Assembly: GCA_009780325.1 (NCBI GenBank)
Contig: WRAF01000001.1
Location: 125,048 to 189,047, forward strand
Source of the DNA: Bacillota bacterium
GTDB lineage: Bacteria > Bacillota > Clostridia > Christensenellales > Pumilibacteraceae
Direction of reading: 5' to 3'
Length of the DNA: 64,000 bases
In this document: positions 1 through 64,000 of the stretch, in pieces
Layout: the number at the start of each line of letters is the position of its first letter
How positions within the stretch are numbered: position 1 is the first letter of the stretch
Position numbers and translations under genes: made by a program
The notes under the pieces: generated by a model
What the model was told of the DNA's origin: nothing
What the model saw: only the letters and a program-made list of their open reading frames with translations
Databases searched by the model: none

Positions 1-50
1 ACAGTCCATATTAGTTGACTTTTTTAAAGAGTTTATATATTCTAAATAAT

Positions 51-758
51 ATGAGGGATAAAAGACCGCAATTAAATAAAGCTTTATTTATTGTATTGTT
101 GTTTTTTCTGATAGTTCCAGCATTTATTTATTCTAGCTGGATAAATTATGAGCAGCGCAAATGGGATGATTTGCAATTATTGAAAACGGCAACAAAGCCG
201 CATAGAGGGACTTATTCAGAAAGAAGTTTTGTTTTGCAGCTATTAAAAAAAGGTTTTCATCCTAAAGCAATTTTTCATGATATTTATGTTAAGAAGCAAG
301 ACGGCAATTATACACAGATTGATTTAGTATTAGCAACAAAAGTAGGTTTACTTGCAATAGAAATAAAGGATTATGCTGGCAGAATTTATGGAAAAGGTAA
401 TCAAAAATATTGGACACAAGTTTTATCTTATGGGAGAATAAAGCATCGTTTTTATAATCCTGTTATGCAAAATGCCAATCATATTGTTCATTTAAAAAAA
501 TTGCTTGCTAAAGAAAAAGTGCCAATATTTAATGTAATAATCTTTTATGGCAACTCTTCATTTTATGGTGTGAGTGAAATTCCTAATGGAGTTTTTTGTG
601 TTAAAGATTATCAGGCATTAAAAGCAATAGATTTTATTATAAACAACAACCCTTTGGCGCATTATACAGACAAGCATGAAGTTGTTAGTATATTAAATGA
701 AACTGTTGCAAATGGTGATGAAACTTATTGTACATTCTCATGCAAATTATGTAAATGA
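51..758 (+). CDS. NERD-domain protein with N-terminal transmembrane helix
   Basis: ORF 15..758, with the ATG at 51 preferred. A hydrophobic N-terminus is followed by IDLVLATKVGLLAIEIKDYAGRIYGKGNQKYWTQ, which matches my recollection of NERD (nuclease-related) domains. Confidence 0.55.
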   Translation: MRDKRPQLNKALFIVLLFFLIVPAFIYSSWINYEQRKWDDLQLLKTATKPHRGTYSERSFVLQLLKKGFHPKAIFHDIYVKKQDGNYTQIDLVLATKVGLLAIEIKDYAGRIYGKGNQKYWTQVLSYGRIKHRFYNPVMQNANHIVHLKKLLAKEKVPIFNVIIFYGNSSFYGVSEIPNGVFCVKDYQALKAIDFIINNNPLAHYTDKHEVVSILNETVANGDETYCTFSCKLCK

Positions 759-824
759 AATTAAATTAGAAAATATTGCTTGATAAATAATTTAAAAAAA
801 GATTAAAAAATAGCTTAAAAACGC

Positions 825-853
825 TTGACAGGCGTTTTTTTCTTTGTTAAAAT
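825..853 (+). promoter_or_regulatory. sigmaA-type promoter of the hrcA operon
   Basis: TTGACA (825-830), 17-nt spacer, TAAAAT (848-853); abuts CIRCE. Confidence 0.6.
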
Positions 854-880
854 TTAGCAATCAACAAGTTAGAGTGCTAA
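854..880 (+). promoter_or_regulatory. CIRCE operator (HrcA binding site)
   Basis: TTAGCAATC-N9-GAGTGCTAA versus consensus TTAGCACTC-N9-GAGTGCTAA. It lies between the -10 and hrcA. Confidence 0.85.
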
Positions 881-938
881 CAAATGAATGCTTTGAGTGC
901 AAGATGGTTATGCTATTTAATAAAAAGGGGGGATAAAT

Positions 939-1967
939 TTGCCGCTATCAACAAGAAAAGAAAAAATATTAAAAGCAGTTGTGACAGACTATGTTGAAAA
1001 CTGCCAGCCTGTTTCTTCACAAGAGATTCAAAATAAATATTTCCCTGAAGTATCGTCGGCTACCATTAGAGGAGATATGGCAACGCTAGAAGAATTGGGC
1101 TACCTAGCCCAGCCCCATACTTCAGCAGGCAGAGTTCCTACCGCTGAAGGGTATCGTATGTATGTTGATAAACTAATGCCGTCAAAAAAGTTATCTAGCT
1201 CAGAATTAAAGATTATTAATCAAACCTTAAAAGCAAAAGCTGGACATCTAGAAGATGTTGTCAGAAGTGCGGCTAGACTTATATCGGAGATTACTAATCT
1301 GACTGCTGTGGGGTTTACTAATGCAAGCATGTCTGACAAAATTAAATCTATTAAAATTGTCAAAATTGCAGATGAAATGGCGCTTTTTGTGGTGGTTACG
1401 GATAGGACTGTACTAAAAGATGCAATTGCTCAGATGAATATGGGTATAAGTGAGGAGTATTTATCAAAAGCAGGTGAGTTTTTAACTAGCGTATTTGGCG
1501 GGGTACAAATAGCAGATGTAATTGATGTAGATAAGTTTGCAGCTAAGGTGAGAGAGGAATATGAAAAGATTTATAAGGCATTGATTAAAATATTAAAAGA
1601 GTATGGGACGGTCGAATTAGAAAACTTGGCAATAGAAGGTGCACCTAAATTGCTGCAGCATCCAGAGTACAGCAATGTTAAAAAAGCAAAAGCCATGCTA
1701 GAGTTATTGGACGCTAAGTCGCAATTATATCCAATATTAAAATCCAATAATATGAACATCAGTATAAAAATCGGACATGATAATGAAATTGCAGAAGGTT
1801 TGCCAGAATGCGCTGTTGTCACAGCAACTTATGAGGTAGACGGAGTGGCTATCGGAAACGCTGGAGTAATAGGACCTATGCGTATGGATTATTCAAAAGT
1901 AATATCTGTACTTGATTATATAGGAAAAACAATAACCAACCTAGGGGAGGATGCCCAAGATGAGTGA
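939..1967 (+). CDS. hrcA: heat-inducible transcription repressor HrcA
   Basis: 342 aa with an N-terminal winged-helix region (ILKAVVTDYVENCQPVSSQEI...HTSAGRVPT). Located upstream of grpE-dnaK and preceded by CIRCE. TTG start after an AAAGGGGGG RBS. Confidence 0.9.
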   Translation: MPLSTRKEKILKAVVTDYVENCQPVSSQEIQNKYFPEVSSATIRGDMATLEELGYLAQPHTSAGRVPTAEGYRMYVDKLMPSKKLSSSELKIINQTLKAKAGHLEDVVRSAARLISEITNLTAVGFTNASMSDKIKSIKIVKIADEMALFVVVTDRTVLKDAIAQMNMGISEEYLSKAGEFLTSVFGGVQIADVIDVDKFAAKVREEYEKIYKALIKILKEYGTVELENLAIEGAPKLLQHPEYSNVKKAKAMLELLDAKSQLYPILKSNNMNISIKIGHDNEIAEGLPECAVVTATYEVDGVAIGNAGVIGPMRMDYSKVISVLDYIGKTITNLGEDAQDE

Positions 1968-2505
1968 CAAAAAGAAAGAAAAAACTACGACCAAACATAT
2001 GTCTGATGCTGATTTATCACAAAATAATGATGATATGCCAGAGATAATTGTGGTTGAGGACGGACAAGTGATAGATGAGGCTGAAAAAGAAAAAAATAAG
2101 CTGGATGATATGACAAAGGCGTATAGATATTTGCAAGCTGACTTTGATAATTATAGACGGCGCATGATGTTGGCAAGTCAAACTTCAAAAGAGCAAGGGC
2201 GAGTTGATGTGATTGAAAAATTGCTTCCCATAATTGATGTGATGACCAAGGCTCAATCTTTTATTAATGACCCTAAAATTTTAGAAGGATTTAAAATGAT
2301 TTTAGATCAGCATTATAATTTGCTTAGTGGATTCAATGTTAAAAAAATTGATACTTTAGGAATGGATTTGGACACAAAATTTCATAATGTGGTGGCAACT
2401 AAAGATGATGAGAAGAATGCAGGTAAGGTTGTTGAAGTTTTTCAAGACGGCTATCAGATGGGAAATATTGTGATTAGACCAGCCCAAGTTATTGTAGGGA
2501 AGTGA
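1960..2505 (+). CDS. grpE: nucleotide exchange factor GrpE
   Basis: ORF 1951..2505. The ATG at 1960 has better spacing from GGGGAGG. The C-terminal block (VVEVFQDGYQMGNIVIRPAQVIV) is GrpE-like, and the gene sits between hrcA and dnaK. Confidence 0.9.
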   Translation: MSDKKKEKTTTKHMSDADLSQNNDDMPEIIVVEDGQVIDEAEKEKNKLDDMTKAYRYLQADFDNYRRRMMLASQTSKEQGRVDVIEKLLPIIDVMTKAQSFINDPKILEGFKMILDQHYNLLSGFNVKKIDTLGMDLDTKFHNVVATKDDEKNAGKVVEVFQDGYQMGNIVIRPAQVIVGK

Positions 2506-2516
2506 GGGATGATGTA

Positions 2517-2960
2517 ATGATAAAAACAAGAATTCCTTTACCTGAAAATGATGAATATTTGAAATTGCTAGGTGTTGCATTGTATATGTTCAATTACAAT
2601 AATTCAAGTATTATAGAGGCAATATTAAGTAATGATACAAATGGGAACCATAATTGGTATGATTTGATTGATGTTACATCTGGAAAAATGAGGCAACCTG
2701 CCGAGAAAGCGATTATACAAAATGCTAACTCTAAAGAGTTAGCAAAGCAGATATTGACAATGCATGAAGAACTTATTAGAATGCGAAATAGAATAATTCA
2801 TAGTTATCCTACGGGAGTAAGTGATGAGTATTCAAGTGGCTTACTTTATACGAAAGATAAGGAACATAATCAATATGTTGTAGGCAAGGAATATTTAGAA
2901 GATTTTATTAAAAAAAATGATGAGTTTGCGGAATTGTTATCAAAATTTAGGGGTCACTAA
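2517..2960 (+). CDS. hypothetical protein with R-x4-H (HEPN-like) motif, inserted between grpE and dnaK
   Basis: ORF 2502..2960, with the ATG at 2517 after GAGGGA. Contains ELIRMRNRIIHSY (RNRIIH = R-x4-H). It has no counterpart in the canonical hrcA-grpE-dnaK-dnaJ operon. Confidence 0.45.
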   Translation: MIKTRIPLPENDEYLKLLGVALYMFNYNNSSIIEAILSNDTNGNHNWYDLIDVTSGKMRQPAEKAIIQNANSKELAKQILTMHEELIRMRNRIIHSYPTGVSDEYSSGLLYTKDKEHNQYVVGKEYLEDFIKKNDEFAELLSKFRGH

Positions 2961-3032
2961 ACAACAAAACAACAAATAAAAATTAAAAAATAAAAAGGAG
3001 GGGACTTTTTAAAGGAAAAGTCTAAAAATAAA

Positions 3033-4871
3033 ATGTCAAAAGTAATAGGAATTGATTTAGGAACAACAAATTCATGTGTCGCTGTTTTAGAGGGCGGTGA
3101 GCCTGTGGTTATACCAAATGCAGAGGGGGCGAGGACTACTCCGTCGGTTGTGGGATTTAATAAAGCGGGCGAAAGATTAATAGGGCAAACTGCAAAAAGA
3201 CAATCTGTGTCTAATGCAGATAGAACTGTCGCTTCTATCAAAACTCAAATGGGCAGTGACTATAAAGTAACGATTGATGGCAAAAAATATTCGCCTCAAG
3301 AGATTTCAGCGTTTGTTTTAGGAAAATTAAAGGCTGATGCAGAAAGCTATTTAGGGCAAAAGGTAACTAAAGCAGTAATCACAGTTCCTGCATATTTTTC
3401 TGACTCACAGCGTCAGGCTACTAAAGATGCAGGAAAAATTGCTGGTTTAGAGGTTTTAAGAATAATAAATGAGCCGACTGCGGCAGCGTTTGCATACGGA
3501 TTAAACAAAATAAATGAGGCAGAAGGTGCAAAAAAGACTACGGATCAAAAGATTTTAGTTTATGATTTAGGCGGCGGAACATTTGATGTGTCTATATTAG
3601 AGATAGGCACAGATGAGGGCGGCGCTACTTTTGAAGTATTAGCGACAAGAGGAAACAACAAGCTAGGTGGTGATGATTTTGATCATTTAATAATCAAACA
3701 TTTGATTGATGAGTTCAAAAAAGAAACAGGCATTGACCTTAATAAAGATAAATTAGCTCTTCAAAGACTTAAAGATGAGGCTGAAAAATGCAAGATTGAG
3801 CTGTCGGCTCAATTGAAGGCTACTGTAAATATTCCATTTATTAGTATGCAAGATGGTGCGCCTGTTCATATGAATATTGATGTGACTAGAGCAAAATTTG
3901 ATTCGTTGACAGAGAACTTGATTAAAGAGACGATTACTTTAGCGCAAGGTACTTTGACTGATGCTAAATTAAAATCTAATGATATTGCAAAAGTTATTTT
4001 AGTAGGTGGATCTACTAGAATTCCTGCGGTTGTTGATGCGGTTAGAAAAATGAGCGGCAAAGAACCATTTAAAGGTATCAACCCAGATGAATGTGTAGCT
4101 TTAGGGGCTGCGATTCAAGCGGGTATCTTAAATCAAGAGTTTGGTCAAAGCGTAATGGTATTAGATGTGACTCCATTGTCACTTGGAATCGAGACTTTAG
4201 GCGGAGTGTTTACAAAACTTGTAGATAGAAATACTACGATTCCTACAAAAAGGACAGAGGTCTTTTCTACAGCAGAGAATAATCAGCCTGGGGTAGATAT
4301 TCATGTATTGCAAGGTGAGCGTGCAATGGCTAATGATAATAAAACATTAGGGCGTTTTAAGCTTGAAGGAATCAGACCTGCGCCTAGGGGTGTTCCGCAA
4401 ATTGAGGTTACTTTTGATATTGATGAAAATGGTATCGTAAGCGTATCTGCAAAAGATAAAGATACAGGAAAAGAGAATAAAACTACTATTACGGCGTCAT
4501 CTAATTTGAGTGAAAAAGAGATTGATGAGGCAATTAAAAATGCAGAGAAATTTGCTGAAGAGGACAATAAATTGAAAGAGTTGATTTCTGCAAGGAATAA
4601 TGCAGAGATGGTGATTGAATCAGTAGATAAGATATTAGAGGAAAGTGGTGATAAATTTGATGAGTCTGAAAAAGAATCATTGGTCGGTGCAAAAGAGAAA
4701 GTTAAATTGGCTAAAGACGGTGATGATGTGGAAGCGATTAGGACAGCGGTTACAGAATTAGGAGATATAATGAATAGTCTTTCTCAAAAATTATACCAAG
4801 CGAGTGATTGCGGTGCGGGTGGTTGTGAGAGTGACGATAATACAGAGTCCGAGGTTAAGGTTGAGGAATAA
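3033..4871 (+). CDS. dnaK: molecular chaperone DnaK (Hsp70)
   Basis: 612 aa with Hsp70 signatures [27 protein letters not shown] and [12 protein letters not shown]. Confidence 0.97.
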
Positions 4872-5071
4872 GAGGGATAATTGAAAGGGTATCCAAATAG
4901 ATTTTTACAGGATAGAATGTTTTGACCTTATATTTTAATAAAAGAATTATGGGGTGGGAAGATTTGTTTGTATGCTTGTGATAAGAGCATAAGGCATTGT
5001 CGCTTGCTGTACTTTCTGTTTAGAGCTTGGAGAATTTTTTATTAAATTACTTTTTCATGCAAAAAAGCAAC

Positions 5072-5126
5072 CAAAAAACCATCAAGGGAGAGTAAATCAT
5101 CTTGTGCTGATTTGCTCCTCCTTGGA
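5072..5126 (-). terminator. orphan minus-strand intrinsic-terminator-like hairpin in the dnaK-dnaJ spacer
   Basis: On the minus strand, CCAAGGAGGAGCAAAUCA-GCACAAGA-UGAUUUACUCUCCCUUGAUGG is followed by UUUUUU. No annotated minus-strand gene lies upstream of it. Confidence 0.35.
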
Positions 5127-5296
5127 CTCTTCATCCAACACTTTCAGGTCGGGTGAGAATAGTACAATTTTTAACATTAATAAGTGTGAGTATATTTTTG
5201 AATTGATATCCAATAAAGCAACTAATATTTATTTCAAAAAATAAAAAACTCTGTGCAAACTAATGTTTGCTGCATATTTATTTAAGGATAAGATAA

Positions 5297-6406
<1,110 letters not shown>

Positions 6407-6579
6407 ATTAGTCCAAAAGTTTACAGTGCAGTAAGTTAAGGTGGGTTTGCATAAAAATAAGGAAAGATAAACTATAAAGAAAGCTATAAAGATAGTTTTG
6501 ATGTATTTATTTTTTTTAACAGTCCAATAAACAACCATTATGTGCACTGAAACTGTGCACATAAATAAAAGAGGTACAT

Positions 6580-7554
6580 ATGAAATATTTAAAATTAACA
6601 ATAACAACAACTCATGAAGCTGCTGATATTGTTGGACTTATTTTGATAGAAGAAGGTTCACAAGGTGTGTCAATTGTTGACCCTAATGATATTAGGTTTG
6701 TTATGGAAAGGGATGGTTGGGATTATATTGAAAAAGATTTAGAAGAAAAGGCTAAAAAAAGCAATAAAAAGACTGCTCAAGTTTCTGTGAGCGGCGTTTT
6801 TCATAAAGATTATGATATTAAAGTCTTGAATAATTTGCTTGTTGAATTAAGGGAGAGAAGTGAGATTGATGTTGGGTTATTGGAAATCAAGACAGAGGAT
6901 ATTGATAGCAAAGATTATGAAAATGAATGGAAAAAATATTATCAAATTATGGAGATAGGAAGGATTGCTATTGTTCCTAAATGGAGAGATTATGAGGGCG
7001 AACTTATTTCAATTAAACTTAATCCTGGCAAAGCGTTTGGGACGGGTGATCACGAGACTACACAGATGTGTTTAGAGCTTATGCAAGAATTGAAACTTAA
7101 AGATAAAGTAATTGTAGATGTAGGATGCGGAAGCGGTATTTTGGGTATTGCTGCGGCAAAACTGGGGGCAGGAGTGATTCATTTGATTGATATTGATCCG
7201 CTTGCAATTGAGGCGTCTAAAGAGAATATGAGTCTAAATGATTTATCAAGCGAGGATCATAAAATTTTGAAAATTACATCTGAGGTGATCACTGGTTTAG
7301 GGACATTTGAAAATTTAGTTCAAAAGACTCCAGTTAAAAATACTGTAGACATAATTTTTGCTAATCTTACTGCAGATATATTGATTGCTCATGCAGCTAG
7401 TTTTGCTAGTGTTTTAAAGAAAAATTCTAAATTAATTGTGAGTGGAATAATTAACTCAAGAGAAATTGAAGTAATGAAGGCTTTTAATAATTTTAAGCCG
7501 CTTAAGAAGATGAAAAAAGGTGAGTGGCAAGCAGTGCTTTTTGAGAGGATTTAA
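6580..7554 (+). CDS. prmA: ribosomal protein L11 methyltransferase PrmA
   Basis: SAM-binding VIVDVGCGSGILGIAAAKLGA and an FGTGDHETT block. Follows dnaJ, as B. subtilis yqeT does. Confidence 0.85.
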   Translation: MKYLKLTITTTHEAADIVGLILIEEGSQGVSIVDPNDIRFVMERDGWDYIEKDLEEKAKKSNKKTAQVSVSGVFHKDYDIKVLNNLLVELRERSEIDVGLLEIKTEDIDSKDYENEWKKYYQIMEIGRIAIVPKWRDYEGELISIKLNPGKAFGTGDHETTQMCLELMQELKLKDKVIVDVGCGSGILGIAAAKLGAGVIHLIDIDPLAIEASKENMSLNDLSSEDHKILKITSEVITGLGTFENLVQKTPVKNTVDIIFANLTADILIAHAASFASVLKKNSKLIVSGIINSREIEVMKAFNNFKPLKKMKKGEWQAVLFERI

Positions 7555-7557
7555 TTT

Positions 7558-8271
7558 TTGAGAAGAATTTTTTTAAATAAAATTGATTCTAAATATGTAG
7601 AACTAACGGGCGAGCAGCACATTCATTTGTCTGTATCTAAACGGGCAAGAGTAGGCGATAAAGTAGAAATAGCTGCAGGCGGATATATTTATTCGGCTGT
7701 AGTTTTTGTAATTAATAAAAATAGTACGACACTTGAAATTGTGGATAAAATAGAGAAAAAACTAGAGCCAAACATAGAGATTGTACTATATTTTGCTAGA
7801 CAAAAACCAGAGCATGCAGAAATTACTGTGCAAAAGTGTGTAGAACTTGGCATAACAAAGCTTGTACCAGTTAAAACAAAATTCATTTGTTTGCAGCAAT
7901 CAAAAATAGACAGGTTAAATAAAATTGCATTTTCAGCCGCAGCGCAAAGTGGCAGAGGTTTTGTGCCTAAAGTAGAAGAAGAGATTGATTTTGAAAAGGC
8001 TTTAGATGAAATTAAATATTATGATTTTTGTATTTTTGCATATGAAAATGCGGAAAACACTAGTTTGCGTGGATTTTTAAAAGGGAAATTGGATAAAAAG
8101 GTTGCAATATTTGTGGGCAGTGAGGGGGGGTTTTCTAATGAAGAAGTTAAAATAGCTGTTAATGCTGGATTAATACCTGTTAGCTTGGGGAAAAGAATAT
8201 TAAGGGCAGAAACAGCGTGTATTGCTGTATTGTCATGTTTAATGTATGAAATGGGGGAACTAGGCGTATGA
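7558..8271 (+). CDS. rsmE: 16S rRNA (uracil1498-N3)-methyltransferase RsmE
   Basis: 237 aa. The C-terminal FVGSEGGFSNEE...LGKRILRAETA is typical of RsmE/SPOUT proteins, and synteny matches yqeU. Confidence 0.8.
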   Translation: MRRIFLNKIDSKYVELTGEQHIHLSVSKRARVGDKVEIAAGGYIYSAVVFVINKNSTTLEIVDKIEKKLEPNIEIVLYFARQKPEHAEITVQKCVELGITKLVPVKTKFICLQQSKIDRLNKIAFSAAAQSGRGFVPKVEEEIDFEKALDEIKYYDFCIFAYENAENTSLRGFLKGKLDKKVAIFVGSEGGFSNEEVKIAVNAGLIPVSLGKRILRAETACIAVLSCLMYEMGELGV

Positions 8272-9440
8272 AAAAAGCAATAGTTTATACATTAGGCTGC
8301 AAAGTGAATCAATGTGAAAGTCAACAAATTATTAATATGCTTGGACGTTTTGGTTATGAAGTTTGTTCAAGCTTTATGCAGGCAGACCTATATATAATTA
8401 ATTCTTGTTCTGTCACAAATGAGGCAGATAAAAAATCAAGACAGGCGATTGCTAAAGCCAGAAAATTTAATGAGAATGCCATCATTATAATGATAGGGTG
8501 CTCAGTAGAAAAAGGTTATGAAAATAACAATAATATTATTACCATTGGCACAAAAAACAAGGTTGAAGAATTAAGAAATTACATCAAAAATATATGCAAA
8601 ACTAATGTCTGTACAGATTTTTCTAAAAATAAAATGCGTCCTATGATAAAAATTCAGGATGGCTGCAACAGATTTTGTTCTTATTGTATTGTTCCTTATT
8701 TAAGAGGACGCAGTGTCTCAAGACCTGTGAATGAGATAATTAGTGAGATTAATCAATATAAAGATAAAACTAAAGAAATTGTTCTTGTAGGTATAGACAT
8801 ATCATCATATGATAATTTAATTGGGTTAATAAAAGAGCTTGGTATAAACTCTAAGAATAATTTTAGATTCAGGCTGGGATCATTAGAATGCAGCATTATT
8901 ACTCATGAATTTTTGACTGAGCTAAAAGAAAATAATTTTTGCGAGCATTTTCATTTGTCGCTTCAAAGTGGGTCAGATAGTGTGTTAAAGAGGATGAATA
9001 GACATTATACAGCAAAAACATTTTTAGAAAAAGTCAATTTGATTAGAAAATATTTCCCGCTTGCGGCTATTACTACTGATATAATTACAGGTTTTCCTAA
9101 TGAGACTGAAAAAGAATTTAATGAGACATTAGATTTAATAACACAAGCAAAATTCTCTAATATTCACGCTTTTCCGTTTAGTGCAAGAGAAGGCACAAAA
9201 GCGTATGATATGGATGGACAGATTTCTCATCAATTAAAAAAAGAGAGAGCAAATAAAATTATTGAGAGAGCTAAGGATTTACAAAAGGAGTTTTTACAAA
9301 AAAATGTTGGACTTATGCAAGAAGTTTTTGTAGAGGAGGATGCAGGATATACTAGAAATTATATAAGAGTACGTACAAATGAGAAAATAGGTATGCTTAT
9401 TAAAATAAAATTATCTGAAGGAGATATTTATTATGAATGA
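8268..9440 (+). CDS. mtaB: tRNA methylthiotransferase MtaB (radical SAM)
   Basis: N-terminal TLGCKVNQCES, radical-SAM CNRFCSYCIVP, and synteny with yqeV. Confidence 0.8.
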   Translation: MKKAIVYTLGCKVNQCESQQIINMLGRFGYEVCSSFMQADLYIINSCSVTNEADKKSRQAIAKARKFNENAIIIMIGCSVEKGYENNNNIITIGTKNKVEELRNYIKNICKTNVCTDFSKNKMRPMIKIQDGCNRFCSYCIVPYLRGRSVSRPVNEIISEINQYKDKTKEIVLVGIDISSYDNLIGLIKELGINSKNNFRFRLGSLECSIITHEFLTELKENNFCEHFHLSLQSGSDSVLKRMNRHYTAKTFLEKVNLIRKYFPLAAITTDIITGFPNETEKEFNETLDLITQAKFSNIHAFPFSAREGTKAYDMDGQISHQLKKERANKIIERAKDLQKEFLQKNVGLMQEVFVEEDAGYTRNYIRVRTNEKIGMLIKIKLSEGDIYYE

Positions 9441-9786
9441 TTGCTTGTTTTGCAAAATACGAGATGGAATAATTCCATCTGAAAAACTATACGAAGATGA
9501 TTTGATGTTTATTATTAAGGACATTGCCCCTCTAGCACGATTGCATTATCTAGCTATTCCAAAGATTCATTATAAATTGCTTAAGGATATGACGGAGCAG
9601 GATGCTTTGAATTTAGGCAAATGTTTTTCTAAAATTGCAGAACTTGCTGATACATTGGGATTAAGTAATGGTTTTAGAATAGTAATTAATCAAGGTGAAG
9701 ATGGTGCTCAAGCTATATATCATTTGCATATTCATATTTTGGGCGGTGAAAAATTATCTAATAAAAGTGTTTTTGAAAAAACATAA
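9433..9786 (+). CDS. HIT family (histidine triad) protein
   Basis: 117 aa; CLFCKI... and the HLHIHILGG histidine triad. Confidence 0.85.
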   Translation: MNDCLFCKIRDGIIPSEKLYEDDLMFIIKDIAPLARLHYLAIPKIHYKLLKDMTEQDALNLGKCFSKIAELADTLGLSNGFRIVINQGEDGAQAIYHLHIHILGGEKLSNKSVFEKT

Positions 9787-9894
9787 TGATTATTTTTCGC
9801 AATAATACGCTTCCACGATAGTGTTTTCTCAATAATTATGTCATCTTTTGAATTGGGAATCTATTAGGTAAGATAAGGAGTATTTTGATGATGA

Positions 9895-10155
9895 TTGAAT
9901 TTTAATGAATCAATTAGAAAAAATTCAAAAATTATGGGCTTTTTATTATTAGTGCTTGCAATTGCTAGAGTAATTTTTGGTGCAATAACAATGCTATTGA
10001 ATTGGGATGGAGTTGCATTAATTTTGATATCATCATTCCTAATTATTCCAATGGCAAACGATTGGATTTGCCAAAAGAATTTGATTACACAAGGCACAAT
10101 AAAGGATTTTGAGAAAATATTTGATGGGAAGATTATTTACAAAATTATGGAATAA
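9895..10155 (+). CDS. small membrane protein (start uncertain, possibly frameshifted)
   Basis: Two predicted TM helices. A strong RBS (AAGGAG) feeds ATG-ATG at 9888 in a different frame that stops after 5 codons, whereas the long ORF has only a TTG start or the internal ATG at 9934. Confidence 0.3.
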   Translation: MNFNESIRKNSKIMGFLLLVLAIARVIFGAITMLLNWDGVALILISSFLIIPMANDWICQKNLITQGTIKDFEKIFDGKIIYKIME

Positions 10156-10291
10156 AAATAAGAAAAAAATAATTTTTCATTATTTTGCAACATTCATTCA
10201 AATATCGTGAAGAAAACGCTTGACTAGATAAATATTTTTGCATATAATAACTATGAAATCTAATGCTATAAAGCAAAGGGGGTGTGAATAA

Positions 10292-10471
10292 ATGTCAGTA
10301 ATCAAAGTTGGTGAAAATGAATCGATTGATAGTGCATTAAAAAGATTCAAAAGAAAATGCCAAAAAGATAATATCTTAGGTGATTTAAGAAAAAGAGAAT
10401 ATTATGAAAAACCCTCTGTTAAGAGAAAGAAAAAATCTGAAGCCGCAAAAAAAAGAGGCTTAAAAGGTTAG
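10292..10471 (+). CDS. rpsU: 30S ribosomal protein S21
   Basis: 59-aa ORF absent from the track: [67 protein letters not shown]; promoter TTGACT-17-TATAAT upstream. Confidence 0.9.
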
Positions 10472-10483
10472 TCCAAATATTTA

Positions 10484-10514
10484 AAAGCTATCAATTATTT
10501 GATAGCTTTTTTCT
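10484..10514 (+). terminator. rpsU intrinsic terminator
   Basis: AAAGCTATCAA-TTA-TTTGATAGCTTT followed by a T-run. Confidence 0.75.
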
Positions 10515-10612
10515 TTATGCCATAGGAAAAATTGATTTATTTGAGAATATTTGGACGCCAAAAAAACCCGTGTAATGCAAGCACAAATCGGGGCATAAGC
10601 CCCTTTTTTTAT
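10506..10612 (+). repeat. terminator-associated repeat, diverged copy X
   Basis: Starts at the T-run of the rpsU terminator: TAT..ATAGGAAAAA..TGAGA..CAAAAAAACC..GGGGCATAAGCCCC-TTTTTTT. Collinear with copies at 11252..11358 and 12953..13064. Confidence 0.45.
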
Positions 10613-10680
10613 TGTTAATAACTTTTTTCAAAATTTATGTTTAAACTATAGAAAAATTTAATTATTTGCTATTTAATCAC

Positions 10681-10712
10681 TTGACAGACGACGACGACGA
10701 CGACGATATACT
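10681..10712 (+). promoter_or_regulatory. promoter whose spacer is a trinucleotide repeat
   Basis: TTGACA (10681-86), 20-nt spacer made of (GAC)6 plus GA, then TATACT (10707-12). The downstream gene has a GGAGG RBS. Confidence 0.5.
10687..10704 (+). repeat. (GAC)6 simple sequence repeat
   Basis: Six perfect GAC units, flanked by imperfect ACA and GAT units. Confidence 0.95.
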
Positions 10713-10760
10713 TATATATATCAAATTAATTGTTAATAACTATACCGGAGGAAAAGCACA

Positions 10761-11222
10761 ATGTCAAGAGAATCAAAAATAATTGATTGCCCGCCAGCTC
10801 AACAAAAACATTGCATATATGAGGTAGAGTGTTTCGGTTGGGAATTATTGAATCTGCATGGAGAAAGGATTACGGTATGTAGAGAAACGCAGCACCCAAA
10901 ATATCAAGATATATTAAAATTAGAAAGTGCTTTAAACGCAAAAAAGCAGTTGCAAAATGAATTAATTCAACAAAAAATAAAATTATCACATGATTTAAAA
11001 TTGATTCAAAAAAAATCTGATTGCATGATAATGGCACTTGCAATTATATTTTCATTAGGACTTGCCATAATTTATTTTGTGAAAGCAAATAATAAGAGGA
11101 AATTATTAATACGAAGAATAACAAATAGAATTAATGAGCTTAATTTAGAAATAGAGAAATTACAGCCTGAAATGAGTCAAATATGTCAAGATGCAAGGGC
11201 TACATTTTTCGGGAAACATTAA
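10761..11222 (+). CDS. hypothetical single-pass membrane protein
   Basis: 153 aa with a good RBS (CCGGAGGAAAAGCACA-ATG), one central TM helix (MIMALAIIFSLGLAIIYFV) and flanking coiled-coil-like segments. Confidence 0.6.
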   Translation: MSRESKIIDCPPAQQKHCIYEVECFGWELLNLHGERITVCRETQHPKYQDILKLESALNAKKQLQNELIQQKIKLSHDLKLIQKKSDCMIMALAIIFSLGLAIIYFVKANNKRKLLIRRITNRINELNLEIEKLQPEMSQICQDARATFFGKH

Positions 11223-11251
11223 TAAAAATACTGGCTGTTCACTAGTTTGGA

Positions 11252-11358
11252 CAGCTTTTTTATAGTATAGGAAAAAACGTCTGAGAGAAATGTATAAGCT
11301 AACTCAAAAAAGCCGAACCTCTAAGTGAGGGAAGTGGGCTAAAGCCCACCTTTTTTAT
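11252..11358 (+). repeat. terminator-associated repeat, copy Y (left arm of inverted pair)
   Basis: Nearly identical in reverse complement to 12953..13064. Contains GTGGGCTAAAGCCCAC plus a T-run. Confidence 0.85.
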
Positions 11359-11535
11359 AATACAAGAAATCACACAATATGCGGTGACTCTTTTTCTTTA
11401 AACACCCAACTTTTAACATTTTTCAACTATTTTTGTCGAACATATTTTTTTGTTTTTTAGAAGTGTTATTATAGATATTCATTAGTTTTACATACTAGAA
11501 AAATTGCTATAAAAATACAAGGAGAGAAAAATATT

Positions 11536-11943
11536 ATGGAAAGCGAATTAAAAAAAAGAGCATTATTAGCTAAACAGAGGATGAAGATGGGTTATTGGCA
11601 AGACATGATGAAAAAGCGTGAGGCTATGATAAATAAAGCAGGCAATAATAGTACTAATTTGCAAATAATTTCTCAAGTCCAGCGGGCAGATATTATAAGA
11701 GATGCCAATATAATTATCAATAATCCTCAAATAAATAGGGATGAAAGTCTTTATAATAAAGTTAAAGCTATTTTGGATGAAGATGAATTTGTGACAAATC
11801 CTATTGGCAAGTTGATTGAAAATGATATGCTGCTAAAGATGGACGATGCTGCAAAGCAAAAATACATTTTAGATTTATCTCAAAAATATAGAGAACTAAA
11901 AGAAAGATATTATAAAGAGAGAATAAAAGAAGGCAGTGTATAA
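11536..11943 (+). CDS. hypothetical protein
   Basis: 135 aa, soluble and charged; RBS AAGGAGAG. No family recognised. Confidence 0.55.
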   Translation: MESELKKRALLAKQRMKMGYWQDMMKKREAMINKAGNNSTNLQIISQVQRADIIRDANIIINNPQINRDESLYNKVKAILDEDEFVTNPIGKLIENDMLLKMDDAAKQKYILDLSQKYRELKERYYKERIKEGSV

Positions 11944-11956
11944 GGCTAGTGTGTAA

Positions 11957-12001
11957 CAAAAAAACAAAGAGTCGTTCTTCTCATTAGACTCTTTGTTTTT
12001 T
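11957..12001. terminator. bidirectional terminator between convergent genes
   Basis: A-run, ACAAAGAGTC...GACTCTTTGT, T-run. Confidence 0.75.
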
Positions 12002-12004
12002 ATC

Positions 12005-12835
12005 CTAACAGATAGGGAACTCTCTGTCTTGATTTTCTTCTGCTTTAATTTTTAATAGCTTTAGATGTTTATTATACTCATCTTTATTTTTATCTAACTC
12101 ATCGTCAAATTCATTATTAGATTCAACACAGACAGAATTTTTATTTTTTACAAATATACTAATCGTGAAAATTGATATAATGCAAAATGCTGCACCAACA
12201 AAAAAGAAAATTTCAGCTAGGGGTGTGCTTGTTATTATTGCGTTAATTCCTATAATAATAAATATAATGCCGATTAATAGCGGTAAAAAACTTAAAATGA
12301 TAGAAATCTTTGATTTAACGTGCGGTATATTGTTTATAATAGAGACAACCTTTTTAGCAGGTTTTTTATTGTTTATGTAATGCTGTTCATCTAATAATTT
12401 TCTATATGGTGTATAATGTTCTTGTATTAATCTTTTCTCATCATCACTAGCAACAATAAGCGCTTTTTCTAAATATTTATGATGACTTGTATTAAGAATA
12501 TCAGAATAATTTTTAGTGTCACACAAAATAAGTCCTAGATAACCACGATAATCACCAGGTTTTTCATCTATGGATTTATGAAAAACTAATTTTGCATTAC
12601 TCCAATCTTTTAGTTTAATATAAATCATGCCTTTTTCAATCAACTCGGCAAATTCAGTCTTTTCACTTTTGAAAATGTTTTTAGTTATGTATTGGGTTGT
12701 ATATGAATTATGATTATGGATGACTTTTTCAGTGATAAAAGCTGTTTGGCAATGATTGCAAATTCCTGTTTCTTTTGTGCTGTCTACTTGAATATTTGCA
12801 CCGCATTGAGTACAGATTGCTGGAATTAAGGACAT
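12005..12835 (-). CDS. zinc-ribbon / TPR-like / C-terminal TM protein
   Basis: N-terminal CTQCG...CNHC zinc ribbon, a TPR-like middle (WSNAKLVFHKSIDEKPGDYRGYLGLILC) and two C-terminal TM helices. RBS AAGGGAGAAAAAA. Confidence 0.6.
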   Translation of the reverse strand: MSLIPAICTQCGANIQVDSTKETGICNHCQTAFITEKVIHNHNSYTTQYITKNIFKSEKTEFAELIEKGMIYIKLKDWSNAKLVFHKSIDEKPGDYRGYLGLILCDTKNYSDILNTSHHKYLEKALIVASDDEKRLIQEHYTPYRKLLDEQHYINNKKPAKKVVSIINNIPHVKSKISIILSFLPLLIGIIFIIIGINAIITSTPLAEIFFFVGAAFCIISIFTISIFVKNKNSVCVESNNEFDDELDKNKDEYNKHLKLLKIKAEENQDREFPIC

Positions 12836-12952
12836 TTTTTTCTCCCTTTTGCTTGTATAGAATAAAAGTATCCTGCGGATACATGCGAGATTCTTTGCAT
12901 AGGTGCCATTTTTATTGATGCAAGCAGATAATTGTTTTTTCTTTAAGCATAT

Positions 12953-13064
12953 AAAAAAGGTGGACTAAAGCCCACTTCCCTCACTTAGAGGTTCGGCTTT
13001 TTTGAATTAGCTTATACATTTCTTTACAGACGACTGAAAGACGAAGTATTTTTCTTATACTATA
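12953..13064 (-). repeat. terminator-associated repeat, copy Z (right arm of inverted pair)
   Basis: Reverse complement of copy Y with a ~16-nt internal insertion. On the minus strand it begins at the U-run of the copy-B RNA terminator. Confidence 0.85.
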
Positions 13065-13202
13065 AAAAATACCATCTCAATTAAGAGATGGCATCCAAGC
13101 GGTTTTTCTCCTAATTGCTACGACACAACACTCAAAAACAGAGGGGAGAATTTGCCGAATGGCAGAATTCACCTTTGTTTTTGATATATGTGTTATGTCG
13201 CA
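13062..13202 (-). ncRNA. unclassified structured leader/sRNA, copy B
   Basis: Minus strand: P1 CGACAUAACAC/GUGUUGUGUCG, P2 CAAAAACAAAGG/CCUCUGUUUUUG, cap GCC-AUUC-GGC, CAAUUAGGAGA vs UCUCUUAAUUG, and terminator CCAUCUC-UUAAUU-GAGAUGG plus a U-run. Confidence 0.6.
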
Positions 13203-13207
13203 TAGTT

Positions 13208-13236
13208 AGGATAGCACATTGCCTATAATAAAGCAA
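13208..13236 (-). promoter_or_regulatory. extended -10 promoter of RNA copy B
   Basis: Minus strand TTGCTT-17-TATCCT preceded by TGC (TGn extended -10). The same arrangement is found at copy A. Confidence 0.5.
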
Positions 13237-13272
13237 GCAATTTTAGGCAATAAAAATTATGCGGCTAGTTAG

Positions 13273-13301
13273 TTGACTTGCTAAATTGAAAGTGCTACAA
13301 T
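13273..13301 (+). promoter_or_regulatory. pcrA promoter with leaderless geometry
   Basis: TTGACT-17-TACAAT, then 7 nt to the ATG at 13309. No RBS. Confidence 0.55.
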
Positions 13302-13308
13302 CTTTTTT

Positions 13309-15531
13309 ATGAGTCAAATTGATTTATCATTATTAAATAAAGAGCAGCTAGAGCCTGTTATGCAAACTGAAGGGGCAGTGCTTGTGACAGCAGGGGCTGG
13401 CAGTGGAAAAACTAGGCTGCTTACATATAGAATAGCACACATTGTGCAAAATTTAAATATTCCTCCGTGGAATATTTTAGCGATTACTTTTACTAATAAG
13501 GCGGCTAGAGAAATGAAAGAAAGATTGTCTCACATGCTGTATAATCATGAACAGCTCCATGTTTCCACATTTCATTCTTTATGTGTTACAATTTTAAGAA
13601 AATATATAGAATTAACGGGGGAGTATACCAAAAGTTTTTCTATATATGATGAGAGTGAGAGAAAAAAAGTAATTAAATCAGTGGCAGCTGAAATTTGTTC
13701 GGACAAAAAAGATAATCTTACAGAGCAAATAGATGCGGCGTTGTCAACGATTAAAAATGAGGGAATAAGTTTAGATGATTATCGGGACATACATAAGTTT
13801 GAGTATCATATAGATGATATTGTGCTGGCAGTAAGAAAATATAATGAGATTTTAAAAAAATCAAATGCTTTGGATTTTGACGATTTATTAAATTTTGCAT
13901 TTGATATTTTGGTTCAGTATCAAGAGGCTAGAGAGTTTTATCAAAAGAGATTTAAGTACATACATGTTGATGAGTTTCAAGATACTAATATAATTCAATA
14001 TAAAATTGTCAAAATTTTGGCAGGCAGGCATAAAAATATTTTAGTGGTGGGGGATGAGGATCAAAGTATTTATGGGTGGCGAGGGGCTAATATCGGAAAT
14101 ATAAGAGATTTTATAAGTGACTTTGATTGCAAAGTTTATAAACTAGAACAAAACTATAGATCTACAAAAAGCATATTGAATGCGGCAAATGCAGTGATAA
14201 AAAATAATGAGAGCAGGATAAAAAAGAATTTATGGTCGGACGGAGAAGAAGGGCAAGAGCCTCAAATTGTTTCAAACAATAGTGATTCTGATGAAGCAGA
14301 GTTTTTAGCAAGGACGATTAAGGGACTAAATAATAAAGGCATGCTGTTAAATAATATTGCAGTGCTTATGAGAAATAATTTCTTATCAAGAGCACCAGAG
14401 CAGAAGTTTATGTTTTATGGGATTCCGTATAAAATGTATGGAGGCTTTAGGTTTTATGAGCGGCGAGAAATAAAAGATGCCTTGGCTTATTTAAAAATCT
14501 TAGCTAATCCTTTTGATACAGAATCGATTTCTAGAGTGCTGTCTTTTCCTAAAAAGGGGATTGGTGAGGCAAGTATTGCTAAATTAATAGACAGTGCTTT
14601 TAGGCAAGGAGTCTCTCCTGTAGATATTATATTGGGTTTAATAAATGAAAACTCTAGCCAAACATATGATTTACCTAATTCTCTAATAAAAAAATTGCAG
14701 CCGTTTGCCAAAAAAATAGAATTGCTGGTTGACTGTAAAGAGATGTCTATAAGTGCATTGATTAGACTAGTATATAAAACATTTGAATTTAATGAAGCAT
14801 TGAGTGCTGAAACTGAAGAAAATGAGTCTAGAAAAGAAAATTTAAAAGAACTATATAATTCCATATTGCAAATTGAAAAAAATAATCCTGCTTTAAGTTT
14901 AGATGAGTATGTGCAACAGATAATGCTGTATAGTGATTTGGATGCTGACAAGACCAGTGATAGTGTAACCATTGCTACAATTCATAGTGCTAAAGGATTA
15001 GAGTTTGATGCAGTTTTTATAATCGGATTAGAAGAAGGAATACTGCCTTCTTCTAGAAGTATAGATGATGAAAGTGCGGTTGAAGAGGAAAGGCGATTGA
15101 TGTATGTTGCGATTACTAGAGCAAGAAAAAGGCTTTTTCTATCCTATGTAAAATCAAGATTTATGTATGGAAAATATAATAGTGCTCCGATAAGTAGATT
15201 TTTAAAAGAGACAGGTATCTATTTTCACGAGTTCTCTGTGCAAAAAACTATGGCCAAACATAGTGAATACGCAGATTTCTCCAGCAGAATACGGCAAAAT
15301 TCTGTTTCAAGTGCTAATAGCAATTATAAATTCAATAAAATTGAGAATTTAATAAAGCATAGTATTGATATAAAATTATTAAAAGCAGGGTCAAAAGTGA
15401 TGCATAAAAGATTAGGAGAAGGCAAAATTATTAGTATTAATTATTCTACAAATGAAGCTGATGTAGAGTTTAATAATATGGGTAAGGTTACATTATCGAT
15501 TAGTTTGGCTCCAATAACTATAATTGAGTAG
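13309..15531 (+). CDS. pcrA: ATP-dependent DNA helicase PcrA (UvrD family)
   Basis: 740 aa. Motifs AGAGSGKT, HVDEFQDTN, VGDEDQSIYGWRGA, QNYRS, TIHSAKGLEF and YVAITRAR. Followed by ligA. Confidence 0.92.
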   Translation: MSQIDLSLLNKEQLEPVMQTEGAVLVTAGAGSGKTRLLTYRIAHIVQNLNIPPWNILAITFTNKAAREMKERLSHMLYNHEQLHVSTFHSLCVTILRKYIELTGEYTKSFSIYDESERKKVIKSVAAEICSDKKDNLTEQIDAALSTIKNEGISLDDYRDIHKFEYHIDDIVLAVRKYNEILKKSNALDFDDLLNFAFDILVQYQEAREFYQKRFKYIHVDEFQDTNIIQYKIVKILAGRHKNILVVGDEDQSIYGWRGANIGNIRDFISDFDCKVYKLEQNYRSTKSILNAANAVIKNNESRIKKNLWSDGEEGQEPQIVSNNSDSDEAEFLARTIKGLNNKGMLLNNIAVLMRNNFLSRAPEQKFMFYGIPYKMYGGFRFYERREIKDALAYLKILANPFDTESISRVLSFPKKGIGEASIAKLIDSAFRQGVSPVDIILGLINENSSQTYDLPNSLIKKLQPFAKKIELLVDCKEMSISALIRLVYKTFEFNEALSAETEENESRKENLKELYNSILQIEKNNPALSLDEYVQQIMLYSDLDADKTSDSVTIATIHSAKGLEFDAVFIIGLEEGILPSSRSIDDESAVEEERRLMYVAITRARKRLFLSYVKSRFMYGKYNSAPISRFLKETGIYFHEFSVQKTMAKHSEYADFSSRIRQNSVSSANSNYKFNKIENLIKHSIDIKLLKAGSKVMHKRLGEGKIISINYSTNEADVEFNNMGKVTLSISLAPITIIE

Positions 15532-15539
15532 GTGAGATT

Positions 15540-17489
15540 ATGGATAAAAATATAAGAATGCAGCAATTAGTTGCTGCATTAAATAAATATGCTTATGAAT
15601 ATTATGTCTTGGATAATCCGTCGGTATCAGACCAATATTATGATAAACTTTATGATGAACTTGTATCTTTAGAAAAGGATACAGGGGTTATTTTTGATGA
15701 TTCACCAACTAAAAGAGTGGGCGGAGATGTGTTGGACGGATTTAAGCAGCATGCACATAAGGCAAGATTATATTCTTTAGATAAATGTAAATCGGATGGA
15801 GAATTTTTTGATTGGATAGGAAGGGTGAAAAAATTGACAGACTTAGAAGAGTTTGAGTTATCTTTAGAGTATAAGCTTGACGGTGTGACAATTGTGCTGA
15901 CATATGAAAACGGCAATTTAATTAAAGCGGCAACAAGAGGTGATGGTGTGATTGGTGAGGATGTTACAGTGCAGGTGCTGACGGTTAAGTCTGTGCCTTT
16001 ATCTATTGAATATAAAGGTTTCGTGGAAATTCAAGGCGAGGGAATTATGCGATTATCTGCTTTTGAAAAATATAATGCAACGGCGGATATTCCGTTAAAA
16101 AATCCTAGAAATGGTGCGGCAGGAGGATTTAGAAATTTAGATCCTAAAATAACTGCAAAAAGAAATTTAGATATTGTTTTTTATAATATTAATTATATTG
16201 AAATTGATTTAAAAAATCAGAAAGGAATGTGGGAATTTTTAAATCGAAATAAGTTTAAAACTTTAGGCTTATTTTTAAACCAAAAAACTAGTGCAATCAT
16301 AGAGAATGTGCAGAATATTGATAGAAATAAATTAGATTTTTTGATTGATGGAATGGTTATTAAAGTGAGTGATTTAAGTTTAAGAGATAAATTGGGGTAT
16401 ACGGATAAGTTTCCTAGATGGGCAATAGCATATAAGTTTGAAGCGGAGGAGGCAGATACAGTTTTAGAGGAAGTAGTTTGGAATGTGGGACGGACAGGAA
16501 AATTGACACCATTGGCTTTTTTAACTCCGATTGAACTAGGGGGGGTAACAGTTAAAAGAGCTACTTTAAATAATTATGGTGATATTTTAAGAAAGAAGGT
16601 GCGTATTGGGTCAAGAGTTTTTATAAGAAGAAGCAATGATGTTATCCCTGAAATTTTGGGAATAGTAGATGAAAGTGTAGATATTCAGACACAAGAAATT
16701 ATTAAGCCAGCAATTTGTCCGGCATGTGATACTTCATTATTAGAAAAAGGTGCGCATATCTTTTGTCCAAACACAAAAAATTGTCCGCCTCAAATACAAT
16801 CCATGTTAGAGCATTTTGTATCTAAAGATTGTATGGATATAGAGGGGATAAGCAGCTCTGGCATTCAATCCTTAAATGAAATTTTAAAAATAAATTCTCC
16901 GATTCAGCTATATTTTTTAACGGAAGATGATATTTCAAAATTGGATGGTTTTAAAGATAAAAAAATAAAGAATTTACTTAAAAGCATTGAAACTAGCAAA
17001 AACACTAGTCTGGACAGATTTATTAATGCTTTGGGCATCCCGAATGTAGGTAAAAAACTTGCTAGAGATTTAGCAAAAAAATACTCTTCTATAGATAATT
17101 TGATAAAAGCCGACTTAGAAGAATTAAATGCTACGCAAGATATAGGTGAAATTACTGCAAGTGGAATCATTGAATATTTTAATGAAAACAAAAATTTGAT
17201 TGATGAATTCAAGAAGATAGGAATCAATCCTATAGATAACTCAGCATCTAAAACAGGCATTTTTGCCAATAGAAATATTGTCATAACAGGTGTTTTGCAC
17301 GAATTTTCCAGGCAACAGGCTTTTAAATTAATTGAGGACAATGGCGGAAATATTCAGTCCGCAATCTCAAAAACTACAGACATTTTAATCGCTGGAGAAA
17401 AAGCAGGGTCTAAATTAAAAAAGGCAAAGGAATTAGACATTAGGATAATTGATGAACAGGAGTTTATAAATTTACTGAAAGGGGATTAA
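15540..17489 (+). CDS. ligA: NAD-dependent DNA ligase LigA
   Basis: 649 aa with the adenylation motif EYKLDG, a Zn finger CPACDTSL...CPN..CP, and HhH and C-terminal BRCT-like regions. Confidence 0.95.
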   Translation: MDKNIRMQQLVAALNKYAYEYYVLDNPSVSDQYYDKLYDELVSLEKDTGVIFDDSPTKRVGGDVLDGFKQHAHKARLYSLDKCKSDGEFFDWIGRVKKLTDLEEFELSLEYKLDGVTIVLTYENGNLIKAATRGDGVIGEDVTVQVLTVKSVPLSIEYKGFVEIQGEGIMRLSAFEKYNATADIPLKNPRNGAAGGFRNLDPKITAKRNLDIVFYNINYIEIDLKNQKGMWEFLNRNKFKTLGLFLNQKTSAIIENVQNIDRNKLDFLIDGMVIKVSDLSLRDKLGYTDKFPRWAIAYKFEAEEADTVLEEVVWNVGRTGKLTPLAFLTPIELGGVTVKRATLNNYGDILRKKVRIGSRVFIRRSNDVIPEILGIVDESVDIQTQEIIKPAICPACDTSLLEKGAHIFCPNTKNCPPQIQSMLEHFVSKDCMDIEGISSSGIQSLNEILKINSPIQLYFLTEDDISKLDGFKDKKIKNLLKSIETSKNTSLDRFINALGIPNVGKKLARDLAKKYSSIDNLIKADLEELNATQDIGEITASGIIEYFNENKNLIDEFKKIGINPIDNSASKTGIFANRNIVITGVLHEFSRQQAFKLIEDNGGNIQSAISKTTDILIAGEKAGSKLKKAKELDIRIIDEQEFINLLKGD

Positions 17490-17497
17490 TTTTACAA

Positions 17498-18049
17498 ATG
17501 AAAACTATAGAAATTGAAATAGACGGCATACTTTATATAAAATCAGGTAAATACTGGTATGCTGAGGATGCTATTGGGATAGTTCCGCCTGATTCTATCA
17601 TGAAAAAAATTTTGAAAAAAGAATTGGAAAGCCATGATTTAAAATCAATGACAATTTTTGAGTTGCAAGAATTTATTAAAATCACTAGAGAAATAGAGCA
17701 TTATGATTTTTGTTTGGAAGCAGTAGAACAGCTATTGGATTTAGTGACTGAAAAAAATGATACTATTTTATTAAGAAACTGTATGAGCATTAAAGTATCG
17801 TGTTTAAGAAAGCTAAAGAGATCTAGTGAAGCTATAGAATTTTGCAAGGCAATGAAAGAACTTTATTCTGATGACATTAGAAATGTGAACACTTTAACAT
17901 CATTAGCAGCTGCGTATTGTGACATTGAGGATTGGGATACTGCAAAAAAAGTGTGTGATCATGCATACAAAAAGCAGGGTGGTAGTGTTGGCTATACAAA
18001 TGAGTTGTCAATGGTTTATAAAAGGATTGCAGCAAAATCTGATAGTTGA
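17498..18049 (+). CDS. hypothetical protein, TPR-like C-terminal half
   Basis: 183 aa with repeated helical pairs (AIEFCKAMKELY...LAAAYCDIEDWDTAKKVCDHAY). Confidence 0.45.
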   Translation: MKTIEIEIDGILYIKSGKYWYAEDAIGIVPPDSIMKKILKKELESHDLKSMTIFELQEFIKITREIEHYDFCLEAVEQLLDLVTEKNDTILLRNCMSIKVSCLRKLKRSSEAIEFCKAMKELYSDDIRNVNTLTSLAAAYCDIEDWDTAKKVCDHAYKKQGGSVGYTNELSMVYKRIAAKSDS

Positions 18050-18145
18050 ATTTATAATAATACATACTATTATTTTTTATTGACAGTTAAGTTATACCTT
18101 GATAGTGCGTGGCACTTAATTTTTCCCAAAAAGGTATAAAATCGC

Positions 18146-18174
18146 TTGAAAAAATTTTCTTATCATGCTATAAT
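18146..18174 (+). promoter_or_regulatory. gmk promoter with leaderless geometry
   Basis: TTGAAA-17-TATAAT, then 6 nt to the ATG at 18181. Confidence 0.55.
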
Positions 18175-18180
18175 ATCTAT

Positions 18181-18798
18181 ATGATTAACAAAAGTGCAAA
18201 TGGATTAATGTTTGTAATCAGCGGACCTAGCGGTGTTGGCAAGGGTACGATTTATAATATTGTACTAGAGAAAATGCCGTTTATTAAAAGGTCTATTTCT
18301 GTTACCACTAGGCAGCCAAGGGTTGGTGAAGCAGAGGGTATAAATTATTATTTTAAAACGATAGAAGAATATCAGCAAATGATTGCAAACGGTGATTTTT
18401 TAGAAACAGCGTCAGTTTTCCAAAATTATTATGGCACACCAAAGGCTCCTATACTAACAATGCTTGAGCATGGTGATGATGTAATGTTTGAAATTGATGT
18501 AGAGGGGGCAAAGCAAATTAAGACAAAATATCCTGCATGCATTCAGATTTTTATAATGACGCCTACATTAAAAATTTTAGAAGATAGATTGAGAGGAAGA
18601 GGCACAGAATCTAAGGAGAGTCTAAAGATAAGATTAAATGGAGCAAGGGGTGAGATTGAGCAGTTTAAACAATTTGATTACTTAGTTTTTAATGATAATT
18701 TGGACGAGGCGGTAGAGTCGGTGATGAGTATTATAAAAGCAGAGAAGAGTAGGATGATGATGCATAAAAACACCATATATAAAATTTTGAATGATTAG
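18181..18798 (+). CDS. gmk: guanylate kinase
   Basis: The ORF opens at 18109, but homology starts at MINKSANGLMFVISGPSGVGKGT (P-loop). Also TTRQPRVGE. Confidence 0.9.
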   Translation: MINKSANGLMFVISGPSGVGKGTIYNIVLEKMPFIKRSISVTTRQPRVGEAEGINYYFKTIEEYQQMIANGDFLETASVFQNYYGTPKAPILTMLEHGDDVMFEIDVEGAKQIKTKYPACIQIFIMTPTLKILEDRLRGRGTESKESLKIRLNGARGEIEQFKQFDYLVFNDNLDEAVESVMSIIKAEKSRMMMHKNTIYKILND

Positions 18799-18813
18799 TC
18801 GTGTGGTGTCAAG

Positions 18814-19056
18814 ATGCAAAAGAAACATTCAAAGCATAAAGTTAATGAGATAAATTTATTAGCTGATCATGCTAAAAAACTTAATGCTGAACTAGAAATA
18901 AAATATATAAAATCACAATTTTTGCAGTATCGAAATTTAGTTGCGGAAGACTTGGAAAAATTTAAAATTGACAAAGAATTGCAGGAGAAAGCATTACATA
19001 AGGTCCAACTAATGATAAACAAATTGAATGAAATTAAAATCAAGCAGTACGTCTAA
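18814..19056 (+). CDS. hypothetical coiled-coil protein
   Basis: 80 aa, Lys/Glu-rich, sited between gmk and rpoZ. No family recognised. Confidence 0.35.
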   Translation: MQKKHSKHKVNEINLLADHAKKLNAELEIKYIKSQFLQYRNLVAEDLEKFKIDKELQEKALHKVQLMINKLNEIKIKQYV

Positions 19057-19178
19057 GAAAACTATAATCTAAATTGCAAAATCTTCTTGAAAAAATCAAG
19101 AAGATTTTGTTTAATGATTGAAAAACACTTGAAAAAAAATTATTATTATGCTAAAATGGCTGAATAGGAGAAAGTAAA

Positions 19179-19376
19179 ATGTTATTAGAACCTGCAATTG
19201 ATAAATTGGTGGATAAAGTGGATTGTAAGTATGCCTTAGTGTGCTTAATTACTAAGCGTGCAAGATTGTTGCTTGACAAGAAAAATGATTTATTGACTGA
19301 ACAAGAAAAATCGGCGGTGACCATGGCTGCTATTGAATTACAAAATGACACGATAAGAGTCGCTTTTGAGGACTAA
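19179..19376 (+). CDS. rpoZ: DNA-directed RNA polymerase subunit omega
   Basis: 65 aa. PAIDKLVDKVDCKYALVCLITKRARLL is typical of RpoZ, and the gmk-rpoZ-coaBC synteny fits. Confidence 0.8.
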   Translation: MLLEPAIDKLVDKVDCKYALVCLITKRARLLLDKKNDLLTEQEKSAVTMAAIELQNDTIRVAFED

Positions 19377-19382
19377 ATAATA

Positions 19383-20570
19383 TTGAATTTGACTGGCAAA
19401 ACTATAGTTGTTGGTGTCACAGGCGGAATAGCGGCTTATAAGTCATGCGAGATTGTTTCTGCTTTAAAAAAATTAGGCGCAAGCGTGCATGTAATAATGA
19501 CTAAGAGTGCGACTGAATTTGTGACTCCGCTCACTTTTGAAACCCTGTCTAATAATAGGGTTGTTTGTGATATGTTTGACGGAAATAGGGAATGGAATGT
19601 TGAGCATATTAGCTTAGCTAAGGCGGCGGATTTATTTTTGATTGCGCCTGCAACGGCGAATATTATTGCTAAAGTGGCAAATGGTATAGCTGATGATTTT
19701 TTGTCGACTACGATTATGGCGACAGAATGTGATATTGTGCTTGCACCTGCGATGAATACAGCGATGTTAAATAATGAGGCATACAAAAATAACGAAAGGA
19801 TATTAAGAGATAGGGGCTATCATTTTATTGAGAGTGAGAGTGGTGAGCTGGCATGTGGAGATAGGGGGAAAGGCAGGCTTGCGAGTGTGCCAACTATAGT
19901 TGGCACAGTATTTTCTTTATTGAAATCTGTGCAAGATTATGTTGGGAAGAGTGTGCTAGTGACGGCGGGGGCGACTAAAGAGGCGATTGATCCTGTTAGA
20001 TTTTTGTCCAATAAGTCAAGTGGATTGATGGGAATTGAGATTGCAATAGATGCTTTTGATAGAGGGGCTGAAACTACACTAGTAATAGGGAATATTAAAG
20101 CAGAGCTAGAGAAAAAAATTCCTAACGGAATTAATTTAATAAAGACTACAACTACTGATGAAATGCACAAGGCGATAGTATCTGAAAAAAAACAGGACTA
20201 CTACATTTTTGCAGCTGCTCCTTGTGATTATAAAATTGATTATTCAAAAAATAAAATTAAAGACAAAGAGCTATCTTTAAAATTAATTAAAAATATTGAT
20301 ATAGCATACGAGATAGGAAAAGCAAAAAACAAAGCAAAAACAATAATCTTTGCAGCTGAAAGTGAAAACTTAATCAAAAATGCTAAGGATAAGCTAATAA
20401 TAAAAAATGCCGATATGGTAGTCGCAAATGATATCACCAAAGACGGTGCAGGTTTTGATGTGGATACTAATATAGCAACCATCATCACTAAAGATAAGCA
20501 AATCTCAACAAGCAAGATAGCCAAAAAAGAATTAGCAAAAATTATATTAACCCATGCGCAAACATTATGA
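19383..20570 (+). CDS. coaBC: bifunctional phosphopantothenoylcysteine decarboxylase/synthetase CoaBC
   Basis: 395 aa with an N-terminal flavoprotein region (GKTIVVGVTGGIAAYK, PAMNTAM) and a C-terminal CoaB region (LVTAGATKEAIDPVRFLSNKSSG). Confidence 0.9.
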   Translation: MNLTGKTIVVGVTGGIAAYKSCEIVSALKKLGASVHVIMTKSATEFVTPLTFETLSNNRVVCDMFDGNREWNVEHISLAKAADLFLIAPATANIIAKVANGIADDFLSTTIMATECDIVLAPAMNTAMLNNEAYKNNERILRDRGYHFIESESGELACGDRGKGRLASVPTIVGTVFSLLKSVQDYVGKSVLVTAGATKEAIDPVRFLSNKSSGLMGIEIAIDAFDRGAETTLVIGNIKAELEKKIPNGINLIKTTTTDEMHKAIVSEKKQDYYIFAAAPCDYKIDYSKNKIKDKELSLKLIKNIDIAYEIGKAKNKAKTIIFAAESENLIKNAKDKLIIKNADMVVANDITKDGAGFDVDTNIATIITKDKQISTSKIAKKELAKIILTHAQTL

Positions 20571-20591
20571 TTGCATAAGATTTAAATGAAA

Positions 20592-20623
20592 AAACGAATG
20601 ACTATTAAGGTCGTTCGTTTTTA
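20592..20623 (+). terminator. coaBC terminator
   Basis: AACGAATGAC-loop-GTCGTTCGTT plus a T-run. Confidence 0.7.
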
Positions 20624-20831
20624 TTGGTTTAGTATATCCCAGTATGTATCTTTATAATGATTAATAGTGGTAAGAAGTTAGAGAAATATTGACATTCTTA
20701 TAGGATGACAAAAATTATAATCGGTCATTAACGCAATTCCTGTTTTGCTTTAATCTAAAATTATGTCATTCTGTAAGAATCTCATCCTTAGAAAAATCTT
20801 ATTGCAAAAAATAATTGATGCAACAAATTGC

Positions 20832-20860
20832 TTGAAAAAATTACACTTATGTGTTAAAAT
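20832..20860 (+). promoter_or_regulatory. priA promoter with leaderless geometry
   Basis: TTGAAA-17-TAAAAT, then 6 nt to the ATG at 20867. Confidence 0.55.
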
Positions 20861-20866
20861 TATATT

Positions 20867-23065
20867 ATGATTGCACGAGTTATTGTTGATATTTCTAATA
20901 ATGAGGTGGACAAGATATTTGATTATCTTTCCATTGACGGAGCAAAACCAGGGCATAGAGTCATGGTTCCTTTTGGACGCAGGCAAATTGAGGGTTATGT
21001 AATTTCTTTATCGGAAAAGAGTGATTATGATAATTCTAAATTAAAAAAAATTAATAGACTTCTTGATGAAAATCCTGTCATAACTAGTGAAATGCTTGAA
21101 TTAATGGAATTTATGAAGTATCGTTATCATTTGAGGATAGTTGATATTTTGAGATTATTTATTCCTGCTCAAATGCGGGGCGGCAGAATAAAAGAATTAA
21201 CTAGGCTTTTTGCCAGCATAACTGATGAGTTTAAAGCCAAAAATATAGAGGAATTTATAAAACCAAATAGTTTGGCACAAAGAGAATTGTTTGAGTTTTT
21301 ATTAGAGAATAACGGGGCGTTTGTGTCTTTATTAAGAGAGAATTTTTCTTCAGCTGCTTATAATAATTTGTTAGAGCGAGGTGTGTTGATTCAAGAAAAT
21401 AGAAAGGTCAATCGAACTCCTTACAAATCTATAGGTGAGATGGATAATGAATTTGTATTGACTGCAGCACAAGAAAATGCTGTGCAAACTATAGTAGGCG
21501 CTAATAAAAATAGAAAATTTTTGCTGCACGGTGTCACAGGCAGCGGGAAAACTGAAGTTTATCTTAGATGTATAGATAATATTTTAAAACAAAATAAAAC
21601 TGCAATTTTGCTGGTTCCAGAAATTTCACTCACCCCGCAAGTTTTTTCAAAATTTAAATCCCGCTTTTGCGACAAGGTTGCAATTTTGCATTCAGGGCTA
21701 TCAGCAGGTGAAAGATTTGATGAGTGGCAAAGATTATTAAATGGAGAAGCGGTTGTAGCCATCGGTGCAAGAAGTGCAATATTTGCTCCGCTAAGAAATC
21801 TAGGATTAATCATCATTGATGAAGAGCACGACGGAAGCTATTCATCAGAGTCTAACCCTCGATATAGAACTCAAGAAATTGCAGAATTCCGTGCCAAACA
21901 TAATGATTGTGCACTAATTTTAGGCAGTGCTACTCCATCAGTTGAAACCTACTATCAAACTAAAGTAGGCGAGTATAATCTAATTGAGATGCCGCATCGC
22001 ATAAATAATACCCTCCCTAAAGTGCAGATTGTCAATATGTGCACTGAGTTATATCAAGGCAACAATTCGCTTTTTTCTAAAGATTTACATAATGCATTAA
22101 AGGATTGTCTAGATAAAAACAACCAAGCTATGCTGTTTATCAATCGTCGCGGATATTCGTCATTTGTACGCTGTACTTCATGTGGTTATGTTGCTATGTG
22201 TGAACGTTGTGATGTTTCGCTGGTTCTTCACAAAGAAGAAGGAAATCAACTAAAATGTCATTATTGTCAAAATCGTTATAATGTTCCGGTCGCTTGTCCA
22301 ATCTGTCAGCATTCAGACTTTCGCCGAGGATATCTAGGCACGCAGCAAGTTGAAGAAAAAATTCGCCAAATATTCCCAGCCGCCCGCACTCTGCGTATGG
22401 ACAATGATACAACTCAAAATAAAGATGCTCACCTAAATATTCTATCTCAATTCAGAGAAAAAAAAGCAGATATCCTAATTGGCACGCAAATGATAGCTAA
22501 AGGTCATGATTTTCCAGAGGTTACGGTAGTAGGAATAATTGATGCTGATATATCGCTTCATTTTTCAGATTATAAAGCAAATGAGCGTACATTTCAACTT
22601 ATCACGCAAGTATCAGGTAGGGCTGGCAGGGCAGATAAAGCAGGCAATGTATATTTGCAAACATATTCACCAAATCATTTTGTATATAAATTTGCTTGTG
22701 AGGTTGATTATCATGCATTCTATAAAAAAGAAATCAACATAAGAGAAGTAACCTCATTCCCGCCATTTGCCAATATTTTAAGAATCTTAGTATCAGGTGA
22801 GCATCCTGACAAAATTGCTCAAATCTTAAAAGCAATTTATGAAAAAATCTTAACAATCTCTAAAGAAAAAAAAGATTGCTTTTCATACCTAGGTTATATG
22901 CATTCTCCGGTCAAAAAAATTAAAGGTCAAATTAGAATGCAAATTTTAATGAGAGTCAAAAATTCCTTTGACGAAATCCTGCAATTAGTATATAATATAG
23001 TGGATGAACACAAAAAAAAGGATATTGCTATCTTTGTAGAAATTAATCCAAATAGTTTATCTTAA
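20867..23065 (+). CDS. priA: primosomal protein N' (PriA helicase)
   Basis: 732 aa. Walker A HGVTGSGKT, DEEHD, Cys-rich zinc insert CTSCGY...CERC...CHYC...CPIC. Confidence 0.92.
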   Translation: MIARVIVDISNNEVDKIFDYLSIDGAKPGHRVMVPFGRRQIEGYVISLSEKSDYDNSKLKKINRLLDENPVITSEMLELMEFMKYRYHLRIVDILRLFIPAQMRGGRIKELTRLFASITDEFKAKNIEEFIKPNSLAQRELFEFLLENNGAFVSLLRENFSSAAYNNLLERGVLIQENRKVNRTPYKSIGEMDNEFVLTAAQENAVQTIVGANKNRKFLLHGVTGSGKTEVYLRCIDNILKQNKTAILLVPEISLTPQVFSKFKSRFCDKVAILHSGLSAGERFDEWQRLLNGEAVVAIGARSAIFAPLRNLGLIIIDEEHDGSYSSESNPRYRTQEIAEFRAKHNDCALILGSATPSVETYYQTKVGEYNLIEMPHRINNTLPKVQIVNMCTELYQGNNSLFSKDLHNALKDCLDKNNQAMLFINRRGYSSFVRCTSCGYVAMCERCDVSLVLHKEEGNQLKCHYCQNRYNVPVACPICQHSDFRRGYLGTQQVEEKIRQIFPAARTLRMDNDTTQNKDAHLNILSQFREKKADILIGTQMIAKGHDFPEVTVVGIIDADISLHFSDYKANERTFQLITQVSGRAGRADKAGNVYLQTYSPNHFVYKFACEVDYHAFYKKEINIREVTSFPPFANILRILVSGEHPDKIAQILKAIYEKILTISKEKKDCFSYLGYMHSPVKKIKGQIRMQILMRVKNSFDEILQLVYNIVDEHKKKDIAIFVEINPNSLS

Positions 23066-23078
23066 AAATGGAGGAATT

Positions 23079-23476
23079 ATGGCAGGCAATGATATAAATG
23101 TTCCGTATTTAAAAGAAACGAAGACAGAGATTAAAAAAGAAATTAATGCAACAAAATGGCAATATTTTATATCTATCATTCCTGTCATTGGGTTTTTTAT
23201 TGTTTTCTTTGCTGGTTTTTTTAGAATGGATAGATTGGGTGGGAAATCATTTATGTTATTGCATTGTCTAGTTTCGATAGGTACTATAGGTGTATTGCAT
23301 TCCCTAGTATCATAGCTGCACACTTTCTTTTGATTGGCAGATGGATCACACAAACATATATAATTATTTTTATAATAGTTTCTTTTGTTGCGATTATTCT
23401 TTCTGCACTGATGTGTGTTTTCATACAAAATAAAATAATCATTAAGAAAAAGGAGGTTGCTGTACATGGCAATTAG
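23079..23476 (+). pseudogene. small multi-pass membrane protein split by a frameshift
   Basis: ORF 23079..23315 (good RBS GGAGG) and ORF 23264..23476 (no start/RBS) are both hydrophobic and overlap in different frames near 23300. Confidence 0.35.
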
Positions 23477-23906
23477 AAATATAGTTAAGCATGACGATGC
23501 AATTTTAAGAGAAAAATCCCGCACAATCACTATGTTTGACCAGAATTTATCATTATTAATTGATGATATGGTTGATACTATGATACATGCAGAAGGCGCT
23601 GGCTTAGCGGCTGTTCAGGTAGGCAGTTTAAAAAGGGTTTTTATAGCATATGATGAGGACGGACAAATTCACGAGTTTATCAATCCTTTGGTGATAGAGT
23701 CTAAAGGCGAACAAATTTTTAATGAGGGGTGTTTGAGTATTCCTGGGCAAAAAGGTGATGTCAAAAGGGCAAAGATGATGAAAATAAAAGCACAAGATAG
23801 GCAAGGTAATGAGTTTATCATAAAAGCAAAGGATTTTTTTGCGGTGGTCGTCTCACATGAGTTAGACCATTTGGATGGAATTCTTTATACAGATAAGTTG
23901 GTATAA
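23466..23906 (+). CDS. def: peptide deformylase
   Basis: Motifs GAGLAAVQVG, EGCLSIPG and HELDHLDG. The ATG at 23466 is 9 nt after AAGGAGG. Confidence 0.93.
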   Translation: MAIRNIVKHDDAILREKSRTITMFDQNLSLLIDDMVDTMIHAEGAGLAAVQVGSLKRVFIAYDEDGQIHEFINPLVIESKGEQIFNEGCLSIPGQKGDVKRAKMMKIKAQDRQGNEFIIKAKDFFAVVVSHELDHLDGILYTDKLV

Positions 23907-23946
23907 TGCTAAGAATCTTATCTTTTAAAAAAACAAATATATCATA

Positions 23947-24852
23947 ATGAAAATAGTATTTTTAGGAACACCAAGCTTTGCATTAAAGCCATTAATAGAG
24001 TTAAACAACTCCCGCCATAAAATAGTGGCGGTGGTTTCGCAACCAGATAGAGCCAAAGGCAGAAAAGGGAATTTGCTGCCTACTCCTGTTAAAGAACTAG
24101 CTTTATCATTAAATTTGCCAACACATCAATTTGAATCTATTAAAAATCAAATTGCTTTTTTAAAATCATTAAATGCCGATATTTTTATTACTGTTGCATA
24201 TGGACAGATATTAAGTCAAGAGATATTAAATACCCCTAAATTTGGAGTAATTAATGCACATGCTTCGCTTTTGCCAAAATATCGAGGGGCATCTCCTATA
24301 CAAAGTGCAATTTTAAATGGTGAAAAAGAAACAGGCATAACAATTATGCAAACAGAATTAGGATTAGATAGCGGGAATATTTTATCTCAAGAAAAAATTC
24401 CTATTTTAGATAGTGACACAATAGAAACCTTGTTTGATAAATTAAGTACGCTATCTGCTGATTTATTATTAAAAACTCTGTGCAAACTAGAGAATGGCAA
24501 CAGTTTTTCAGTTCCTCAAGACCATATGCTGGCAACAAAATGCAGTTTAATTACAAAAGAAATGGGAAGCCTTGATTTTTCTAAATCGGCAAGACAAGTT
24601 TTCAATCAAATTAGGGCTATTAATTCTTATTCACATATTGATGGATTATATATCAGAATATTGGATTCTGAAATTATTAATGAGCATCAAATCAATAAAG
24701 ATGCTGGATTAATTGAAAATGATTTTATTGTTAAATGTGGGCAAGGGTTATTAAAGATAAAACAAGTATTGCCTATGAATAAAAAAAGGATGACGGCAAA
24801 ACAATTTCTATTAGGAAATGATGTAAGAGGTAAAAAAATTGGTACAAACTAG
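23947..24852 (+). CDS. fmt: methionyl-tRNA formyltransferase
   Basis: MKIVFLGTPSFA..., NAHASLLPKYRGASPIQ. Follows def. Confidence 0.92.
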   Translation: MKIVFLGTPSFALKPLIELNNSRHKIVAVVSQPDRAKGRKGNLLPTPVKELALSLNLPTHQFESIKNQIAFLKSLNADIFITVAYGQILSQEILNTPKFGVINAHASLLPKYRGASPIQSAILNGEKETGITIMQTELGLDSGNILSQEKIPILDSDTIETLFDKLSTLSADLLLKTLCKLENGNSFSVPQDHMLATKCSLITKEMGSLDFSKSARQVFNQIRAINSYSHIDGLYIRILDSEIINEHQINKDAGLIENDFIVKCGQGLLKIKQVLPMNKKRMTAKQFLLGNDVRGKKIGTN

Positions 24853-26014
24853 TGAAAAAATAATTTATGAACTGCTTTTTAAAGTATTTAGCGGGGGTTA
24901 TAGCGGGATTATCTTAAATAAGACACTTGAAAATATTCAAAATGATAAAGCATATATTACAAGAGTTTTTTATGGAGTGTTAGAGAAAAATATACAGTTA
25001 GATTATATTATAGAAAAACTAACCACAAAACGCCCTAAAAAACCTGCTCTTATTATTTTGAAAATTGGATTGTATTTATTAAGATACTCTAATACTCCAA
25101 AGCATTCTGCAATAGATAAAATTGTTAACTTGACAAAACAAATTGGTAAAAATGATTTAGCAGGTTTTATCAATGCGGTATTAAGGAAAAGTTTAGAATA
25201 TTCTGTGCAAACTAGTGATTTAGCGATTAATTTAAGTGTGTCTAGCTGGATAATTGATTTATTGCAAAAGCATTATGATGATGAATTTATTAAGAGAATG
25301 TTTGAAATAACAGAGTATCGTACTCATGTGAGATCAAACAAAGCATTGAATTTTGATAAAACAGAACTAGGGTATTTAGTGACTAAAGAGCAATTAGACA
25401 CATTAGACAAAAGTGATTACACAATTATGTCGCTTTCGTCAATGTTGGTGGTTAAAAATTATATTAGCAACCTTGAAAAAACAAAAAACATAAATACCCT
25501 AGATTTATGCGCTGCTCCTGGCGGGAAAGCCGTATATTTAAAAGAATTGCTGCCTAATGCAAAGATAATTGCTTGCGATATTCATGCTCATAGACTGGAC
25601 TTAATAAAAGGCTATGCAAAAAAAATGGGCGCTGAAATTGAGTTAAGGCAAAATGATGCAACGATTTTTAATCCCGAATGGGTGAATAATTTTGATTTAG
25701 TAATATGTGATGTTCCTTGCAGCGGGCTGGGAGTAAGGCAAAAGCCGGATGTATTTATTAATAGAAAAAAAGAGGATATTCCGATATTAAACAAGCTGCA
25801 ATTTGACATACTCAACACAGCATCAAAATATGTTAAGGCAGGAGGGGCGTTGTGTTATTCTACTTGTACTATCTTAAAAGAAGAAAATGAGGAGATTATA
25901 GAAAAATTTTTAAAAGCTAACAGGGGATTTGCTTTGGAAAAAATGATAAACCTATATTCACATGAACATAATTCTGACGGGTTTTTTGTTGCAAAAACTA
26001 TACGCAAACACTAG
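24839..26014 (+). CDS. rsmB: 16S rRNA (cytosine967-C5)-methyltransferase RsmB
   Basis: SAM motif LDLCAAPGGK, catalytic DVPCSG and YSTCT. Follows fmt. Confidence 0.82.
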   Translation: MVQTSEKIIYELLFKVFSGGYSGIILNKTLENIQNDKAYITRVFYGVLEKNIQLDYIIEKLTTKRPKKPALIILKIGLYLLRYSNTPKHSAIDKIVNLTKQIGKNDLAGFINAVLRKSLEYSVQTSDLAINLSVSSWIIDLLQKHYDDEFIKRMFEITEYRTHVRSNKALNFDKTELGYLVTKEQLDTLDKSDYTIMSLSSMLVVKNYISNLEKTKNINTLDLCAAPGGKAVYLKELLPNAKIIACDIHAHRLDLIKGYAKKMGAEIELRQNDATIFNPEWVNNFDLVICDVPCSGLGVRQKPDVFINRKKEDIPILNKLQFDILNTASKYVKAGGALCYSTCTILKEENEEIIEKFLKANRGFALEKMINLYSHEHNSDGFFVAKTIRKH

Positions 26015-26051
26015 TTTGCACATAATTTTCAGGATTGCTTTATTTAAACTT

Positions 26052-27386
26052 TTAGCCTATATTTAGAAACTTATTCATATTTTCAATGTCGCTTTCTAAT
26101 ATAGAGCTTTTGACAGCCATTAATAATGATTCAATTTCATCAAAAGTAATAATCGGTTTTTGGTTTGCTATTTCTTTTCTGATTAATAGCATTTTTACTT
26201 TTTCACAAAACTCTGTAATATCTGCTCCGCTAAATCCGTTTAGGCGGTCTGCAATTTTTTCTATACTCACTTTATGGGCAAGGGGATATTTTTTTAGATT
26301 CTTATTCAAAATAAAAAGTCTGGCTTGTTCGTCAGGCGGCGGGATATAGATTTTTTCGCTAAATCTTCCTGGTCTAAGTAATGCACCATCCAAAGCCCAC
26401 GGACAATTTGTTGCAGCAATCACTAATAGCATATTTGTATTTTTTTCTACACCCTGCATTTGAGTCAATATCTCTTGAACTGTGTTAGAATACCCATTGT
26501 CAGCACTTCTTCTTTTTCCGATTGAGTCAAACTCATCAAAGAATATAATGGCCTTCTCACATTTTTTAGCATCAGAAAAAAGTTTCTTCACATTGTTTTC
26601 TGATTCTCCTATCCATTTTGATTCAATATCAGAGCATTTCACGCTAAAAAACTTTGCATCTAATTCGGTGGCTGCTGCTTGGGCAAACATAGTTTTTCCC
26701 GTGCCAGGAAGTCCAAACAATAAAATTCCACCGCCTACACTTTTGTCGTATTTATCATATAATTCTTTATGTTTTAAGGGCAATATAATCCTTTCTTCCA
26801 ATGCCTTTTTTGCCTCATCAAGTCCCGCAATATCTGATAATTTGGTGGTTGGAATTGCTGAGTCATTAGATTTTGTTGTTAGCTTAGTGATGTGTCTTTT
26901 GCTATGTATTTGCTTTGGTTTTTCAGTTGTATCATCAAATTCATTGTCATCATAGTCTATATCATCGTCATCTATATCTAGTTGTCTGTTTAACTCAATC
27001 AACTCTTGTTTAGTCAACCCTTTTGTTTCTATGCCTATTTCTTTAAACCAATCATGCATTTGCTCAATAGTATAATTATTTTCAAAATCATCATTAAAAA
27101 TGGCATAGATTAATTCGTCTTTTGTCATAGTGGAAAAATCTTTGATATTTCTTTCTGCGCACTCTTTTTGCAATTCACCCAAAGACCATTTGCTGAGTGG
27201 GATTATTCCGTCATCTTCGTCGGCATCTATCTTGCTGCTTTTTATCACAAACTCAATCAATGATATGCCGCCGATGAGTATGACACTGCCTGCAAGCCAT
27301 CCCCAATAGCCAAATATTAAGCTGCTGATATAGCCGACAAATGCTCCGACAGCAAAATTGCTGATATAAAAAGTGAGTGTCTTCAT
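26052..27386 (-). CDS. membrane-anchored classic-clade AAA+ ATPase with two HeH/SAP(Rho-N)-like modules
   Basis: Start reassigned to the ATG at 27386 (RBS GGGAGAA). N-terminal TM pair, then LGELQKECAERNIKDFSTMTKDELIYAI and KEIGIETKGLTKQELIEL modules and an acidic linker. Walker A GLPGTGKT, Walker B IIFFDEFD, and Arg fingers in LLRPGRF. Confidence 0.8.
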   Translation of the reverse strand: MKTLTFYISNFAVGAFVGYISSLIFGYWGWLAGSVILIGGISLIEFVIKSSKIDADEDDGIIPLSKWSLGELQKECAERNIKDFSTMTKDELIYAIFNDDFENNYTIEQMHDWFKEIGIETKGLTKQELIELNRQLDIDDDDIDYDDNEFDDTTEKPKQIHSKRHITKLTTKSNDSAIPTTKLSDIAGLDEAKKALEERIILPLKHKELYDKYDKSVGGGILLFGLPGTGKTMFAQAAATELDAKFFSVKCSDIESKWIGESENNVKKLFSDAKKCEKAIIFFDEFDSIGKRRSADNGYSNTVQEILTQMQGVEKNTNMLLVIAATNCPWALDGALLRPGRFSEKIYIPPPDEQARLFILNKNLKKYPLAHKVSIEKIADRLNGFSGADITEFCEKVKMLLIRKEIANQKPIITFDEIESLLMAVKSSILESDIENMNKFLNIG

Positions 27387-27404
27387 GTGTATTTCTCCCA
27401 TAAT

Positions 27405-27543
27405 GCAAAAAGTGCCATCCCAATTAAGAGATGGCACCCCAAGCGGTGCTCTCCTAATTGTCGCCAAACAACACTCAAAATAGAGGGGAGAAACAAGCCG
27501 AAGGGCAAATTTCACCTCTATTTTGATAATATGTTGTTTGGCA
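27405..27543 (-). ncRNA. unclassified structured leader/sRNA, copy A
   Basis: Minus strand: P1 CCAAACAACA/UGUUGUUUGG, P2 CAAAAUAGAGG/CCUCUAUUUUG, cap GCC-CUUC-GGC, CAAUUAGGAGA vs UCUCUUAAUUG, and terminator GUGCCAUC-loop-GAUGGCAC-UUUUU. The RBS and ATG at 27386 follow. Confidence 0.65.
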
Positions 27544-27548
27544 AGAAT

Positions 27549-27578
27549 AGGATAACATATTATTTGCAGAAAAAGCAA
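27549..27578 (-). promoter_or_regulatory. extended -10 promoter of RNA copy A
   Basis: Minus strand TTGCTT-18-TATCCT preceded by TGT. Confidence 0.5.
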
Positions 27579-27777
27579 GTGAATTTATATAAAAATTCAC
27601 ATTTTTTATATTTGACGGGGTAATTTTGATTTGATATAATAATTCTGTCTTGCTTTGTCAGTTGTTGTTGCTTTCTCCTTGCGATGCAATAACAAGTGAG
27701 AGTGTATCGTTAGGCGAGGGCGGAACTAAAGTTAAGCGATGAAGCAGCTTAGCAAGTGGATGGGGAAATATTAGAAT

Positions 27778-28794
27778 ATGAAAAACATTACAGATTTTAC
27801 AATAGAGGAATTAAAATTCGTTTTGGCTGACCACCCGTCATTCAGAGCAGAGCAGGTTTTTAAGTGGCTGTCTAGCGGAGCAGATTTTGAACATATGTCA
27901 AATATTCCGATTGCCTTAAAAGAAAAGCTGAAAAATGAATATTATTCAAATGCAGTAAAAATTTATAAACAAATCAAATCAAGTGACAAATCAGTAAAAT
28001 TGCTGTATACTCTAAATGATGGTAGCTTTATTGAAGGAATTATGATTCCGCAATCATACGGAAACTCTTTGTGTGTGTCAACTCAGGCAGGATGCAGGAT
28101 GGGCTGTGCTTTTTGCGCTTCTCATTTAGGGGGCTTGTCAAGAAATTTAACAGCGGGTGAAATTTACTCTCAAGTAATCCAATCAAATAAAAGTTTCCCT
28201 AATCCAATATCAAAAATAGTTTTAATGGGCAGTGGAGAGCCTTTAGATAATTATTACAACACAACAAAATTCATAAAAATCATATGTGAGCCAAAAGGAT
28301 TAAACTTTAGTCAGCGCAATATTTCATTATCAACCTGCGGAATTGCAGATAAAATAATTAAGCTTGCCGATGAAAATTACAGCGTAAATTTATCTTTATC
28401 GCTTCATGCAACCACTGACGAGACAAGAAAAGCAATCATGCCGATAGCTAAAAAGTTTAATTTAAAAGAGACGATTAATGCGGCAAGATATTACTTTGAT
28501 AAAACGGGCAGGCGGGTATCTATTGAATATGTGCTGATAAAGGGTGTTAATAATACATTTTTTGACGCGAAACGATTAAAAGAATTATTATCAAATTTTT
28601 CGTGCCATATCAATTTAATTATGTTAAATCATGTGCCTGAGAGTAATTTAACTCCTTGCACTAAACAGGATGCTGAAAAGTTTCTAAAGTGGCTGACAGA
28701 TTTAAAATTAAGTGCAACTTTAAGAAAAAGTGCAGGCGGAGAAACATCTTCAGCTTGCGGGCAGCTAAGGAATAAGTTTATCAAGGAAAAATGA
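27778..28794 (+). CDS. rlmN: 23S rRNA/tRNA (adenine-C2)-methyltransferase RlmN (radical SAM)
   Basis: CRMGCAFCAS radical-SAM motif and a C-terminal GGETSSACGQL. A TTGACG-17-TATAAT promoter lies ~125 nt upstream. Confidence 0.9.
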   Translation: MKNITDFTIEELKFVLADHPSFRAEQVFKWLSSGADFEHMSNIPIALKEKLKNEYYSNAVKIYKQIKSSDKSVKLLYTLNDGSFIEGIMIPQSYGNSLCVSTQAGCRMGCAFCASHLGGLSRNLTAGEIYSQVIQSNKSFPNPISKIVLMGSGEPLDNYYNTTKFIKIICEPKGLNFSQRNISLSTCGIADKIIKLADENYSVNLSLSLHATTDETRKAIMPIAKKFNLKETINAARYYFDKTGRRVSIEYVLIKGVNNTFFDAKRLKELLSNFSCHINLIMLNHVPESNLTPCTKQDAEKFLKWLTDLKLSATLRKSAGGETSSACGQLRNKFIKEK

Positions 28795-28990
28795 CCCCCT
28801 ATATAGTGGTTGCAAAAAGCGAAAACCACAACACATAGTGTCAAAACAAAATCCACGACAAACTTAATTCTGAACATCAAAAAAACCGCACGCATCCCCA
28901 ATGTCAAATGATAAAAAGCGGACAAAAAACAACACAAACCACATACTACTGCAATGTCAATAATATTATAAGTTAGAAAGGAGAATTGCA

Positions 28991-29656
28991 ATGACATACG
29001 AATCGATTATCAAGAAAATGAAAAGCAACGGTATTGTTTTTACTAGCGGTTTAACAGCGGTTGAAATTTCTAAAATAGAAAAAATATATGGACTTAAATT
29101 GCCAACTGAATTGATAAAATTTTACAGTATCGCATTACCAATCGCTAACAAGAAAAATCCAATGAATATATTTCCTATGTGGAATGATTTCTCTGACGAG
29201 AACATTAAAAATATCAAAGAACAAAGGGCTTTACCGAAACAGAGAATATTGGAAGAGTATAAAAATGACGGTACGCTGCTTGCAGATATAGGAATTGCTG
29301 CGAACTTGGGAATTTCCACAATATTTGAAGAAGGGAAGTATGATGAAACATTTCCTGCTACCGAGCAATTAAGGCATAAAAAAGGGTTAGAGCAGTTTCT
29401 CAGCAATCTTGAAACCATAATTCCCATTTTTTCTCATAGATATATGATATTAAAATATGAAGATGATAATGCAGTGATTTCAGCCTATGGAACAGATATA
29501 ATTGCCTATGGAGTTACATTGAAAGATTATCTCATAAATGAATTTATTGATGCGAAAAATTTAGAAGATATTTATGGAAGAATAAGCGAAAAAGTTGAAA
29601 AGGGAGAAGATGAATTCAGAAGGCTTGGAAAATGGAGATATTTAATAATAAGATAA
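28991..29656 (+). CDS. SMI1/KNR4 (SUKH-superfamily)-like protein
   Basis: The N-terminal LTAVEISKIEKIYGLKLPTELIKFYSIALPI pattern is typical of SUKH/SMI1-KNR4 domains. RBS AAGGAG. Confidence 0.5.
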   Translation: MTYESIIKKMKSNGIVFTSGLTAVEISKIEKIYGLKLPTELIKFYSIALPIANKKNPMNIFPMWNDFSDENIKNIKEQRALPKQRILEEYKNDGTLLADIGIAANLGISTIFEEGKYDETFPATEQLRHKKGLEQFLSNLETIIPIFSHRYMILKYEDDNAVISAYGTDIIAYGVTLKDYLINEFIDAKNLEDIYGRISEKVEKGEDEFRRLGKWRYLIIR

Positions 29657-29680
29657 AATCCCCGACAAATCAGCCCACTT

Positions 29681-29769
29681 AAAGCCATCGCCCCGACTTA
29701 TTGACCCACTTAAAAATAGGGCAGGGACAAGCGACTGGATATTGCCCCGACCTTCAACACGCTTAGACA
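29681..29769 (+). repeat. cassette-3' direct repeat DR1
   Basis: CTTATTGACCCACTTAAAAATAGGGCAGGGACAAGCGACTGGATATTGCCCCGACC... matches 31180..31279. Confidence 0.8.
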
Positions 29770-29959
29770 ACTAAGAGGTAAGTTCATCGGGCAGAAATTA
29801 GACAAAAACGACCCCAAATAAGCACTTTTGACCGCTTTTGAACCATATCTTGGAAAGACTTTAACCCACCCGAATAACTTTCCTTTTAAGGGCGATTTTT
29901 GCTATGCGCCATCAATATGAAACCACACGCTCCTTGCATATCAAAGACAGTAGTTTTAT

Positions 29960-29988
29960 TTGACAATGGGGTTAGTTTTTGTTATACT
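29960..29988 (+). promoter_or_regulatory. promoter of the lipoprotein gene
   Basis: TTGACA-17-TATACT, ~150 nt upstream of the ATG at 30141. Confidence 0.5.
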
Positions 29989-30140
29989 AACTATGCTTGC
30001 ACAGTTAAGAAAAAATAAATTCAACTTTTTTTTCAAAAAAATGCAACAAAATGGAACTTTGAGTTGTATTAATAGTGTACGGGTCTATTCTCGGATAAAA
30101 TAACTCTTTTAACAATAGTTATTAGAGGAGGGCAACCATT

Positions 30141-31151
30141 ATGAAGAAAAAACTAATTTCAATAATAATAGCCATTACCATGACGGCGGTGACAGCGACT
30201 ATGTTAACGGGCTGCAATATAGGGTTGCCTCCAGTAGACCCCGCTTTTAACAATTATCAATTTATGAGCATTGAAGCTGCTTACAGCAAAGGGTTTTTGG
30301 ACAGAGAAGATATAAAGCAAATTGCGTATCGTGGCGACGGCACAGTTATAGAGTTTACAGGAGAAGATGCAAATACTGTCCGAAATGGATGGTGCTGTTG
30401 CCTTGATCCTGAAGAATGGGTTAATATTAGAGTGATTGAATTTACTCCTAGCCGTATTAGAGAACCAATTTCATCCGAAGTGGCGGCAGCTGCAAGAAAT
30501 ATATCCGCCCGTAATATTCATAATCACACATGGAGACAAGACGGATATTCGCTTAGAGACATATATAATAATTTAATCGTTACTGGCAGCACTTATAATG
30601 GTGTACATTTAATTGTGGTCACGTCACATTTATGGGACTATCCAGCAGTTATAGTAGATACAGTGATAAGCGGAATTGTTTGGACTCATGGGTATCCGAC
30701 AGCGTCGGTTTTTGTTTTTATACCTACCGACGAAGCGACTGTACGACACAGCAGCGCTGATTTTAGAGTAGCGACAAGTGGTGATTCTTTGAGGCGAAAT
30801 AACGAGATTGTCATAACCATAGAAGTGACTTCCCATCAAGATTTTGAGATTGAGTTAACTTCAGACGCTTGGCGTGGAGCAGCAGGAGCTATTGGCTGGC
30901 GACTGTACAACAATGGCAATGTTGCTCCTCTTTTTCTTACTGCGACAGATGACTGGGCAGAGGTGCAGATAAAAAAGGGGGATACTTTCATAAGGGTTAT
31001 AAATTTATCGGCATCATATTTTGATGCTTGTTGCTGTGAACCTTCCAACTTGATAGGTAATTTTACGATTCAAGTTACTCTTTTTGGGAGAGAATTGGAG
31101 CCAGTTGGTTGGCTTTGTACAAGCTTAGCTTTAAATATTGACTTACGATAA
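30141..31151 (+). CDS. Cys-rich lipoprotein, unknown function
   Basis: Signal peptide with lipobox MLTGC and two CCC triplets (WCCCLDPEEW, FDACCCEPSN). The gene is visibly GC-richer than its surroundings. Confidence 0.65.
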   Translation: MKKKLISIIIAITMTAVTATMLTGCNIGLPPVDPAFNNYQFMSIEAAYSKGFLDREDIKQIAYRGDGTVIEFTGEDANTVRNGWCCCLDPEEWVNIRVIEFTPSRIREPISSEVAAAARNISARNIHNHTWRQDGYSLRDIYNNLIVTGSTYNGVHLIVVTSHLWDYPAVIVDTVISGIVWTHGYPTASVFVFIPTDEATVRHSSADFRVATSGDSLRRNNEIVITIEVTSHQDFEIELTSDAWRGAAGAIGWRLYNNGNVAPLFLTATDDWAEVQIKKGDTFIRVINLSASYFDACCCEPSNLIGNFTIQVTLFGRELEPVGWLCTSLALNIDLR

Positions 31152-31179
31152 AAGTTACAAAAATTTGAAAACAAGTCAT

Positions 31180-31279
31180 AAAGCCGAACTCAATTTTATC
31201 CCAAACTTATTGACCAACTTAAAAATGGAGCAGGGACAAGTGATTGGATATTGACCCGACCTTTCAATCCACTAAGACA
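31180..31279 (+). repeat. cassette-3' direct repeat DR2
   Basis: See DR1. It begins ~30 nt after the stop codon of the preceding gene, just as DR1 does. Confidence 0.8.
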
Positions 31280-31355
31280 TAAATATATTGGTAAAAAGTA
31301 ATTAGATTAATTGATAAAATAAATGCAAAATTAACTATTAAAGGAGATGTAAAAC

Positions 31356-31973
31356 ATGAGTGATGACAAATTTGAAAATGAGGTTAAGTGGAGGCTTGAT
31401 AAAATAAATTCTGATTTATACCAAAAAGAAAGAGCCAAGGAAAACGAAAAGTTTTATGAGGACGGCAGAAAAAATCATGAAAGATGGAATGCTGAGGCAG
31501 AGCAACGTAGAGAAAGCAAGAAAAATTCATGGTGGAATAGTTCTACAAGTGAAGCAACTCAAGCGAGTTATAATGCAGCTATGACGGAAAGAGCTGCAAA
31601 TGAAATGGCGAAAAAAGAAGCTGAAAAAATAAAAATAGCAGCTATGTCGTCAGACGAGAGAACGCTGTATCTTGCTAAAAAGCGTTCAAATGTTTTTAAT
31701 GGTTTTGCCATTTTTACAACGCTAGTTGCAATACTCTTTATTGCACTTGCATGGGGAGTTAACGAGTTTAATGAATTAGGACATAATGTTATGACTGTAG
31801 TTCCTATTGTTTTCGCTAGTATTACTTTGTTGCTTTATATAATTGGTTTATCTACAAAATCGTTTAGGCTAAAAAGAATTGCATTTGCTGTTATTATGGT
31901 TTTGCTTTCAATAGGCATTATTATAGCGGCAGTTATTTGGTTCAATGGGTTTGTTCCTACTCCAACACCTTAA
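31356..31973 (+). CDS. membrane protein with charged N-terminal domain and three C-terminal TM helices
   Basis: 205 aa; RBS AAAGGAGA. No family recognised. Confidence 0.55.
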   Translation: MSDDKFENEVKWRLDKINSDLYQKERAKENEKFYEDGRKNHERWNAEAEQRRESKKNSWWNSSTSEATQASYNAAMTERAANEMAKKEAEKIKIAAMSSDERTLYLAKKRSNVFNGFAIFTTLVAILFIALAWGVNEFNELGHNVMTVVPIVFASITLLLYIIGLSTKSFRLKRIAFAVIMVLLSIGIIIAAVIWFNGFVPTPTP

Positions 31974-31979
31974 AACATA

Positions 31980-32135
31980 ATGAACATCAAAAAATTTTAC
32001 AGAGTAATGTCTACTATGTCGCATAGGTTTGCTGTTGAGATTGATGGCGAGGTTTTGGTGTGGCATTCTAAAAGGGGAGCAAAAGTGTATGGTAATAAGT
32101 ATAGTAATACATATCTGGCTCAGAATGAGGGGTGA
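31980..32135 (+). pseudogene. ghost copy of the rsgA 5' end
   Basis: 51-codon ORF MNIKKFYRVMSTMSHRFAVEIDGEVLVW..., compared with the real RsgA MENNKLYRVISTMSHRFLVDLGDEVLVC.... DNA similarity is visible over ~80 nt, after which the two diverge. Confidence 0.65.
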
Positions 32136-32168
32136 TTTATATCGATAGAAAAGGAAATGTTGCTGATT

Positions 32169-33065
32169 ATGGAAAACAATAAACTTTACAGAGTAATATC
32201 CACAATGTCACATCGTTTTTTAGTTGATTTAGGCGATGAGGTTTTGGTATGCAGTGCAAGATCAAGCAATAAAACTCAAGCCAATCATAGTGATGTGCAC
32301 AATAAATTCTCTAAAAAGGGCGGGACAATATTAGCAGGTGATTTTGTTAGAGTCGATATTATCAATAAAGTTATATTAAGTGTTGAAGATAGAAAAAATA
32401 AACTTATCCGTCCAGCTGTTTCAAATATTGACCAACTAATCATGGTAATATCATCTATCCCGCAGCCAGATTTTAAAATGCTTGATAAAATGATAATCAA
32501 TGCTATTTCAAAAAAAATCGTGCCAATCATATGTATTAATAAATCGGATATTAATAGTGATGACTTTCAAGTCCAAATCACTATGCAATATAAGGATATT
32601 AAAATAATTCAAATTTCGGCAGAAAAAAGTGATATAGATTCACTGAAAAAACTATTAAAAAATAAATTGTCTGTTTTATCAGGTCAATCGGCTGTGGGGA
32701 AGTCCACCATTATAAATGCTTTGACTAATTACGAGACAAGAAAAATCGGTGATTTGTCTAAAGCTATTCAGCGAGGCAAAAATACCACTACAAATACAGA
32801 GCTTTTTAAGATAAACGGCGGTCTTTTGGCAGATACTCCTGGCTTTAGTTTGACAGAGCTGTTTGATATTACTCATGGTGACTTAGATTTATATTACCCT
32901 GAATTTGAAAAACATAGACATTTATGCAAGTACCATCGCTGCAATCATATAAATGAGCCATCATGCAAAATCATTGAAAATAAAACCAAATACCTAAACC
33001 GATACGATAGATATATAGAGATATTTAATGAACTAAAAGAAAAACATGATAATAAGTATAAATAA
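32169..33065 (+). CDS. rsgA: ribosome small-subunit GTPase RsgA (CpgA/YloQ)
   Basis: Circularly permuted GTPase (INKSDI, GQSAVGKSTIINAL, DTPGF) with a C-terminal zinc knuckle CKYHRCNHINEPSC. Confidence 0.87.
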   Translation: MENNKLYRVISTMSHRFLVDLGDEVLVCSARSSNKTQANHSDVHNKFSKKGGTILAGDFVRVDIINKVILSVEDRKNKLIRPAVSNIDQLIMVISSIPQPDFKMLDKMIINAISKKIVPIICINKSDINSDDFQVQITMQYKDIKIIQISAEKSDIDSLKKLLKNKLSVLSGQSAVGKSTIINALTNYETRKIGDLSKAIQRGKNTTTNTELFKINGGLLADTPGFSLTELFDITHGDLDLYYPEFEKHRHLCKYHRCNHINEPSCKIIENKTKYLNRYDRYIEIFNELKEKHDNKYK

Positions 33066-33079
33066 TAAGGATGATTAAA

Positions 33080-33721
33080 ATGAAAACAAAGATAGCCCCA
33101 TCAATTTTAAGTGCTGATTTTTCTAAAATGGGTGAGCAAATTGAAATGATTTCAAATGCTGACTTTATCCATTGTGATGTAATGGACGGGCGTTTTGTGC
33201 CTAATCTTACTTTTGGAATGAAGATGATTAAAGACATCAAAAAAACGACTAATATACCGCTTGATGTTCATTTAATGATTGAAGAACCAGAGAATTATAT
33301 AGAAGAATTCATTAAATCAGGAGCTGATTATCTCACTTTTCATATTGAGGCTACAAAAAAAATTGACCACTGTCTAGACCTGATTCATTTGCATAATATT
33401 AAGGGCGGACTAGCAATTTCTCCGGATACTCCGATTTATACTGTAGAATCACATTTAAATAAATGTGATATTATTGTAGTCATGAGTGTTTATCCTGGTT
33501 TTGGCGGTCAAAAATTTATACCTGCATCATTAGAAAAAATCACTGCTCTTAAAAAAATGATTACAGATAAAAATTTTAATACTTTAATAGAAGTGGACGG
33601 AGGTGTGACTTTTGATAACGCCAAAAATATAATGGATGCAGGTGCAGATATTTTAGTGGCAGGCAATACAGTATTTGGAAACAAAAAACCTAAAAATGCA
33701 ATAAAAACTCTGCAAAACTGA
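33080..33721 (+). CDS. rpe: ribulose-phosphate 3-epimerase
   Basis: IAPSILSADF, HCDVMDGRFVPNLTFG and VDGGV motifs. Confidence 0.92.
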   Translation: MKTKIAPSILSADFSKMGEQIEMISNADFIHCDVMDGRFVPNLTFGMKMIKDIKKTTNIPLDVHLMIEEPENYIEEFIKSGADYLTFHIEATKKIDHCLDLIHLHNIKGGLAISPDTPIYTVESHLNKCDIIVVMSVYPGFGGQKFIPASLEKITALKKMITDKNFNTLIEVDGGVTFDNAKNIMDAGADILVAGNTVFGNKKPKNAIKTLQN

Positions 33722-33865
33722 GAGAAGAGCAACTGCTTTCTAAAACGCAAGCTAAGACAGTTCAATATGAAAGTTGCAAATTATCATTTTCTTGCTACAA
33801 TCGTATAAGATTATAGAAACATTTATTTTAACAATAAAATCAACCATATGGAGGTAATAAATTAA

Positions 33866-34477
33866 GTGAAGAAAAAGATTATAGTCATCGGCATCGCAGT
33901 AATGATGATATTTGCGATAGGGCTAATGACGGGATGTGCAACAACTCCGAGGGGATATGTAAGAAGAGGAATTGAAACATCTCCAATATTAATGTACTTT
34001 GAAGATTCAACTATTCCATGGCGAAATGCGGAGTTTGATTTGAAGATTCAATTTCCGTATATTAATTTGGATTATGAATGCAACAATCAATATTTTGTGG
34101 TTCAAAATCAGTTACACAGTATTCGTTCCACAACATTACCAATTAGAAGTGGAGATGTGCTTGTTTATAAAAATTGTGAAACAAGTTTGAGATTAGGACA
34201 GCTAGTAACAAAAACAGATGCCCAAGCTGAAGGCTTTGGGATAAGCATAGTTTTCGTACACTCAAATTATATTTATTACCAACTGACCGAGGGGAGAAGC
34301 TCTAACCAGTGGAATATTTCAGAAGGGCGTGAGACTGTATTTTTTTCAAAGTACACATTTCATCGTTTCAACCTAAATACAGGAGAAAACGAAAAAATAG
34401 GTCTTAATCATTTTTATAATAAACTATCAACTTATTTTGATGATATTAAACTAAATCCTAACTTTAGTGTTAGGTAA
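33866..34477 (+). CDS. lipoprotein, unknown function
   Basis: Signal peptide plus lipobox LMTGC; GTG start after GGAGG. Confidence 0.55.
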   Translation: MKKKIIVIGIAVMMIFAIGLMTGCATTPRGYVRRGIETSPILMYFEDSTIPWRNAEFDLKIQFPYINLDYECNNQYFVVQNQLHSIRSTTLPIRSGDVLVYKNCETSLRLGQLVTKTDAQAEGFGISIVFVHSNYIYYQLTEGRSSNQWNISEGRETVFFSKYTFHRFNLNTGENEKIGLNHFYNKLSTYFDDIKLNPNFSVR

Positions 34478-34816
34478 ATAAAAGGAGAAAAATTAAAATG
34501 AACACAGAGACAACAATGAGAGAGATAGCGAAAATATAAGAATATGACCCAAATCTTATTCTTTATATAGAGAATTGTGGCTTTGCCCCAAAACAAACAA
34601 CGGTTGTAATGAGTGAGAACTAGGTTGGATAAGTGGTGAATTCGCTTTGCCAAAAAGCCACCGCATTCATAAGGAATAATCATGCCAGATGAGATTCCAC
34701 CAGCCAAAGCATCGGATTACATGAAAGTCTTGGTCATTCAACGCTATAACAACAAAAGATGAGAAGTAGTTCATGCAAACAACCAAAGGCACTAGGGCGA
34801 CGAGCTCTTTTGCTGA

Positions 34817-35455
34817 TTAACCTTGGCTACGATATTTTTTCACAAGTTGGGCAACTTTCTCAGCAAATCTACCAGGAATGCGTTCGTCCCAATATTCAAT
34901 AGAATCACTTAGTGAGGAAAGGGTAGCTTCAAATGCAGATTGATTCAATTCATTTTTAATAGCCTGAACATAGAAGACTAAGTCCTCGAATTTCATAGTG
35001 CGGGTATTGCTTTTTCCATTTACCCAATTATCAATCATATTTAGGTAAATGAAAGCACTACCTTGATTCATGCCAGTTCTGCTTGAAACCATTTTAGCAA
35101 GTTGCTGATTATCATTGTCACGATTAATTTTATGTTGCTTAAAAACAGTCCAAAGAAAGTTGCGCATATCAGAATTGATTGCACTGTTAGAACGGCGAGT
35201 GGGCTGAAAATCGTTATCCCATGAGTGGGCATTATCAGTCGCAGCTGTTTGTAGTGGGGCAGGTGATGGCGGAGCAATGTTTGAGTGAGAAGCAAGAGTA
35301 GAAGAGGTAAGGAAAGAGATGTTCCGTTCCTTAATCAACTTTTTTAAAAACATTTTTATTGCGATATTGGCGTCAAGACCAAAATCATCAAGAATGTTTT
35401 CGGCTTCGTCTAGCAAGTGAGCGTCCAAGGTTAATGATAGTTCTTTGTTATTCAT
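34817..35455 (-). CDS. RelB/DinJ-like ribbon-helix-helix domain fused to an unknown ~140-aa C-terminal domain
   Basis: The N-terminal SLTLDAHLLDEAENILDDFGLDANIAIKMFLKKLIKERNISF fits the RelB/DinJ antitoxin pattern. No toxin ORF is adjacent. The gene is GC-richer than its flanks. Confidence 0.6.
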   Translation of the reverse strand: MNNKELSLTLDAHLLDEAENILDDFGLDANIAIKMFLKKLIKERNISFLTSSTLASHSNIAPPSPAPLQTAATDNAHSWDNDFQPTRRSNSAINSDMRNFLWTVFKQHKINRDNDNQQLAKMVSSRTGMNQGSAFIYLNMIDNWVNGKSNTRTMKFEDLVFYVQAIKNELNQSAFEATLSSLSDSIEYWDERIPGRFAEKVAQLVKKYRSQG

Positions 35456-35470
35456 AGTTTTTATCTCCTT

Positions 35471-35500
35471 AGTAAATTTACTTACAGTTAGTAATTTACT
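35471..35500. promoter_or_regulatory. tandem palindromic operator candidates in the 5'UTR of the DinJ-like gene
   Basis: AGTAAATTTACT (a perfect palindrome) and AGTAATTTACT, 7 nt apart. They lie between the minus-strand promoter (TTGACA-18-TATACT at 35535..35506) and the RBS. Confidence 0.5.
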
Positions 35501-35762
35501 ATACCAGTATATCCTATAAGTAATTAAGCTGTCAAGCGATTTTCGATATATTTTTAAAAAAACTTTAAGAAAGTTTTTACTTACTAATAGTAATTTTTCG
35601 ATGTTAATCCTGCCATCCCTAGCGATGGTTTTATACTCATATTCGAATTTTTTAAAGCTATAGAAAGAAATTTAATGTAACAATAATGGACAAGAACACC
35701 CAACAACCATGCACGCTTAGTTTAATTTATGCATATATAATGGTACGGGGGGAGAAAGTTTT

Positions 35763-35885
35763 ATGAAGCACAGAATACATTGTTGTAAGCCGCCATGGCT
35801 AATTAGAGCATTATTATTAAGATGCACAAGGCAAGGGAGAAATTTTAGAAGAGGACATAGGAGCAGAGGAAGAGGCAGGAGATAG
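35763..35885 (+). CDS. speculative 40-aa Arg-rich, Cys-containing peptide
   Basis: GGGGGGAGAAAG RBS then ATG: MKHRIHCCKPPWLIRALLLRCTRQGRNFRRGHRSRGRGRR. Divergent from the DinJ-like gene. Confidence 0.2.
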   Translation: MKHRIHCCKPPWLIRALLLRCTRQGRNFRRGHRSRGRGRR

Positions 35886-35978
35886 TTGTTAAAGCAAATT
35901 ATGAGTGATTAAATTATTAATTATTGATTATTGATGTTTTTAATTTATAATTATCTTACATAAAATCATCACCAAAAA

Positions 35979-36006
35979 AGCCACGCTACTGTAAATAGCG
36001 TGGGCT
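35979..36006. terminator. rpmB terminator (bidirectional shape)
   Basis: AGCCACGCTA-CTGTAAA-TAGCGTGGGCT flanked by A- and T-runs. Confidence 0.75.
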
Positions 36007-36035
36007 TTGTTGTTTTTTAAAAATGCAATTTAAAA

Positions 36036-36221
36036 TTACACTGTTTTTTTAGCAGTGCGCATGCATCTAGTGCAAACTTTTTCTCTTCTGACAACTCCGT
36101 CAATTTCAACATTCGCTTTATGGATATTTGCTCCAAAAGTACGTCTTGTTTTGCGGTTAGAGTGGCTGACATTATTGCCGCTTGCTCTTGATTTGCCACA
36201 CATTATACATTCTTTGCTCAT
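36036..36221 (-). CDS. rpmB: 50S ribosomal protein L28
   Basis: MSKECIMCGKSRASGNNVSHSNRKTRRTFGANI.... The ATG at 36221 follows GGAGGTGA. Confidence 0.92.
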   Translation of the reverse strand: MSKECIMCGKSRASGNNVSHSNRKTRRTFGANIHKANVEIDGVVRREKVCTRCMRTAKKTV

Positions 36222-36498
36222 GAGATTCACCTCCATACACAAAAGCCGCTTTTTAGCGATTCCCTGCTTTATAATGGCGGGGCTTTTTTAGTGTTTTAAT
36301 TTAGTACTAGTACTCTAGTACATAATTAAAATAACTATACCATATAAATATATTAAATGCAAGCATTTTTTTATGTCTTTCATTTAAAAATCCAACATTT
36401 TCAAAAAAAATTTATTAAAAATCCAACAAAAACTCTTGCATTTTTTTTAATGAACAGTTAAAATATGAGTATATATTAAAAAGGAGAGTACTAACACT

Positions 36499-36849
36499 TT
36501 GAGCGTAAACACTACAAATGGATATGGCAGAATATCAATATCTGAAGAAGCCATAGCACAAATTGCAGGGCATTCTGCGTTAGAGTGTTATGGTATTATT
36601 GATTTATTATCAAATCGTTTTTCAGATAGTTTTGCTGGAATTTTCAAAAAAAATCAAAAAGGCAAAGGTGTTAGAGTGCTTTGTTATGGCGATAGAATTT
36701 TTATAGATTTATATGTAATAATGAAATATGGATTATCTATAGAAGCAGTTGCTGAGGCTTTAAAAAAAACAGTTAAATATGATGTTGAAAAATTTACAGG
36801 AATGATTGTTGATACTGTTAATGTAAACATAGTGGACACTGGAGTTTGA
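36499..36849 (+). CDS. Asp23/Gls24 family envelope stress protein (YloU-like)
   Basis: 116 aa. ISEEAIAQIAGHSALECYGI is typical of the family, and synteny with rpmB and the DAK2 protein fits. Confidence 0.8.
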   Translation: MSVNTTNGYGRISISEEAIAQIAGHSALECYGIIDLLSNRFSDSFAGIFKKNQKGKGVRVLCYGDRIFIDLYVIMKYGLSIEAVAEALKKTVKYDVEKFTGMIVDTVNVNIVDTGV

Positions 36850-36871
36850 TAAATTAAATTATGGAGTAATT

Positions 36872-38587
36872 ATGTCAAATAAAAAGACAACAAATAATAT
36901 AAATAATAATAATCAAATGGTTATAAAAAAACCTGCTGCACAGACTCAAGTAAAATCAATAAATGGCTTGACTTTAAGGAAGATGATTCTTAATGCGTCA
37001 AGATTGCTAGATGAAAATAAAAATCATGTTGATGCGTTAAATGTTTTTCCAGTTCCTGACGGCGATACAGGCACAAATATGTCGCTTACTCTTTTATCAG
37101 CAGCAAAAGAAGTCACTAATTGTCCATCAAATAATTTAAGTGATGTTTGCAATTCATTTGCTAAAGGAGCATTAAGAGGAGCAAGGGGCAACAGCGGTGT
37201 AATTCTTTCTCAGATAATAAAGGGATTATGCAATGGTTTTGTGGGTGCAAATGAAATTACAATAAAATCTTTTATTAAAGCACTTGCACAAGGTACAGAA
37301 GTTGCTTATAATGCAGTCACAAAACCTAAAGAAGGCACAATGCTTACTATTATTCGTTTTATGAGTGAAGCAGCTAATTCTATCGCAAAAAAATGCCAAG
37401 GGATAGAAGATTTCTTGCATGGCGTAATTTCTGAAGGTGAAAAAGCTTTAAAAATGACGCCTGAAATGCTTGATGTATTAAAAAAAGCAGGAGTTATTGA
37501 TGCAGGCGGCAGAGGATTGTTGATTATTTTTCAAGGTTTTGTTAATGTTCTAACTGAAAAAGAGGAAAATTTACAATTTGATGACTACATAAGTCAATCA
37601 GGATTAGACGGAAAGTTTGACAGTGAGCAGCCTTATGAATTTGGTGAATTATCTGAAATTGAATTTGCATATTGTACAGAGTTTTTTGTTGTTAATTTAT
37701 CAAAAAAGACGACTGAAGTAGATATAGATAGATTTAGAGAAAAACTTATGAATATAGGTGACAGTGTATTAGTAATTGGTGATTTATCTTTAGTCAAAGT
37801 ACATGTTCATACAAATCAACCAGGTGTTGCAATGACTTATGCGCTAGAGTTAGGTGAATTAGACAAATTAAAAGTTGATAACATGCTAGAGCAAAATAGG
37901 CAGCTTGTAGGCAGAAAAAAAGAAGAATTAAAAAAATTCGGAATGGTTTCAGTATGTGTGGGGGATGGACTTGCTAGTATTTTTTCTGATCTTTTAGTTG
38001 ATTGCGTTTTAGCAGGCGGTCAGACTATGAATCCAAGCGCAGATGATATTGCAAAAGCAGCGGATGCAGTGCTAGCTGAAAATGTTTTTATCTTCCCAAA
38101 CAATAAAAATATTATTTTAGCGGCTGAGCAAGCTAAAAATCTATCAAAGAGAAATATTCATATTATTCCTACTCGCTCTGTTCCAGAGGGGTTGTCAGCA
38201 GTTTTAGCATTCAATCCAGAAGATACATTAGAAAATAATTTGACATATATGATGGCGGCAAAAAATACTGTTAAGTCAGGGCTAGTAACCTATGCAGTAA
38301 GAAGCACTCAAATTGATAACTTTGATTTAAAAGAGGGTGACATAATAGGGATTGATTCAAGTGCAATAGTTGCTCAAGGACAAGAATTAAAAAAAGTTAC
38401 TCGTGAACTAGTTTCAAGAATGATGGATCAAGATGTTTCAAATATTACATTGTATTTTGGCAATAATATATCTGAAGATGAGGCAAATTCAGTTGCATTT
38501 GAATTGTCAAAAGAATATAAAAAATGTGATGTAGATATTCATTTTGGTGGTCAGCCGATTTATTATTTTATAGTTTCTTTAGAATAA
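36872..38587 (+). CDS. DAK2-domain protein (YloV/FakA-like fatty acid kinase subunit)
   Basis: 571 aa. DALNVFPVPDGDTGTNM and RGARGNSGVILSQ are DAK2 signatures. Confidence 0.8.
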   Translation: MSNKKTTNNINNNNQMVIKKPAAQTQVKSINGLTLRKMILNASRLLDENKNHVDALNVFPVPDGDTGTNMSLTLLSAAKEVTNCPSNNLSDVCNSFAKGALRGARGNSGVILSQIIKGLCNGFVGANEITIKSFIKALAQGTEVAYNAVTKPKEGTMLTIIRFMSEAANSIAKKCQGIEDFLHGVISEGEKALKMTPEMLDVLKKAGVIDAGGRGLLIIFQGFVNVLTEKEENLQFDDYISQSGLDGKFDSEQPYEFGELSEIEFAYCTEFFVVNLSKKTTEVDIDRFREKLMNIGDSVLVIGDLSLVKVHVHTNQPGVAMTYALELGELDKLKVDNMLEQNRQLVGRKKEELKKFGMVSVCVGDGLASIFSDLLVDCVLAGGQTMNPSADDIAKAADAVLAENVFIFPNNKNIILAAEQAKNLSKRNIHIIPTRSVPEGLSAVLAFNPEDTLENNLTYMMAAKNTVKSGLVTYAVRSTQIDNFDLKEGDIIGIDSSAIVAQGQELKKVTRELVSRMMDQDVSNITLYFGNNISEDEANSVAFELSKEYKKCDVDIHFGGQPIYYFIVSLE

Positions 38588-38606
38588 TTTTTATTTCAAT
38601 AATTTT

Positions 38607-38646
38607 AAAAACTCTGCACAAACACTTGTTTATGCAGAGTTTTTTC
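38607..38646. terminator. bidirectional palindromic terminator (archetype of a recurring motif)
   Basis: AAAACTCTGCA-CAAACACTTGTTTA-TGCAGAGTTTT between convergent genes. Confidence 0.8.
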
Positions 38647-38650
38647 AAGC

Positions 38651-39421
38651 TTAAACTCTCTTTTTCAAGTTGAAACTTTCTTCTTCATTATTTTTAAAAA
38701 TTGTATTCAACTTAATAAGTGTATCTTTTTTTATGTCACCAGACAATTCTAAATATATAGGGGCAGTTTTAATTAGGGTACAAAATAACTCTTCTTCATT
38801 GTTTGCTTCTGCGATAGGGCAAGTGTTATTAGGTTCATACAATAAATATTTCTTGCCATCAAATAAACACAATGCTTTTTCAATTTTAGGGCAAATCGCA
38901 GAAAATAAATACTTTATTAATTCAAAAAATATTTCATTATCAGATAAAAAACTTGCATTTTCTTTTGTCAAATCTCCAATTTCTTGCCATCTAGATTTAA
39001 CTTTTTTAAATGCAAAATTATAAATCCCGTCAATGCTTAATCCATTCTCTAAAACAAAAGACTCTTTAATCAAGCTTCTATCACTTATTGAATCAAATTC
39101 AATAAGTGCTGCTAATAAAATATTATATTTTTCTTCACACAAAAGCGGCAAATGTAAATTTTCCAAATAATAATGCTGTTTGCTTAAACTGGCAAACACA
39201 TCTAAAAGTGACTCAAAAATCTCTTTAGAAATTTTTCTTTTTGCTTGATTTTCACAAGCTATCGCAATATAAACTCTTTTAGGTTCATTGCGAGTGACAA
39301 TCAGTGCACTTTCATTTAGTTTATTTCTTAGTTTTTTCTCTAACGCATACAGCCATGAAGAATATTCAGCTCCTGCGCTTAAACTTACTTGATACATCTT
39401 AAAGTTATTGTATGTAAGCAA
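38651..39421 (-). CDS. hypothetical protein
   Basis: 256 aa, soluble. No family confidently recognised. Confidence 0.45.
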   Translation of the reverse strand: MLTYNNFKMYQVSLSAGAEYSSWLYALEKKLRNKLNESALIVTRNEPKRVYIAIACENQAKRKISKEIFESLLDVFASLSKQHYYLENLHLPLLCEEKYNILLAALIEFDSISDRSLIKESFVLENGLSIDGIYNFAFKKVKSRWQEIGDLTKENASFLSDNEIFFELIKYLFSAICPKIEKALCLFDGKKYLLYEPNNTCPIAEANNEEELFCTLIKTAPIYLELSGDIKKDTLIKLNTIFKNNEEESFNLKKRV

Positions 39422-39559
39422 AAATAAAAATAATCCAAGGTAGTAAAATATTATATTAAGAACTTTGTAGAAAATTGTAAATTAACTATACTTAAACAAT
39501 TTTTAAATTAATGCTTGTTTTTGTTTGACAATGTGATAATATAATGATAAATTTAAAAT

Positions 39560-39718
39560 GAAATAACGGAGCGGTTGTGGGTACCCCTCCATAAAAAAGC
39601 GGGCACCCCAAATCTTAACTTAAAAGGTTAGGGTCTGTGATCAGCCGCTTTTGGCAAAATTCTTTTTTATAATAAAAAAAGAGTAGTTGGCAAAAAATGG
39701 CTAGCTACTCTTTTTTTT
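39560..39718 (+). promoter_or_regulatory. structured 5' leader with intrinsic terminator upstream of the polyamine operon
   Basis: GGAGCGGUUGUGGGUACCCCUCC hairpin, AAAAGCGG...CCGCUUUU long-range helix, then GAGUAGUUGGC...GGCUAGCUACUC plus U8 immediately before the start codon at 39731. Confidence 0.4.
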
Positions 39719-39730
39719 AAAAGGCAGATT

Positions 39731-41179
39731 ATGAATAAAACATTACAACAAAATACTCCAATAGTAAATGCGCTAAACAACTTTAGAGAGGCTAGAGTTG
39801 TCCCTTTTGATGTGCCAGGACATAAAAGAGGCAAGGGTAACAATGCTTTGACTGAGTTTTTAGGGAAAAGAGCAGTTAGCATTGATGTTAATGGTATGAA
39901 GCCGTTAGATTATTTAAATAATCCAAGAGGTGTCATTAAAGAAGCAGAGACAATTATGGCAGATGCTTTTTCAGCAAGTGCAGCATTTTTATTAACAGGC
40001 GGCACATCAGCAGCCGTACAAGCTATGATTATGTCTAGTGTCAAAAAAGGTGAAAAAATTATCATCAGCCGTGCTGTTCATGTATCAGTAATAAATGCAT
40101 TGATACTTTGCGGTGCTATTCCTATATATATAAATCCAGGTGTCAACAAAGATTTAGGTATCCCTTTAGGAATGAGCATAGAAAACATAGAAAAAACAAT
40201 GGAGCAAAATCCTGACGCTAAAGCAATTTTATTTAATAATCCAAGTTATTATGGTGTATGTTCTGATGTTAAAAATATTGTCCGTTTAGCAAAAAAATAC
40301 AAAATGAGAGTCTTGATTGACGAGGCACATGGTACACACTTTAATTTTGGCAAGGATTTACCAATAAGCGGAATAAAAGCAGGGGCAGACATGGTGGCTG
40401 TATCTATGCATAAAAGTGGATTGTCGCTTACACAAAGTGCAGTTTTATTATGTGGGAAAGGCATAAATGCTGATTATATTAGAAAAATTATTAATCTTAC
40501 TCAAACGACAAGCGGCAACTATTTATTATTGGCAAGTTTAGATATATCAAGAAAAGAATTAGCCTTAAATGGAAAAGATTTATTGAAAAAAACACAAGAG
40601 TTAGTAGATTATGCTAAAGAAGAAATTAATGATATAGGCGATTATTATGCGTTTGGCAAAGAACTAATCAACGGAGATACCGTATTTGATTTTGATCCTA
40701 CCAAATTATCAGTCCATACTCTTAATATGGGGCTAGCTGGCATTGAGGTTTATGATATTTTGCGTGATGAATATAATATTCAAGTAGAATTTGGGGACTT
40801 AGGCAACTTTTTAGCATATGTATCACCAGTAGATAAAATGGCAGAGATTGAAAGATTAGTAGGCGCACTTGAAGAGATCAGAAGATTAGAGGGCAATGCA
40901 AAAAAAGATATGATTGATATTGAATATATTCATCCAGAAGTATCAATTTCTCCTCAAGAGGCATTTAATGCTAATAGGGTAGAGATAAAATTAGAGGATG
41001 CTGTAGGCAGAGTATCAAATGAATATGTTCTTGCATATCCGCCAGGGATTCCATTGCTTGCTCCAGGTGAAATTATTACAGAGCAAATCATTAGGCATAT
41101 TGGATATATGAAAGCAAAAGGCTGTTATTTAATGGGATGTGAAGATAAAAAAATTAATTATTTGTATGTAGTAAAGTAA
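39731..41179 (+). CDS. speA: Orn/Lys/Arg decarboxylase family (SpeA-type arginine decarboxylase)
   Basis: 482 aa. PLP-lysine context VSMHKSGLSLTQSAVL and an N-terminal FDVPGHKRG. Confidence 0.78.
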   Translation: MNKTLQQNTPIVNALNNFREARVVPFDVPGHKRGKGNNALTEFLGKRAVSIDVNGMKPLDYLNNPRGVIKEAETIMADAFSASAAFLLTGGTSAAVQAMIMSSVKKGEKIIISRAVHVSVINALILCGAIPIYINPGVNKDLGIPLGMSIENIEKTMEQNPDAKAILFNNPSYYGVCSDVKNIVRLAKKYKMRVLIDEAHGTHFNFGKDLPISGIKAGADMVAVSMHKSGLSLTQSAVLLCGKGINADYIRKIINLTQTTSGNYLLLASLDISRKELALNGKDLLKKTQELVDYAKEEINDIGDYYAFGKELINGDTVFDFDPTKLSVHTLNMGLAGIEVYDILRDEYNIQVEFGDLGNFLAYVSPVDKMAEIERLVGALEEIRRLEGNAKKDMIDIEYIHPEVSISPQEAFNANRVEIKLEDAVGRVSNEYVLAYPPGIPLLAPGEIITEQIIRHIGYMKAKGCYLMGCEDKKINYLYVVK

Positions 41180-41332
41180 ATTTGTGATGTTTTTCTTCTA
41201 TTGACATTAGGACGAGCTTATTGCTTTAAGCAAATCCAGCTTAATGTGTCCTGTCCTAAATCTCTAAAAAACATAATAATTTATGACACATAAATAAAAT
41301 TTTAACAAATTACTGCAAGGAAATCAACAATT

Positions 41333-42184
41333 ATGGAACAATGGTATAGAGAAAAATATTCAGATGGGGTTGAATTCAACCTTCAAATCAAAAGGGTGCT
41401 GGCATCTGTTAAAACAAAGATACAACAAGTTGACATTTTTGACAGCGTTGAGTTTGGAAGGGTATTGTGCCTTGACGGGCAGCTTATGCACACAGAAAAA
41501 GATGAATTCATTTATCATGAAATGATGGTGCATCCTGCTATGGCAATAAATCCAAATATCAAAACTGTTCTTGTTATCAGCATAGGCAACGGCGGTATTG
41601 TTAATGAGTTAATTAAATATAAATCTATTGAAAGCATCACTGTTGTTGAAGATGACCCAGATTTAATTAGCTTATTAAAACGTCATATGCCAAAAACAGC
41701 AAAGTCACTTTTAGACTCTAGGGTAAACATAATCAACGCCGACAACATGCGTTATACCCGCACACAAAAAAATAAATATGACCTTATTATTTTAGATATC
41801 CCTGATCCGTTTGGTCAAGGTGAAAATCACTTTACTAAAGAATTTTATGGGTCATGCTATACTGCTTTAAAAGAAGAAGGAATTTTAATAAATCAGCATG
41901 AATCTTGCTTTTATGAAGATGATATTCCAGCTTGCCAAAAGGCTCATAATAATTCAAAAAAAGTTTTTGACATAAGCATGGTTTTTCAAGCCAGTGTGCC
42001 AAGCTATCCGTCTGGATATTGGCTGTTTGGATTCTCATCAAAAAAGTTTCATCCATTAAATACGCTTGACAAAAAAGCATGGGAGTCGTTGCAAATCCCC
42101 AATGTATATTATTATAATCCTGATTTGCATGTTGGTTCATTTATGTTGCCGACATATGTTAAGGAAGTATTAAAAAACAGCTAA
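41333..42184 (+). CDS. speE: spermidine synthase-like aminopropyltransferase
   Basis: QQVDIFDSVEFGRVLCLDGQLMHTEKDEFIYHEMMVH and the LIILDIPDP motif. Confidence 0.8.
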   Translation: MEQWYREKYSDGVEFNLQIKRVLASVKTKIQQVDIFDSVEFGRVLCLDGQLMHTEKDEFIYHEMMVHPAMAINPNIKTVLVISIGNGGIVNELIKYKSIESITVVEDDPDLISLLKRHMPKTAKSLLDSRVNIINADNMRYTRTQKNKYDLIILDIPDPFGQGENHFTKEFYGSCYTALKEEGILINQHESCFYEDDIPACQKAHNNSKKVFDISMVFQASVPSYPSGYWLFGFSSKKFHPLNTLDKKAWESLQIPNVYYYNPDLHVGSFMLPTYVKEVLKNS

Positions 42185-42244
42185 ATTTGTGTAATCACTA
42201 GTTTATGCAGAGTTTTAAATAAAAAATATTAAGGATTTAAAAAA

Positions 42245-43078
42245 ATGGACATAAAAAAAGATACATTTATTGCATGTGACACACCATTTCAAAATGCTGA
42301 TATAGTCATACTAGGTGCGGGATTTGATTCAACTACCACATATAGACCAGGTGCTAGGTTTGCTCCTAGTGCTATCAGAAAAGAAAGCTATTCAATCGAA
42401 ACATATTCTCCATATCAAGATAAAGATTTAGAAGATATAAAAGTATGTGACGCAGGTGATTTAGATTTACCTATTTCAGATACTAAAAGGGTATTAGAAG
42501 TAATTGAGGATGGCATAAGTGAAATTTTAAAAGCAAATAAATTGCCTATTCTTTTAGGGGGGGAGCATCTTGTCACTTTAGGTTCAATCAGGGCAATATT
42601 GCAAAAATATAATGATGTAATTATAGTTCACTTTGATGCCCATGCTGATTTAAGAGATGATTATTTATCGGACAAGCTGTCGCATTCTACTGTTATTAGA
42701 AGATGTTATGAGCAACTAGTTTCAAGAGAAGTACATCAATTTGGGATAAGAAGCGGAGACAGGCAAGAGTTTGAATTTGCAAAAAAATCTACTAAGATGC
42801 AAAAATTTAATTTTGATGGAATAGAAAAGATTAAAGATAAAAAAGTTTATTTAACAGTAGACATGGATGTATTGGACCCGTCAGAATTCCCAGGCACAGG
42901 CACGCCTGAAGCTGGGGGAGTAAAGTTTTTAGAATTATTAAAGGCAACTAAAACTGTTTTTGAAAATAATGAGATAGTAGGGGTAGATATAGTCGAATTA
43001 AATCCAATGGTAGACAATAGCGGAATAAGCACAAGTTTAGCTTGTAAGTATTTAAGAGAAGTATTGCTATATATTTAA
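42245..43078 (+). CDS. speB: agmatinase / ureohydrolase family
   Basis: Mn-binding motifs GGEHLVT, HFDAHADLR and VDMDVLDP. Confidence 0.8.
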   Translation: MDIKKDTFIACDTPFQNADIVILGAGFDSTTTYRPGARFAPSAIRKESYSIETYSPYQDKDLEDIKVCDAGDLDLPISDTKRVLEVIEDGISEILKANKLPILLGGEHLVTLGSIRAILQKYNDVIIVHFDAHADLRDDYLSDKLSHSTVIRRCYEQLVSREVHQFGIRSGDRQEFEFAKKSTKMQKFNFDGIEKIKDKKVYLTVDMDVLDPSEFPGTGTPEAGGVKFLELLKATKTVFENNEIVGVDIVELNPMVDNSGISTSLACKYLREVLLYI

Positions 43079-43179
43079 AATAATGTCAACTAAAAATGTA
43101 GTTGCAGTAATAATAAAATTTACCAAGGTCAAACTTTTAATAACATTAATTTTCATAATAAAGAAGGAGATAAAAACAT

Positions 43180-44397
43180 ATGAAAAAAACATTAATTATT
43201 GGAGCAGGCGGTGTTGCATCTGTTGCTGCTCACAAATGCGCTCAAAATCATGAAGTTTTTCCTGAGTTTATGATAGCATCACGTACAAAATCAAAATGCG
43301 ATGATATCAAAACTGCTATTGAAAAACGCATGGGCAAAAATTTAAAGTCAAAAATTACTACTGCATCTGTCAATGCCGACAATGTTGCAGAGTTAGTCAC
43401 ATTGATTAATTCATACAAACCGCACATTGTTATGAATTTGGCTCTTCCTTATCAGGATTTGACTATAATGGAAGCATGCCTTCAAACAGGTGTACATTAT
43501 CTTGATACAGCAAACTATGAGCCTTTAGATACTGCTAAATTTGAATATAAATGGCAATGGGCATTTGATGACAGATACAAAAAGGCAGGTATTGCAGGCA
43601 TTTTAGGCAGTGGCTTTGACCCAGGGGTAACCAGCATTTGGACAGCTTACGCATTAAAACACCATTTTAATGAAATTCATTATATTGATATATTAGATTG
43701 CAATGGCGGAGACCATGGCTATCCTTTTGCAACAAATTTTTCACCTGAAATTAATATAAGAGAAGTAGCGGCAAACGGAAGATATTATGAAAACGGCAAA
43801 TGGATAGAAACCAAACCTATGGAAATTAAACGAGAGCGTAACTTTAAAGAGGTTGGGCAAAAGGATATGTATCTAATGTACCATGAAGAGTTAGAAAGCA
43901 TGGCAAAGCATATTCCAAATTTAAAGCGTGCTAGATTTTTTATGACTTTTGGTCAAAGCTATCTTACCCATTTAAAATGTTTAGAAAATGTGGGGATGAC
44001 CAGCATAGAACCAATTAAATTTAATGGAATCGATATTGTCCCTATTCAATTTTTAGCAAAAGTATTGCCCGACCCATCAAGTTTAGGGGCACGCACAAAA
44101 GGAAAAACTCATATAGGTGTTTTATTTCAAGGAATTGGAAAAGATAATAAACCTAAAAAATATTATATCTATAATGTGTGCAATCATGAAGAATGCTATA
44201 AAGAAGTTGGCTCTCAGGCAATTTCATATACAACAGGTGTGCCTGCAATGATAGGCGCTATGATGAATTTAAATGGAATATGGGACAAGCCGGGTGTGTG
44301 GAATATGGAACAACTTGATCCGGACGCATTTATGGAAGCATTAAACAAATGGGGACTTCCTTGGGTAGAGGATTTTAACCCAGAATTGGTTGATTAG
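43180..44397 (+). CDS. saccharopine-dehydrogenase-family carboxy(nor)spermidine dehydrogenase-like enzyme
   Basis: 405 aa with a Rossmann N-terminus IIGAGGVASVAAHK. Pairs with the downstream NspC-like decarboxylase. Confidence 0.72.
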   Translation: MKKTLIIGAGGVASVAAHKCAQNHEVFPEFMIASRTKSKCDDIKTAIEKRMGKNLKSKITTASVNADNVAELVTLINSYKPHIVMNLALPYQDLTIMEACLQTGVHYLDTANYEPLDTAKFEYKWQWAFDDRYKKAGIAGILGSGFDPGVTSIWTAYALKHHFNEIHYIDILDCNGGDHGYPFATNFSPEINIREVAANGRYYENGKWIETKPMEIKRERNFKEVGQKDMYLMYHEELESMAKHIPNLKRARFFMTFGQSYLTHLKCLENVGMTSIEPIKFNGIDIVPIQFLAKVLPDPSSLGARTKGKTHIGVLFQGIGKDNKPKKYYIYNVCNHEECYKEVGSQAISYTTGVPAMIGAMMNLNGIWDKPGVWNMEQLDPDAFMEALNKWGLPWVEDFNPELVD

Positions 44398-44442
44398 GTT
44401 TGCTTAAGACAACGAATCAACCTAGCTATAAATTAAGGAGTT

Positions 44443-45669
44443 ATGCAAAAAACAAACCGATTATTTGAAAACATTGAAAAACTGCTTGGGGAAACAAAAA
44501 GTTTCCCTACGCCGTTTTTTCTTGTTGATGAAACACTAATTGAAAATAATCTAAAAATATTGCAGCATGTCAAAAACAAAAGCGGTGCAAAAATTCTTTT
44601 AGCACAAAAAGCGTTTTCTTGCTATGATACTTATCCATTAATTGAAAAATATCTTGACGGGACAACTGCAAGCGGACTATATGAAGCAAAACTGGCAAAT
44701 GAGCATTTTAATGGTGAAAATCATGTGTTTGCACCTAGTTTTTCTGATAGAGATATAAAAGAGATTGCTAAAATTTGCACTCATATTGTTTTCAATTCGG
44801 TCACTCAATTAAATTATCATTATGAATTTGTAAAGTCAAATGGATTATCTGTCTCACTTAGGTTAAACCCTCAGCATTCTACTCAAGACGGCGGGATATA
44901 TGATCCTTGCGCTCCTCATTCGCGTTTTGGCACTTTAGCATCTAATGATTTTTTTAATCAGCCGGATACTCATAAAATGCTGGATGGCTTGCATTTTCAT
45001 ACACTTTGCCAACAGGGCTTTAAGGATTTAGAATCTACCTTTGATGTGTTTGAGAAAAGATTTGGAGAATTTTTTAAAAAGTTATGTAATCATAAAACAA
45101 GAAATCACAAAACATACTTAAATTTAGGCGGCGGACATCACATCACAAGAGATGATTATGACTTGGATGGGATTATAAAATTAATTAAAAAAATCCGCCA
45201 AACATATGATTGTGACATATATTTAGAGCCTGGTGAGGCAGTAGTTCTAAACAGTGGATATTTAATTTCAAGTATAATGGATATTGTGAATAACGATGGC
45301 GGCATTGTGATAATGGACACTTCGGCTGCTTGCCATAATCCTGACATTATTGAAACACAGCATTCTTATGTTCCTAAGATATTTGATGCAAAAAATGTTG
45401 ATTTGAAATCTATTCGCAATGAAAGAATTTATCGCCTAGCAGGAAACACTTGCTTAAGCGGAGATATAATAGGTGATTATGAATTTGAAAAAAAATTGGA
45501 TGTAGGAGACAGGCTGGTTTTTTCTGACATGGCACTATATACAATTGTTAAAGGAAACACTTTTAATGGCATACCGTTACCGTCAATTTATATTAGACGA
45601 CTAGGCGGAGAAATTGAATTACTTAGGCAGCCGCATTATCTTGATTTTAAGTCAAGATTGGGCAAATAA
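44443..45669 (+). CDS. nspC: carboxy(nor)spermidine decarboxylase-like (NspC family)
   Basis: 408 aa, alanine-racemase-fold decarboxylase. GGGHHITR and EPGEAVV blocks. Confidence 0.75.
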   Translation: MQKTNRLFENIEKLLGETKSFPTPFFLVDETLIENNLKILQHVKNKSGAKILLAQKAFSCYDTYPLIEKYLDGTTASGLYEAKLANEHFNGENHVFAPSFSDRDIKEIAKICTHIVFNSVTQLNYHYEFVKSNGLSVSLRLNPQHSTQDGGIYDPCAPHSRFGTLASNDFFNQPDTHKMLDGLHFHTLCQQGFKDLESTFDVFEKRFGEFFKKLCNHKTRNHKTYLNLGGGHHITRDDYDLDGIIKLIKKIRQTYDCDIYLEPGEAVVLNSGYLISSIMDIVNNDGGIVIMDTSAACHNPDIIETQHSYVPKIFDAKNVDLKSIRNERIYRLAGNTCLSGDIIGDYEFEKKLDVGDRLVFSDMALYTIVKGNTFNGIPLPSIYIRRLGGEIELLRQPHYLDFKSRLGK

Positions 45670-45913
45670 AATACAAAAGTAAATTTATTATTAATTAGTT
45701 AAGTTGTCTTTAAGAGTGCTGAAAAAAATGAAACATGAAAAAATAATTACAAAAGTATAGCTAAGGTAAGAGTGAGTAAAAAAATGAAATATAAACAATT
45801 TCTACAAAATTTATTGTGTTAAAATTGTTGGCAATTGGCAAATAATTATATAAAATTAGATGTCATTAATACATGGCAAAGCGATGAAGTAATTTCACAA
45901 ACAAGGTGCGATA

Positions 45914-47053
45914 ATGAAAAAATTTGAGTTTAAAACTACACATGTATGTGCACAAAGCGGGGCACGCACAGGGGTGTTGACAACCCCGCACGGAAACATA
46001 AATACTCCCGTATTTATGCCTGTAGGTACAAGAGCTGCTGTTAAAGCATTATCTCCGCAAGAATTAAAAGATACTTCGTCTCAAATAATCCTTGCTAATA
46101 CTTATCATCTTATGCTGCGACCTGGTGAAAAAATTATTAAACAAGCAGGCGGACTGCATAAGTTTATGGGTTGGGATAGACCTATATTAACCGATAGCGG
46201 CGGCTTTCAGGTTTTTTCACTTTCAGGTCTTAGAAAAATTACAGAAGAGGGCGCTAGATTTAAAAGCCACATAGACGGAAGAGAATATCTTCTTTCACCA
46301 GAAACTGCCATGCGCATTCAATCTGATCTTGGCGCTGATATTGTTATGGCATTTGATGAATGCTGTGAGGGCAATGCTTCATATGAAGTTGCAAAAAAAG
46401 CTGTAGATCTTACGCTTCGTTGGTTAAAACGCTCATATGATGCTTTTTATTCAGATGAATACTCTAATAAGTATCAAATGCTTTTTCCTATAGTACAAGG
46501 CAATGTATATAAAGATTTAAGAAATTATTCTTTAGAAAATACTATACCATATGCCAAATGCGGTATAGCTATAGGCGGGCTGTCAGTTGGCGAGCCTAAA
46601 CCAAAAATGTATGAAATGTTAGATGAGCTAAAAGATAAATTGCCGTCAAACATGCCTCATTATTTAATGGGTATTGGCAGCCCCGATTCATTGATAGAGG
46701 GAGTATTTAGAGGCATTGATATGTTTGATTGTGTGCTGCCTACAAGGATAGCCAGAAATGGGACAGCTTTTACATCACAAGGTGCACTCAATATGAAAAA
46801 TGCTAAATATATTACAGATTTTATTCCGCTTGATTCAAAATGTACTTGCTATGCTTGTACTAATTTTTCAAGAGGATACTTGCGTCATTTGTTTAATGTG
46901 GATGAAATTTTGGGCGGCCGCTTAGTTTCTCTTCACAATCTACACTATTTAAATAATCTGATGATGCGGGCAAGAAATGCAATAAATAATGATAAATTCT
47001 TAGATTTTTATAACCAATTTAAATCAAGTGAAGAATATAACAATTTTAAATAA
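45914..47053 (+). CDS. tgt: queuine tRNA-ribosyltransferase
   Basis: TPVFMPVGT, LTDSGGFQV, and zinc site CTCYAC...H. Confidence 0.95.
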   Translation: MKKFEFKTTHVCAQSGARTGVLTTPHGNINTPVFMPVGTRAAVKALSPQELKDTSSQIILANTYHLMLRPGEKIIKQAGGLHKFMGWDRPILTDSGGFQVFSLSGLRKITEEGARFKSHIDGREYLLSPETAMRIQSDLGADIVMAFDECCEGNASYEVAKKAVDLTLRWLKRSYDAFYSDEYSNKYQMLFPIVQGNVYKDLRNYSLENTIPYAKCGIAIGGLSVGEPKPKMYEMLDELKDKLPSNMPHYLMGIGSPDSLIEGVFRGIDMFDCVLPTRIARNGTAFTSQGALNMKNAKYITDFIPLDSKCTCYACTNFSRGYLRHLFNVDEILGGRLVSLHNLHYLNNLMMRARNAINNDKFLDFYNQFKSSEEYNNFK

Positions 47054-47153
47054 GTTATAGCAAATGCATTGTTTATCATAAATTAATTAGGTTTGGGATA
47101 GGGGTGGCTTTTTGGCAGGCTGTGATTAGAAAGAAACTAAGGGATAAGGGCAA

Positions 47154-48164
47154 ATGACTAAAGACAACACAATGCTAAAAGAAATTTATAACAAACTAAG
47201 ATGCAAACATGAATATATTATTCGTGGGAATGCTAATGTTGGCAACCCATCAATTATCCATGAGGAGATTTGGAAGATTGAGGATTTGCTTTATAGAAGC
47301 AGAATGGGCGGTTATCTTAAAGAACAGGTCAATATTGAATCAAGCGGGAAAGTAAGAGAGATTCCAAAAAACGATTATGGTTACATTGAGGTAGAGAAAT
47401 GCAGGCAGTCGATAATTTTTGCATTCAAGGCTTTGATTGATGATTATTGCTGGCAAAACATACTTGTGGTAAATAACTTAGCAAAGCATTCGGTGCTAGT
47501 TTTGAGAGAGTTCTTTAGGAGAATGAAAGAGGAGTTTACTGAATTTCAAAAAGGACTACCAAAGCTGCAAGAGGAACTAGCGGCGGCAGAGAAAAAGGTT
47601 GATGAGGTTTTTAAGCGTAGTCTCGAATTAACTGAGACACACAAGCCAATTGCTGATTTGCGTGATTTGAGAATGATTTTCTCGCCAACTATTTCCATGA
47701 CGATGTCTACATTATTTGATGATGGGCTAGGCACTAAAAAAGAAATCGTTGTTGAGACAAGCGACAAGAAAAACATAATACATGGACAGACAAGCGAGGA
47801 GTGCTATGAGTTGATGCGTGAAATAAACTACAAGAATAACTTGCTTAATTTATTTGATTGCACTTGCAATGACAAAACATACTTTGAAATCTTAGAGACA
47901 TTTTTCGCAACCAAAATTGATAAGGCAGTTAAAGGGAAAGCCAAAAATCTAGATGACTGGAAGCAAAGAGCGACAACGGGCAGACTCATAGATATTAGAG
48001 ATGCCATAGCACATACAAATGAAATACAAATAGCCGTCAATCTAGAGGCTCTACCACACTTCTTTAACGATGCGATGTTTTTATTGCGACATCTTACTTT
48101 TGTAAAGAGAGAAGTGCCGATGCCAGTATTTATTGATTATGATTTTAAGTTGATGAGTGAATAA
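47154..48164 (+). CDS. hypothetical protein with C-terminal R-x4-H (HEPN-like) motif
   Basis: 336 aa with a central coiled coil and C-terminal GRLIDIRDAIAHTNE. It is GC-richer than its neighbours and sits alone between tgt and rplS. Confidence 0.45.
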   Translation: MTKDNTMLKEIYNKLRCKHEYIIRGNANVGNPSIIHEEIWKIEDLLYRSRMGGYLKEQVNIESSGKVREIPKNDYGYIEVEKCRQSIIFAFKALIDDYCWQNILVVNNLAKHSVLVLREFFRRMKEEFTEFQKGLPKLQEELAAAEKKVDEVFKRSLELTETHKPIADLRDLRMIFSPTISMTMSTLFDDGLGTKKEIVVETSDKKNIIHGQTSEECYELMREINYKNNLLNLFDCTCNDKTYFEILETFFATKIDKAVKGKAKNLDDWKQRATTGRLIDIRDAIAHTNEIQIAVNLEALPHFFNDAMFLLRHLTFVKREVPMPVFIDYDFKLMSE

Positions 48165-48349
48165 AGTTATGCTTAAACAATAATCCATGTCAGGTGATTT
48201 GCAATCAAACATTTAATTTTTAAAAATTGCTTAAAACAGGGTTATTTTAGTTGCATATTATTTTTAAATGATATATAATTCTGTCTTGTGTGCATGTTCC
48301 GCTTTATCAAGACTGATTTAAGAGCCTGCGTTTACACTAGGAGAAAATC

Positions 48350-48691
48350 ATGAATTTAATTAGAGCAATTGAGGCAGATTATTTAAAAGAAACGCCTCCA
48401 CAATTTAATGTTGGCGATACTATTAAAGTTTTTGTTAAAGTAGTTGAGGGCACTAGAGAAAGATTGCAAGCATTTGAGGGCATTTGTATTGCTAAGAAAA
48501 ACGGTTCAGTTAGAGAAAGTTTTACTGTACGCCGTATGTCTTTTGGTGTAGGCATTGAGAGGGTTTTTCCGTTGCATTCACCAAGAATTGACAGAATTGA
48601 AGTTGTTAAAAAAGGTAGAGTTAGACGAGCGAAACTATATTATCTTAGAAAACTTAAAGGCAAAGCAGCAAAAATTAAAGAAGCAAAATAA
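48350..48691 (+). CDS. rplS: 50S ribosomal protein L19
   Basis: 113 aa. FNVGDTIKV...[21 protein letters not shown]...FTVRR. Confidence 0.95.
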
Positions 48692-48699
48692 ACTATTAA

Positions 48700-48731
48700 A
48701 ATGCTGGCAATTTATATTGTCGGCATTTTTT
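48700..48731 (+). terminator. rplS terminator
   Basis: ATGCTGGCAAT-loop-ATTGTCGGCAT plus a T-run. Confidence 0.65.
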
Positions 48732-48870
48732 AAAAAATACTAAAAAATTGATTGATTTTTGCAAATACTAATGTTATAATATCCATTAATTGTAAAAAAG
48801 GTTTTTGTATACTTCTTTATATTCAAATCTGTGAAGTATATTAAGCCATAAAATTTAGGAGTCTATACTA

Positions 48871-50571
48871 ATGAATTTTTTAACTTCATCTTTAAATGGT
48901 GGAATCACTTCAAACACTTTAGATGTTTTGTTGACTGTGTTTTTGGTATTGTTTACCATTGTTGTTACATTTATCGGTGTTTATGTTATCGCTACCAATG
49001 TCAATAGACAAAATATTGCTGAAAAGGGCGGCGTTGTTTTGGCGAAAAATGAAACAGGATTTAATGTGTCGCATGTTGTTCTTTTAATTATAATACTAGG
49101 TGCAACTATTCGTATAATTTTTGCTCTTTTAACCAATGGATTTTTAGGCACAAATCCATCAAATTTAGTAGCAACAAACAATAGAAACGGATTAGTCCAA
49201 TACTATGCTGCTATGCGTGACCTTTTTGCTGGACAACCTTTAGGTGTGCATGCAGAAGGAATTTATCCAGTACCATTTTTATTTTTAACTATATTCGGCG
49301 GTATAGCATCACTCTTTGGTCCAATTGTTGCTACTGATCCAAACATTGCCACTCAACTTTTATTTAGAATGCCTTTTATAATTTTTGACTTAGCAACCGC
49401 AATGCTTTTATATTTTGCAGCAAAAAAATATGCAAATCAAAGAGTAGGCTTAGGTCTAGTAATCATTTATGCCTTAAGCCCTATCTTTTTCTTTAGTTCA
49501 GGCATTTGGGGAAGCATGTTCTCTATATTGGCTTTCTTTATTGTGCTATCGCTTTATTTTATGGCTGATCGTAATTTTATAGGATTAACAATCGCTTTTT
49601 CTTTTGCTTTATTATCAGGACGTGATGCAATGCTTTTTTCTCCAGTTATTCTAGTATTTTTAGGTTATCACTTTGTTAAAGCAATTAAGGCAATTAAAGC
49701 AGACAAGCAAAGAGCAGAGGACTTAAAAAAAGTAAGAGGCAGAAAAGCGGTTAAAGCTGAAGAAGAAATAGAGGTTCTTAATAAGAAAAAATCGCTTATT
49801 TTTGAAAAAGATAAAGGGTTAGCTATCAGAATCCCCTTATATTTTATAGGTGCATTAGTGGGCATGTATATTTTAAGTCTGCCGCTTTTAGGTCCTATTA
49901 ATTTTAATCCACTAAGATGGTTTAGCGGGTTATTCATAACACCATTTGCAAGTGGGATGCAACATGTAACTACAAACGGAATGACAATATATAATCTATT
50001 TGGGCGCAATAACAGACCAGTATCAGATGCTGTTCCTCCTGCGGTTTATAGTATTTTGTTTTTTATTGTAGCTATTGCATTGGTTTTAACTATTTATATT
50101 TCTAAAAAAAATCGTGCAAACTTAGTGCTTGTTGCAAGTTATTTGGTGTTTACTCTATCAATTTTCTATATGGATTTTTCTGAGTTAAATTTAATTGTAG
50201 TTTTAGCAGGTTTATTATTGGCATTTATTTTTATTAAAGACAAACGTATTTTACAAGTATTTATGATGCTATCTGTTACTGTGTTAATCAATGCAAGTTT
50301 AGTAATGATGTCGGCGGGATATTTTGGAAATATGCCTCTATCATATTATTCAGGTTCTTATGCTACTACTCAAATAAGTGAAATGGGTGGTGCTATGGCT
50401 GCAGCAATAGTTATGAATCTTATTTTGACTGCTTTGACATTGTTAATTTTTGTATATAAAAGTTTTATTATATTAGATATTACTCTTGCTAATACAAGAA
50501 AACCATTTGTCACAAAACAAAGGGAAGTATTGCCGGTTTTAAGAGATTTTATTAAATTTCGCAAGAAATAA
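48871..50571 (+). CDS. large polytopic membrane protein (GT-C-like glycosyltransferase is only a guess)
   Basis: 566 aa with more than 10 TM helices and one long Lys-rich loop (KAIKAIKADKQRAEDLKK...). Confidence 0.4.
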   Translation: MNFLTSSLNGGITSNTLDVLLTVFLVLFTIVVTFIGVYVIATNVNRQNIAEKGGVVLAKNETGFNVSHVVLLIIILGATIRIIFALLTNGFLGTNPSNLVATNNRNGLVQYYAAMRDLFAGQPLGVHAEGIYPVPFLFLTIFGGIASLFGPIVATDPNIATQLLFRMPFIIFDLATAMLLYFAAKKYANQRVGLGLVIIYALSPIFFFSSGIWGSMFSILAFFIVLSLYFMADRNFIGLTIAFSFALLSGRDAMLFSPVILVFLGYHFVKAIKAIKADKQRAEDLKKVRGRKAVKAEEEIEVLNKKKSLIFEKDKGLAIRIPLYFIGALVGMYILSLPLLGPINFNPLRWFSGLFITPFASGMQHVTTNGMTIYNLFGRNNRPVSDAVPPAVYSILFFIVAIALVLTIYISKKNRANLVLVASYLVFTLSIFYMDFSELNLIVVLAGLLLAFIFIKDKRILQVFMMLSVTVLINASLVMMSAGYFGNMPLSYYSGSYATTQISEMGGAMAAAIVMNLILTALTLLIFVYKSFIILDITLANTRKPFVTKQREVLPVLRDFIKFRKK

Positions 50572-50594
50572 ATTTATCAAAAAATGAGAAATTA

Positions 50595-50638
50595 AAAACA
50601 CCACATTGCTTACAATTGTAAGCAATGTGGTGTTTTTC
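50595..50638 (+). terminator. intrinsic terminator
   Basis: A 20-bp perfect palindrome, AAAACACCACATTGCTTACA/TGTAAGCAATGTGGTGTTTT. Confidence 0.85.
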
Positions 50639-50662
50639 TTACAAATGTGAGAAAATACTATT

Positions 50663-50892
50663 GTGGACATACAAAGTCAAAATTTCTTTAAAGATATTTT
50701 AAAGATATTTTAAAGGATTTAAGAAATGATTTAGGAATAGGTCAAGCTGAACTTGCAAAAAAACTTAATGTGAGCAAGGGTATTATTAGCTTATGGGAAA
50801 ATGGCAAGCGAGAGCCTTCTATGTATTCTATTATTCAAATTGCTGCATTTTTTGATGTTACTACAGATTATTTATTAGGTAGAACTAATTAA
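50663..50892 (+). pseudogene. XRE-family HTH regulator disrupted by an 11-bp tandem duplication
   Basis: GTG-DIQSQNFFKDILK then a stop. After removing one TAAAGATATTT unit the frame continues as DLRNDLGIGQAELAKKLNVSKGIISLWENGKREPSMYSIIQIAAFFDVTTDYLLGRTN. Confidence 0.65.
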
Positions 50893-50921
50893 TACTAAAC
50901 TAAAGAAAAAAGGTAGGCATT

Positions 50922-52449
50922 ATGCTTTCTAGAATAAACAGCTTTGGATTAAACGGTGTTAAAGGATATAAAGTAGTGGTAGAAATTCATGCATCAAACG
51001 GTATGCCTAGGTTTGATATAGTTGGATTGCCTGATACATCTGTTAAAGAATCAAAAGAGCGGGTGACAAGCGCCATAAAAAACAGCGCTTTTGATTTTGC
51101 ACCAAAAAAATATACTATTAATTTGGCACCTGCAGACATAAAAAAAGAGGGGCCAATGTATGATTTGCCCATTGCTTTGGGTATTTTATCAGCATTAGGT
51201 CAACTAAGAGAAAAAATTGATTTATCTGATTTTATTATAATAGGGGAATTATCTTTAAACGGAGAAATAAGGCAAGTTAAAGGAATTCTACCTATAATTA
51301 TAGCGGCTAGAAGTGAAGGCATCAAAAATATAATAGTTCCAAGTGCCAATGCAAATGAAGCTTCTTTTGTAGATGGTGTTTCAGTTTTTGCTTTTAAACA
51401 TTTAAATGAAGTAGTAGAATTTTTCAAAGGCAATTTATTGCTTTGTCCAATTGAGCAAAAGGACATTGCATCGCATTTGACTTTAGAAGATAAATATAAA
51501 GAAGATTTTAAATTTGTAAAGGGTCAATATTTGGCTAAAAGAGCAATGGAAGTGGCTGCAGCTGGTTCTCACAATATTATTTTAATCGGGCCGCCCGGCG
51601 GCGGAAAAACAATGTTAGCAAAATGTTTGCCCTCAATTCTGCCTGATTTAACTGTATCAGAATCTTTGGAAACTACCAAAATCCATTCAATTGCAGGCAC
51701 ATTAGATGAAAATATCGGCATTATCACATCTCGCCCTTTTAGAACTCCTCATCATACTTCGTCAAGGTTTGCTTTAACAGGCGGAGGATTAGGTGCAAAA
51801 CCTGGTGAGGTGAGTCTAGCACATAACGGAGTGCTGTTTTTAGATGAAATGCCAGAGTATCCTAGATCTGTATTAGAAATCTTGCGCCAGCCAATAGAAG
51901 ACAATAAAATCACTATATCAAGGGCGGCAATTTCTGTTGAATATCCTGCAAATTTTATGTTAGTAGCATCCATGAATCCTTGTCCATGCGGGAATAAAGG
52001 CTCTAAAATAGATTGCGTTTGTACGCCAGCAATGGTACAAAAATATTTATCTAGGCTATCAGGACCACTATTAGATAGGATTGATTTACATATTGAAGTG
52101 GATAATGTTTCGTATGGATGAATTGTCTACTTCTCCTAATGCAGAACCTTCTGACAAAATAAAAAAACGAATTAATAAAGCAAGGGATATTCAGTTAGAA
52201 AGATTTAAAGATGCCAATATTTATTCAAATGGTTTAATGACTAATCAAATGGTAGATGAATTTTGTGTGATAGATAAAGAAAGTGACAATTTATTAAGAA
52301 ATGCTTTTAATAAATTAGGATTATCTGCAAGGGCATATATGCGTATAAGAAAAGTAGCAAGGACAATAGCTGATTTAGAAGAAAGCAAAGATATAAAATC
52401 AAAACATATCGCAGAAGCAATAGGATATAGAGCATTAGACAGAAGATGA
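50922..52449 (+). pseudogene. comM: ComM/YifB Mg-chelatase-like ATPase, frameshifted
   Basis: ORF 50922..52121 (...[17 protein letters not shown]) and ORF 52081..52449 (...[30 protein letters not shown]...) are contiguous ComM halves in different frames. The break is near 52116. Confidence 0.8.
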
Positions 52450-52499
52450 GGTTTAAAGTTCAAATCCTTATAATATAAGCTTATGGAAACAGTAAACAA

Positions 52500-53573
52500 A
52501 TGATTAATGAAAGCAAAGCATATTATTGGCTATCCTTATCAGGAGCAACGGCAAAAAGGTTAAATGCAATTTTATCCGTTTATTCTTGTTTAGAAATTTG
52601 GGAAAGATTGTCAACAGATATAGCTTTGCAAGACGCCTTTAAAGGTAAAGCTGCAAACCTATTAAAATTACGCAATATTGATTTTATCAATGAAAGTCTA
52701 AATAAAATAAAAAGATGCGGCATTAATATAATGACTAGGGCTAATGAAAATTATCCAAAATTATTAAATCAAAAAGAAGTCAGCCCTCCTATAGTTATAT
52801 ATTATAAAGGAAATTTGGATTGCTTAAAGAATGAGTGTATAGCAATTGTAGGAACAAGACAAGCCACTAGCTATGGTGCGGATGTTGCAAAAAAATTTGC
52901 TTCTGATTTAGTTGCAAATGGTATTACGGTAGTTTCGGGTTTAGCAACAGGAATTGACTCATTTGCACATGAGGCGGTTGTGAATGATAAAGGAAAAACT
53001 GTCGCAGTGTTAGGCGGTGGTTTTGATTATTTATCACCGTATGCAGTTTCGCTAGCAGAAAAAATAATAGGTGAGGGCGGAATCATTTTAACTGAGTATG
53101 CTCCGTCGTTTTTTCCTACTAAATATACTTTTCCTGAGCGCAATAGAATTATATCAGGCTTATCAAAAGCTGTCATAGTCATTGAAGCAGCTGATAGAAG
53201 CGGGGCATTAATAACAGCTTCTTATGCGATTGAACAAAACAGAGAAGTATATGCTGTGCCAGGCGGTGTAAATGCAATCAGAAGTGAAGGGTGTAATAAG
53301 TTAATTAAAAATGGAATGGCAGCTATGGTGACAAGTGTGGTGGATGTGTTGACAGATTTAAGGATTAATGTCAAAAAGACAAAAAAAACTGCTCTTACAT
53401 TGAATATTTTTGAGCAAAAAATTTATGATAAACTGATAGAAGGTACTACTCATTTAGATGATATAATACAGTTAGGTTTCTCATTGTCTGAATTAACCAC
53501 CATTTTAATTAATTTAGAAATGCGCCAAATAATAAAAAAACAAGCAGGAAATTATTATTCACTAGTGCTGTAA
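52500..53573 (+). CDS. dprA: DNA processing protein DprA (Smf)
   Basis: IAIVGTRQATSYG, SGLATGIDSFAHEA, PERNRIISGLS, SGALITA. Confidence 0.87.
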   Translation: MINESKAYYWLSLSGATAKRLNAILSVYSCLEIWERLSTDIALQDAFKGKAANLLKLRNIDFINESLNKIKRCGINIMTRANENYPKLLNQKEVSPPIVIYYKGNLDCLKNECIAIVGTRQATSYGADVAKKFASDLVANGITVVSGLATGIDSFAHEAVVNDKGKTVAVLGGGFDYLSPYAVSLAEKIIGEGGIILTEYAPSFFPTKYTFPERNRIISGLSKAVIVIEAADRSGALITASYAIEQNREVYAVPGGVNAIRSEGCNKLIKNGMAAMVTSVVDVLTDLRINVKKTKKTALTLNIFEQKIYDKLIEGTTHLDDIIQLGFSLSELTTILINLEMRQIIKKQAGNYYSLVL

Positions 53574-54764
53574 TGCTTTTGCACAAGCAGCAGCTGTAGA
53601 AAAAGCAATCTGCAAATTAAAACCGCCGCTTAGACCGTCAATGTCTAATACTTCGCCAATAAAGTATAAACCTTTAACAAGTTTGCTTTGCATAGTTTTT
53701 TTGTCAATATCTAAAATATCTACTCCGCCTCTAGTAATAATAGCAGTTTCAATATTTTCAAAATCCTTAATTTTTACAAGCGCACTTGATAGTGCTTTAA
53801 ACAACTTTTCTTTTTCATCAAGGTGCATTTTTTCTAGACTTTTATTTTTAGGCAAATTAAAAATATTAATTAACCAATTTGCTATATTTGCAGGCAAGTA
53901 TTTGCGAAACAGATAAAATGGTTTATCGGCTGCGCTTTTTTTCATTTGATAAACAAAGTCTTCTTTTTTCAAATGGGGAACAAAATTAATTTTTAAATAA
54001 TGATTAGATATTGTTTGTCCTTTAAATAAAGATGAACTTTTAAAAATAACAGGTCCGCTTACTCCATTTTTAGTAAACATTAAACTTCCTTTTTGTTTAG
54101 TTACCATGATATTATCTGTGCTATCTAAAATTTCAATCTCGCAATCAATGCTTGTTCCTTGAAAATTGGTTTTTTGATCAAACACCAGTCCGCACAAGCA
54201 TGCCCTAGGCTCAACTACCTTATGAAAAAAGTTTTTAGCAAATTTATATCCATCTCCATTTGATCCTGTTTTAGAATAACTTAAACCTCCAGTTGCTATG
54301 ACAACTATATCAAAGTAACGATGATTTGTGTTGCTTACAATTAAAAATTTATCATTGATTTTATTAATTTCTATTATATTAGTGCTAAATAAAAACTGTA
54401 CACCTTTATTAATAGCGCTCTTTAATAAAATATCTCTAATTTCTATTGCTTTGTTGCTAACAGGAAAAATTCTATTACTATCTTCAATTTTAATAGGGAC
54501 TCCTAGATTTTTAAAAAAATCTACAGTATCTTGCGAGCTAAAGCACGCTAAAGTGTCTTTTAAAAAATCTGCATTTTTACTTACTGATTTTAAAAAAATA
54601 TCAGGTGCCACTAGATTAGTAAGATTACATCTGCCATTACCTGTTAACAGCAATTTTTTTCCTGCGATTTCATTTTTTTCATAAACAATTACTTCATGTT
54701 TGCTGTCAATCATACAAGCACTCAATAATCCTGCTGCTCCTGCTCCAATAATTGCTATATTCAT
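53562..54764 (-). CDS. HI0933/BaiN-family NAD(P)/FAD-dependent oxidoreductase
   Basis: N-terminal IAIIGAGAAGLLSA, GRCNLTN, C-terminal GGFNLQ. Confidence 0.75.
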   Translation of the reverse strand: MNIAIIGAGAAGLLSACMIDSKHEVIVYEKNEIAGKKLLLTGNGRCNLTNLVAPDIFLKSVSKNADFLKDTLACFSSQDTVDFFKNLGVPIKIEDSNRIFPVSNKAIEIRDILLKSAINKGVQFLFSTNIIEINKINDKFLIVSNTNHRYFDIVVIATGGLSYSKTGSNGDGYKFAKNFFHKVVEPRACLCGLVFDQKTNFQGTSIDCEIEILDSTDNIMVTKQKGSLMFTKNGVSGPVIFKSSSLFKGQTISNHYLKINFVPHLKKEDFVYQMKKSAADKPFYLFRKYLPANIANWLINIFNLPKNKSLEKMHLDEKEKLFKALSSALVKIKDFENIETAIITRGGVDILDIDKKTMQSKLVKGLYFIGEVLDIDGLSGGFNLQIAFSTAAACAKALQH

Positions 54765-54938
54765 ATTTATATTATAAAATATTTATAATAATTTGTCATT
54801 CTTTTTTCTGTCACCAAACTAGGTTTCAATAAAAATAATTTACCTTAAATTGCATGCTGATTTTGCTTGCAATTTTTTTTGGATTAATGTAAAATTTTAG
54901 TGGATAAGAAAAATTTTTAAAAGGAGTTTAAGTTTATT

Positions 54939-55418
54939 ATGAGTGCATTTGTAGATACAGTAGAGCAAAAAGAACAGCTTGATGCAGTGTTATCAGATTT
55001 AAAGGTCGTCAAAGGGTCTTTAATGATTGCAATGCAAAAAGCACAAGAAATTTATGGATATCTTCCTAAAGAAATCCAAGAGCGCATAGCTGAAAACCTT
55101 TCTTTTCCACTTGAAAAGGTTTATGGCATTGCCACATTCTATTCGCAGTTCCATATTCACAAGCCTGGCAAATATAAAGTCGGCATTTGTATGGGTACAG
55201 CATGTTATGTTAGGGGGGCAGACCTTTTATTAAAGAGGGTTGAAGAAATCACGGGCATCTTAGCGGGACAAACTAGTGAAAATGGCTTGTATACAGTTGA
55301 AGCGACTCGTTGTATTGGCTGTTGTGGTTTGGCTCCGCTTATCACAGTAGGAGAAGAGGTTTTTGGTAATATTAATGCAGATGATGTAAACAGAATAATG
55401 GAAAATTATAAAGAGTAG
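54939..55418 (+). CDS. hydC: NuoE-like [2Fe-2S] subunit of bifurcating hydrogenase (HydC)
   Basis: 159 aa; CMGTACYVRG...CIGCCGLAP. Confidence 0.8.
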   Translation: MSAFVDTVEQKEQLDAVLSDLKVVKGSLMIAMQKAQEIYGYLPKEIQERIAENLSFPLEKVYGIATFYSQFHIHKPGKYKVGICMGTACYVRGADLLLKRVEEITGILAGQTSENGLYTVEATRCIGCCGLAPLITVGEEVFGNINADDVNRIMENYKE

Positions 55419-55538
55419 GCTTTTAATTATTTAAACATTAAATAAATTACAATTAGATTAAGTGTGAGAATAATTAAATACCTATCGTTAAAACAACTGT
55501 TGAATATTAATACAAAAAAATGGAGGAGAAAATATAAA

Positions 55539-57422
55539 ATGAAAACTTTGCAACAATTGCAAGAGATTAGAGATAAAGAAAAGATTCGCATGAGTATTAG
55601 AGAAAATACGGGGGAATGCGTACTTACTACTGTCAAAAAATCTGTACTTATTTGTGGCGGGACAGGCTGTGTATCAGGCAGTTCTAAAATCACAAGGGAT
55701 GAATTTAAAGCAAGATTAAAAGACCATAATTTAGAAAATGAGATTGAAGTAATCTTTGTTGGTTGTTTTGGTCTTTGTGCTAAAGGTCCCATTGTTATTA
55801 TTTATCCAGAAGGTACTTTTTATGAACATGTGTTCCCTAAAGATGTTGGTGAAATTGTAGACACTCATCTAGTGGGCGGACAAGTTGTTAAGCGTTTAGA
55901 AAATAAAGAAGCGTATGATGACGGGCGAAATAAGCCACTTTTTGAGACACAGTTTTATAAAGCACAGCAACGCATTTGCTTAAAAAACTGCGGACATATT
56001 GATCCTGAAAACATTGATGAGTATATTGCAATGGATGGGTATTTAGCATACCCTAAATGCGTAAAAGAAATGACTCCAGAAGGAGTAATTGATGTAATCA
56101 AGGCGTCTAATCTAAGAGGAAGGGGTGGTGGTGGTTTTCCTACGGGCAGAAAATGGGAAGTTACGGCTAAGGCTAAGGGCGATCAAAAATATATTGTATG
56201 TAATGCTGATGAGGGTGATCCAGGGGCATTTATGGATAGATCCATTTTAGAGGGTGATCCGCACTCGGTCATTGAGTCTATGATGATAGCTGGTTATGCG
56301 TGCGGTGCGACTATGGGCTATGTGTATATCAGGGCTGAATATCCTATAGCAGTTCAAAGATTATTAATGGCACTTCATCAAGCAAGAGAGTATGGTATTT
56401 TAGGTAAAAATGCTATGGGTTTAGGGCATGAATTTGATATAGAGGTAAGATTAGGAGCTGGAGCATTTGTTTGTGGTGAGTCAAGCGCATTGGTTACTTC
56501 AATTGAAGGACACAGGGGAGAGCCTAGACAAAAGCCTCCTAACTTAGCTGTTGAGGGGCTGTGGGGCAAACCTACTGCACTTAATAATGTTGAAACATTG
56601 GCAAATATCCCGCAAATTATTTTGAATGGTGCAGATTGGTATTCTTCTATCGGTAGTCCAGGTAACACAGGTACTAAAGTTTTTGCATTAGGCGGAAAAA
56701 TTGTCAATACTGGTCTTGTAGAAATCCCTATGGGGACGACACTTAGGACAGTTATTGAAGACATTGGCGGCGGTTGTATGAATGGCAAAAAATTTAAAGC
56801 AGCGCAGACTGGCGGTCCAAGCGGTGGATGTATTCCTGCGGAATTAATTGATACTCCTATTGATTTTGATAGTTTGACTGAAATTGGCAGTATGATGGGC
56901 AGCGGTGGACTTATTGTTATGGATGAGGACAACTGTATGGTTGACATTGCAAAGTTTTTCCTTGATTTTACAGTTGAAGAGTCTTGTGGGAAATGTACAC
57001 CTTGTCGTATCGGTAATAAAAGACTTTTTGAAATTTTGACTAGAATTTCAGAAGGTAAAGGTGAAATGAAAGATATTGACGAGATGCTTGAGTTAAGTGA
57101 ATACATTAAGCGTGATTCGCTTTGCGGATTAGGAAAAACTGCTCCTAATCCAGTTATTAGTACGATTCAGTATTTCAAAGATGAATTTATTGCACATATT
57201 AAAGACAAGAAGTGTCCAGCGGGTGTTTGTACTGCATTATTGCAATATATAATTGATAAAGAAAAATGTATTGGTTGTACACTTTGTATAAGAAAATGTC
57301 CGGTGGACGCTATTAAGGGTGAACTTAAAAAACCAGAAACATTTGAAGTCATTCAAGAAAAGTGTATTAAATGTGGTGCGTGTGAGCCAGCATGCAAGTT
57401 TAAAGCAATCTTAAAAGTATAA
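55539..57422 (+). CDS. hydB: NuoF-like flavoprotein subunit of bifurcating hydrogenase (HydB)
   Basis: The ATG at 55539 follows GGAGGAG. Motifs GRGGGGFPTGRKW, ESCGKCTPCR, and two C-terminal 4Fe-4S motifs CIGCTLCIRKCP and CIKCGACEPAC. Confidence 0.87.
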   Translation: MKTLQQLQEIRDKEKIRMSIRENTGECVLTTVKKSVLICGGTGCVSGSSKITRDEFKARLKDHNLENEIEVIFVGCFGLCAKGPIVIIYPEGTFYEHVFPKDVGEIVDTHLVGGQVVKRLENKEAYDDGRNKPLFETQFYKAQQRICLKNCGHIDPENIDEYIAMDGYLAYPKCVKEMTPEGVIDVIKASNLRGRGGGGFPTGRKWEVTAKAKGDQKYIVCNADEGDPGAFMDRSILEGDPHSVIESMMIAGYACGATMGYVYIRAEYPIAVQRLLMALHQAREYGILGKNAMGLGHEFDIEVRLGAGAFVCGESSALVTSIEGHRGEPRQKPPNLAVEGLWGKPTALNNVETLANIPQIILNGADWYSSIGSPGNTGTKVFALGGKIVNTGLVEIPMGTTLRTVIEDIGGGCMNGKKFKAAQTGGPSGGCIPAELIDTPIDFDSLTEIGSMMGSGGLIVMDEDNCMVDIAKFFLDFTVEESCGKCTPCRIGNKRLFEILTRISEGKGEMKDIDEMLELSEYIKRDSLCGLGKTAPNPVISTIQYFKDEFIAHIKDKKCPAGVCTALLQYIIDKEKCIGCTLCIRKCPVDAIKGELKKPETFEVIQEKCIKCGACEPACKFKAILKV

Positions 57423-57468
57423 TTCATGATTTTATTAGGCAACTACTAAATAAAGGAGAATAATTAAA

Positions 57469-59271
57469 ATGCCAACTAAAGCAAGTGCGAAACCAAAAGC
57501 AAGTACTAAATCTACAAAGGTAAAAGACATAAACTTAAAAATTAATAATATAGATATTAGTGTTCCTGCTGGCACAAAAATTTATGATGCGGCAAGAAAA
57601 GCAGGCTTTTCTATTCCTACATTGTGCTATTTAAAAGGAATCTGTAATGATGGATCATGCAGAATATGTGTTGTAGAAGTTAAGGGTGAAAAAAATCTTG
57701 TTACTTCTTGTTATGCTGCTGTTAGAGAAGGAATGGAAGTTTTTACTACTACTCAAAAGGTGTTAAAGGATAGAAAAATTACGTTGGAATTATTGTTATC
57801 TGACCATAAGGTAGACTGTCCTTCATGTCCGAGGGCAGGCGCATGTGAATTAAAAACATTATCAAATCAATATGGTTGTGATATGAATAGATATCCAGGC
57901 AAGAAAAATGAGTATCAAATTGATGATAGCAGTGGATTTTTAGTGCGTGACAATAACCGTTGTATTTTGTGCCGCAGATGTGTGCATATGTGCAATAAAA
58001 TTCAAAGCGTAGGTGTCATAGGTGTCAATCATAGAGGTTTTCATACTGATATAGGTCAAGCGTTTGAGGCTGAACTAAAAGATAGCCCTTGTGTTGCGTG
58101 CGGTCTATGTATTAATGTTTGCCCGGTGGGTGCATTAACTGAAAAGGATGATACTCAAAAGATATTGGATGCGATACAAGATTCGTCAAAACATGTAATT
58201 GTGGGGGTAGCTCCGGCAGTGCGTGTTGCCTTAGGAGAAGAATTTGGTCATCCAATTGGGACTGATGTAGAAGGCAAAATGATATCAAGCTTAAAGATGT
58301 TAGGTTTTGATAAAGTATTTGATGTTAGCATGGCAGCAGATCTAACTATCATGGAAGAGGGCACAGAATTACTTCATAGATTGCATGATGAAGATGCAAA
58401 ATTACCGATGATAACAAGCTGCTCTCCAGGCTGGGTAAACTTTGTAGAGTATTATTATCCAGAGTTATTGGGTCATATTTCATCATGTAAATCACCTCAA
58501 CAAATGTTTGGTGCAATCATGAAAACTTATTATGCTGAAAAATTTGAATTAGATCCTAAAAATATTTTTGTGGCAACAATTATGCCTTGTATCGCTAAAA
58601 AAACCGAAATTCTTAGAGGTAGTCAGGCAACGGCTGATGCTCAGGATGTTGATGCTGTTATTACTACTAGAGAGCTAGCTAGGTTAATCAAAAAAGCTTC
58701 TATTGAATTTAATAAACTGCCTATAGGTGATTGGGATAATCCATTAGGGGTAGGTTCTACGGCAGGTCTTATTTTTGGCACAACAGGCGGTGTAATGGAA
58801 GCATCCCTTAGGACATTGTCAGAAACTATCAATAAAAAACCTTTAAAAGATTTAGATTTTAAAAAGGTGCGTGGAATAGAATACATTAAAGAAGCTAGCG
58901 TTGATCTTGATGAGATTGGAAAATTAAATGTTGCTGTTGTTCATACTTTAGGTGAGGCAAGAAAAATTTTAGAGCAAATCAAAGAAGGCAAGTCAGAATA
59001 TCATTTTATAGAAGTAATGGCATGCTCAGGTGGGTGTGTAGGAGGTGGCGGTCAACCAATAGTTTGTTCGGATATTATAAATGATAATATAGATATTCCA
59101 TCAGCTAGGGCAAAAGCTATGTACTCTAAAGACAAAAAATCAGGCTCTAGAAAAAGTCATGAGAATCCTATCATTCAAGAAGTTTATCGTGAATATTTAG
59201 GTGAAGTTGGCGGCGACAAAGCTCATAAAATTTTGCATACTAAACATAAAAAAAGAATTAGGCATCCTTAA
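57469..59271 (+). CDS. hydA: [FeFe]-hydrogenase catalytic subunit (HydA)
   Basis: N-terminal ferredoxin-like clusters. H-cluster motifs: L1 TSCSPGW (variant), L2 MPCIAKKTE, L3 EVMACSGGCVGGGGQP. Confidence 0.9.
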   Translation: MPTKASAKPKASTKSTKVKDINLKINNIDISVPAGTKIYDAARKAGFSIPTLCYLKGICNDGSCRICVVEVKGEKNLVTSCYAAVREGMEVFTTTQKVLKDRKITLELLLSDHKVDCPSCPRAGACELKTLSNQYGCDMNRYPGKKNEYQIDDSSGFLVRDNNRCILCRRCVHMCNKIQSVGVIGVNHRGFHTDIGQAFEAELKDSPCVACGLCINVCPVGALTEKDDTQKILDAIQDSSKHVIVGVAPAVRVALGEEFGHPIGTDVEGKMISSLKMLGFDKVFDVSMAADLTIMEEGTELLHRLHDEDAKLPMITSCSPGWVNFVEYYYPELLGHISSCKSPQQMFGAIMKTYYAEKFELDPKNIFVATIMPCIAKKTEILRGSQATADAQDVDAVITTRELARLIKKASIEFNKLPIGDWDNPLGVGSTAGLIFGTTGGVMEASLRTLSETINKKPLKDLDFKKVRGIEYIKEASVDLDEIGKLNVAVVHTLGEARKILEQIKEGKSEYHFIEVMACSGGCVGGGGQPIVCSDIINDNIDIPSARAKAMYSKDKKSGSRKSHENPIIQEVYREYLGEVGGDKAHKILHTKHKKRIRHP

Positions 59272-59429
59272 ATTTAATTTTCATATCCCAATTTTTGCAT
59301 GCAATTTTTGTCGAAAGCTGGTATTAATCACTTGACAAGTCTTTAAATTAATGATAGAATTAAGTTGTTAAGAATCAATATTTTTTTAAAATTGTTGATT
59401 TAAAAAATAAAAAAAAGAGGTAATTATAA

Positions 59430-59732
59430 ATGGAATCAAAATTTTCAGGCGGGCTGTTGGGCCTAATAGGAATCAGTATTCTTTCATCATTCTTGATTGT
59501 TTTTACTTTAGGTATCGGCACTCCTTGGGCAGTTTGCATGGTACATCGCTGGTATACTAAACACACAGTAATCGACGGAAGACAACTTACATTTACTGGC
59601 ACTGGTGGTGCATTGTTTGGCAAGTTCATCAAATGGTGGCTTCTAACTATCATCACTCTTGGTATTTTCGGTCTTTGGTTGGGTCTTAGAATGAAGGCAT
59701 GGGTTGTTTCTCATACACATGTTGCAAACTAG
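59430..59732 (+). CDS. small two/three-TM membrane protein (DUF898/YjgN-like is only a guess)
   Basis: 100 aa; RBS AAGAGG; promoter TTGACA-17-TAGAAT upstream. Confidence 0.4.
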   Translation: MESKFSGGLLGLIGISILSSFLIVFTLGIGTPWAVCMVHRWYTKHTVIDGRQLTFTGTGGALFGKFIKWWLLTIITLGIFGLWLGLRMKAWVVSHTHVAN

Positions 59733-59747
59733 TAAACTTTTAAGATT

Positions 59748-59790
59748 AACACACACAATGCAAAGTTAAAATGCCTTTGTGTGTGTTTTC
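59748..59790 (+). terminator. intrinsic terminator
   Basis: AACACACACAA...TTGTGTGTGTT plus a T-run. Confidence 0.75.
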
Positions 59791-59795
59791 TTTAT

Positions 59796-60003
59796 TAGAC
59801 TTGTTCAACAAATAAAATAAGGAATGTCTGCGGTGTCTTTATATGTGCAAAAACTTGTTATTTTCTTGTCAATACTGCTAGTAAAGCCTTGCAAAAAACA
59901 CTTATTTTTGCCTTGGTACGAAGTTCATTGCCACGAATACTTCTTGGCACGGCAATCAAAAATCCACTCGCAATCCACTCATTTTATTTATTGAACAAGT
60001 CTA
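59796..60003. repeat. ~208-bp segment bounded by ~24-bp inverted repeats
   Basis: TAGACTTGTTCAACAAATAAAATAA at 59796, and the complement of TAGACTTGTTCAATAAATAAAA ending at 60003. Confidence 0.45.
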
Positions 60004-60039
60004 TTTAATAAAATATATTTATTTTATTATAGATAGAAA

Positions 60040-60735
60040 ATGAAACTTTTTTGGAAATTCTTTTTAGTTATTTTTGTGCTTGCATATGTTGCAGTACTAG
60101 CGGTAGTCACTGCGCTTTTTGGTGCGCCATTTTTAGAAGTTTCACCTTGGTATGCAGTTTATTCGGTATTGGCTTTTACTTTAATTATTGTTTTATTTAA
60201 TATAGGAATTGCTGTTTTATTAAGGTTGTTGCCTCTTAGATATTTTGCACCACAAATCAGACTTTTTCATCCAAGAAAAAATGATAGAAAATTTTTTAGA
60301 AAACTAGGCATTAAACGCTGGAAAATAATAGTTCCTGATATATTAAGTATTTTAAAAATCTTTGATAAATCAAAACTAAAAAATACAGGAGATACCGAAT
60401 ATTTATTTAAATATTTATGTGAAATGGGTTGGGCAGAGGCGGTTCATATAGTTGCGTTCTTTGCTGGATATGCCGCTATATTTATCCCGATAGGATGGTT
60501 GTTTACGGGGCATCTTGGCTTAAGTCCTATTTCAGGTGAGTATATAATTTGGGGTGTTTATCACGCACTAATATTTGTATTGCCGCTTGCTATTTTAAAT
60601 TCTTTTATCAATATTCTTCCTATATGTGTGCAACGGTACAATAGACCAGTATTAATGAAACTTTATGAAAGAGCATTAAAAAATCGTCATATAAAAGAAA
60701 GTAATAATCAAAAAAATGCTGATAGCAATATTTAA
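60040..60735 (+). CDS. polytopic membrane protein, unknown function
   Basis: 231 aa with 4-5 TM helices and a basic loop RKNDRKFFRKLGIKRWK. Confidence 0.45.
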   Translation: MKLFWKFFLVIFVLAYVAVLAVVTALFGAPFLEVSPWYAVYSVLAFTLIIVLFNIGIAVLLRLLPLRYFAPQIRLFHPRKNDRKFFRKLGIKRWKIIVPDILSILKIFDKSKLKNTGDTEYLFKYLCEMGWAEAVHIVAFFAGYAAIFIPIGWLFTGHLGLSPISGEYIIWGVYHALIFVLPLAILNSFINILPICVQRYNRPVLMKLYERALKNRHIKESNNQKNADSNI

Positions 60736-60763
60736 GCTATTAGCTTTTTTTAATGTAATTTGC

Positions 60764-60792
60764 TTGCAAAATTCTACTGTGTATGTTATTCT
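60764..60792 (+). promoter_or_regulatory. promoter with leaderless geometry for the ATP-grasp gene
   Basis: TTGCAA-17-TATTCT, then 7 nt to the ATG at 60800. Confidence 0.5.
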
Positions 60793-60799
60793 ATATGAT

Positions 60800-61660
60800 A
60801 TGAAGGGAATTTTTGTTTGTAATAACTATTATTTTGATGAGGGAATGGAACATTGTTATAATTCACTTAAAGTTGCATTTGAAAAGCATGGGGTAAAGTT
60901 AGATAAAAAGTCAACTTTTCTTATTCATAATAAAAAAACTGTTGAGTTTCATTTGTTGGGATTGGCTGATTTTATTATATTTTGGGATAAGGATATGGCT
61001 GTTTTAAGAGGGTTAGAGCGATACGGATTCAAAGTTTTTAACAGCTCATATGCCATTCAAGTTGCTGATGATAAATTATTAACTTATAGTGCAATTGCGG
61101 ATAAAAATATTAATATTCCTTATACGATAGCTGCTCCGATTATGTATGATGTTAATTTAATTGTTGACAATAAATTTTTGGATGAAGTAGAAAAAAACTT
61201 AGATTATCCTTTAATTGTTAAGCAAAATATAGGAAGTCAAGGGCGGCAGGTTTATAAGGCGGCAAATAGGCAAGAACTTGAAAAGATTTATTTGTATCTT
61301 AGACATATTCCACACCATTATCAAAAAATGATGGGAGAAGAAGGAGCAGATTTTAGAGTGTATGTTGTAGGCGGCAAGGCAATAGCATCATGTATTAGAA
61401 AAGGTACGGACTTTAAATCAAATTTGTTTGGCGGCGGACAAATTAGTCTTTGTGACTTGCCACTTGCATATAAAAGAAAAGCTGAAAAAATAAGTAAAAT
61501 TCTTAAATTAGATTTTGGTTCAATAGACTTTTTGATTAACAATCACTCTGACCCTTTGTTTCTAGAGGCAAACAGCAATTCATATTTTAAGGGAATTGAA
61601 GGGCTGGGAGTAAACATAGCAGGCAAAATTGCAGAGCATATATTAAATAAATTATCATGA
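60800..61660 (+). CDS. ATP-grasp (RimK-like) ligase
   Basis: The ORF opens at 60716 but the start is reassigned to MKGIFVCNN.... Contains YPLIVKQNIGSQGRQVY, DFRVYVVGGK and GSIDFL blocks. Confidence 0.62.
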   Translation: MKGIFVCNNYYFDEGMEHCYNSLKVAFEKHGVKLDKKSTFLIHNKKTVEFHLLGLADFIIFWDKDMAVLRGLERYGFKVFNSSYAIQVADDKLLTYSAIADKNINIPYTIAAPIMYDVNLIVDNKFLDEVEKNLDYPLIVKQNIGSQGRQVYKAANRQELEKIYLYLRHIPHHYQKMMGEEGADFRVYVVGGKAIASCIRKGTDFKSNLFGGGQISLCDLPLAYKRKAEKISKILKLDFGSIDFLINNHSDPLFLEANSNSYFKGIEGLGVNIAGKIAEHILNKLS

Positions 61661-62286
61661 TTAATGAAACAAACATAAAAAATTTAATAGCAAAAGCAGG
61701 TGATGTAAAAATAGTTGCTGCGGTCAAACAAAGGACAGCTGATGAAATAAATACTCTTTTAAAATTTGGCATTGATACAGTAGGTGAAAACCGTGTGCAA
61801 GACCTTTTAGCAAAATATGAGGCGACTAAGGGCTTAAAATGGCATTTTATTGGCAACTTGCAAACAAATAAGGTAAAATACATTGTAGATAAAGTGCAGT
61901 TAATTCAATCGGTAGATAGAGAGAACTTGGCATTAGAAATTCAAAAACAGTGTCAAAAACATGATATTATAATGCCTGTTTTAATAGAAGTAAATCTTGA
62001 CGAAGATTCTAAAGGCGGTATAAAGACAACAGAATTGCATGCGCTATTAAAATATATTTCTACATTAAAAAATTTAAAAATACAAGGGTTAATGTTTATT
62101 CCGCCTATAAATTCAGATGAAGAAACTTATCAAAACATTAAACAAATTTTTCTTAGATATAAAGATGAATTTAGCTTAACAATTTTATCGTGTGGTATGA
62201 GTGATGATTATGAAATAGCAATTAAATATGGTGCAAATATGATAAGACCAGGCAGTATACTTTTTAATAGCAAAAGAGGAGAATAG
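61657..62286 (+). CDS. yggS: YggS-family pyridoxal-phosphate homeostasis protein
   Basis: 209 aa. VAAVKQRT (PLP Lys), WHFIGNLQTNKVK, GMSDDYE. Confidence 0.87.
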   Translation: MINETNIKNLIAKAGDVKIVAAVKQRTADEINTLLKFGIDTVGENRVQDLLAKYEATKGLKWHFIGNLQTNKVKYIVDKVQLIQSVDRENLALEIQKQCQKHDIIMPVLIEVNLDEDSKGGIKTTELHALLKYISTLKNLKIQGLMFIPPINSDEETYQNIKQIFLRYKDEFSLTILSCGMSDDYEIAIKYGANMIRPGSILFNSKRGE

Positions 62287-62291
62287 TATAA

Positions 62292-62735
62292 ATGAAATCA
62301 TTTAACGATTGGCTTAGACAAAAACGAGGAAACGGGGCAGCCTCAAGGCAAGAAGATGAGCCTAAGCATCCACCATTTTATGAGGATACGCATGATGAAC
62401 ATGGCAACTATATTGGTGAAAAACAAGCAACTCCAAGCTTTAATCAGCCTTATCAGTACAATCAAACAAGCCACATAAATCAAACTGAAACATCTCAAAA
62501 ATACGGAAACATAGCAGTTTACCGCCTAAAAAGTCTTAAAGACATAGAGAAATTCATCACATTTTTAAGAGGCGGTGAGCCTGCGGTTGCTAATTTAAAT
62601 GACATAGATGAAAATGATGCTCAGCGTATATTAGATTATTTATCAGGAGCAATCTTTGCATTAAGTGGAAGCGTGCATAGAATTACAGAAAATATTTTTG
62701 TGTTCTCTCCTAAAGGTACACAGATTCATTCTTAA
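62292..62735 (+). CDS. sepF: cell division protein SepF
   Basis: The C-terminal domain (VYRLKSLKDIEKFITFLRGGEPAVANLNDIDENDAQRILDYLSGAIFAL) follows yggS, as in the ylmE-ylmF arrangement. Confidence 0.82.
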   Translation: MKSFNDWLRQKRGNGAASRQEDEPKHPPFYEDTHDEHGNYIGEKQATPSFNQPYQYNQTSHINQTETSQKYGNIAVYRLKSLKDIEKFITFLRGGEPAVANLNDIDENDAQRILDYLSGAIFALSGSVHRITENIFVFSPKGTQIHS

Positions 62736-62748
62736 AAAAGGATAAACT

Positions 62749-63519
62749 ATGGAAAATTTATTTTTAATTCCACCGCCAAATTCAAAAAAACAAAGAATCT
62801 TAAATTATTTTAAAAGAACATGGAAACTAGAGTGGGTCATTATATTTGGCGCTATATTTTTGGATGTTTTTACAAAATTTTTGATAGCTAGATTTATAGA
62901 GTATAGGATTGGAATGGTCACACTTTTGCCAAATTTTTTAGAAATTGTTCATTTTAGAAATTATGCAGCAGCAGTTGGATTTAATTTTTTCAATTTTTTT
63001 GGTATGTTTGGGTCTTATCCTACACAAACACAGGCTCGTATTTTTTTTATAGTATTTATTTCTATTACAATTTCTGCTTTCATTTTTTATATGGTGTGGG
63101 GCAATAAAAATCGCAGGTTGTTTAGGATAGCATTAGCATTAATAATAGGCGGCGCTTTAGGAAACTTATATTGCAGGATTTTTCACGGAGCAGTACGTGA
63201 CTGGATTCAAGTTAGATTTTTAGGTATGACAATTTTTGGATATAGGACTTTCCCTGTGTTTAATCTTGCGGATGCATTTTTGATTGTCGGCGTAGCAACT
63301 TTCTTAATATATTTTTTTAAAGACTGGACTAAAGATGAAAAAGATAAAACTGCGGCAAAAGAAGCAAGAAAAAAAGTTTTGACGGATGGTGAATTTAATG
63401 ATAATGAAATAATTAATGAGGAAATTATTGTAGAGCAAACAGAGTCAAAAGATGTATTTATACAACAAAATGACGAGCAAGAGGTGATTAGTGATGAGCA
63501 GTCAAATGATAATAGTTGA
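62749..63519 (+). CDS. lspA: lipoprotein signal peptidase II with an acidic C-terminal tail
   Basis: GGALGNLYCR and VFNLADAFLIVGV, plus a ~70-aa Glu/Asp/Asn-rich extension. Confidence 0.85.
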   Translation: MENLFLIPPPNSKKQRILNYFKRTWKLEWVIIFGAIFLDVFTKFLIARFIEYRIGMVTLLPNFLEIVHFRNYAAAVGFNFFNFFGMFGSYPTQTQARIFFIVFISITISAFIFYMVWGNKNRRLFRIALALIIGGALGNLYCRIFHGAVRDWIQVRFLGMTIFGYRTFPVFNLADAFLIVGVATFLIYFFKDWTKDEKDKTAAKEARKKVLTDGEFNDNEIINEEIIVEQTESKDVFIQQNDEQEVISDEQSNDNS

Positions 63520-64000
63520 TACAGATGCTTCAATTAGACTGGATATATATTTAGCAAGTGTTACAAATTATACAAGATCATATATAAAACAATTAAATGA
63601 TGAGGGACGTATCTTTTTAAATGGACAAGTCATAATTAAAAGTGGTAAAATGGTGAAGATTAATGATAAAATAGAGATTTTTTCTATTATTAAAGAGATT
63701 GATATTTCACCTAAAAATATTCCGCTTGATATTATTTATCAAGATGATGATATTGCAGTTATAAATAAACAAGCTGGTTTAGTGGTGCACCCGGGCGGCG
63801 GAGTAACAAACAATACATTAGTGTCTGCTTTATTATATCATTTAAAAAATTTATCTACTATAAACGGAGTATATCGTCCTGGAATTGTACATCGATTAGA
63901 TAAAGATACAACTGGTCTTATGGTAATAGCCAAAAATAATGCTGCTCATTTGTCATTATCAAATCAAATAGAAAAAAGGCAAGTAAAAAAAATCTATATA
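63494..64000 (+). CDS. rluD: RluA-family 23S rRNA pseudouridine synthase RluD (3' end outside the window)
   Basis: Open frame to the window end: S4-like N-terminus, then VINKQAGLVVHP and GIVHRLDKDTTGLMVIAK. The ATG at 63494 follows GAGGTGA. Confidence 0.82.
   Translation, partial: MSSQMIIVDTDASIRLDIYLASVTNYTRSYIKQLNDEGRIFLNGQVIIKSGKMVKINDKIEIFSIIKEIDISPKNIPLDIIYQDDDIAVINKQAGLVVHPGGGVTNNTLVSALLYHLKNLSTINGVYRPGIVHRLDKDTTGLMVIAKNNAAHLSLSNQIEKRQVKKIYI

Follow-up and report, generated by a model that had tools for sequence, protein, structure and literature searches.

A perfect GAC repeat filling the spacer of a candidate promoter may tune expression of a small accessory gene by slippage in a termite-gut Firmicute

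Within the 64-kb stretch of DNA analysed in this study (hereafter the window), a perfect GAC microsatellite occupies the entire gap between near-consensus -35 and -10 hexamers upstream of ORF153, a gene of an uncharacterised family. We tentatively interpret this (GAC)6 spacer as a slippage-tunable promoter of ORF153 that is currently weak or OFF, a reading that we consider plausible and still somewhat short of probable. In the mechanism that we propose, TTGACA / (GAC)6GA / TATACT would be a sigma-A-type promoter, and ORF153 would form a promoter-gene-terminator unit set between two terminator-bearing modules downstream of rpsU in this lineage only. The microsatellite would lengthen the spacer to 20 nt and leave the promoter weak or OFF in the sequenced population. 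If replication slippage removed one unit, a consensus 17-nt promoter would result (ON), and the gain of one unit would give 23 nt (OFF), such that mutation of the tract would turn transcription initiation on or off or adjust its level. A tract of just 6–7 units would probably switch at a modest rate rather than at one of the classic high kind. Use of the hexamers, weakness of the 20-nt spacer and changes of unit number in vivo are what we infer from the sequence.

Results and discussion

Anatomy and rarity of the GAC tract

A preliminary description of this DNA had reported six perfect GAC units at 10687..10704 between TTGACA and TATACT, with a 20-nt spacer, in an AT-rich genome. On direct reading these positions are exact, and the window is indeed AT-rich (29–38% GC). 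The core features are as follows.

10681..10686, plus strand: predicted -35 hexamer TTGACA (6/6), from direct reading and the promoter-candidate scan
10687..10706, plus strand: perfect microsatellite, (GAC)6 at 10687-10704 followed by GA at 10705-10706, making up the entire 20-nt spacer (direct reading and Tandem Repeats Finder, TRF)
10707..10712, plus strand: predicted -10 hexamer TATACT (5/6; A at position 2, T at position 6), from direct reading and the candidate scan
10713..10760, plus strand: 48 nt from the -10 to the ATG, with the predicted 5' UTR, the ribosome-binding site (RBS) GGAGG at 10747-10751 and the downstream 13-mer
10761..11222, plus strand: ORF153, 153 aa, uncharacterised family (ORF call and homologs)
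11233..11256, plus strand: intrinsic terminator of ORF153 (terminator prediction)

From this arrangement, transcription of ORF153 would be expected to start at ~10719. TRF reported 6.7 copies of the GAC unit with a 100% match. A 12-nt GAC run (GACGACGACGAC) had 0.00 expected occurrences in dinucleotide-preserving shuffles, and the repeat is far beyond chance. In a repeat census of the window, the tract was the longest simple sequence repeat in 64 kb, followed by (AAT)4, (GGT)4 and (TA)5, and it was the only trinucleotide repeat of at least 5 units. The census found neither a second GAC tract nor any other contingency-type repeat in the window, and perfect trinucleotide repeats of at least 5 units were also absent from 187 kb of other fetched comparison loci. 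The longest trinucleotide repeat of E. coli K-12, at 5 units, is shorter than the tract described here (PMC7015867). Homopolymers in the window end at exactly 8 nt (26 A8 or T8 runs, none longer), a ceiling suggesting that longer tracts prone to slippage are selected against or efficiently repaired. The 20-nt GAC tract is the more conspicuous because of this ceiling.

Other origins of the repeat, or of its instability, were considered and rejected. Neither the GAC nor the GTC strand folded better than shuffled sequence, which argues against hairpin-driven instability of the tract. A coding origin would involve a 38-aa ORF (10666-10782) with a seven-Asp run, which has a TTG start, lacks an RBS and starts upstream of the predicted transcription start. 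A known RNA element was set aside on the Rfam result (0 matches in the window at gathering scores, with only chance-level matches in 10400-11600).

The hexamers as the promoter of ORF153

The hexamers at 10681..10686 and 10707..10712 are, on sequence grounds, well supported as the best and practically the sole promoter candidate for ORF153. Only two plus-strand candidates in 10611-10760 matched the consensus at 9/12 positions or better, namely TTGACA-20-TATACT (11/12) and TTGACA-15-GACGAT (9/12), and all others reached at most 8/12. The TTGACA at 10681..10686 is also the sole perfect -35 in the 150 nt from the upstream terminator to the ATG. Sites with a 20-nt spacer and hexamers of at least 11/12 numbered only 4 per 128 kb of scanned strand. 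The repeat abuts both hexamers directly, and such a fit between two near-perfect hexamers seems unlikely to arise by chance. This match should be read with some caution, considering that the -35 TTGACA itself contains GAC and that the repeat could have created part of its agreement with the consensus.

As rpsU and ORF153 are separated by two strong intrinsic terminators, ORF153 needs a promoter of its own.

10483..10510, plus strand: intrinsic terminator of rpsU, the first of two that shield ORF153 from read-through (terminator prediction)
10590..10610, plus strand: second terminator, GGGGCATAAGCCCC (10590-10603) plus T7, forming the 3' end of repeat module W1

It is improbable, in our estimate, that the hexamers are not a functional promoter and that ORF153 depends instead on a weak AT-rich site in 10611-10760 or on terminator read-through, or that an opposite-strand promoter dominates the region, with the repeat in each case lying outside any functional spacer. 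This account draws on our consensus scan, which used 16–18-nt spacers and does not list the plus-strand site. The scan does list a minus-strand site, and its 16 matches were near the shuffle expectation of 12.7 for such AT-rich DNA. The low scores of the other plus-strand candidates argue against the first version and the two terminators, which block read-through, against the second. In addition, homologs of ORF153 have consensus promoters at a matching distance from the ATG (see below). As for the third version, the opposite-strand site is the following.

10739..10767, minus strand: promoter-like TTGACA-17-TATAGT (11/12), facing the plus-strand promoter (consensus scan)

This site (10767..10739), which the preliminary description did not include, is probably incidental. 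Its -35 is merely the reverse complement of the conserved ORF153 codons 1–3 (ATG TCA A), and its -10 was not conserved in the homologs examined. If active, it could add transcriptional interference. The candidate ranking, the terminator insulation and the promoters of the homologs together support, at the level of sequence, the earlier assignment of TTGACA/TATACT as the promoter of the gene at 10761..11222.

Spacer length and its predicted consequence

Across the window, 14 of the 26 hexamer pairs that matched the consensus at 11/12 or better had a 17-nt spacer, compared with 0–4 at each other spacer length from 14 to 22 nt. About half of the 17-nt-spaced sites are sense-oriented and precede genes. 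Since near-consensus sites cluster at 17 nt, the organism uses canonical sigma-A spacing. The gene family has the same preference: a promoter of at least 11/12 with exactly 17 nt precedes 10 of 18 homologous genes (8 of these promoters are 12/12), and these TTGAC(A/T)-17-TATAAT promoters are located 26–110 nt from the ATG versus 48 nt in the window. Because 17 nt is preferred both in the window and in the family, the 20-nt spacer is off-optimum and steps of 17, 20 and 23 nt are meaningful.

The ORF153 spacer exceeds the 17-nt norm by 3 bases, exactly one GAC unit. Five units would produce TTGACA-17-TATACT, equal in quality to a 17-spaced TTGACA...TATACT site at 29960, where the same -10 is used elsewhere in the window; seven units would produce a 23-nt spacer. 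The arithmetic proposed earlier (loss of a unit to 17 nt, gain to 23 nt) thus holds, the mechanism suggested there is sound in physical terms, and the 17-nt optimum that it presupposed is shown in the window and in the homologs. Judged by its spacing, the sequenced state of the promoter is predicted to be weak/low or OFF.

Two further near-consensus sites in the window have long spacers, both of them intergenic, in the sense orientation and with no repeat in the spacer.

20689-20721, plus strand: TTGACA-21-TATAAT (12/12), 146 nt upstream of the gene at 20867
39450-39481, minus strand: TTTACA-20-TATAAT (11/12), 29 nt upstream of the gene ending at 39421

Given these sites (at 20689 and 39481), over-long spacing alone is not unique to ORF153. 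A separate observation concerns a homolog locus from Bacillales bacterium UBA1709 (L019, 2457-2480), in which TTGACA is directly followed by (AT)6 upstream of the ORF153 homolog. Several AT repeats occur at that locus, and the abutment of (AT)6 on a perfect -35 may be a compositional effect.

Flanking 13-mers and regulation of the promoter

The candidate promoter is flanked by an exact 13-nt direct repeat.

10611..10623, plus strand: upstream 13-mer ATTGTTAATAACT, directly after the W1 terminator, as the leftmost part of the ORF153 unit
10729..10741, plus strand: downstream 13-mer ATTGTTAATAACT, within the predicted 5' UTR

The preliminary description had suggested that this pair might be an operator. 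The two copies are exact at these positions, and the operator role is statistically weak. An exact direct repeat of at least 13 nt occurred in 1% of shuffles of the 289-nt intergenic region (local P ~0.01), and a scan of overlapping 289-nt windows over 64 kb returned five other pairs of at least 13 nt. No further copy of the motif was found in the window within two mismatches, and the palindrome that it contains (GTTA-A-TAAC) is just 4+1+4 bp. An operator function of the pair is, from its sequence, possible and weakly supported. The 13-mers were also considered as target-site duplications of a small mobile element, which we rejected because the 105-nt interval between them has no terminal inverted repeats.

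These repeats enter into another account of the locus, in which the promoter is regulated: the over-long spacer would be offset by a MerR-type DNA-twisting activator, or the 13-mers would be a looping operator pair for repression. MerR-type promoters have spacers of 19–20 bp, a length that agrees with the 20 nt observed here. The local unusualness of the 13-mer pair, its palindromic core and the position of one copy in the 5' UTR would also be in line with regulation, as would the operator-like repeats beside a divergent XRE gene, or the palindrome (L012), that are seen in homologs. For nadA of Neisseria, NadR operators flanking a repeat are a precedent (PMC2791445). On the other side, MerR operators require dyad symmetry, and the GAC tract, a direct repeat, has none. 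ORF153 has no regulator gene next to it: it is flanked by rpsU and ORF135, and neither these nor ORF276 gave a match to an HTH domain. The five further repeat pairs, the lack of additional motif copies and the 4-bp palindrome arms also count against the looping version. Taken together, we consider a regulated promoter of this kind very improbable, and return to the slippage-tunable spacer in what follows.

ORF153 and its family

The prediction of a real gene at 10761..11222 with an RBS is borne out. Homolog search with ORF153 returned 46 homologs (E-values from 1.6e-17 up to the cut-off of 1e-3), the N-terminus MSRES is invariant across 17 aligned homologs and thereby fixes the start codon, and GGAGG is placed 9 nt 5' of the ATG at 10761. 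The homologs come from Clostridia, Acholeplasmataceae and Bacilli MAGs, with 25–51% identity (~35% at best over the full length). Motifs in the alignment include MSRESK, ESFGWELL, SRETQNPVY, one hydrophobic segment and a C-terminal DSRATFFxKQ. The full-length family alignment has 22 invariant columns (including M1-S5, F25-L30, R41-Q44 and R146-F150), and the motifs are kept in ORF153. ORF153 is intact, with every invariant family residue retained. It is also the most divergent member of the family (at most 35% identity), with N45H, S145A and Y22V at nearly invariant positions.

Searches of ORF153 against Pfam, NCBIfam and PHROGs gave nothing significant, and a supposed likeness to DUF4177 was not confirmed by Pfam. 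The AlphaFold2 model (pLDDT 91) has a small beta-alpha-beta-beta N-terminal domain followed by two long antiparallel helices, and it had no match in a fold search of the PDB. The protein had been described as a small single-pass membrane protein. A single hydrophobic stretch at residues ~88-107 is indeed present; single-pass topology is uncertain because the model places this stretch at the tip of the helical hairpin. The modelled topology leaves surface exposure of the protein in doubt, and this lessens the force of the customary selective argument for switching.

The promoters of the homologs are often accompanied by operator-like sequences in or around the spacer, which makes regulation at this position typical of the ORF153 family. 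One homolog (L012) has a 17-nt palindromic spacer, and seven loci are XRE-linked. A near-identical promoter/operator, GAATACATATG-TTGACA-AtTGAATACATTTGTGT-TATAAT, recurs at these seven loci (L009, L010, L011, L014, L020, L024 and L025), which belong to distinct Clostridia MAGs, and most of them adjoin a divergent XRE/HTH_3 gene of 84–106 aa. This arrangement points to a conserved pair of repressor and small membrane protein in Clostridia MAGs, as far as the sequences go.

An accessory unit between repeat modules

Two further contigs contain the same DNA, one from ENA (ERZ27257297, 266 kb) and one from JGI (IMG 3300010369). The JGI sample represents the P1 segment of the gut of Labiotermes labralis, a soil-feeding termite (PMC7800795). 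We located relatives through the neighbouring ORF135 (75–81% amino-acid identity), and their gene order is rsmE-mtaB-HIT-rpsU-ORF135-uvrD. ORF153 was absent from the rpsU-ORF135 locus in the closest relatives found in this way, and it can thus be regarded as accessory. In the window, the gene is bracketed by copies of a repeat module, of which a third copy lies further downstream.

10517..10610, plus strand: repeat module W1, ~95 nt of hairpins ending in a terminator
11262..11356, plus strand: repeat module W2, which with W1 brackets the ORF153 unit
12954-13063, minus strand: repeat module W3

The ORF153 unit (10611-11261) comprises 150 nt of upstream sequence, the ORF and a terminator of its own, and it lies exactly between W1 and W2. 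This placement, together with the absence from relatives, indicates a lineage-specific, self-contained insertion. In one relative (L030), the rpsU-ORF135 spacer holds two tandem ~95-nt modules (3639-3731 and 3732-3824), each composed of hairpins and a terminator.

Several further observations were made on the module and its surroundings. Another relative (L029) has a module copy at 753-849 with different cargo after it, and in its rpsU-ORF135 gap the positions 864-2297 and 2603-3685 hold genes in place of ORF153. The first encodes a secreted protein of 477 aa that contains many Cys-rich repeats of the CxxC type, and the second a multi-pass membrane protein of 360 aa. The rpsU-ORF135 site looks like an accessory-gene hotspot. 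The module consists of an upstream hairpin with a T-run, a conserved box (ATAGTATAGGAAAAA), hairpin P1 (TTTGAG...CTCAAAAAAA), a variable GC hairpin and a terminator hairpin with a T-run, and it had no match in Rfam. Each of the three window copies lies upstream of, and co-oriented with, a small gene (ORF153, ORF135 and ORF276), and both ORF153 and ORF276 are missing from relatives. The module could encode a small RNA, or it could be an intergenic element that is mobile and recombinogenic.

W2 and W3 share a 37-nt exact inverted repeat (11304-11340/12969-13005) that flanks ORF135 and ORF276 (1.6 kb) and could in principle allow inversion of this segment. The rpsU terminator and the 5' portion of W1 lie between the arms of an 11-nt perfect inverted repeat (GTCCAAATATT / AATATTTGGAC, 10471-10481/10546-10556), and W1 carries the right arm of this repeat where the other module copies have the 3' half of P1. 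In the plus-strand reading of W3, CTTTACAGACGAC (13018-13030) is identical at 12/13 positions to CTTGACAGACGAC of the promoter (10680-10692). With ~0.1 chance matches estimated, this likeness might hint at the origin of a GAC seed.

Unit number and the origin of the repeat

Six GAC units were counted in the window, in the ENA contig and in the JGI contig, which are all identical over 6462 nt (0 differences). Being base-identical to the window, the two contigs are not independent strains. An exact-pattern scan of a metagenome collection for alleles with 2–12 units gave 0 matches. Logan contigs (k=31) from two other runs end at window position 10540 and resume at 11329. We rejected a presence/absence polymorphism of the ORF153 cassette as the explanation, considering that these breaks fall within the multi-copy repeat module. 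The contig that resumes (L008, 11329-12980) has symmetric ends, 12 nt into each arm of the 37-nt inverted repeat between W2 and W3, which accounts for the breaks at the locus. The absence of ORF153 from the Logan contigs is uninformative because the piece between the breaks (~0.8 kb) is smaller than the smallest Logan contigs seen (~1 kb). Two short Logan contigs with homologs (P0003 and P0008) were also rejected as alternative alleles, as they represent unrelated loci.

A trinucleotide tract of six units only just reaches, or falls short of, the cut-offs by which such repeats are usually called mutable. In a PhasomeIt study of Neisseria, the cut-off for trinucleotides is 6 in a table footnote and 8 in the methods (PMC5953494), and in H. 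influenzae no trinucleotide repeat was judged to be phase-variable or located in a promoter (PMC2651432). It is therefore conceivable that the repeat is a frozen accident: a one-off slippage expansion in a once-canonical promoter would have weakened or silenced a recently acquired accessory gene, and the tract would be too short to switch usefully. The same six units on all three contigs would fit this explanation, as would the missing sign of contingency-locus use in 64 kb (homopolymers of at most 8 nt and no other long repeats), the absence of ORF153 from the closest relatives and its position as the most divergent family member with the three substitutions given above. However, ORF153 is intact, and the repeat is perfect at 20/20 positions, whereas an old inert repeat would gather interruptions. 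The repeat also fills the spacer exactly, like the evolved spacer switch of hif (PMC2651432), and in large gut populations rates of even 1e-6 would supply 5-unit variants for selection. Weighing both sides, we regard a frozen accident as unlikely, although it deserves serious attention.

A stronger form of our preferred reading, the slippage-tunable spacer, is that the locus is an evolved contingency promoter, in which the trinucleotide microsatellite toggles the sigma-A spacer between 17, 20 and 23 nt at the same position where XRE-repressor operators are found elsewhere in the family. We consider this stronger form rather doubtful. If true, it would be the first trinucleotide spacer switch, and it would show stochastic phase variation in a Firmicute of the termite gut that is not a pathogen.

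The wider interest of the locus depends on whether the tract switches. To our knowledge, almost all known examples of spacer control by repeat length are from host-adapted pathogens. If the tract switches, spacer-length control would extend to a trinucleotide unit, with 3-nt steps giving near-binary ON/OFF behaviour, and the mechanism would extend to an uncultured insect-gut symbiont. Such control would also reach a conserved, uncharacterised family of small membrane proteins that is elsewhere under repressor control, and the tract would provide a simple read-level marker of population heterogeneity in termite-gut metagenomes. If it does not, the locus would be a mis-spaced promoter on an accessory gene, of little general interest.

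Comparison with known systems

Homopolymer spacer switches are known from Neisseria porA (poly-G) and opc (poly-C) and from Mycoplasma hyorhinis vlp (poly-A). As in these systems, the repeat upstream of ORF153 lies inside the core promoter spacer, and expression would depend on an optimum of ~17 nt. The homopolymer tracts change in 1-nt steps and give graded levels, whereas the 3-nt step at ORF153 would be closer to binary, since it jumps between optimal and strongly off-optimal spacing.

A close parallel in layout is the fimbrial hifA/hifB promoter region of H. influenzae, where (TA)9-11 between the -35 and -10 alters promoter spacing (van Ham 1993; summarised in PMC2651432). In both cases a perfect simple repeat fills the spacer, the gain or loss of a unit changes the distance between -35 and -10 and hence promoter strength, and the regulated gene has an envelope-associated product. 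The two also differ in several respects. The unit is 3 nt here (steps of 17/20/23) versus 2 nt in hif, the GAC tract is shorter (20 nt, 6.7 units), and a single promoter is present rather than two overlapping divergent ones. The host is a termite-gut Firmicute rather than a mucosal pathogen, and variation in unit number has been demonstrated for hif, whereas the switch at ORF153 is only predicted.

In Mycoplasma gallisepticum vlhA, a (GAA)n tract of 6–12 units varies between strains and gates transcription (PMC6258824). The likeness lies in a trinucleotide repeat that controls transcription initiation, with one length among the 6–12 units being ON. The GAA tract is, however, ~40 nt upstream of the transcription start and outside the -35/-10 spacer (PMC6258824), it is thought to act via an activator or an alternative sigma factor, and it belongs to a multigene family. 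At ORF153 the tract is inside the core promoter, the locus is single, and no second GAC tract was found in the window.

In N. meningitidis nadA, a TAAA tract is flanked by NadR operators (PMC2791445). A repeat tract between two protein-binding sites is the architecture that the preliminary description had proposed for the 13-mers. In nadA, however, the tract lies distal to the core promoter and the operators have been defined by experiment, whereas the 13-mers here are putative operators and statistically weak.

Within the ORF153 family itself, the XRE-controlled homolog promoters share the gene family, the -35 hexamer and a similar distance between promoter and ATG. They differ in having a 17-nt spacer with repeated TGAATACAT boxes and a divergent HTH_3 gene; in the window no regulator is adjacent, and the spacer is a microsatellite. 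If real, the ORF153 promoter would thus be a trinucleotide variant of the classic spacer-length switch in an unusual host, with vlhA as a more distant relative.

Follow-up and report, generated by a model that had tools for sequence, protein, structure and literature searches.

A candidate family of 5′ leader RNAs with a predicted terminator/antiterminator switch, found upstream of AAA+ ATPase and envelope protein genes in uncultured Firmicutes

Two copies of a structured RNA, here called copies A and B, are encoded on the minus strand of the window (the whole stretch of 64,000 nt that was analyzed), and we consider it likely that they represent a family of cis-acting 5′ leader RNAs that has not been described before and that subjects the downstream genes to conditional intrinsic termination. 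The window is chromosomal DNA from a MAG of an uncultured Firmicutes/Bacillota organism and includes PcrA, LigA, Fmt, RsmB and RlmN (locus tags FWE03_*). The family consists of seven distinct sequences, copies A and B and five homologues from metagenome contigs, all from a narrow group of uncultured organisms, and these score 77–152 bits with the covariance model. We read the family as a riboswitch or a factor-dependent antiterminator, which would be a new family using a known kind of mechanism.

For copy B, all the strings that had been listed in the sequence-only reading (promoter, two stems, cap, conserved strings and terminator) were found by direct reading on the minus strand of the window at 13062-13236. 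The promoter (13208..13236, minus strand) was read from the sequence as a -35 box TTGCTT (13236-13231), a 17-nt spacer and an extended -10 box TGC-TATCCT (13216-13208), and the predicted hairpin starts approximately 7 nt past the -10 box. Minimum-free-energy folding and consensus folding, with pair counts in seven homologues, place a P1-P2-P3 hairpin at 13120..13201 (minus strand). It comprises the 12-bp stem P1 (GCGACAUAACAC, 13201-13190, with GUGUUGUGUCGU, 13131-13120), an AU-rich internal loop on the 5′ side that separates P1 from P2, and the 12-bp stem P2 (CAAAAACAAAGG, 13183-13172, with CCUCUGUUUUUG, 13144-13133), which contains one A.C mismatch. At the P2/P3 junction a single bulged U faces a (C)UCC bulge (13148-13145), and the hairpin is completed by the 5-bp stem P3 (GAAUU/AAUUC) and the cap GCC-AUUC-GGC (13163-13154).

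Two nucleotides 3′ of P1 lies the linker CAAUUAGGAGA (13107..13117, minus strand), which contains the Shine-Dalgarno-like AGGAG and forms the 5′ strand of the proposed antiterminator. The linker is separated from the terminator by an 18-nt stretch with CCGCUUGG. The 3′ strand of the antiterminator, UCUCUUAAUUG (13078..13088, minus strand), is at the same time the end of the terminator 5′ arm and the terminator loop. The intrinsic terminator itself (13064..13096, minus strand) reads GGAUGCCAUCUC-UUAAUU-GAGAUGGUAUUU, with the stem-loop at 13096-13067, a stem of 12 bp and a U6 run ending at 13064. The fold of the complete copy B RNA has a predicted free energy of -55.7 kcal/mol, compared to -26.5 ± 3.4 kcal/mol for shuffled sequences (z = -8.5), and none of 200 shuffles folded as well.

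Copy A (27405..27578, minus strand) has the promoter TTGCTT (27578-27573), an 18-nt spacer and TGT-TATCCT (27557-27549), followed by the RNA at 27545-27405; its linker is found at 27460-27450 and the antiterminator partner at 27431-27421 (both minus strand). The copy A fold also beats those of shuffled sequences (z = -8.5, 0/200 as good). A repeat search of the window identified the two copies as repeat family D1, which aligns without gaps over 146 nt at 71% identity (13046-13191 and 27389-27534). When the covariance model was run on the whole window with filters off, only copies A and B were recovered (148.6 and 133.4 bits, E ~1e-39 and ~1e-35, respectively). The plus strand of the window scored at most 27 bits, and the G.U pairs, the promoter and the U-run are compatible with the minus strand only.

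Copy B is a true paralogue of copy A with compensatory changes, as was proposed on the basis of the sequence. The P1 and P2 stems of the two copies differ at many positions and pairing is kept. In the alignment of the two loci the similarity spans the -35 box to the U-run and extends no further, and a BLAST search of the flanks of both copies revealed nothing else that is common to the two loci. As the similarity ends at the promoter and the terminator and the flanks are unrelated, the copies are not a piece of a longer repeat. The possibility that the similarity reflects a larger mobile repeat, which had been raised as an objection to a functional RNA, fails on the unrelated flanks and on a BLAST search of plasmid and phage collections, which gave no match to the leader.

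The first homologues were found via contigs that encode the closest orthologues of the AAA+ ATPase gene behind copy A. For the orthologues P0002 (77% identity) and P0004 (69%) the RNA is located in a 310–350-nt gap 5′ of the AAA+ gene, and in loci L041 and L043 the arrangement rlmN / leader-AAA / rsmB-fmt-def-priA is the same as in the window. A metagenome scan with the pattern CAATTAGGAG..CCG..CTCTTAATTG returned six loci and added two new distinct copies. In L052 (identical to L050) the leader is followed by a 128-aa protein and then a membrane protein of 264 aa that carries a zinc ribbon at its C terminus, and in L053 (identical to L054) it lies 5′ of a lipoprotein (436 aa) that contains a Big_2 Ig-like domain. 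A clearly diverged leader is present at L056:2761-2894 (77 bits, E ~1e-19), at the locus of a more distant AAA+ orthologue, P0008 (55% identity, 566 aa). The leader is therefore found directly 5′ of AAA+ orthologues in four of the seven members (copy A, L041, L043, L056).

All seven members carry a sigma-A-type promoter that ends 6–10 nt before P1, with a TGn-extended -10 box in six of them and TTGACA-17-TATACT in L056. A same-strand ORF with a ribosome-binding site (RBS) starts 15–110 nt past the U-run in six of the seven members, and no intervening promoter is evident. In L041, L052 and L053, conservation includes both the leader and the RBS region past the terminator, so that the two resemble one cassette.

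The leader was absent 5′ of the AAA+ paralogues P0021, P0012, P0010, P0041, P0025, P0101, P0023 and P0062, whose contexts include the neighbors HSP20/HtpG, PycTM and CD-NTase/Cap15. The JGI sample 3300002119, which carries one such leaderless paralogue, is referred to in a publication about the microbiota of the termite gut (PMC6841923). A genome-collection scan with the pattern GAGTGTTG..TTAGGAG..CCGCTTGG gave one chance match, in a Wenzhouxiangella MAG; the genome from which the window derives is outside this collection, and the scan is uninformative because its pattern strings are common to A and B and not conserved across the wider family. The other JGI sample series are presumably termite-gut metagenomes as well. 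Scans of viral contigs with three patterns returned 0, 39 and 77 matches, all by chance (located in coding sequence, or without a score with model R2), and the 77 viral contigs that contain both invariant strings and are left unscored by model R2 provide a negative control for the model.

Using a structure-naive MAFFT alignment of six sequences, RNAalifold predicted P1, P2, P3/cap and the terminator, with 17 pairs changed on both sides. In the model-guided alignment of all seven sequences (A6), 96.1% of the 309 cells are standard pairs and 24 of the 45 pairs are compensatory, values that were reached by none of 500 shuffles. When the 3′ partners were slid by 1–3 columns in A6, pairing dropped to 45–52% and the number of compensatory pairs to 2–6. 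The compensatory pairs over the seven sequences are distributed over P1 (8/12), P2 (6/9), P3/cap (4/11) and the terminator (6/13). As A6 was fitted to the covariance model it leans towards that structure, and the MAFFT-based result serves as an independent check. Joint folding, which had been suggested as a check for the two copies, yields with the homologues included a conserved fold with compensatory changes, and this fold is also conserved in other genomes.

In most members P1 and P2 are about equally long (9–13 bp and 8–13 bp, respectively), and the complete P1-P2-P3 hairpin measures 80–85 nt. Of the unpaired features of this hairpin, only the U/(C)UCC bulge, which is closed by GG/CC, is invariant. 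The apical loops of the family are tetraloops, NUUC/AAUC in the first hairpin and GYUU/UCUU in the antiterminator. For the junction strings that had been described as conserved between the two copies, the comparison gives a mixed outcome: GGU, CUCCCC, UAGGAG, YUUGG and CUCUUA are invariant, but the remainder varies once the five homologues are added.

The linker CAAUUAGGAGA is complementary to UCUCUUAAUUG over 11 bp, with one G.U pair. As UCUCUUAAUUG consists of the last four bases of the terminator 5′ arm plus the loop, the antiterminator and the terminator are mutually exclusive. In the alignment the pairing between the linker and its partner is kept in 94.7% of cells, compared to 30–55% when the partner is slid by 1–3 columns. 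The linker is identical in six of the seven members. In the remaining one, L056, both antiterminator strands are changed (to CA-UAGGAGA and UCUCUUAGGUG), and seven contiguous pairs as well as CA/UG remain. The antiterminator helix is without covariation because its sequence is invariant, and its support is conserved complementarity alone. That both strands are invariant while P1, P2 and the terminator stem vary freely argues that more than one constraint acts on them.

When the transcripts were cut before the terminator 3′ arm, RNAfold predicted the P1-P3 hairpin together with the antiterminator for all seven members (-10.6 to -20.6 kcal/mol), and in many cases a CC-GYUU-GG mini-stem lengthened the antiterminator hairpin. 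By itself, the terminator has a predicted energy of -14.1 to -22.5 kcal/mol and is favored in six of the seven full-length folds, with the antiterminator favored in L053. The terminator/antiterminator pair that had been presupposed for these RNAs is thus present, both as conserved complementarity and in the folds of shortened transcripts. The parts that define an attenuator with an intrinsic terminator were all found, namely a promoter, a leader terminator before an ORF, and a conserved alternative pairing that excludes the terminator. An antiterminator that is predicted to form first and to be a few kcal/mol weaker than the terminator has the typical look of a regulated attenuator.

In the mechanism that we propose, each unit would be transcribed from its own sigma-A-type promoter, with the start just before P1. 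The 80–85-nt P1-P2-P3 hairpin would fold first, after which the linker CAAUUAGGAG(A) would pair with the emerging UCUCUUAAUUG to give an antiterminator hairpin of about 40 nt, with the CC-GYUU-GG mini-stem in its loop. Once the terminator 3′ arm has been made, the somewhat more stable terminator could displace the antiterminator, and the outcome would be set by an effector, which may be a small ligand, an ion or an RNA-binding factor.

As the P1-P3 hairpin does not overlap with the antiterminator, it must act by tertiary contacts or within a binding site, and that it communicates with the switch by a pseudoknot or by docking is a conjecture. The bulge has only two conserved candidate partners, both of them G-rich: GGAG(A) in the linker and YUUGGR on one side of the antiterminator loop. 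In predictions for the individual members, the duplex of bulge and linker has an energy of -6.0 to -6.8 kcal/mol in all seven, and that of bulge and loop ranges from -2.7 to -13 kcal/mol. We prefer a reading in which the invariant (C)UCC bulge would compete for the GGAG(A) of the linker, or dock on the antiterminator loop. Capture of the linker by the bulge would then act as an anti-antiterminator that favors termination, and the effector would shift the ratio of termination to read-through. The reverse polarity, in which the hairpin would dock on the antiterminator and stabilize it, is equally allowed. Which way the switch operates, what the bulge does and what kind of signal is sensed are all features that we infer. 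More speculatively, the asymmetric P1/P2 loop might fold the hairpin back and set the bulge beside the base of P1, where the linker emerges. A contact between bulge and linker would require a sharp bend at the P1/P2 internal loop.

Comparison with the 4227 covariance models of Rfam 15, among them those for known riboswitches, T-box, PyrR, ANTAR targets and ribosomal leaders, identified no known family in the whole window at gathering thresholds. In E-value mode, copy B, copy A and L056 reached at best 13–26 bits, compared to gathering scores of 36–442, and these matches were mostly to miRNA-precursor hairpins and unrelated sRNAs. Searching the literature for the invariant strings returned nothing relevant. 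In its general design the family resembles the transcriptional riboswitches of Firmicutes, in that there is a promoter of its own and a structured 5′ leader whose helices covary and in which a few unpaired nucleotides are invariant. A mutually exclusive antiterminator and intrinsic terminator right before the RBS, and one leader that is reused before different genes, are further points in common. It differs from riboswitches in that the putative sensor is a simple extended hairpin and not a multi-helix junction, and in that P1 does not overlap with the antiterminator, so that the usual competition between these two is absent; moreover, the functions of the genes (AAA+ ATPase, envelope proteins) do not suggest a metabolite.

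The RAT hairpins recognized by BglG, SacY and LicT are similar in having a sequence-conserved antiterminator with internal loops, which shares sequence with the 5′ arm of a terminator of higher stability. Their requirement of a bound factor for read-through fits the invariant 40-nt antiterminator and the predicted default termination of the leader family. The family apparently lacks a RAT consensus. No PRD/CAT-domain regulator or PTS genes were found among the neighboring proteins examined, and the family has a conserved 85-nt upstream hairpin that is lacking in RAT systems. The targets of the ANTAR proteins EutV, AmiR and NasR likewise combine one stem-loop with a neighboring second one that competes with a terminator, and the similarity of the two caps in the leader (GCC-NUUC-GGC and CC-GYUU-GG) would fit a factor that binds as a dimer. 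The stems of ANTAR targets are short and their hexaloops carry conserved A1 and G4, whereas the leader family has tetraloops and a first hairpin of 80–85 nt. With these tetraloops and long first hairpin, and as no ANTAR-related Rfam family scored, we do not assign the leader to this class.

T-box leaders share with the family a long first stem that is followed by an antiterminator. We also take the AAUUAGG-type string in the 5′ strand of the leader antiterminator, with ACCGC and UGG nearby, to resemble T-box sequence. A T-box identity was nevertheless rejected, as there was no covariance-model match at E ≤ 10 and no specifier loop or 5′-strand bulge in the folds. In addition, the family lacks the distal loops of stem I as well as stems II, IIA/B and III, its UGG is located in the apical region and not in a 7-nt 5′-strand bulge (and is absent in L043), and its downstream genes are unrelated to amino-acid metabolism.

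The terminated transcript of ~140 nt could instead be a trans-acting sRNA that pairs through CUCCCC with G-rich ribosome-binding sites in the manner of RsaE/RoxS. Copy B in particular would then act as an sRNA gene on its own, or as a decoy for the factor that controls copy A, and the genes downstream would be there by coincidence. This is a reading to which we give a low probability, and it is most plausible for copy B among the members, as this copy has its own promoter and a strong terminator and no ORF directly 3′. The invariance of the C-rich bulge is also in its favor, as is a weak, sub-threshold resemblance to RsaE, but the RsaE match (RF01820, 21.7 bits vs. a gathering score of 79) is at chance level, and we rejected an RsaE/RoxS-type sRNA since the C-rich motif is a bulge in a leader followed by ORFs. 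Moreover, six of the seven members precede an ORF with an RBS and without an evident promoter, copy A leaves no room for one, the leader and the post-terminator RBS region are co-conserved in L041, L052 and L053, and the conserved antiterminator complementarity would have no role in a pure sRNA.

Termination could also respond to the ribosome, with UAGGAG as a real Shine-Dalgarno sequence for a UUG start codon. A loaded ribosome would then cover the terminator 5′ arm or block the antiterminator, so that translation capacity sets termination. UAGGAG is indeed followed by UUG at 8–9 nt in six of the seven members, and the CUCC of the bulge is anti-SD-like and could mask UAGGAG, but L043 has no UUG, and the putative peptides (5–34 aa) are conserved in neither length, stop nor sequence beyond what the terminator stem imposes. 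In Firmicutes, tight coupling of transcription and translation is furthermore thought to be weak. With stops that are not conserved and a member that lacks the start codon, we consider a leader-peptide attenuator improbable. It is still harder to maintain that the conserved stretch is not an RNA element at all and represents an N-terminal coding extension of the AAA+ protein (a 508-aa ORF that starts with a TTG at 27578) or a DNA repeat, whether dispersed or mobile. From 27578 into the AAA+ gene the frame is indeed open, and one public annotation, P0122, corresponds to the 508-aa product, but the NCBI annotation gives the 444-aa form, the copies B, L052 and L053 are out of frame with any long ORF, the substitutions are compensatory in helices and not synonymous, and a promoter and a terminator would lie within the supposed coding region. 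A mobile repeat is contradicted by the limit of ~175 nt, without terminal repeats, a transposase or a plasmid or phage match. Both forms of this explanation, to which we assign a negligible probability, are excluded by the compensatory changes, by the promoter and terminator within the stretch and by the homologues that are out of frame.

Copy A is located between the divergent rlmN and the gene for a membrane AAA+ ATPase of 444 aa (26052..27386, minus strand), which has N-terminal TM segments, a Rho_N/SAP-like domain and a classical-clade AAA domain. A PADLOC match of this protein to IetA/TRIP13 reflects the generic AAA domain only, and this identity was rejected. The RBS of the AAA+ gene, GGGAGA, begins approximately 10 nt past the U-run of copy A. 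As this leaves no room for a promoter between the U-run and the RBS, the AAA+ gene depends on read-through of the terminator.

The sequence-only reading had suggested that the AAA+ ATPase and a zinc-ribbon membrane protein (12005..12835) form a small regulon under one signal. A small membrane/envelope regulon finds indirect support in the leaders before AAA+ orthologues at three further loci, in the zinc-ribbon unit of L052 and in the lipoprotein of L053, but the link to 12005..12835 does not. Whether the family is a new class of riboswitch, in which a hairpin aptamer (the U/CUCC bulge with the antiterminator) would sense a small molecule, an ion or a second messenger and switch on an envelope regulon headed by the AAA+ ATPase, with copy B bringing element Z, and perhaps the zinc-ribbon protein as well, under this signal, we regard as a tentative proposal, with the odds rather against it.

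If the switch is real, it would constitute an unrecognized regulatory signal in poorly known, uncultured gut Firmicutes and would join in one regulon the AAA+ ATPase with its conserved position between rlmN and rsmB, zinc-ribbon proteins of the membrane and an Ig-like lipoprotein of the cell surface. The identity of the effector would give the first functional handle on these proteins. With seven distinct sequences and no cultured host, the family is a modest addition to the orphan leader RNAs, unless its ligand is new. It also allows a correction of annotation, as the one public call of a 508-aa ORF runs through the leader.

Copy B is an intact member of the family that is followed directly 3′ by element Z and not by a coding gene, and no RBS is found after its U-run. 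The zinc-ribbon/TPR/TM protein gene (12005..12835, minus strand; RBS and ATG at 12835), a possible target of copy B, is ~225 nt away, and a third hairpin with a U-run (12882-12868) is found between Z and this gene. The path from copy B to the zinc-ribbon gene contains three terminator-like structures. A sigma-70-like promoter was looked for on the minus strand from Z to the zinc-ribbon gene and not found, and read-through from copy B or Z is therefore possible. The zinc-ribbon protein has no close orthologue (best 36–39% identity over ~55%), and P0127, its best homologue with a readable context, has no leader 5′. Furthermore, no homology was detected between the zinc-ribbon proteins of the window and of L052, nor between the 135-aa protein of the window and the 128-aa protein of L052. 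With Z and the third hairpin in between, a leaderless homologue and no homology to L052, the proposed link between copy B and 12005..12835 is not supported in the form in which it was put forward; control of the zinc-ribbon gene by copy B is possible, judging from the arrangement of the locus.

The copy of repeat Z that follows copy B (copy 2; 12950..13069, minus strand) has two hairpins, its own terminator (12975-12960, with U6) and a possible -10 box. Z starts in the T-tract of a preceding terminator, with TTTTTTATAGTATA(A/G)GAAAAA, and contains CUAAYUCAAAAAAG as a single-stranded string, as well as a small hairpin and a terminator of its own. The second Z copy in the window is inverted (11256-11359) and 95% identical over 74 nt. 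A homologue of Z in Ga0123355_10000299 (L051:8728-8630), at a distance of 6 kb from the leader, retains both linear motifs, and the sequences of its two hairpins are entirely different and still paired. As Z occurs elsewhere in the window and away from the leader in L051, we treat it as an independent element and have left it out of the leader. Z is probably a small RNA gene, and a riboswitch-like leader that controls the small RNA Z would be an equally good reading of the copy B locus.

The segment that separates the start codon from the leader terminator, AAAAGUGU(A/U)(G)CAAAGGAGAAAAA-AUG, is kept before three unrelated genes at the metagenome loci L041 (positions 3958-4000; upstream of an orthologue of the AAA ATPase), L052 (2051-2088, minus strand; upstream of a 128-aa protein and a membrane zinc-ribbon protein) and L053 (3851-3889, minus strand; upstream of an Ig-like lipoprotein). 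Because of this conservation, the duplicated unit seems, as judged from sequence, to be a complete cassette of promoter, leader, terminator and RBS. The conserved string is similar to the P1-3'/linker segment of the leader itself (GUGU.GCAA...AGGAGA).

Upstream of the AAA gene, its frame remains open across the entire leader (window 27387-27578, minus strand), as far as a TTG at 27578, and one public gene call (P0122, JGI/IMG) takes the leader in as coding sequence. This call of 508 aa, compared to 444 aa in the NCBI annotation of the AAA protein, is probably an annotation artefact that masks the leader RNA.

Repeat Z, an element of approximately 100 nt, is present in the window at 11256-11359 (plus strand) and 12950-13069 (minus strand). 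The two copies are inverted to each other, with 95% identity across 74 nt, and flank the convergent genes 11536..11943 and 12835..12005, one on each side. Each copy starts at its 5' end inside the T-tract of a terminator, with TTTTTTATAGTATARGAAAAA, followed by CUAAYUCAAAAAAG, a small hairpin and a terminator of its own. A homologue in another genome (L051, 8630-8728, minus strand) retains the linear motifs, and both of its hairpins covary. No family matching repeat Z was found in Rfam, and the element has the appearance of a small RNA gene not described before.

Leaderless paralogues of the Rho_N-AAA ATPase are found in stress or defence neighbourhoods, adjoining HSP20 and HtpG (L057), a PycTM protein (L059), SIR2/DUF87 (L060), or a CD-NTase and a Cap15-like effector (L061/L062, the latter pair at L061). 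These neighbourhoods hint that the family possibly serves in stress or anti-phage settings. At two otherwise different loci, a gene for an HTH_3 and pentapeptide-repeat protein lies downstream of a Rho_N-AAA ATPase gene, either as the next gene (L056, 4940-5890) or at a distance of approximately 3 kb with other genes intervening (L046, 8497-9156).

The window also contains two 64-nt direct repeats (29691-29754 and 31200-31263, plus strand; 88% identity, 1509 nt apart), which bracket ORF 30141..31151. The copies of an 86-nt direct repeat (31977-32062 and 32166-32251, plus strand; 73% identity, 189 nt apart) are placed at the starts of neighbouring ORFs, which suggests that these ORFs are small genes duplicated in tandem.

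Follow-up and report, generated by a model that had tools for sequence, protein, structure and literature searches.

What is the structured element that lies on the minus strand directly upstream of an AAA ATPase gene in this genome, and does it act on that gene or as an RNA of its own? The window, i.e., the whole stretch of 64,000 nucleotides that was analysed, comes from a termite-gut-type Firmicutes MAG (locus tag FWE03). An earlier note on this DNA had reported an unclassified RNA with a promoter, a rod-like hairpin and an antiterminator/terminator switch (copy A), had pointed to a second copy (copy B) and had left the choice between a cis-acting attenuator or riboswitch and a family of ~135-nt sRNAs. 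The promoter, the rod, CAAUUAGGAGA, the UCUCUUAAUUG segment within the terminator, the GGGAGAA and the ATG at 27386 were all found on the minus strand where that note had placed them. Copy A and its gene are composed of the following parts:

27549-27578, minus strand: promoter with the -35 hexamer TTGCTT (27578-27573), an 18-nt spacer and the TG-extended -10 hexamer TATCCT (27554-27549), read from the sequence
27543-27548, minus strand: discriminator, 6 nt between the -10 hexamer and P1, read from the sequence
27463-27542, minus strand: 5'-terminal rod, 80 nt, the first base of P1 being 27542 (fold of -40.7 kcal/mol)
27450-27460, minus strand: antiterminator 5' strand CAAUUAGGAGA, preceded by GA, SD-like, unpaired when the terminator forms (exact match)
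27432-27449, minus strand: linker and terminator 5' arm, 18 nt, carrying the conserved UUGG(G/A) (constrained fold)
27421-27431, minus strand: antiterminator 3' strand UCUCUUAAUUG (exact match)
27407-27440, minus strand: intrinsic terminator with the stem GGGGUGCCAUCUC/GGGAUGGCACUUU and the loop UUAAUU (MFE fold, -20.0 kcal/mol)
26052-27399, minus strand: gene of copy A, with the SD GGGAGAA (27399-27393), the ATG at 27386 and a 444-aa product combining TM, Rho_N/SAP and AAA ATPase parts (ORF list, Pfam)

Within the rod of copy A, P1 (GCCAAACAACAU/GUGUUGUUUGGC, 12 bp) is followed by a 4-nt 5' bulge, P2 (CAAAAUAGAGG/CCUCUAUUUUG, 12 bp), a 1x3 internal loop with UCC on its 3' side, P3 and a CUUC loop. 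The terminator stem spans 27440-27409 (13 bp), and its U-tract is U5 at 27411-27407. UCUCUUAAUUG makes up the inner part of the terminator 5' arm, the loop and the first base of the 3' arm. The alternative 11-bp pairing (one G.U) is present in the centroid fold of copy A; constrained folding gives -20.6 kcal/mol for the antiterminator hairpin, with GCACC/GGUGC as a possible inner helix.

The second copy stood as far as its parts are concerned: they recur in the same order at 13236-13064, with 82% identity to copy A by column and compensatory differences in the stems. However, copy B is not located directly 5' of a gene, from which 225 nt separate it. Its promoter does have TTGCTT and TATCCT, but the -35 hexamer is the second TTGCTT and the spacer is 17 nt long. 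The parts of copy B are:

13208-13236, minus strand: promoter with the -35 hexamer TTGCTT (13236-13231), a 17-nt spacer, the TG-extended -10 hexamer TATCCT (13213-13208) and a 6-nt discriminator (sequence and alignment)
13120-13201, minus strand: rod, 82 nt, with compensatory differences versus copy A in P1, P2 and P3 (alignment and fold)
13064-13117, minus strand: platform with CAAUUAGGAGA (13117-13107), a linker, the terminator (13096-13067), the loop strand UCUCUUAAUUG (13088-13078) and a U-tract
12005-13063, minus strand: downstream region, a 225-nt spacer followed by the gene of a 276-aa Zn-ribbon/TM protein (12835-12005)

Both elements fold better than their shuffled versions (z = -9.0 for the whole of copy A and -8.0 for copy B, with 0 of 200 shuffles as good in either case), and both have the GC-rich hairpin directly before a U-tract that defines an intrinsic terminator. 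A generic terminator scan listed copy B and did not list copy A. A generic promoter scan missed copy A because its TATCCT and TTGCTT are below the match threshold of that scan.

Relatives of the element were searched for in one-genome-per-species bacterial contigs with the exact two-block pattern CAATTAGGAGA N8-32 TCTCTTAATTG. It was matched at 16 loci versus about 2 expected by chance (our estimate, which assumes uniform base composition), and the full architecture is present in 16/16. All of them also score with a covariance model (E 1e-6 to 1e-34). These hits belong to MAGs labelled Christensenella sp., Candidatus Coproplasma, Borkfalkiaceae, Clostridiales or Bacillota, and to Pumilibacter intestinalis. 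In metagenomes, a scan that required just the rod apex and the 5' strand, the terminator loop being left unselected, found seven termite-gut contigs, every one of which carries the UCUCUUAAUUG loop (7/7). Altogether 22 elements were found, about 19 of them distinct, in gut Clostridia of termite, chicken, mouse and human (Christensenella-like, Coproplasma, Borkfalkiaceae and the cultured Pumilibacter intestinalis, strain CLA-AA-M10, with its element at L012:6672-6803). The element can be dense: two copies are located within the 64 kb of the window and two within 21 kb in a relative, and on one contig with an orthologue of the AAA gene a further copy precedes the gene of a Zn-finger protein.

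The same two-block pattern gave 0 matches in viral contigs, which means that the element is not phage-borne. No element was found at distant AAA homologues (43-61% identity; P0021, P0041, P0088, P0012) or at the Zn-ribbon homologues P0123 and P0125, about 230 kb being covered in all, and the upstream regions of these genes look unrelated. On these grounds the family is lineage-restricted. A weak model match at L028/L029 was rejected as a member, since it has the terminator only.

Two forms of the element can be distinguished. The short form is represented by 13 distinct members in our alignment (A5), both window copies included. The long form occurs at nine loci (L001, L002, L003, L004, L005, L007, L010, L014 and L015; e.g., L002:2310-2552, plus strand) and combines the short-form promoter and 3' platform with a 13-bp P1 (GCUAAACAAAAUC/GAUUUUGUUUAGC) that encloses ~230 nt of extra helices, including an inner hairpin with the GCC-loop-GGCAAUUCUCC module that the short form also has. 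GGGUG/CACCC and UUUCCGC/GCGGAAA are among these extra helices. In L001 and L015 an internal hairpin is followed by U6 and resembles a second, upstream terminator. The long form stands before an unknown TM coiled-coil protein family and LRR lipoproteins.

The earlier description of the RNA as unclassified was borne out by an Rfam search of both copies, which matched no family. At the gathering threshold, Rfam 15 gave no match in the whole window and none relevant in 17 related loci. Permissive searches (E <= 10 for both copies, E <= 1 for a long-form member) returned only sub-threshold miRNA, snoRNA and sRNA noise. No description was found in full-text literature searched by taxon and by the conserved 11-mers. 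Comparable orphan cis-regulatory motifs in Rfam, discovered by comparative genomics of gut and termite metagenomes, are Termite-flg, Termite-leu and Clostridiales-1, which likewise come mostly from uncultured gut Clostridia, are defined by covariation and have no assigned ligand, but none of them scores on either copy even at E <= 10. The two copies are thus members of a previously undescribed conserved 5' leader RNA family of gut Clostridia, the mechanism class of which is known.

The position of the element relative to promoters and genes is strikingly uniform. All predicted promoters are sigma-A-type: the -35 reads TTGACA or TTGCxx, the spacer is 17 nt long in most of them, and the -10 is TG-extended (TGnTAnnnT). 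Exactly 6 nt lie between the -10 hexamer and P1 in 21/21 promoters inspected (13 short-form and 8 long-form), which places the start of the helix at the predicted +1. Every element is co-oriented with the next ORF (p ~2e-4 by our estimate if orientation were random), which has a good SD and a start codon beyond the U-tract, mostly at a distance of 18-70 nt. Where the gap is just 18-28 nt (copy A, L001, L002, L006, L011, L012 and L016), there is no room for another promoter. The ORFs themselves span about 12 unrelated families, including TM-AAA ATPase, Zn-ribbon/TPR membrane proteins, DUF1643, Flg_new/Big_2 lipoproteins, DUF5050/MBG surface protein, DUF4282, MatE, small Zn-ribbon coiled-coil proteins, LRR lipoproteins and the TM coiled-coil family mentioned above. 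No gene for a cognate regulator protein, such as an ANTAR or CAT-PRD protein, was seen beside any element.

Copy A provides the clearest case. Its downstream ORF has a Pfam match to PF00004 (E = 5e-41), a Rho_N/SAP motif and an N-terminal TM segment. The U-tract is separated from the ATG by 20 nt, and the opposite flank is occupied by the divergent rlmN promoter. As these flanks leave no room for a second promoter, the AAA gene would be expressed only by read-through of the terminator. Orthologues with 77% and 69% identity in two other species have the leader directly upstream as well, both in the common synteny rlmN / AAA / rsmB-fmt-def-priA.

Copy B is the only loose case of ORF linkage. Two further terminator-like hairpins, at 12975-12960 and 12882-12868, lie in the spacer before the ATG at 12835, and with these and the 225-nt distance copy B has more of the look of a free-standing RNA. 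At L009, the element is followed, 48 nt further on, by a gene whose N-terminal Zn-ribbon is homologous; the copy B spacer therefore looks like an insertion that uncoupled copy B. As to the spacer itself (window 12836-13063, minus strand), the first hairpin is GUGGGCUUUAGUCCAC followed by U6 and the second is GUAUCCGCAGGAUAC followed by U4; an internal promoter is possible, and the overall structure is unremarkable (z = -1.5).

It is copy B, cut off from its ORF by two more terminators, that best recalls the possibility of sibling trans-acting sRNAs of ~135 nt, for which the exposed CAAUUAGGAGA or the UCUCUUAAUUG loop would serve as the seed and the proximity of an ORF would be secondary. A strong promoter and a canonical terminator do bound a discrete RNA of that predicted length, the invariant 11-mers resemble seeds, and two copies are present within 64 kb. 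Still, we regard this reading as quite improbable. All members but copy B combine strict co-orientation with a short distance to the SD and start codon (18-70 nt from the start in most), which is not what is expected of a trans-acting sRNA, and the AAA ATPase and similar genes have no other promoter. Moreover, one putative seed is the complement of the other in the same RNA, and an SD-like seed has no obvious class of mRNA targets.

Comparison of the homologues indicates which parts of the RNA are maintained by pairing. In the 13 short-form members, 93.8% of the pairing cells are paired, versus 74.5% in column shuffles and ~45% in slid controls; double changes occur at 24/40 pairs, and 0/500 shuffles reach any of these measures. 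The double-changed pairs amount to 6/11 in P1, 11/11 in P2 and 7/13 in the terminator stem. P1, P2 and the terminator stem are therefore strongly backed by compensatory changes, and the helices that the earlier note had drawn are indeed kept in homologues. The size of the rod is constant as well (78-87 nt, with P1 of 11-13 bp, a bulge on the 5' side and P2 of 11-13 bp). The 3' side of the 1x3 loop is pyrimidine, usually UCC, and the conserved internal loop together with P3 (GAAUU...AAUUC-UCC) is common to the short and the long form. J1/2 varies in both length and sequence, with no K-turn or other named motif evident in it.

Such a rod could be taken for the aptamer of a classical small-molecule or ion riboswitch, in which P3, the 1x3 UCC loop and the asymmetric P1/P2 bulge would bind the ligand and shift the balance between antiterminator and terminator. 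The constant lengths of P1 and P2 and the internal loop and P3 conserved in both forms give it an aptamer-like build, and rod-shaped aptamers have precedent in the THF-II and NMT1/xanthine riboswitches. A route to the platform can also be imagined: the bulge sequence UCUCC could pair with GGAGA in the antiterminator strand, a contact that a kink at the asymmetric bulge might allow. Use in multiple copies before surface and membrane genes recalls the c-di-GMP riboswitches of Clostridia. Nevertheless, we consider a riboswitch unlikely. Few unpaired nucleotides are conserved, J1/2 is variable and P2 fully so, while P3 covaries in copy A, L024 and L026, which means that its sequence is not strictly needed. 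The platform is invariant and the upstream domain variable, the reverse of what is known for riboswitches, and the downstream genes share no common metabolic or transport theme. In addition, the 3' strand of P1 does not overlap the antiterminator, and in the long form P1 is separated from the P3 module by ~230 nt.

The conservation of the antiterminator is of a different kind. CAAUUAGGAGA is invariant but for its last base in the 13 aligned short-form members and exact in 9/9 long-form members, the latter being matches to the pattern. Apart from a single inserted base in the loop strand, the two strands differ between members only at their outer end (A to G or U; U to C), in contrast to the neighbouring stems, which are variable. 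The helix pairs in 97.9% of cells, with 0 double-changed pairs and only end-position G.U or mismatch variants, most members having come from a pattern or model that demanded these sequences. Since the strands are nearly invariant, the predicted pairing rests on conserved complementarity and folding and not on covariation. The mutual exclusion of the two folds, proposed earlier for copy A, follows from this 11-bp complement overlapping the terminator, and can be extended to the 13 members.

An inner helix between the linker and the terminator 5' arm can be drawn in most members (CACC/GGUG, CUCC/GGAG, CACU/AGUG, GCGCA/UGCGU or CUU/AAG), cognate linker/arm pairs being only marginally better than non-cognate ones (permutation p = 0.047). 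A scan for further conserved helices yielded short AU-rich alternatives only. One of these, a 5-bp pairing of AUUGU in the P1 3' strand with ACAAU, is available in 13/13 members (A5 columns 101-105 with 114-118; approximately 27473-27456 in copy A). It is kept because the 5' strand of P1 (ACACAAU) is similar to what immediately precedes UUAGGAGA. A role of the rod as anti-antiterminator through this pairing was rejected, as 5 bp are far too weak versus a P1 of 11-13 bp.

Folding of the nascent chain was modelled for the 13 members. Once the 3' strand is complete, the antiterminator is in the MFE structure in 13/13 and persists for 5-12 further nucleotides in the prefix folds. In the full-length folds the terminator wins in 10/13; the probability of the antiterminator is then 0.51 in copy A, ~0.00 in copy B, 0.56 in L011 and 0.93 in L021. 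The antiterminator hairpin has an energy of -5.5 to -20.6 kcal/mol, and the terminator hairpin one of -14 to -23 kcal/mol. An upstream strand is thus conserved as able to pair with part of the terminator, the two folds being mutually exclusive, and the predicted folding course is characteristic of a two-state platform that is kinetically poised. The rod, with a stability of -33 to -45 kcal/mol across members, cannot itself switch. It does not overlap the antiterminator, and no signal path from rod to platform is evident.

As read from the folds, the antiterminator is a single long hairpin with an interior of 15-26 nt. The constant G.U pair combined with this variable spacing indicates symmetry at the RNA rather than the DNA level. 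An operator palindrome in the DNA was accordingly rejected: the spacing varies over 15-26 nt, and the half-sites always differ at the position of the G.U. Leader-peptide attenuation was rejected, too. A UUG is found 7-10 nt after GGAG in 10/13 short-form members and is absent in the other three and in all long-form members, while the reading frame and the stop position shift with arm length. Direct reading of the sequences found no conserved small ORF in the leader, the frames differing between members. Coding by the overlapping ORFs was likewise discarded, since these are not kept between the copies and copy B stops after 3 codons in the matching frame.

Of the possibilities raised in the earlier note, a cis attenuator is favoured over a stand-alone sRNA by the gene context. 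A classical small-molecule riboswitch is made the less likely variant of it by the conservation in the platform, the variable stems of the rod and the incoherent set of genes. We consider it probable that both copies are a lineage-specific 5' leader acting in cis as a promoter-proximal transcription attenuator. According to this model, a strong sigma-A-type promoter would direct transcription from the first base of P1, and the rod of 78-87 nt would form at once, burying the 5' end. CAAUUAGGAGA would stay single-stranded until UCUCUUAAUUG is made and would then form the 11-bp antiterminator hairpin enclosing the terminator 5' arm. About 10 nt later, the 3' arm of the terminator could displace the antiterminator, giving the usually more stable GC-rich terminator and release of a ~135-nt RNA. 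Alternatively, RNA polymerase would read on into the gene starting 18-70 nt downstream. Stabilisation of the antiterminator would result in read-through, and sequestration of CAAUUAGGAGA in termination.

The layout is that of the riboswitch and T-box platforms of Firmicutes: the leader is promoter-proximal, part of the terminator can pair with a strand upstream of it, the folds exclude each other, a short RNA is made upon termination and the gene begins just past the U-tract. Unlike them, the leader matches no Rfam aptamer or T-box, and it has neither a specifier loop nor a K-turn, although UGG occurs in the hairpin interior of 10/13 members. tRNA sensing of the T-box type was rejected because RF00230 gives no match at E <= 10, the rod has no conserved loop resembling a specifier and UGG is absent in 3/13 members.

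We infer that the choice between the terminator and read-through is regulated, and that the invariant antiterminator strands are what its regulator recognises, perhaps along with the P3/UCC module conserved in the rod. We favour a trans-acting RNA-binding protein (or RNA) over a small-molecule ligand, since the conserved part is the platform and not a ligand pocket and the genes share no pathway. The conserved primary sequence of the helix, including its constant G.U, fits recognition by a protein. The known systems of this kind are comparable in that a short conserved RNA overlaps the terminator and is repeated before several operons per genome. The RAT of BglG/LicT/SacY is an imperfect hairpin of ~29 nt, ANTAR targets consist of two hexaloop hairpins, and PyrR has its binding loop. 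The leader differs from all three in sequence and shape; one of its strands is the terminator loop itself, no cognate protein was found next to the elements, and its genes do not belong to sugar, nitrogen or pyrimidine operons. Identity with ANTAR targets (tandem hairpins, hexaloops with A1 and G4) or with a RAT (a hairpin over the terminator 5' arm) was rejected, the antiterminator of the leader being a single long hairpin.

Protection of the 5' end of the transcript is a further probable role of the rod, and a second contact could possibly be made through its P3/UCC module. The leader can be compared with the 5' stabilisers of Bacillus, such as the ermC and aprE leaders, where a helix starts from +1, and cryIIIA STAB-SD, an SD-like stabiliser. 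The helix at the predicted +1 in 21/21 promoters has exactly this geometry, and an AGGAG without a conserved start codon resembles STAB-SD. One leader type before many unrelated genes would then be an unregulated cassette of a 5' stabiliser stem-loop, an SD-like ribosome-binding stabiliser and a leaky terminator, setting a fixed output from a strong promoter. We find this highly improbable, because such a cassette has no need for an invariant 11-nt antiterminator strand, an invariant terminator loop and a G.U conserved across bacterial families, nor for the P3/UCC module. In contrast to the leader, the Bacillus stabilisers have no terminator/antiterminator pair and no internal loop conserved family-wide.

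Regulated attenuation is our preferred reading, and the leader most likely decides the transcription of varied membrane and surface-protein genes. It is unusual in three respects, namely conservation of the platform instead of a ligand pocket, a 5' helix fixed at +1 and a regulon without functional coherence. We speculate, tentatively and at less than even chances, that it is the target of a new antitermination system in Christensenella-like gut Clostridia, with either a new RNA-binding regulator or a new class of orphan riboswitch behind it, e.g., one for a second messenger. Such a system would gate dozens of cell-surface, membrane and accessory genes via an invariant G.U-containing antiterminator helix and a 5'-anchored rod, and the UCUCC bulge of the rod, the terminator loop and perhaps also the 30S subunit would compete for GGAGA.

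In the gut microbiota, Christensenella-like Clostridia are abundant, heritable and associated with health, yet their genetics has hardly been studied. The leader would be a main handle on the switching of envelope and accessory genes in these bacteria. Its conservation pattern (antiterminator strands that are invariant and keep their G.U, a rod that covaries at fixed length and a helix at +1) can serve as bait for a new regulator or ligand, and the cultured carrier Pumilibacter intestinalis makes it testable. Should it turn out to be only a constitutive stabiliser and attenuator cassette, it would still be a useful expression part for Christensenella-like Clostridia.

Several features of the surrounding genes deserve mention. 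Near-consensus TG-extended sigma-A promoters of rlmN (27612-27640, plus strand) and pcrA (13273-13301, plus strand) stand back-to-back with the two leader promoters. As they are ~35-45 nt away from them, each leader is located in a compact region of divergent promoters. Of the 46 ORFs in the window with 180 aa or more, 41 are on the plus strand, and both leader-bearing genes are among the five on the minus strand; another of these five, 56378-57106, lies within a longer plus-strand ORF and may be spurious. The location of the leader genes against the prevailing strand suggests that the element accompanies accessory genes inserted in opposite orientation.

The AAA ATPase gene (window 26052-27386, minus strand; L024:10001-11431; L026:10001-11416) occupies the opposite strand between rsmB and rlmN. 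It interrupts the otherwise conserved priA-def-fmt-rsmB-rlmN cluster, and this insertion is kept in two other species. The product combines TM segment(s), Rho_N/SAP and a single classical AAA domain with AAA_lid_3. Its other nearest full-length relatives are archaeal Cdc48-type proteins, which match the AAA part only.

What the first reader, a model, noticed from the sequence alone, without database searches (positions are those of the whole stretch)
28795..32168. Three-gene island replaces prpC-prkC between rlmN and rsgA and carries a ghost rsgA start
In Firmicutes the order rlmN-prpC-prkC-rsgA-rpe is widely conserved. In this window the PP2C phosphatase and PASTA kinase are absent. Their place is taken by a SUKH/SMI1-like gene, a Cys-rich lipoprotein gene and a membrane-protein gene. 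Immediately before the real rsgA start lies a 51-codon ORF (31980..32135). Its first ~28 residues (MNIKKFYRVMSTMSHRFAVEIDGEVLVW) are a diverged copy of the RsgA N-terminus (MENNKLYRVISTMSHRFLVDLGDEVLVC). That is the footprint expected if the island arrived by recombination with foreign DNA carrying its own rsgA end. A perfect 14-mer, TGAACATCAAAAAA, occurs at 28871 and at 31981, bracketing the island.
Basis: partly seen in the sequence, partly recalled or inferred. Interest (0 to 1): 0.65.

Follow-up and report, generated by a model that had tools for sequence, protein, structure and literature searches.

The report
Cassette array between rlmN and rsgA
Between two ribosome-maintenance genes of an uncultured termite-gut bacterium lies a variable row of single accessory genes, most followed by a worn copy of the end of the upstream gene, which points to repeated insertion at one spot and not to one foreign island that replaced a kinase/phosphatase pair.

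Summary
The three ORFs, the 51-codon ORF copying the RsgA N-terminus (86 nt, 73% identical; tblastn E about 1e-7) and the 14-mer pair are at the stated coordinates.

The PP2C/PASTA-kinase pair is missing at this site in every relative sampled (RsgA 42-78% identical). One relative has rlmN overlapping rsgA (ATGA), so that loss is old and unrelated to this DNA.

The "island" is three units. The same ghost follows unrelated cargo genes in at least four related lineages. Its roughly 40-nt block is nearly invariant, lacks the catalytic Cys codon and shows dyad symmetry centred where similarity to the real tail begins.

The left 14-mer lies in a leader block also present in a relative without these genes, so it is not an insertion duplication.

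Best reading: a cassette hotspot in which insertions at the rlmN tail displace earlier tails, as in SCC arrays at rlmH. The rsgA ghost is a one-off scar from a diverged allele. No recombinase was found, so the mechanism is inferred.

Novelty: new variant of a known kind. Interest is moderate.

The parts
27778..28794 (+). rlmN, intact. The functional tail (core CAGCTAAGG...TGA) runs from 28762 and keeps the ACGQLR Cys.
   Evidence: Pfam RlmN_N plus Radical_SAM. C-terminus aligned with relatives.
28853..28975 (+). Leader copy 1: a CA-rich, unstructured, conserved non-coding element downstream of the real rlmN tail.
   Evidence: nhmmer E 4e-15. Sequence comparison. No consensus structure. No Rfam hit.
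28991..29656 (+). Cargo 1 (ORF-A), a SUKH/SMI1-KNR4-like protein of 221 aa.
   Evidence: Own Pfam hit E 0.0024. 21 of 27 homologues hit SMI1_KNR4. AF2 model pLDDT 87; top PDB matches are Knr4/SMI1/YobK but with E above 0.1.
29657..29821 (+). Ghost rlmN 3' end 1, long form. It reads ...LKNRAGTSD.. / ..TFNTLRQLRGKFIGQKLDKNDPK*, with the core GACAACTAAGAGG at 29766. The Cys codon is lost.
   Evidence: nhmmer ghost model E 2.6e-16. tblastn to RlmN tails. 36 nt are 97% identical to L007 5660-5695.
29864..29965 (+). Leader copy 2, displaced together with ghost 1.
   Evidence: nhmmer E 4e-19. Alignment to the L010, L016 and L020 leaders.
29960..29988 (+). Promoter-like site TTGACA-17-TATACT with an extended TG, upstream of ORF-B.
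   Evidence: Consensus scan, 11 of 12 matches. A consensus match only.
30141..31151 (+). Cargo 2 (ORF-B), a Cys-rich lipoprotein of 336 aa with 40-44% G+C.
   Evidence: Lipobox LTGC. Composition. Homologues at 51-59% identity sit at unrelated loci without ghosts.
31185..31301 (+). Ghost rlmN 3' end 2, more decayed. It reads PKLIDQLKNGAGTSDWILTRPFNPLRHKYIGKK*.
   Evidence: 85-88% identical to ghost 1 over 64-75 nt (D2, E 1e-16). Weak direct hit to the ghost model, E 0.009. Translation.
31356..31973 (+). Cargo 3 (ORF-C), an orphan membrane protein of 205 aa.
   Evidence: No homologue in the 5.8-billion-protein search. Hydrophobic C-terminal half.
31980..32135 (+). Ghost rsgA 5' end. Codons 1-28 (to about 39) are similar to RsgA; the rest is unrelated. 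The right 14-mer is at 31981-31994.
   Evidence: Unique to this genome among the sampled relatives.
32169..33065 (+). rsgA, intact. The conserved start is MENNKLYRV at 32169; an upstream in-frame ATG lies at 32157.
   Evidence: Pfam. Homologue N-termini.

Best explanation
In this clade of uncultured termite-gut Bacillota, rlmN and rsgA were originally adjacent and overlapping. The prpC-prkC pair was already gone. Their junction has become a hotspot that holds a variable, co-oriented array of one- to few-gene cassettes.

The window's 3.4-kb interval holds three such units, not one island. The layout is: real rlmN tail + leader | ORF-A | ghost tail 1 + leader | ORF-B | ghost tail 2 | ORF-C | ghost rsgA start | rsgA.

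Proposed mechanism (inferred). Incoming DNA recombines within the last ~11-18 codons of rlmN, just downstream of the catalytic Cys codon. It supplies a new functional tail and pushes the previous tail, with whatever followed it, downstream. Successive events pile up ghost tails, as tRNA or rlmH (orfX) fragments pile up beside tandem islands.

The ghost's left half is a conserved block (AAAAT-CCCCGACTTATYRACCCACTYAGA) that sits next to the cargo. With the core it forms an imperfect 50-nt palindrome. That block is the likely recombination site. It could be used by a recombinase encoded elsewhere, or it could act as a short homology.

The rsgA ghost is a separate, single event. ORF-C arrived from a related genome still attached to the first ~30-40 codons of that genome's rsgA, and it joined illegitimately just upstream of the resident rsgA.
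For: Shown:
(a) An empty site exists. L033/L034 have the same synteny, and the rlmN stop overlaps the rsgA start.
(b) Every relative has different cargo at this site and none has prpC/prkC.
(c) Ghost rlmN tails follow unrelated cargo genes in the window, L002, L007/L008, L014, L015, L016 (two) and L020 (three). nhmmer E values are 1e-15 to 1e-21. There is no copy elsewhere in the 64-kb window.
(d) L020 is collinear with L007 through rlmN, the SUKH gene and the first ghost. It then carries two extra cargo genes (281 and 772 aa), each ending in a ghost.
(e) Ghost left halves are conserved between lineages whose RlmN is only about 50-55% identical. For example, L014 and L020 differ at 3 of 49 nt. 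Yet the left halves are only about 20% identical to any real rlmN. The right halves of the first ghosts in L002, L007 and L020 match their own resident tail (0.73-0.87) better than other lineages' tails. That is the hybrid expected of an attR.
(f) Five unrelated cargo genes share the same left boundary, AAAAT|CCCCGAC.
(g) The dyad symmetry has 14 of 29 pairs, centred on GA-C-AAC, where similarity to the real tail begins (shuffle p about 0.04). RNAalifold predicts a 15-pair imperfect hairpin.
(h) Cargo genes are shared between distant arrays with similarity confined to the ORF. The Dabb gene is 91% aa and 79% nt identical between L020 and L011, against about 64% nt for housekeeping genes.
(i) The rsgA ghost carries the clade motif and has pN below pS.
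Against: No integrase, serine recombinase or transposase was found in the ~47 window ORFs scanned against Pfam, or in any sampled array.

No free attP-like copy was found in viral contigs.

The arrays in L010 and L011 carry cargo without ghosts. Ghosts are therefore not required for the hotspot.

Long ghosts keep about 110 nt of rlmN-like coding sequence. That is more than a minimal half-site, and it fits an origin by duplication or homology.

The dyad symmetry is only moderately significant, and no compensatory changes support a structure.

All ghosts could descend from one ancestral ghost spread by homologous exchange.

The sample is small: about seven distinct arrays, all from termite-gut metagenomes.
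Confidence: 0.6

Rival explanations
1. A single three-gene foreign island replaced prpC-prkC by recombination. It is bracketed by the 14-mer and carries the donor's rsgA start as a footprint.
For: The rsgA ghost is real and allelic. The cargo is unique to this genome. ORF-B is compositionally distinct. The 14-mer pair is unexpected for two pre-specified 200-nt zones, p about 0.001.
Against: prpC/prkC are absent at this site throughout the clade, including an empty-site relative. Two internal ghost rlmN tails and a duplicated leader split the interval into units. The left 14-mer lies in a block identical in L010/L035, which lack this cargo. Comparable 14-mers are common in the window: 19 pairs, one of which also straddles the island.
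Confidence: 0.07
2. Passive scars with no dedicated site. One ancient duplication of the rlmN tail and leader arose when DNA was first wedged between two overlapping genes. Later cargo turnover happened by ordinary homologous recombination, possibly after natural transformation. That recombination used rlmN, rsgA and the repeated ghost/leader copies as anchors, together with unequal crossing-over. On this view the ghosts look conserved because they are repeatedly exchanged or gene-converted.
For: Long ghosts retain about 110 nt of rlmN-like coding sequence. The ghosts share derived characters, which suggests common descent. Leaders are duplicated along with the ghosts. L010 and L011 accumulate cargo without ghosts. 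The competence genes dprA and comM are present in the window. No recombinase was found.
Against: This model does not explain how unrelated cargo genes come to sit 5-20 nt from the same AAAAT|CCCCGAC boundary. It does not explain why a non-coding 40-nt block stays about 94% identical across lineages whose RlmN is about 50-55% identical. It does not explain why that block has evolved dyad symmetry absent from real rlmN.
Confidence: 0.25
3. The ghost and leader modules are kept for expression, not recombination. For example, they could be an RNA hairpin or processing site, or a promoter/5'-UTR module that lets each inserted gene, and finally rsgA, be expressed once translational coupling to rlmN was broken.
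For: The modules lie upstream of cargo ORFs in the same orientation. The leader is strongly conserved (a 28-nt identical block). A hairpin is predicted in the ghost. TTGACC lies within the ghost, and a good promoter-like site follows leader 2.
Against: The hairpin is weak (-9 kcal/mol), has no covariation and has no U-tract. The leader has no predicted structure. No Rfam family matches. Ghost 2, the L002 ghost and L020 ghost 3 lack a leader, yet their downstream genes are intact. An expression role also does not explain the resemblance to the rlmN tail.
Confidence: 0.08

Closest known systems
SCC / pseudo-SCC composite arrays at the 3' end of rlmH (orfX) in staphylococci (from my own knowledge)
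   Same: The target is the last codons of an rRNA methyltransferase gene, and the gene stays intact. Each element ends in a direct repeat that copies the gene tail. Tandem arrays include small elements with no recombinase of their own.
   Different: The target here is rlmN, not rlmH. The units are mostly single genes of 0.7-3 kb. No ccr-type serine recombinase was seen in any sampled array. The ghosts reach 50-110 nt, against about 15-18 nt for SCC repeats.
Site-specific accretion and cis-mobilizable elements (CIMEs) of the ICESt1/ICESt3 type at gene 3' ends, and tandem islands beside tRNA genes with piled-up tRNA 3' fragments (from my own knowledge). An actinomycete integrative element inserted in rlmN is reported in PMC9513070.
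   Same: Elements bounded by att-like repeats derived from the target gene's end. Some lack integrases. They stack by repeated use of the same site.
   Different: No complete parent element with an integrase or a conjugation module was found in this clade. The Streptomyces case involves a full AICE with 11-nt repeats.
Integron cassette arrays, and CALINs (attC clusters lacking an integrase)
   Same: Co-oriented, mostly single-gene units. Most are followed by a conserved imperfect palindrome. Array content varies between close relatives, and cargo is shared between distant hosts.
   Different: There is no intI. The RYYYAAC/GTTRRRY attC signature is absent. The repeat mimics the end of the adjacent housekeeping gene. 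At least one cargo gene has its own promoter-like site.
Homology-facilitated illegitimate recombination during natural transformation (from my own knowledge)
   Same: It explains the single rsgA ghost: a foreign segment anchored by homology on one side and joined illegitimately on the other, leaving a truncated copy of the donor gene.
   Different: It does not explain the recurrent rlmN-tail ghosts with a fixed boundary.

Membership tests
   No PP2C or Pkinase between rlmN and rsgA in L002-L004, L007/L008 or L010, nor in the 10 kb upstream of rsgA in L011. rlmN overlaps rsgA in L033/L034. No tblastn remnant in the 418 kb held.
   Internal ghost tails and a duplicated leader divide the interval. 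The left 14-mer is part of a block conserved in L010/L035.
Site-specific integrative elements at a gene 3' end (SCC-like / CIME-like) | Insertion within the last codons of a conserved gene, with the reading frame restored | tested here: met
   The real tails are intact with ACGQLR. Similarity between ghost and real tail starts at GACAAC, just after the Cys codon.
Site-specific integrative elements at a gene 3' end (SCC-like / CIME-like) | Each element ends in a direct repeat copying the target tail, and arrays arise by reuse of the site | tested here: met
   Two ghosts in the window, three in L020, two in L016, and one each in L002, L007, L014 and L015. Difference between L020 and L007.
Site-specific integrative elements at a gene 3' end (SCC-like / CIME-like) | Hybrid attR: the left half is element-type and the right half is host-type | tested here: inconclusive
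   Left halves are conserved across lineages. Right halves match the resident tail in L002, L007 and L020, but not clearly in L014 or the window.
Site-specific integrative elements at a gene 3' end (SCC-like / CIME-like) | A cognate recombinase gene in the element or array | tested here: not met
   None among the ~47 window ORFs scanned. None in the arrays of L002, L007, L010, L011, L014, L015, L016 or L020. The rest of the genome was not available.
Site-specific integrative elements at a gene 3' end (SCC-like / CIME-like) | Excised circular form, or an empty site within the population | not testable with these tools
   This needs read-level metagenome data or PCR. The only empty site seen is in a distant relative.
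Integron / CALIN | intI gene next to the array | tested here: not met
   No tyrosine recombinase in the window.
Integron / CALIN | attC sites with R''/L''/L'/R' boxes (RYYYAAC ... GTTRRRY) | tested here: not met
   By inspection, the ghost consensus CCCCGACTTATYRACCCACTYAGACAACTAAGAGGTAAGTTYGTCGGGG lacks these boxes. No attC covariance model was available.
SUKH (SMI1/KNR4) superfamily, for ORF-A | Significant match to a SUKH profile or fold | tested here: inconclusive
   Own hit E 0.0024, below the cut-off. 21 of 27 homologues hit SMI1_KNR4, best E 3e-8. The top fold matches are Knr4, BF1740 and YobK, but with E above 0.1 and TM about 0.4.
Bacterial lipoprotein, for ORF-B | Signal peptide with a lipobox L-x-G/A-C | tested here: met
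   MKKKLISIIIAITMTAVTATMLTGC, read directly from the translation.

The most novel reading that the evidence does not exclude
A previously undescribed cassette platform in Bacillota. Single-gene cassettes carry a ~50-nt imperfect palindrome that mimics the last codons of rlmN. A recombinase encoded elsewhere in the genome, or by a helper element, inserts them at the rlmN tail. This would be functionally analogous to integrons, but anchored in a housekeeping gene and built on a different site and enzyme.
Probability: 0.25. Interest if true: 0.8.

Novelty: new variant of a known kind. Interest (0 to 1): 0.5.

Why it matters
If the rlmN-tail mimic is a working recombination site, this clade has a compact gene-capture system. 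Its cargo includes immunity-like SUKH proteins, lipoproteins, acetyltransferases and small detoxification-type genes. The system would differ from integrons and from SCC. It would offer a new site/recombinase pair and a view of how gut symbionts trade accessory genes.

If the ghosts are only scars, the locus still has two uses. First, it shows clearly what happens when DNA is wedged between two translationally coupled essential genes: both gene ends get duplicated. Second, it is a caution for annotation. The 51-codon ORF and several small ORFs over the ghosts are not genes. The missing prpC-prkC is a lineage trait, not a consequence of this insertion.

Tried and rejected
(1) The 14-mer as a target-site duplication. 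Rejected: the left copy lies in a block conserved in L010/L035, and background 14-mers are common.

(2) The leader as a decayed rsgA start, meaning a duplicated rlmN/rsgA junction module. Beyond the 14-mer (plus AAACxTAA) and one 14/16 match, neither shuffle tests nor an rsgA-5' profile support this. I kept it only as an idea.

(3) A known RNA family in the interval. Rfam at E up to 1 gave only a spurious lncRNA hit.

(4) A structured RNA. The ghost hairpin has no covariation and the leader has no structure.

(5) A donor for ORF-C and the ghost. ORF-C is an orphan. The donor lineage can only be placed within the STMSHRF clade.

(6) ORF-B moving as a ghost-flanked cassette. Its homologues sit at unrelated loci with no ghost or leader.

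(7) A phage or plasmid carrying a free attP. There was no true hit in the viral contigs.

(8) Organism name. GTDB representatives gave only 'MAG: Bacillota bacterium' termite-gut bins for two related lineages. The window's own species is not among them.

(9) Replacement of rsgA itself by foreign DNA. The flanking genes are about equally distant from L002 and L007 on both sides, so no switch is detectable.

(10) Orthology of ORF-A with the SUKH gene that occupies the same position in L007/L020. No BLASTP similarity was found.


Full report
**1. What is at the coordinates**

- rlmN, 27778-28794.
- ORF-A, 28991-29656.
- ORF-B, 30141-31151.
- ORF-C, 31356-31973.
- A 51-codon ORF, 31980-32135.
- rsgA, conserved start at 32169 (an upstream in-frame ATG lies at 32157), ending at 33065.
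- rpe, 33071-33721.

Pfam confirms RlmN, RsgA and, weakly, SMI1_KNR4 for ORF-A. 382 homologues of ORF-A were found. Of 27 that I aligned, 21 hit SMI1_KNR4. An AlphaFold model (pLDDT 87) has Knr4, SMI1 and YobK as its top PDB matches, though not significantly.

ORF-B has a lipobox (LTGC) and eight Cys. ORF-C has a charged N-terminal half and three hydrophobic helices, and it has no homologue anywhere.

The ghost rsgA start is real. The match is 86 nt at 73% identity (blastn E 1.7e-7). tblastn E is 3e-8 to 7e-8 against RsgA N-termini.

The 14-mer occurs exactly twice.

**2. The prpC-prkC claim**

The order rlmN-prpC-prkC-rsgA-rpe in Bacillus and many Firmicutes is established knowledge. No kinase or PP2C domain occurs in about 47 window ORFs. 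No remnant appears in any sequence held (the queries were recalled from memory).

The relatives are more informative. I found them through RsgA:
- 78% identical: L002-L005.
- 75% identical: L006.
- 73% identical: L007/L008.
- 45% identical: L010.
- 42% identical: L011-L013.

All of them keep the surrounding synteny (priA-def-fmt-rsmB-rlmN ... rsgA-rpe-rpmB-asp23-fakA). All have something other than prpC-prkC upstream of rsgA.

A further relative (P0022, 43% identical; L033/L034) has the same synteny, with the rlmN stop overlapping the rsgA start (ATGA) and nothing in between. The loss of the kinase/phosphatase pair is therefore ancestral to a broad lineage. The ancestral state for the present cargo was a tightly coupled rlmN|rsgA junction. 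Nothing here 'replaced' prpC-prkC.

**3. The interval is a hotspot with different cargo in every genome**

- L002: two unknown genes.
- L007/L008: a different SUKH-like gene plus nine small genes (DNA-alkylation-repair-like, DUF3781, PNPOx, DUF3788, YjbR, acetyltransferase and others).
- L010: four unknown genes.
- L011: more than 10 kb of cargo.
- L006: a KilA-N fragment fused in frame to the rsgA start.

None of ORF-A, ORF-B or ORF-C has a counterpart at this site in relatives. ORF-A is not detectably related to the SUKH gene that occupies the same position in L007.

**4.

Reading L007 showed that its SUKH gene is followed by ...CAACTAAGAGGTAAGTTTGTCGGGGAAAATAAGCCCCAATAA. This is a near copy of the last 13 codons of its own rlmN (QLRGKFVGENKPQ* against QLRGKFVGQNKP*).

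The window has the same feature after ORF-A. It spans 29657-29821 and ends ...TFNTLRQLRGKFIGQKLDKNDPK*. A more decayed copy follows ORF-B at about 31185-31301 (PKLIDQLKNGAGTSDWILTRPFNPLRHKYIGKK*). The real tail reads DLKLSATLRKSAGGETSSACGQLRNKFIKEK*. The two window ghosts are 85-88% identical to each other over 64-75 nt. L002 has a ghost after its first cargo gene.

A metagenome scan with the ghost-specific motif found further true copies, each followed by GACAACTAAGAGG:
- A genome whose RlmN is only 53% identical (L014; GTDB 'Bacillota bacterium Lab288P1bin40').
- Two short contigs (L015, and L016 with two copies).
- L020, a relative of L007 with three copies.

With an nhmmer model the ghosts score E 1e-15 to 1e-21. 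In the 64-kb window they occur only in this interval.

**5. Ghosts delimit cassettes**

L020 and L007 are collinear (88% nt) through rlmN, the SUKH gene and the first ghost. L020 then has two extra cargo genes (281 aa and 772 aa), each ending in a ghost. A homologue of L007's next gene follows further on.

In L014, a single 162-aa gene plus a ghost is wedged after rlmN, even though the next gene is not rsgA. The association is therefore with the rlmN tail, not with rsgA.

Five unrelated cargo genes end 5-20 nt before the same boundary, AAAAT|CCCCGAC.

**6. Anatomy of the ghost**

The consensus is AAAAT CCCCGAC TTATYRACCCACTYAGA | CAACTAAGAGG WAARTTYGTCGGGG ... stop.

- Similarity to real rlmN starts at GACAAC, immediately after the codon of the conserved Cys in ACGQLR, which every ghost lacks. 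From my own knowledge, this C-terminal Cys is catalytic in RlmN. A crossover upstream of it would therefore be lethal to the gene.
- Left of that point the ghosts are about 20% identical to any real rlmN but strongly conserved among themselves. L014 and L020 differ at 3 of 49 nt although their RlmN proteins are only about 50-55% identical to the window's.
- The right halves of the first ghosts in L002, L007 and L020 resemble the resident tail of the same genome (0.73-0.87) more than other lineages' tails.
- This is the hybrid structure expected of an attR: an element-type half followed by a host-type half.
- The block has dyad symmetry (14 of 29 pairs, outer arms TCCCCGAC/GTCGGGGA) centred on the C of GA-C-AAC. 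The shuffle p is about 0.04. RNAalifold draws a 15-pair imperfect hairpin, without compensatory changes. Real rlmN tails lack the left arm.
- Long ghosts (both window copies and the third L020 ghost) extend about 60 nt further into rlmN-like sequence (LKNRAGTSD against LRKSAGGET). The short forms look like deletion derivatives.

**7. The leader and the 14-mer**

A CA-rich, unstructured element of about 100-120 nt follows the real tail in the window (28853-28975) and in L010/L035. It also follows ghosts in the window (29864-29965), L014, L016 and L020.

Its block CGACAAACTTAATTCTGAACATCAAAAA is identical in the window and in L010/L035, a lineage with 45% RsgA identity and unrelated cargo. It therefore predates the window's cargo and is not an insertion duplication.

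The match to the ghost rsgA start (ATGAACATCAAAAAA) may be chance. There are 19 comparable repeats in the window, and another pair straddles the island. It may instead be a trace of an old rsgA start. I tested that idea and could not support it.

**8. The rsgA ghost**

It is unique to this genome among those sampled. It begins 6 nt after the ORF-C stop. It carries the clade-specific STMSHRF motif, but with VEID as in L009. Against the resident start, pS is 0.50 and pN is 0.22.

It is best read as the 5' end of a functional rsgA from a related genome in which ORF-C lay directly upstream of rsgA. It would have been brought in with ORF-C and joined illegitimately just before the resident gene. 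The donor cannot be named because ORF-C is an orphan.

**9. Mechanism**

Shown: a hotspot, an empty site, cassette-sized differences between relatives, conserved ghosts with a hybrid make-up and a fixed boundary, and cargo shared between distant arrays with similarity confined to the ORF (the Dabb gene is 91% aa and 79% nt identical between L020 and L011, against about 64% nt for housekeeping genes).

Inferred: insertion by recombination at the rlmN tail, in which the incoming DNA supplies a new tail and displaces the old one. The geometry is a ~50-nt imperfect palindrome centred at the similarity boundary. From my own knowledge, this is what a serine- or tyrosine-recombinase site would look like.

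The weak points:
- No recombinase gene is present in the scanned window ORFs or in any sampled array.
- No free attP-like copy turned up in viral contigs.
- The L010 and L011 arrays hold cargo without ghosts.

The main rival is therefore that the ghosts are scars of one old duplication, propagated by ordinary homologous exchange. dprA and comM are present in the window. That rival does not explain the shared boundary, the conservation or the acquired symmetry.

**10. Comparison and verdict**

The closest known systems are SCC/pseudo-SCC arrays at rlmH, accretion/CIME arrays at gene 3' ends, and tandem tRNA-gene islands. Integrons are similar in function, but their defining features (intI and the attC boxes) are not met. 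An actinomycete element inserted in rlmN is on record (PMC9513070), but it is a full AICE.

I rate this a new variant of a known kind. Interest is moderate, and would be higher if the rlmN-tail mimic proves to be an active recombination site.

Noticed in passing
window 26052-27578 (minus strand): A 508-aa AAA+ ATPase with a Rho_N/SAP-like N-terminal motif is inserted in the opposite orientation between rsmB and rlmN. It is present in the window, L007/L008 and L020, and absent in L002, L010 and L033. This is a second lineage-specific insertion in the conserved operon.
   Followed up: partly
window 33866-34477 (+) and 34817-35455 (-): Two ORFs with no Pfam hit lie between rpe and rpmB; the first is a lipoprotein. 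Relatives have other content or nothing here (L006 has a 466-aa gene; L002 has none). The rpe-rpmB interval is therefore also variable.
   Followed up: no
L006 791-2260: A truncated KilA-N domain ORF runs in frame, without a stop, into rsgA, whose likely true start is GTG at 1358 (VQENKLYRV). This is another insertion scar lying directly against the rsgA start codon.
   Followed up: partly
L020 9374-9658 and L011 8689-8970: A 93/94-aa Dabb (stress-responsive alpha/beta barrel) cargo gene is 91% aa and 79% nt identical between arrays of hosts whose housekeeping genes are about 64% nt identical. The similarity stops at the ORF ends. A nitroreductase-like cargo gene is likewise shared by L015, L011 and L006.
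   Followed up: partly
window 50922-52121 and 52500-53573: comM-like (Mg-chelatase/ChlI family) and dprA genes are present. The organism may be naturally transformable, which bears on how foreign DNA reaches the hotspot.
   Followed up: no
L029 about 8590-8670 and L030 1-80: The closest homologue of ORF-B (59% identical) sits in another genome directly downstream of what looks like a tRNA gene (GGTAGCGCGC...GGTTCGAATCC), at a locus unrelated to rlmN. I did not run ARAGORN on it.
   Followed up: no
window 28629-28997 (minus strand) and L010 8044-8238 (minus strand): Mechanical ORFs on the minus strand across the leader share the peptide FLMFRIKFV. This reflects the identical 28-nt DNA block, and indels elsewhere are not in multiples of three. 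They are probably not genes.
   Followed up: partly
window 28418 and 32731: A second exact 14-mer (ACGAGACAAGAAAA) occurs inside rlmN and inside rsgA, so it also 'brackets' the island. It shows that such pairs arise by chance in this A-rich genome.
   Followed up: yes
window 15-758: A NERD (nuclease-related domain) protein is encoded at the window's left edge, just upstream of hrcA-grpE-dnaK-dnaJ.
   Followed up: no
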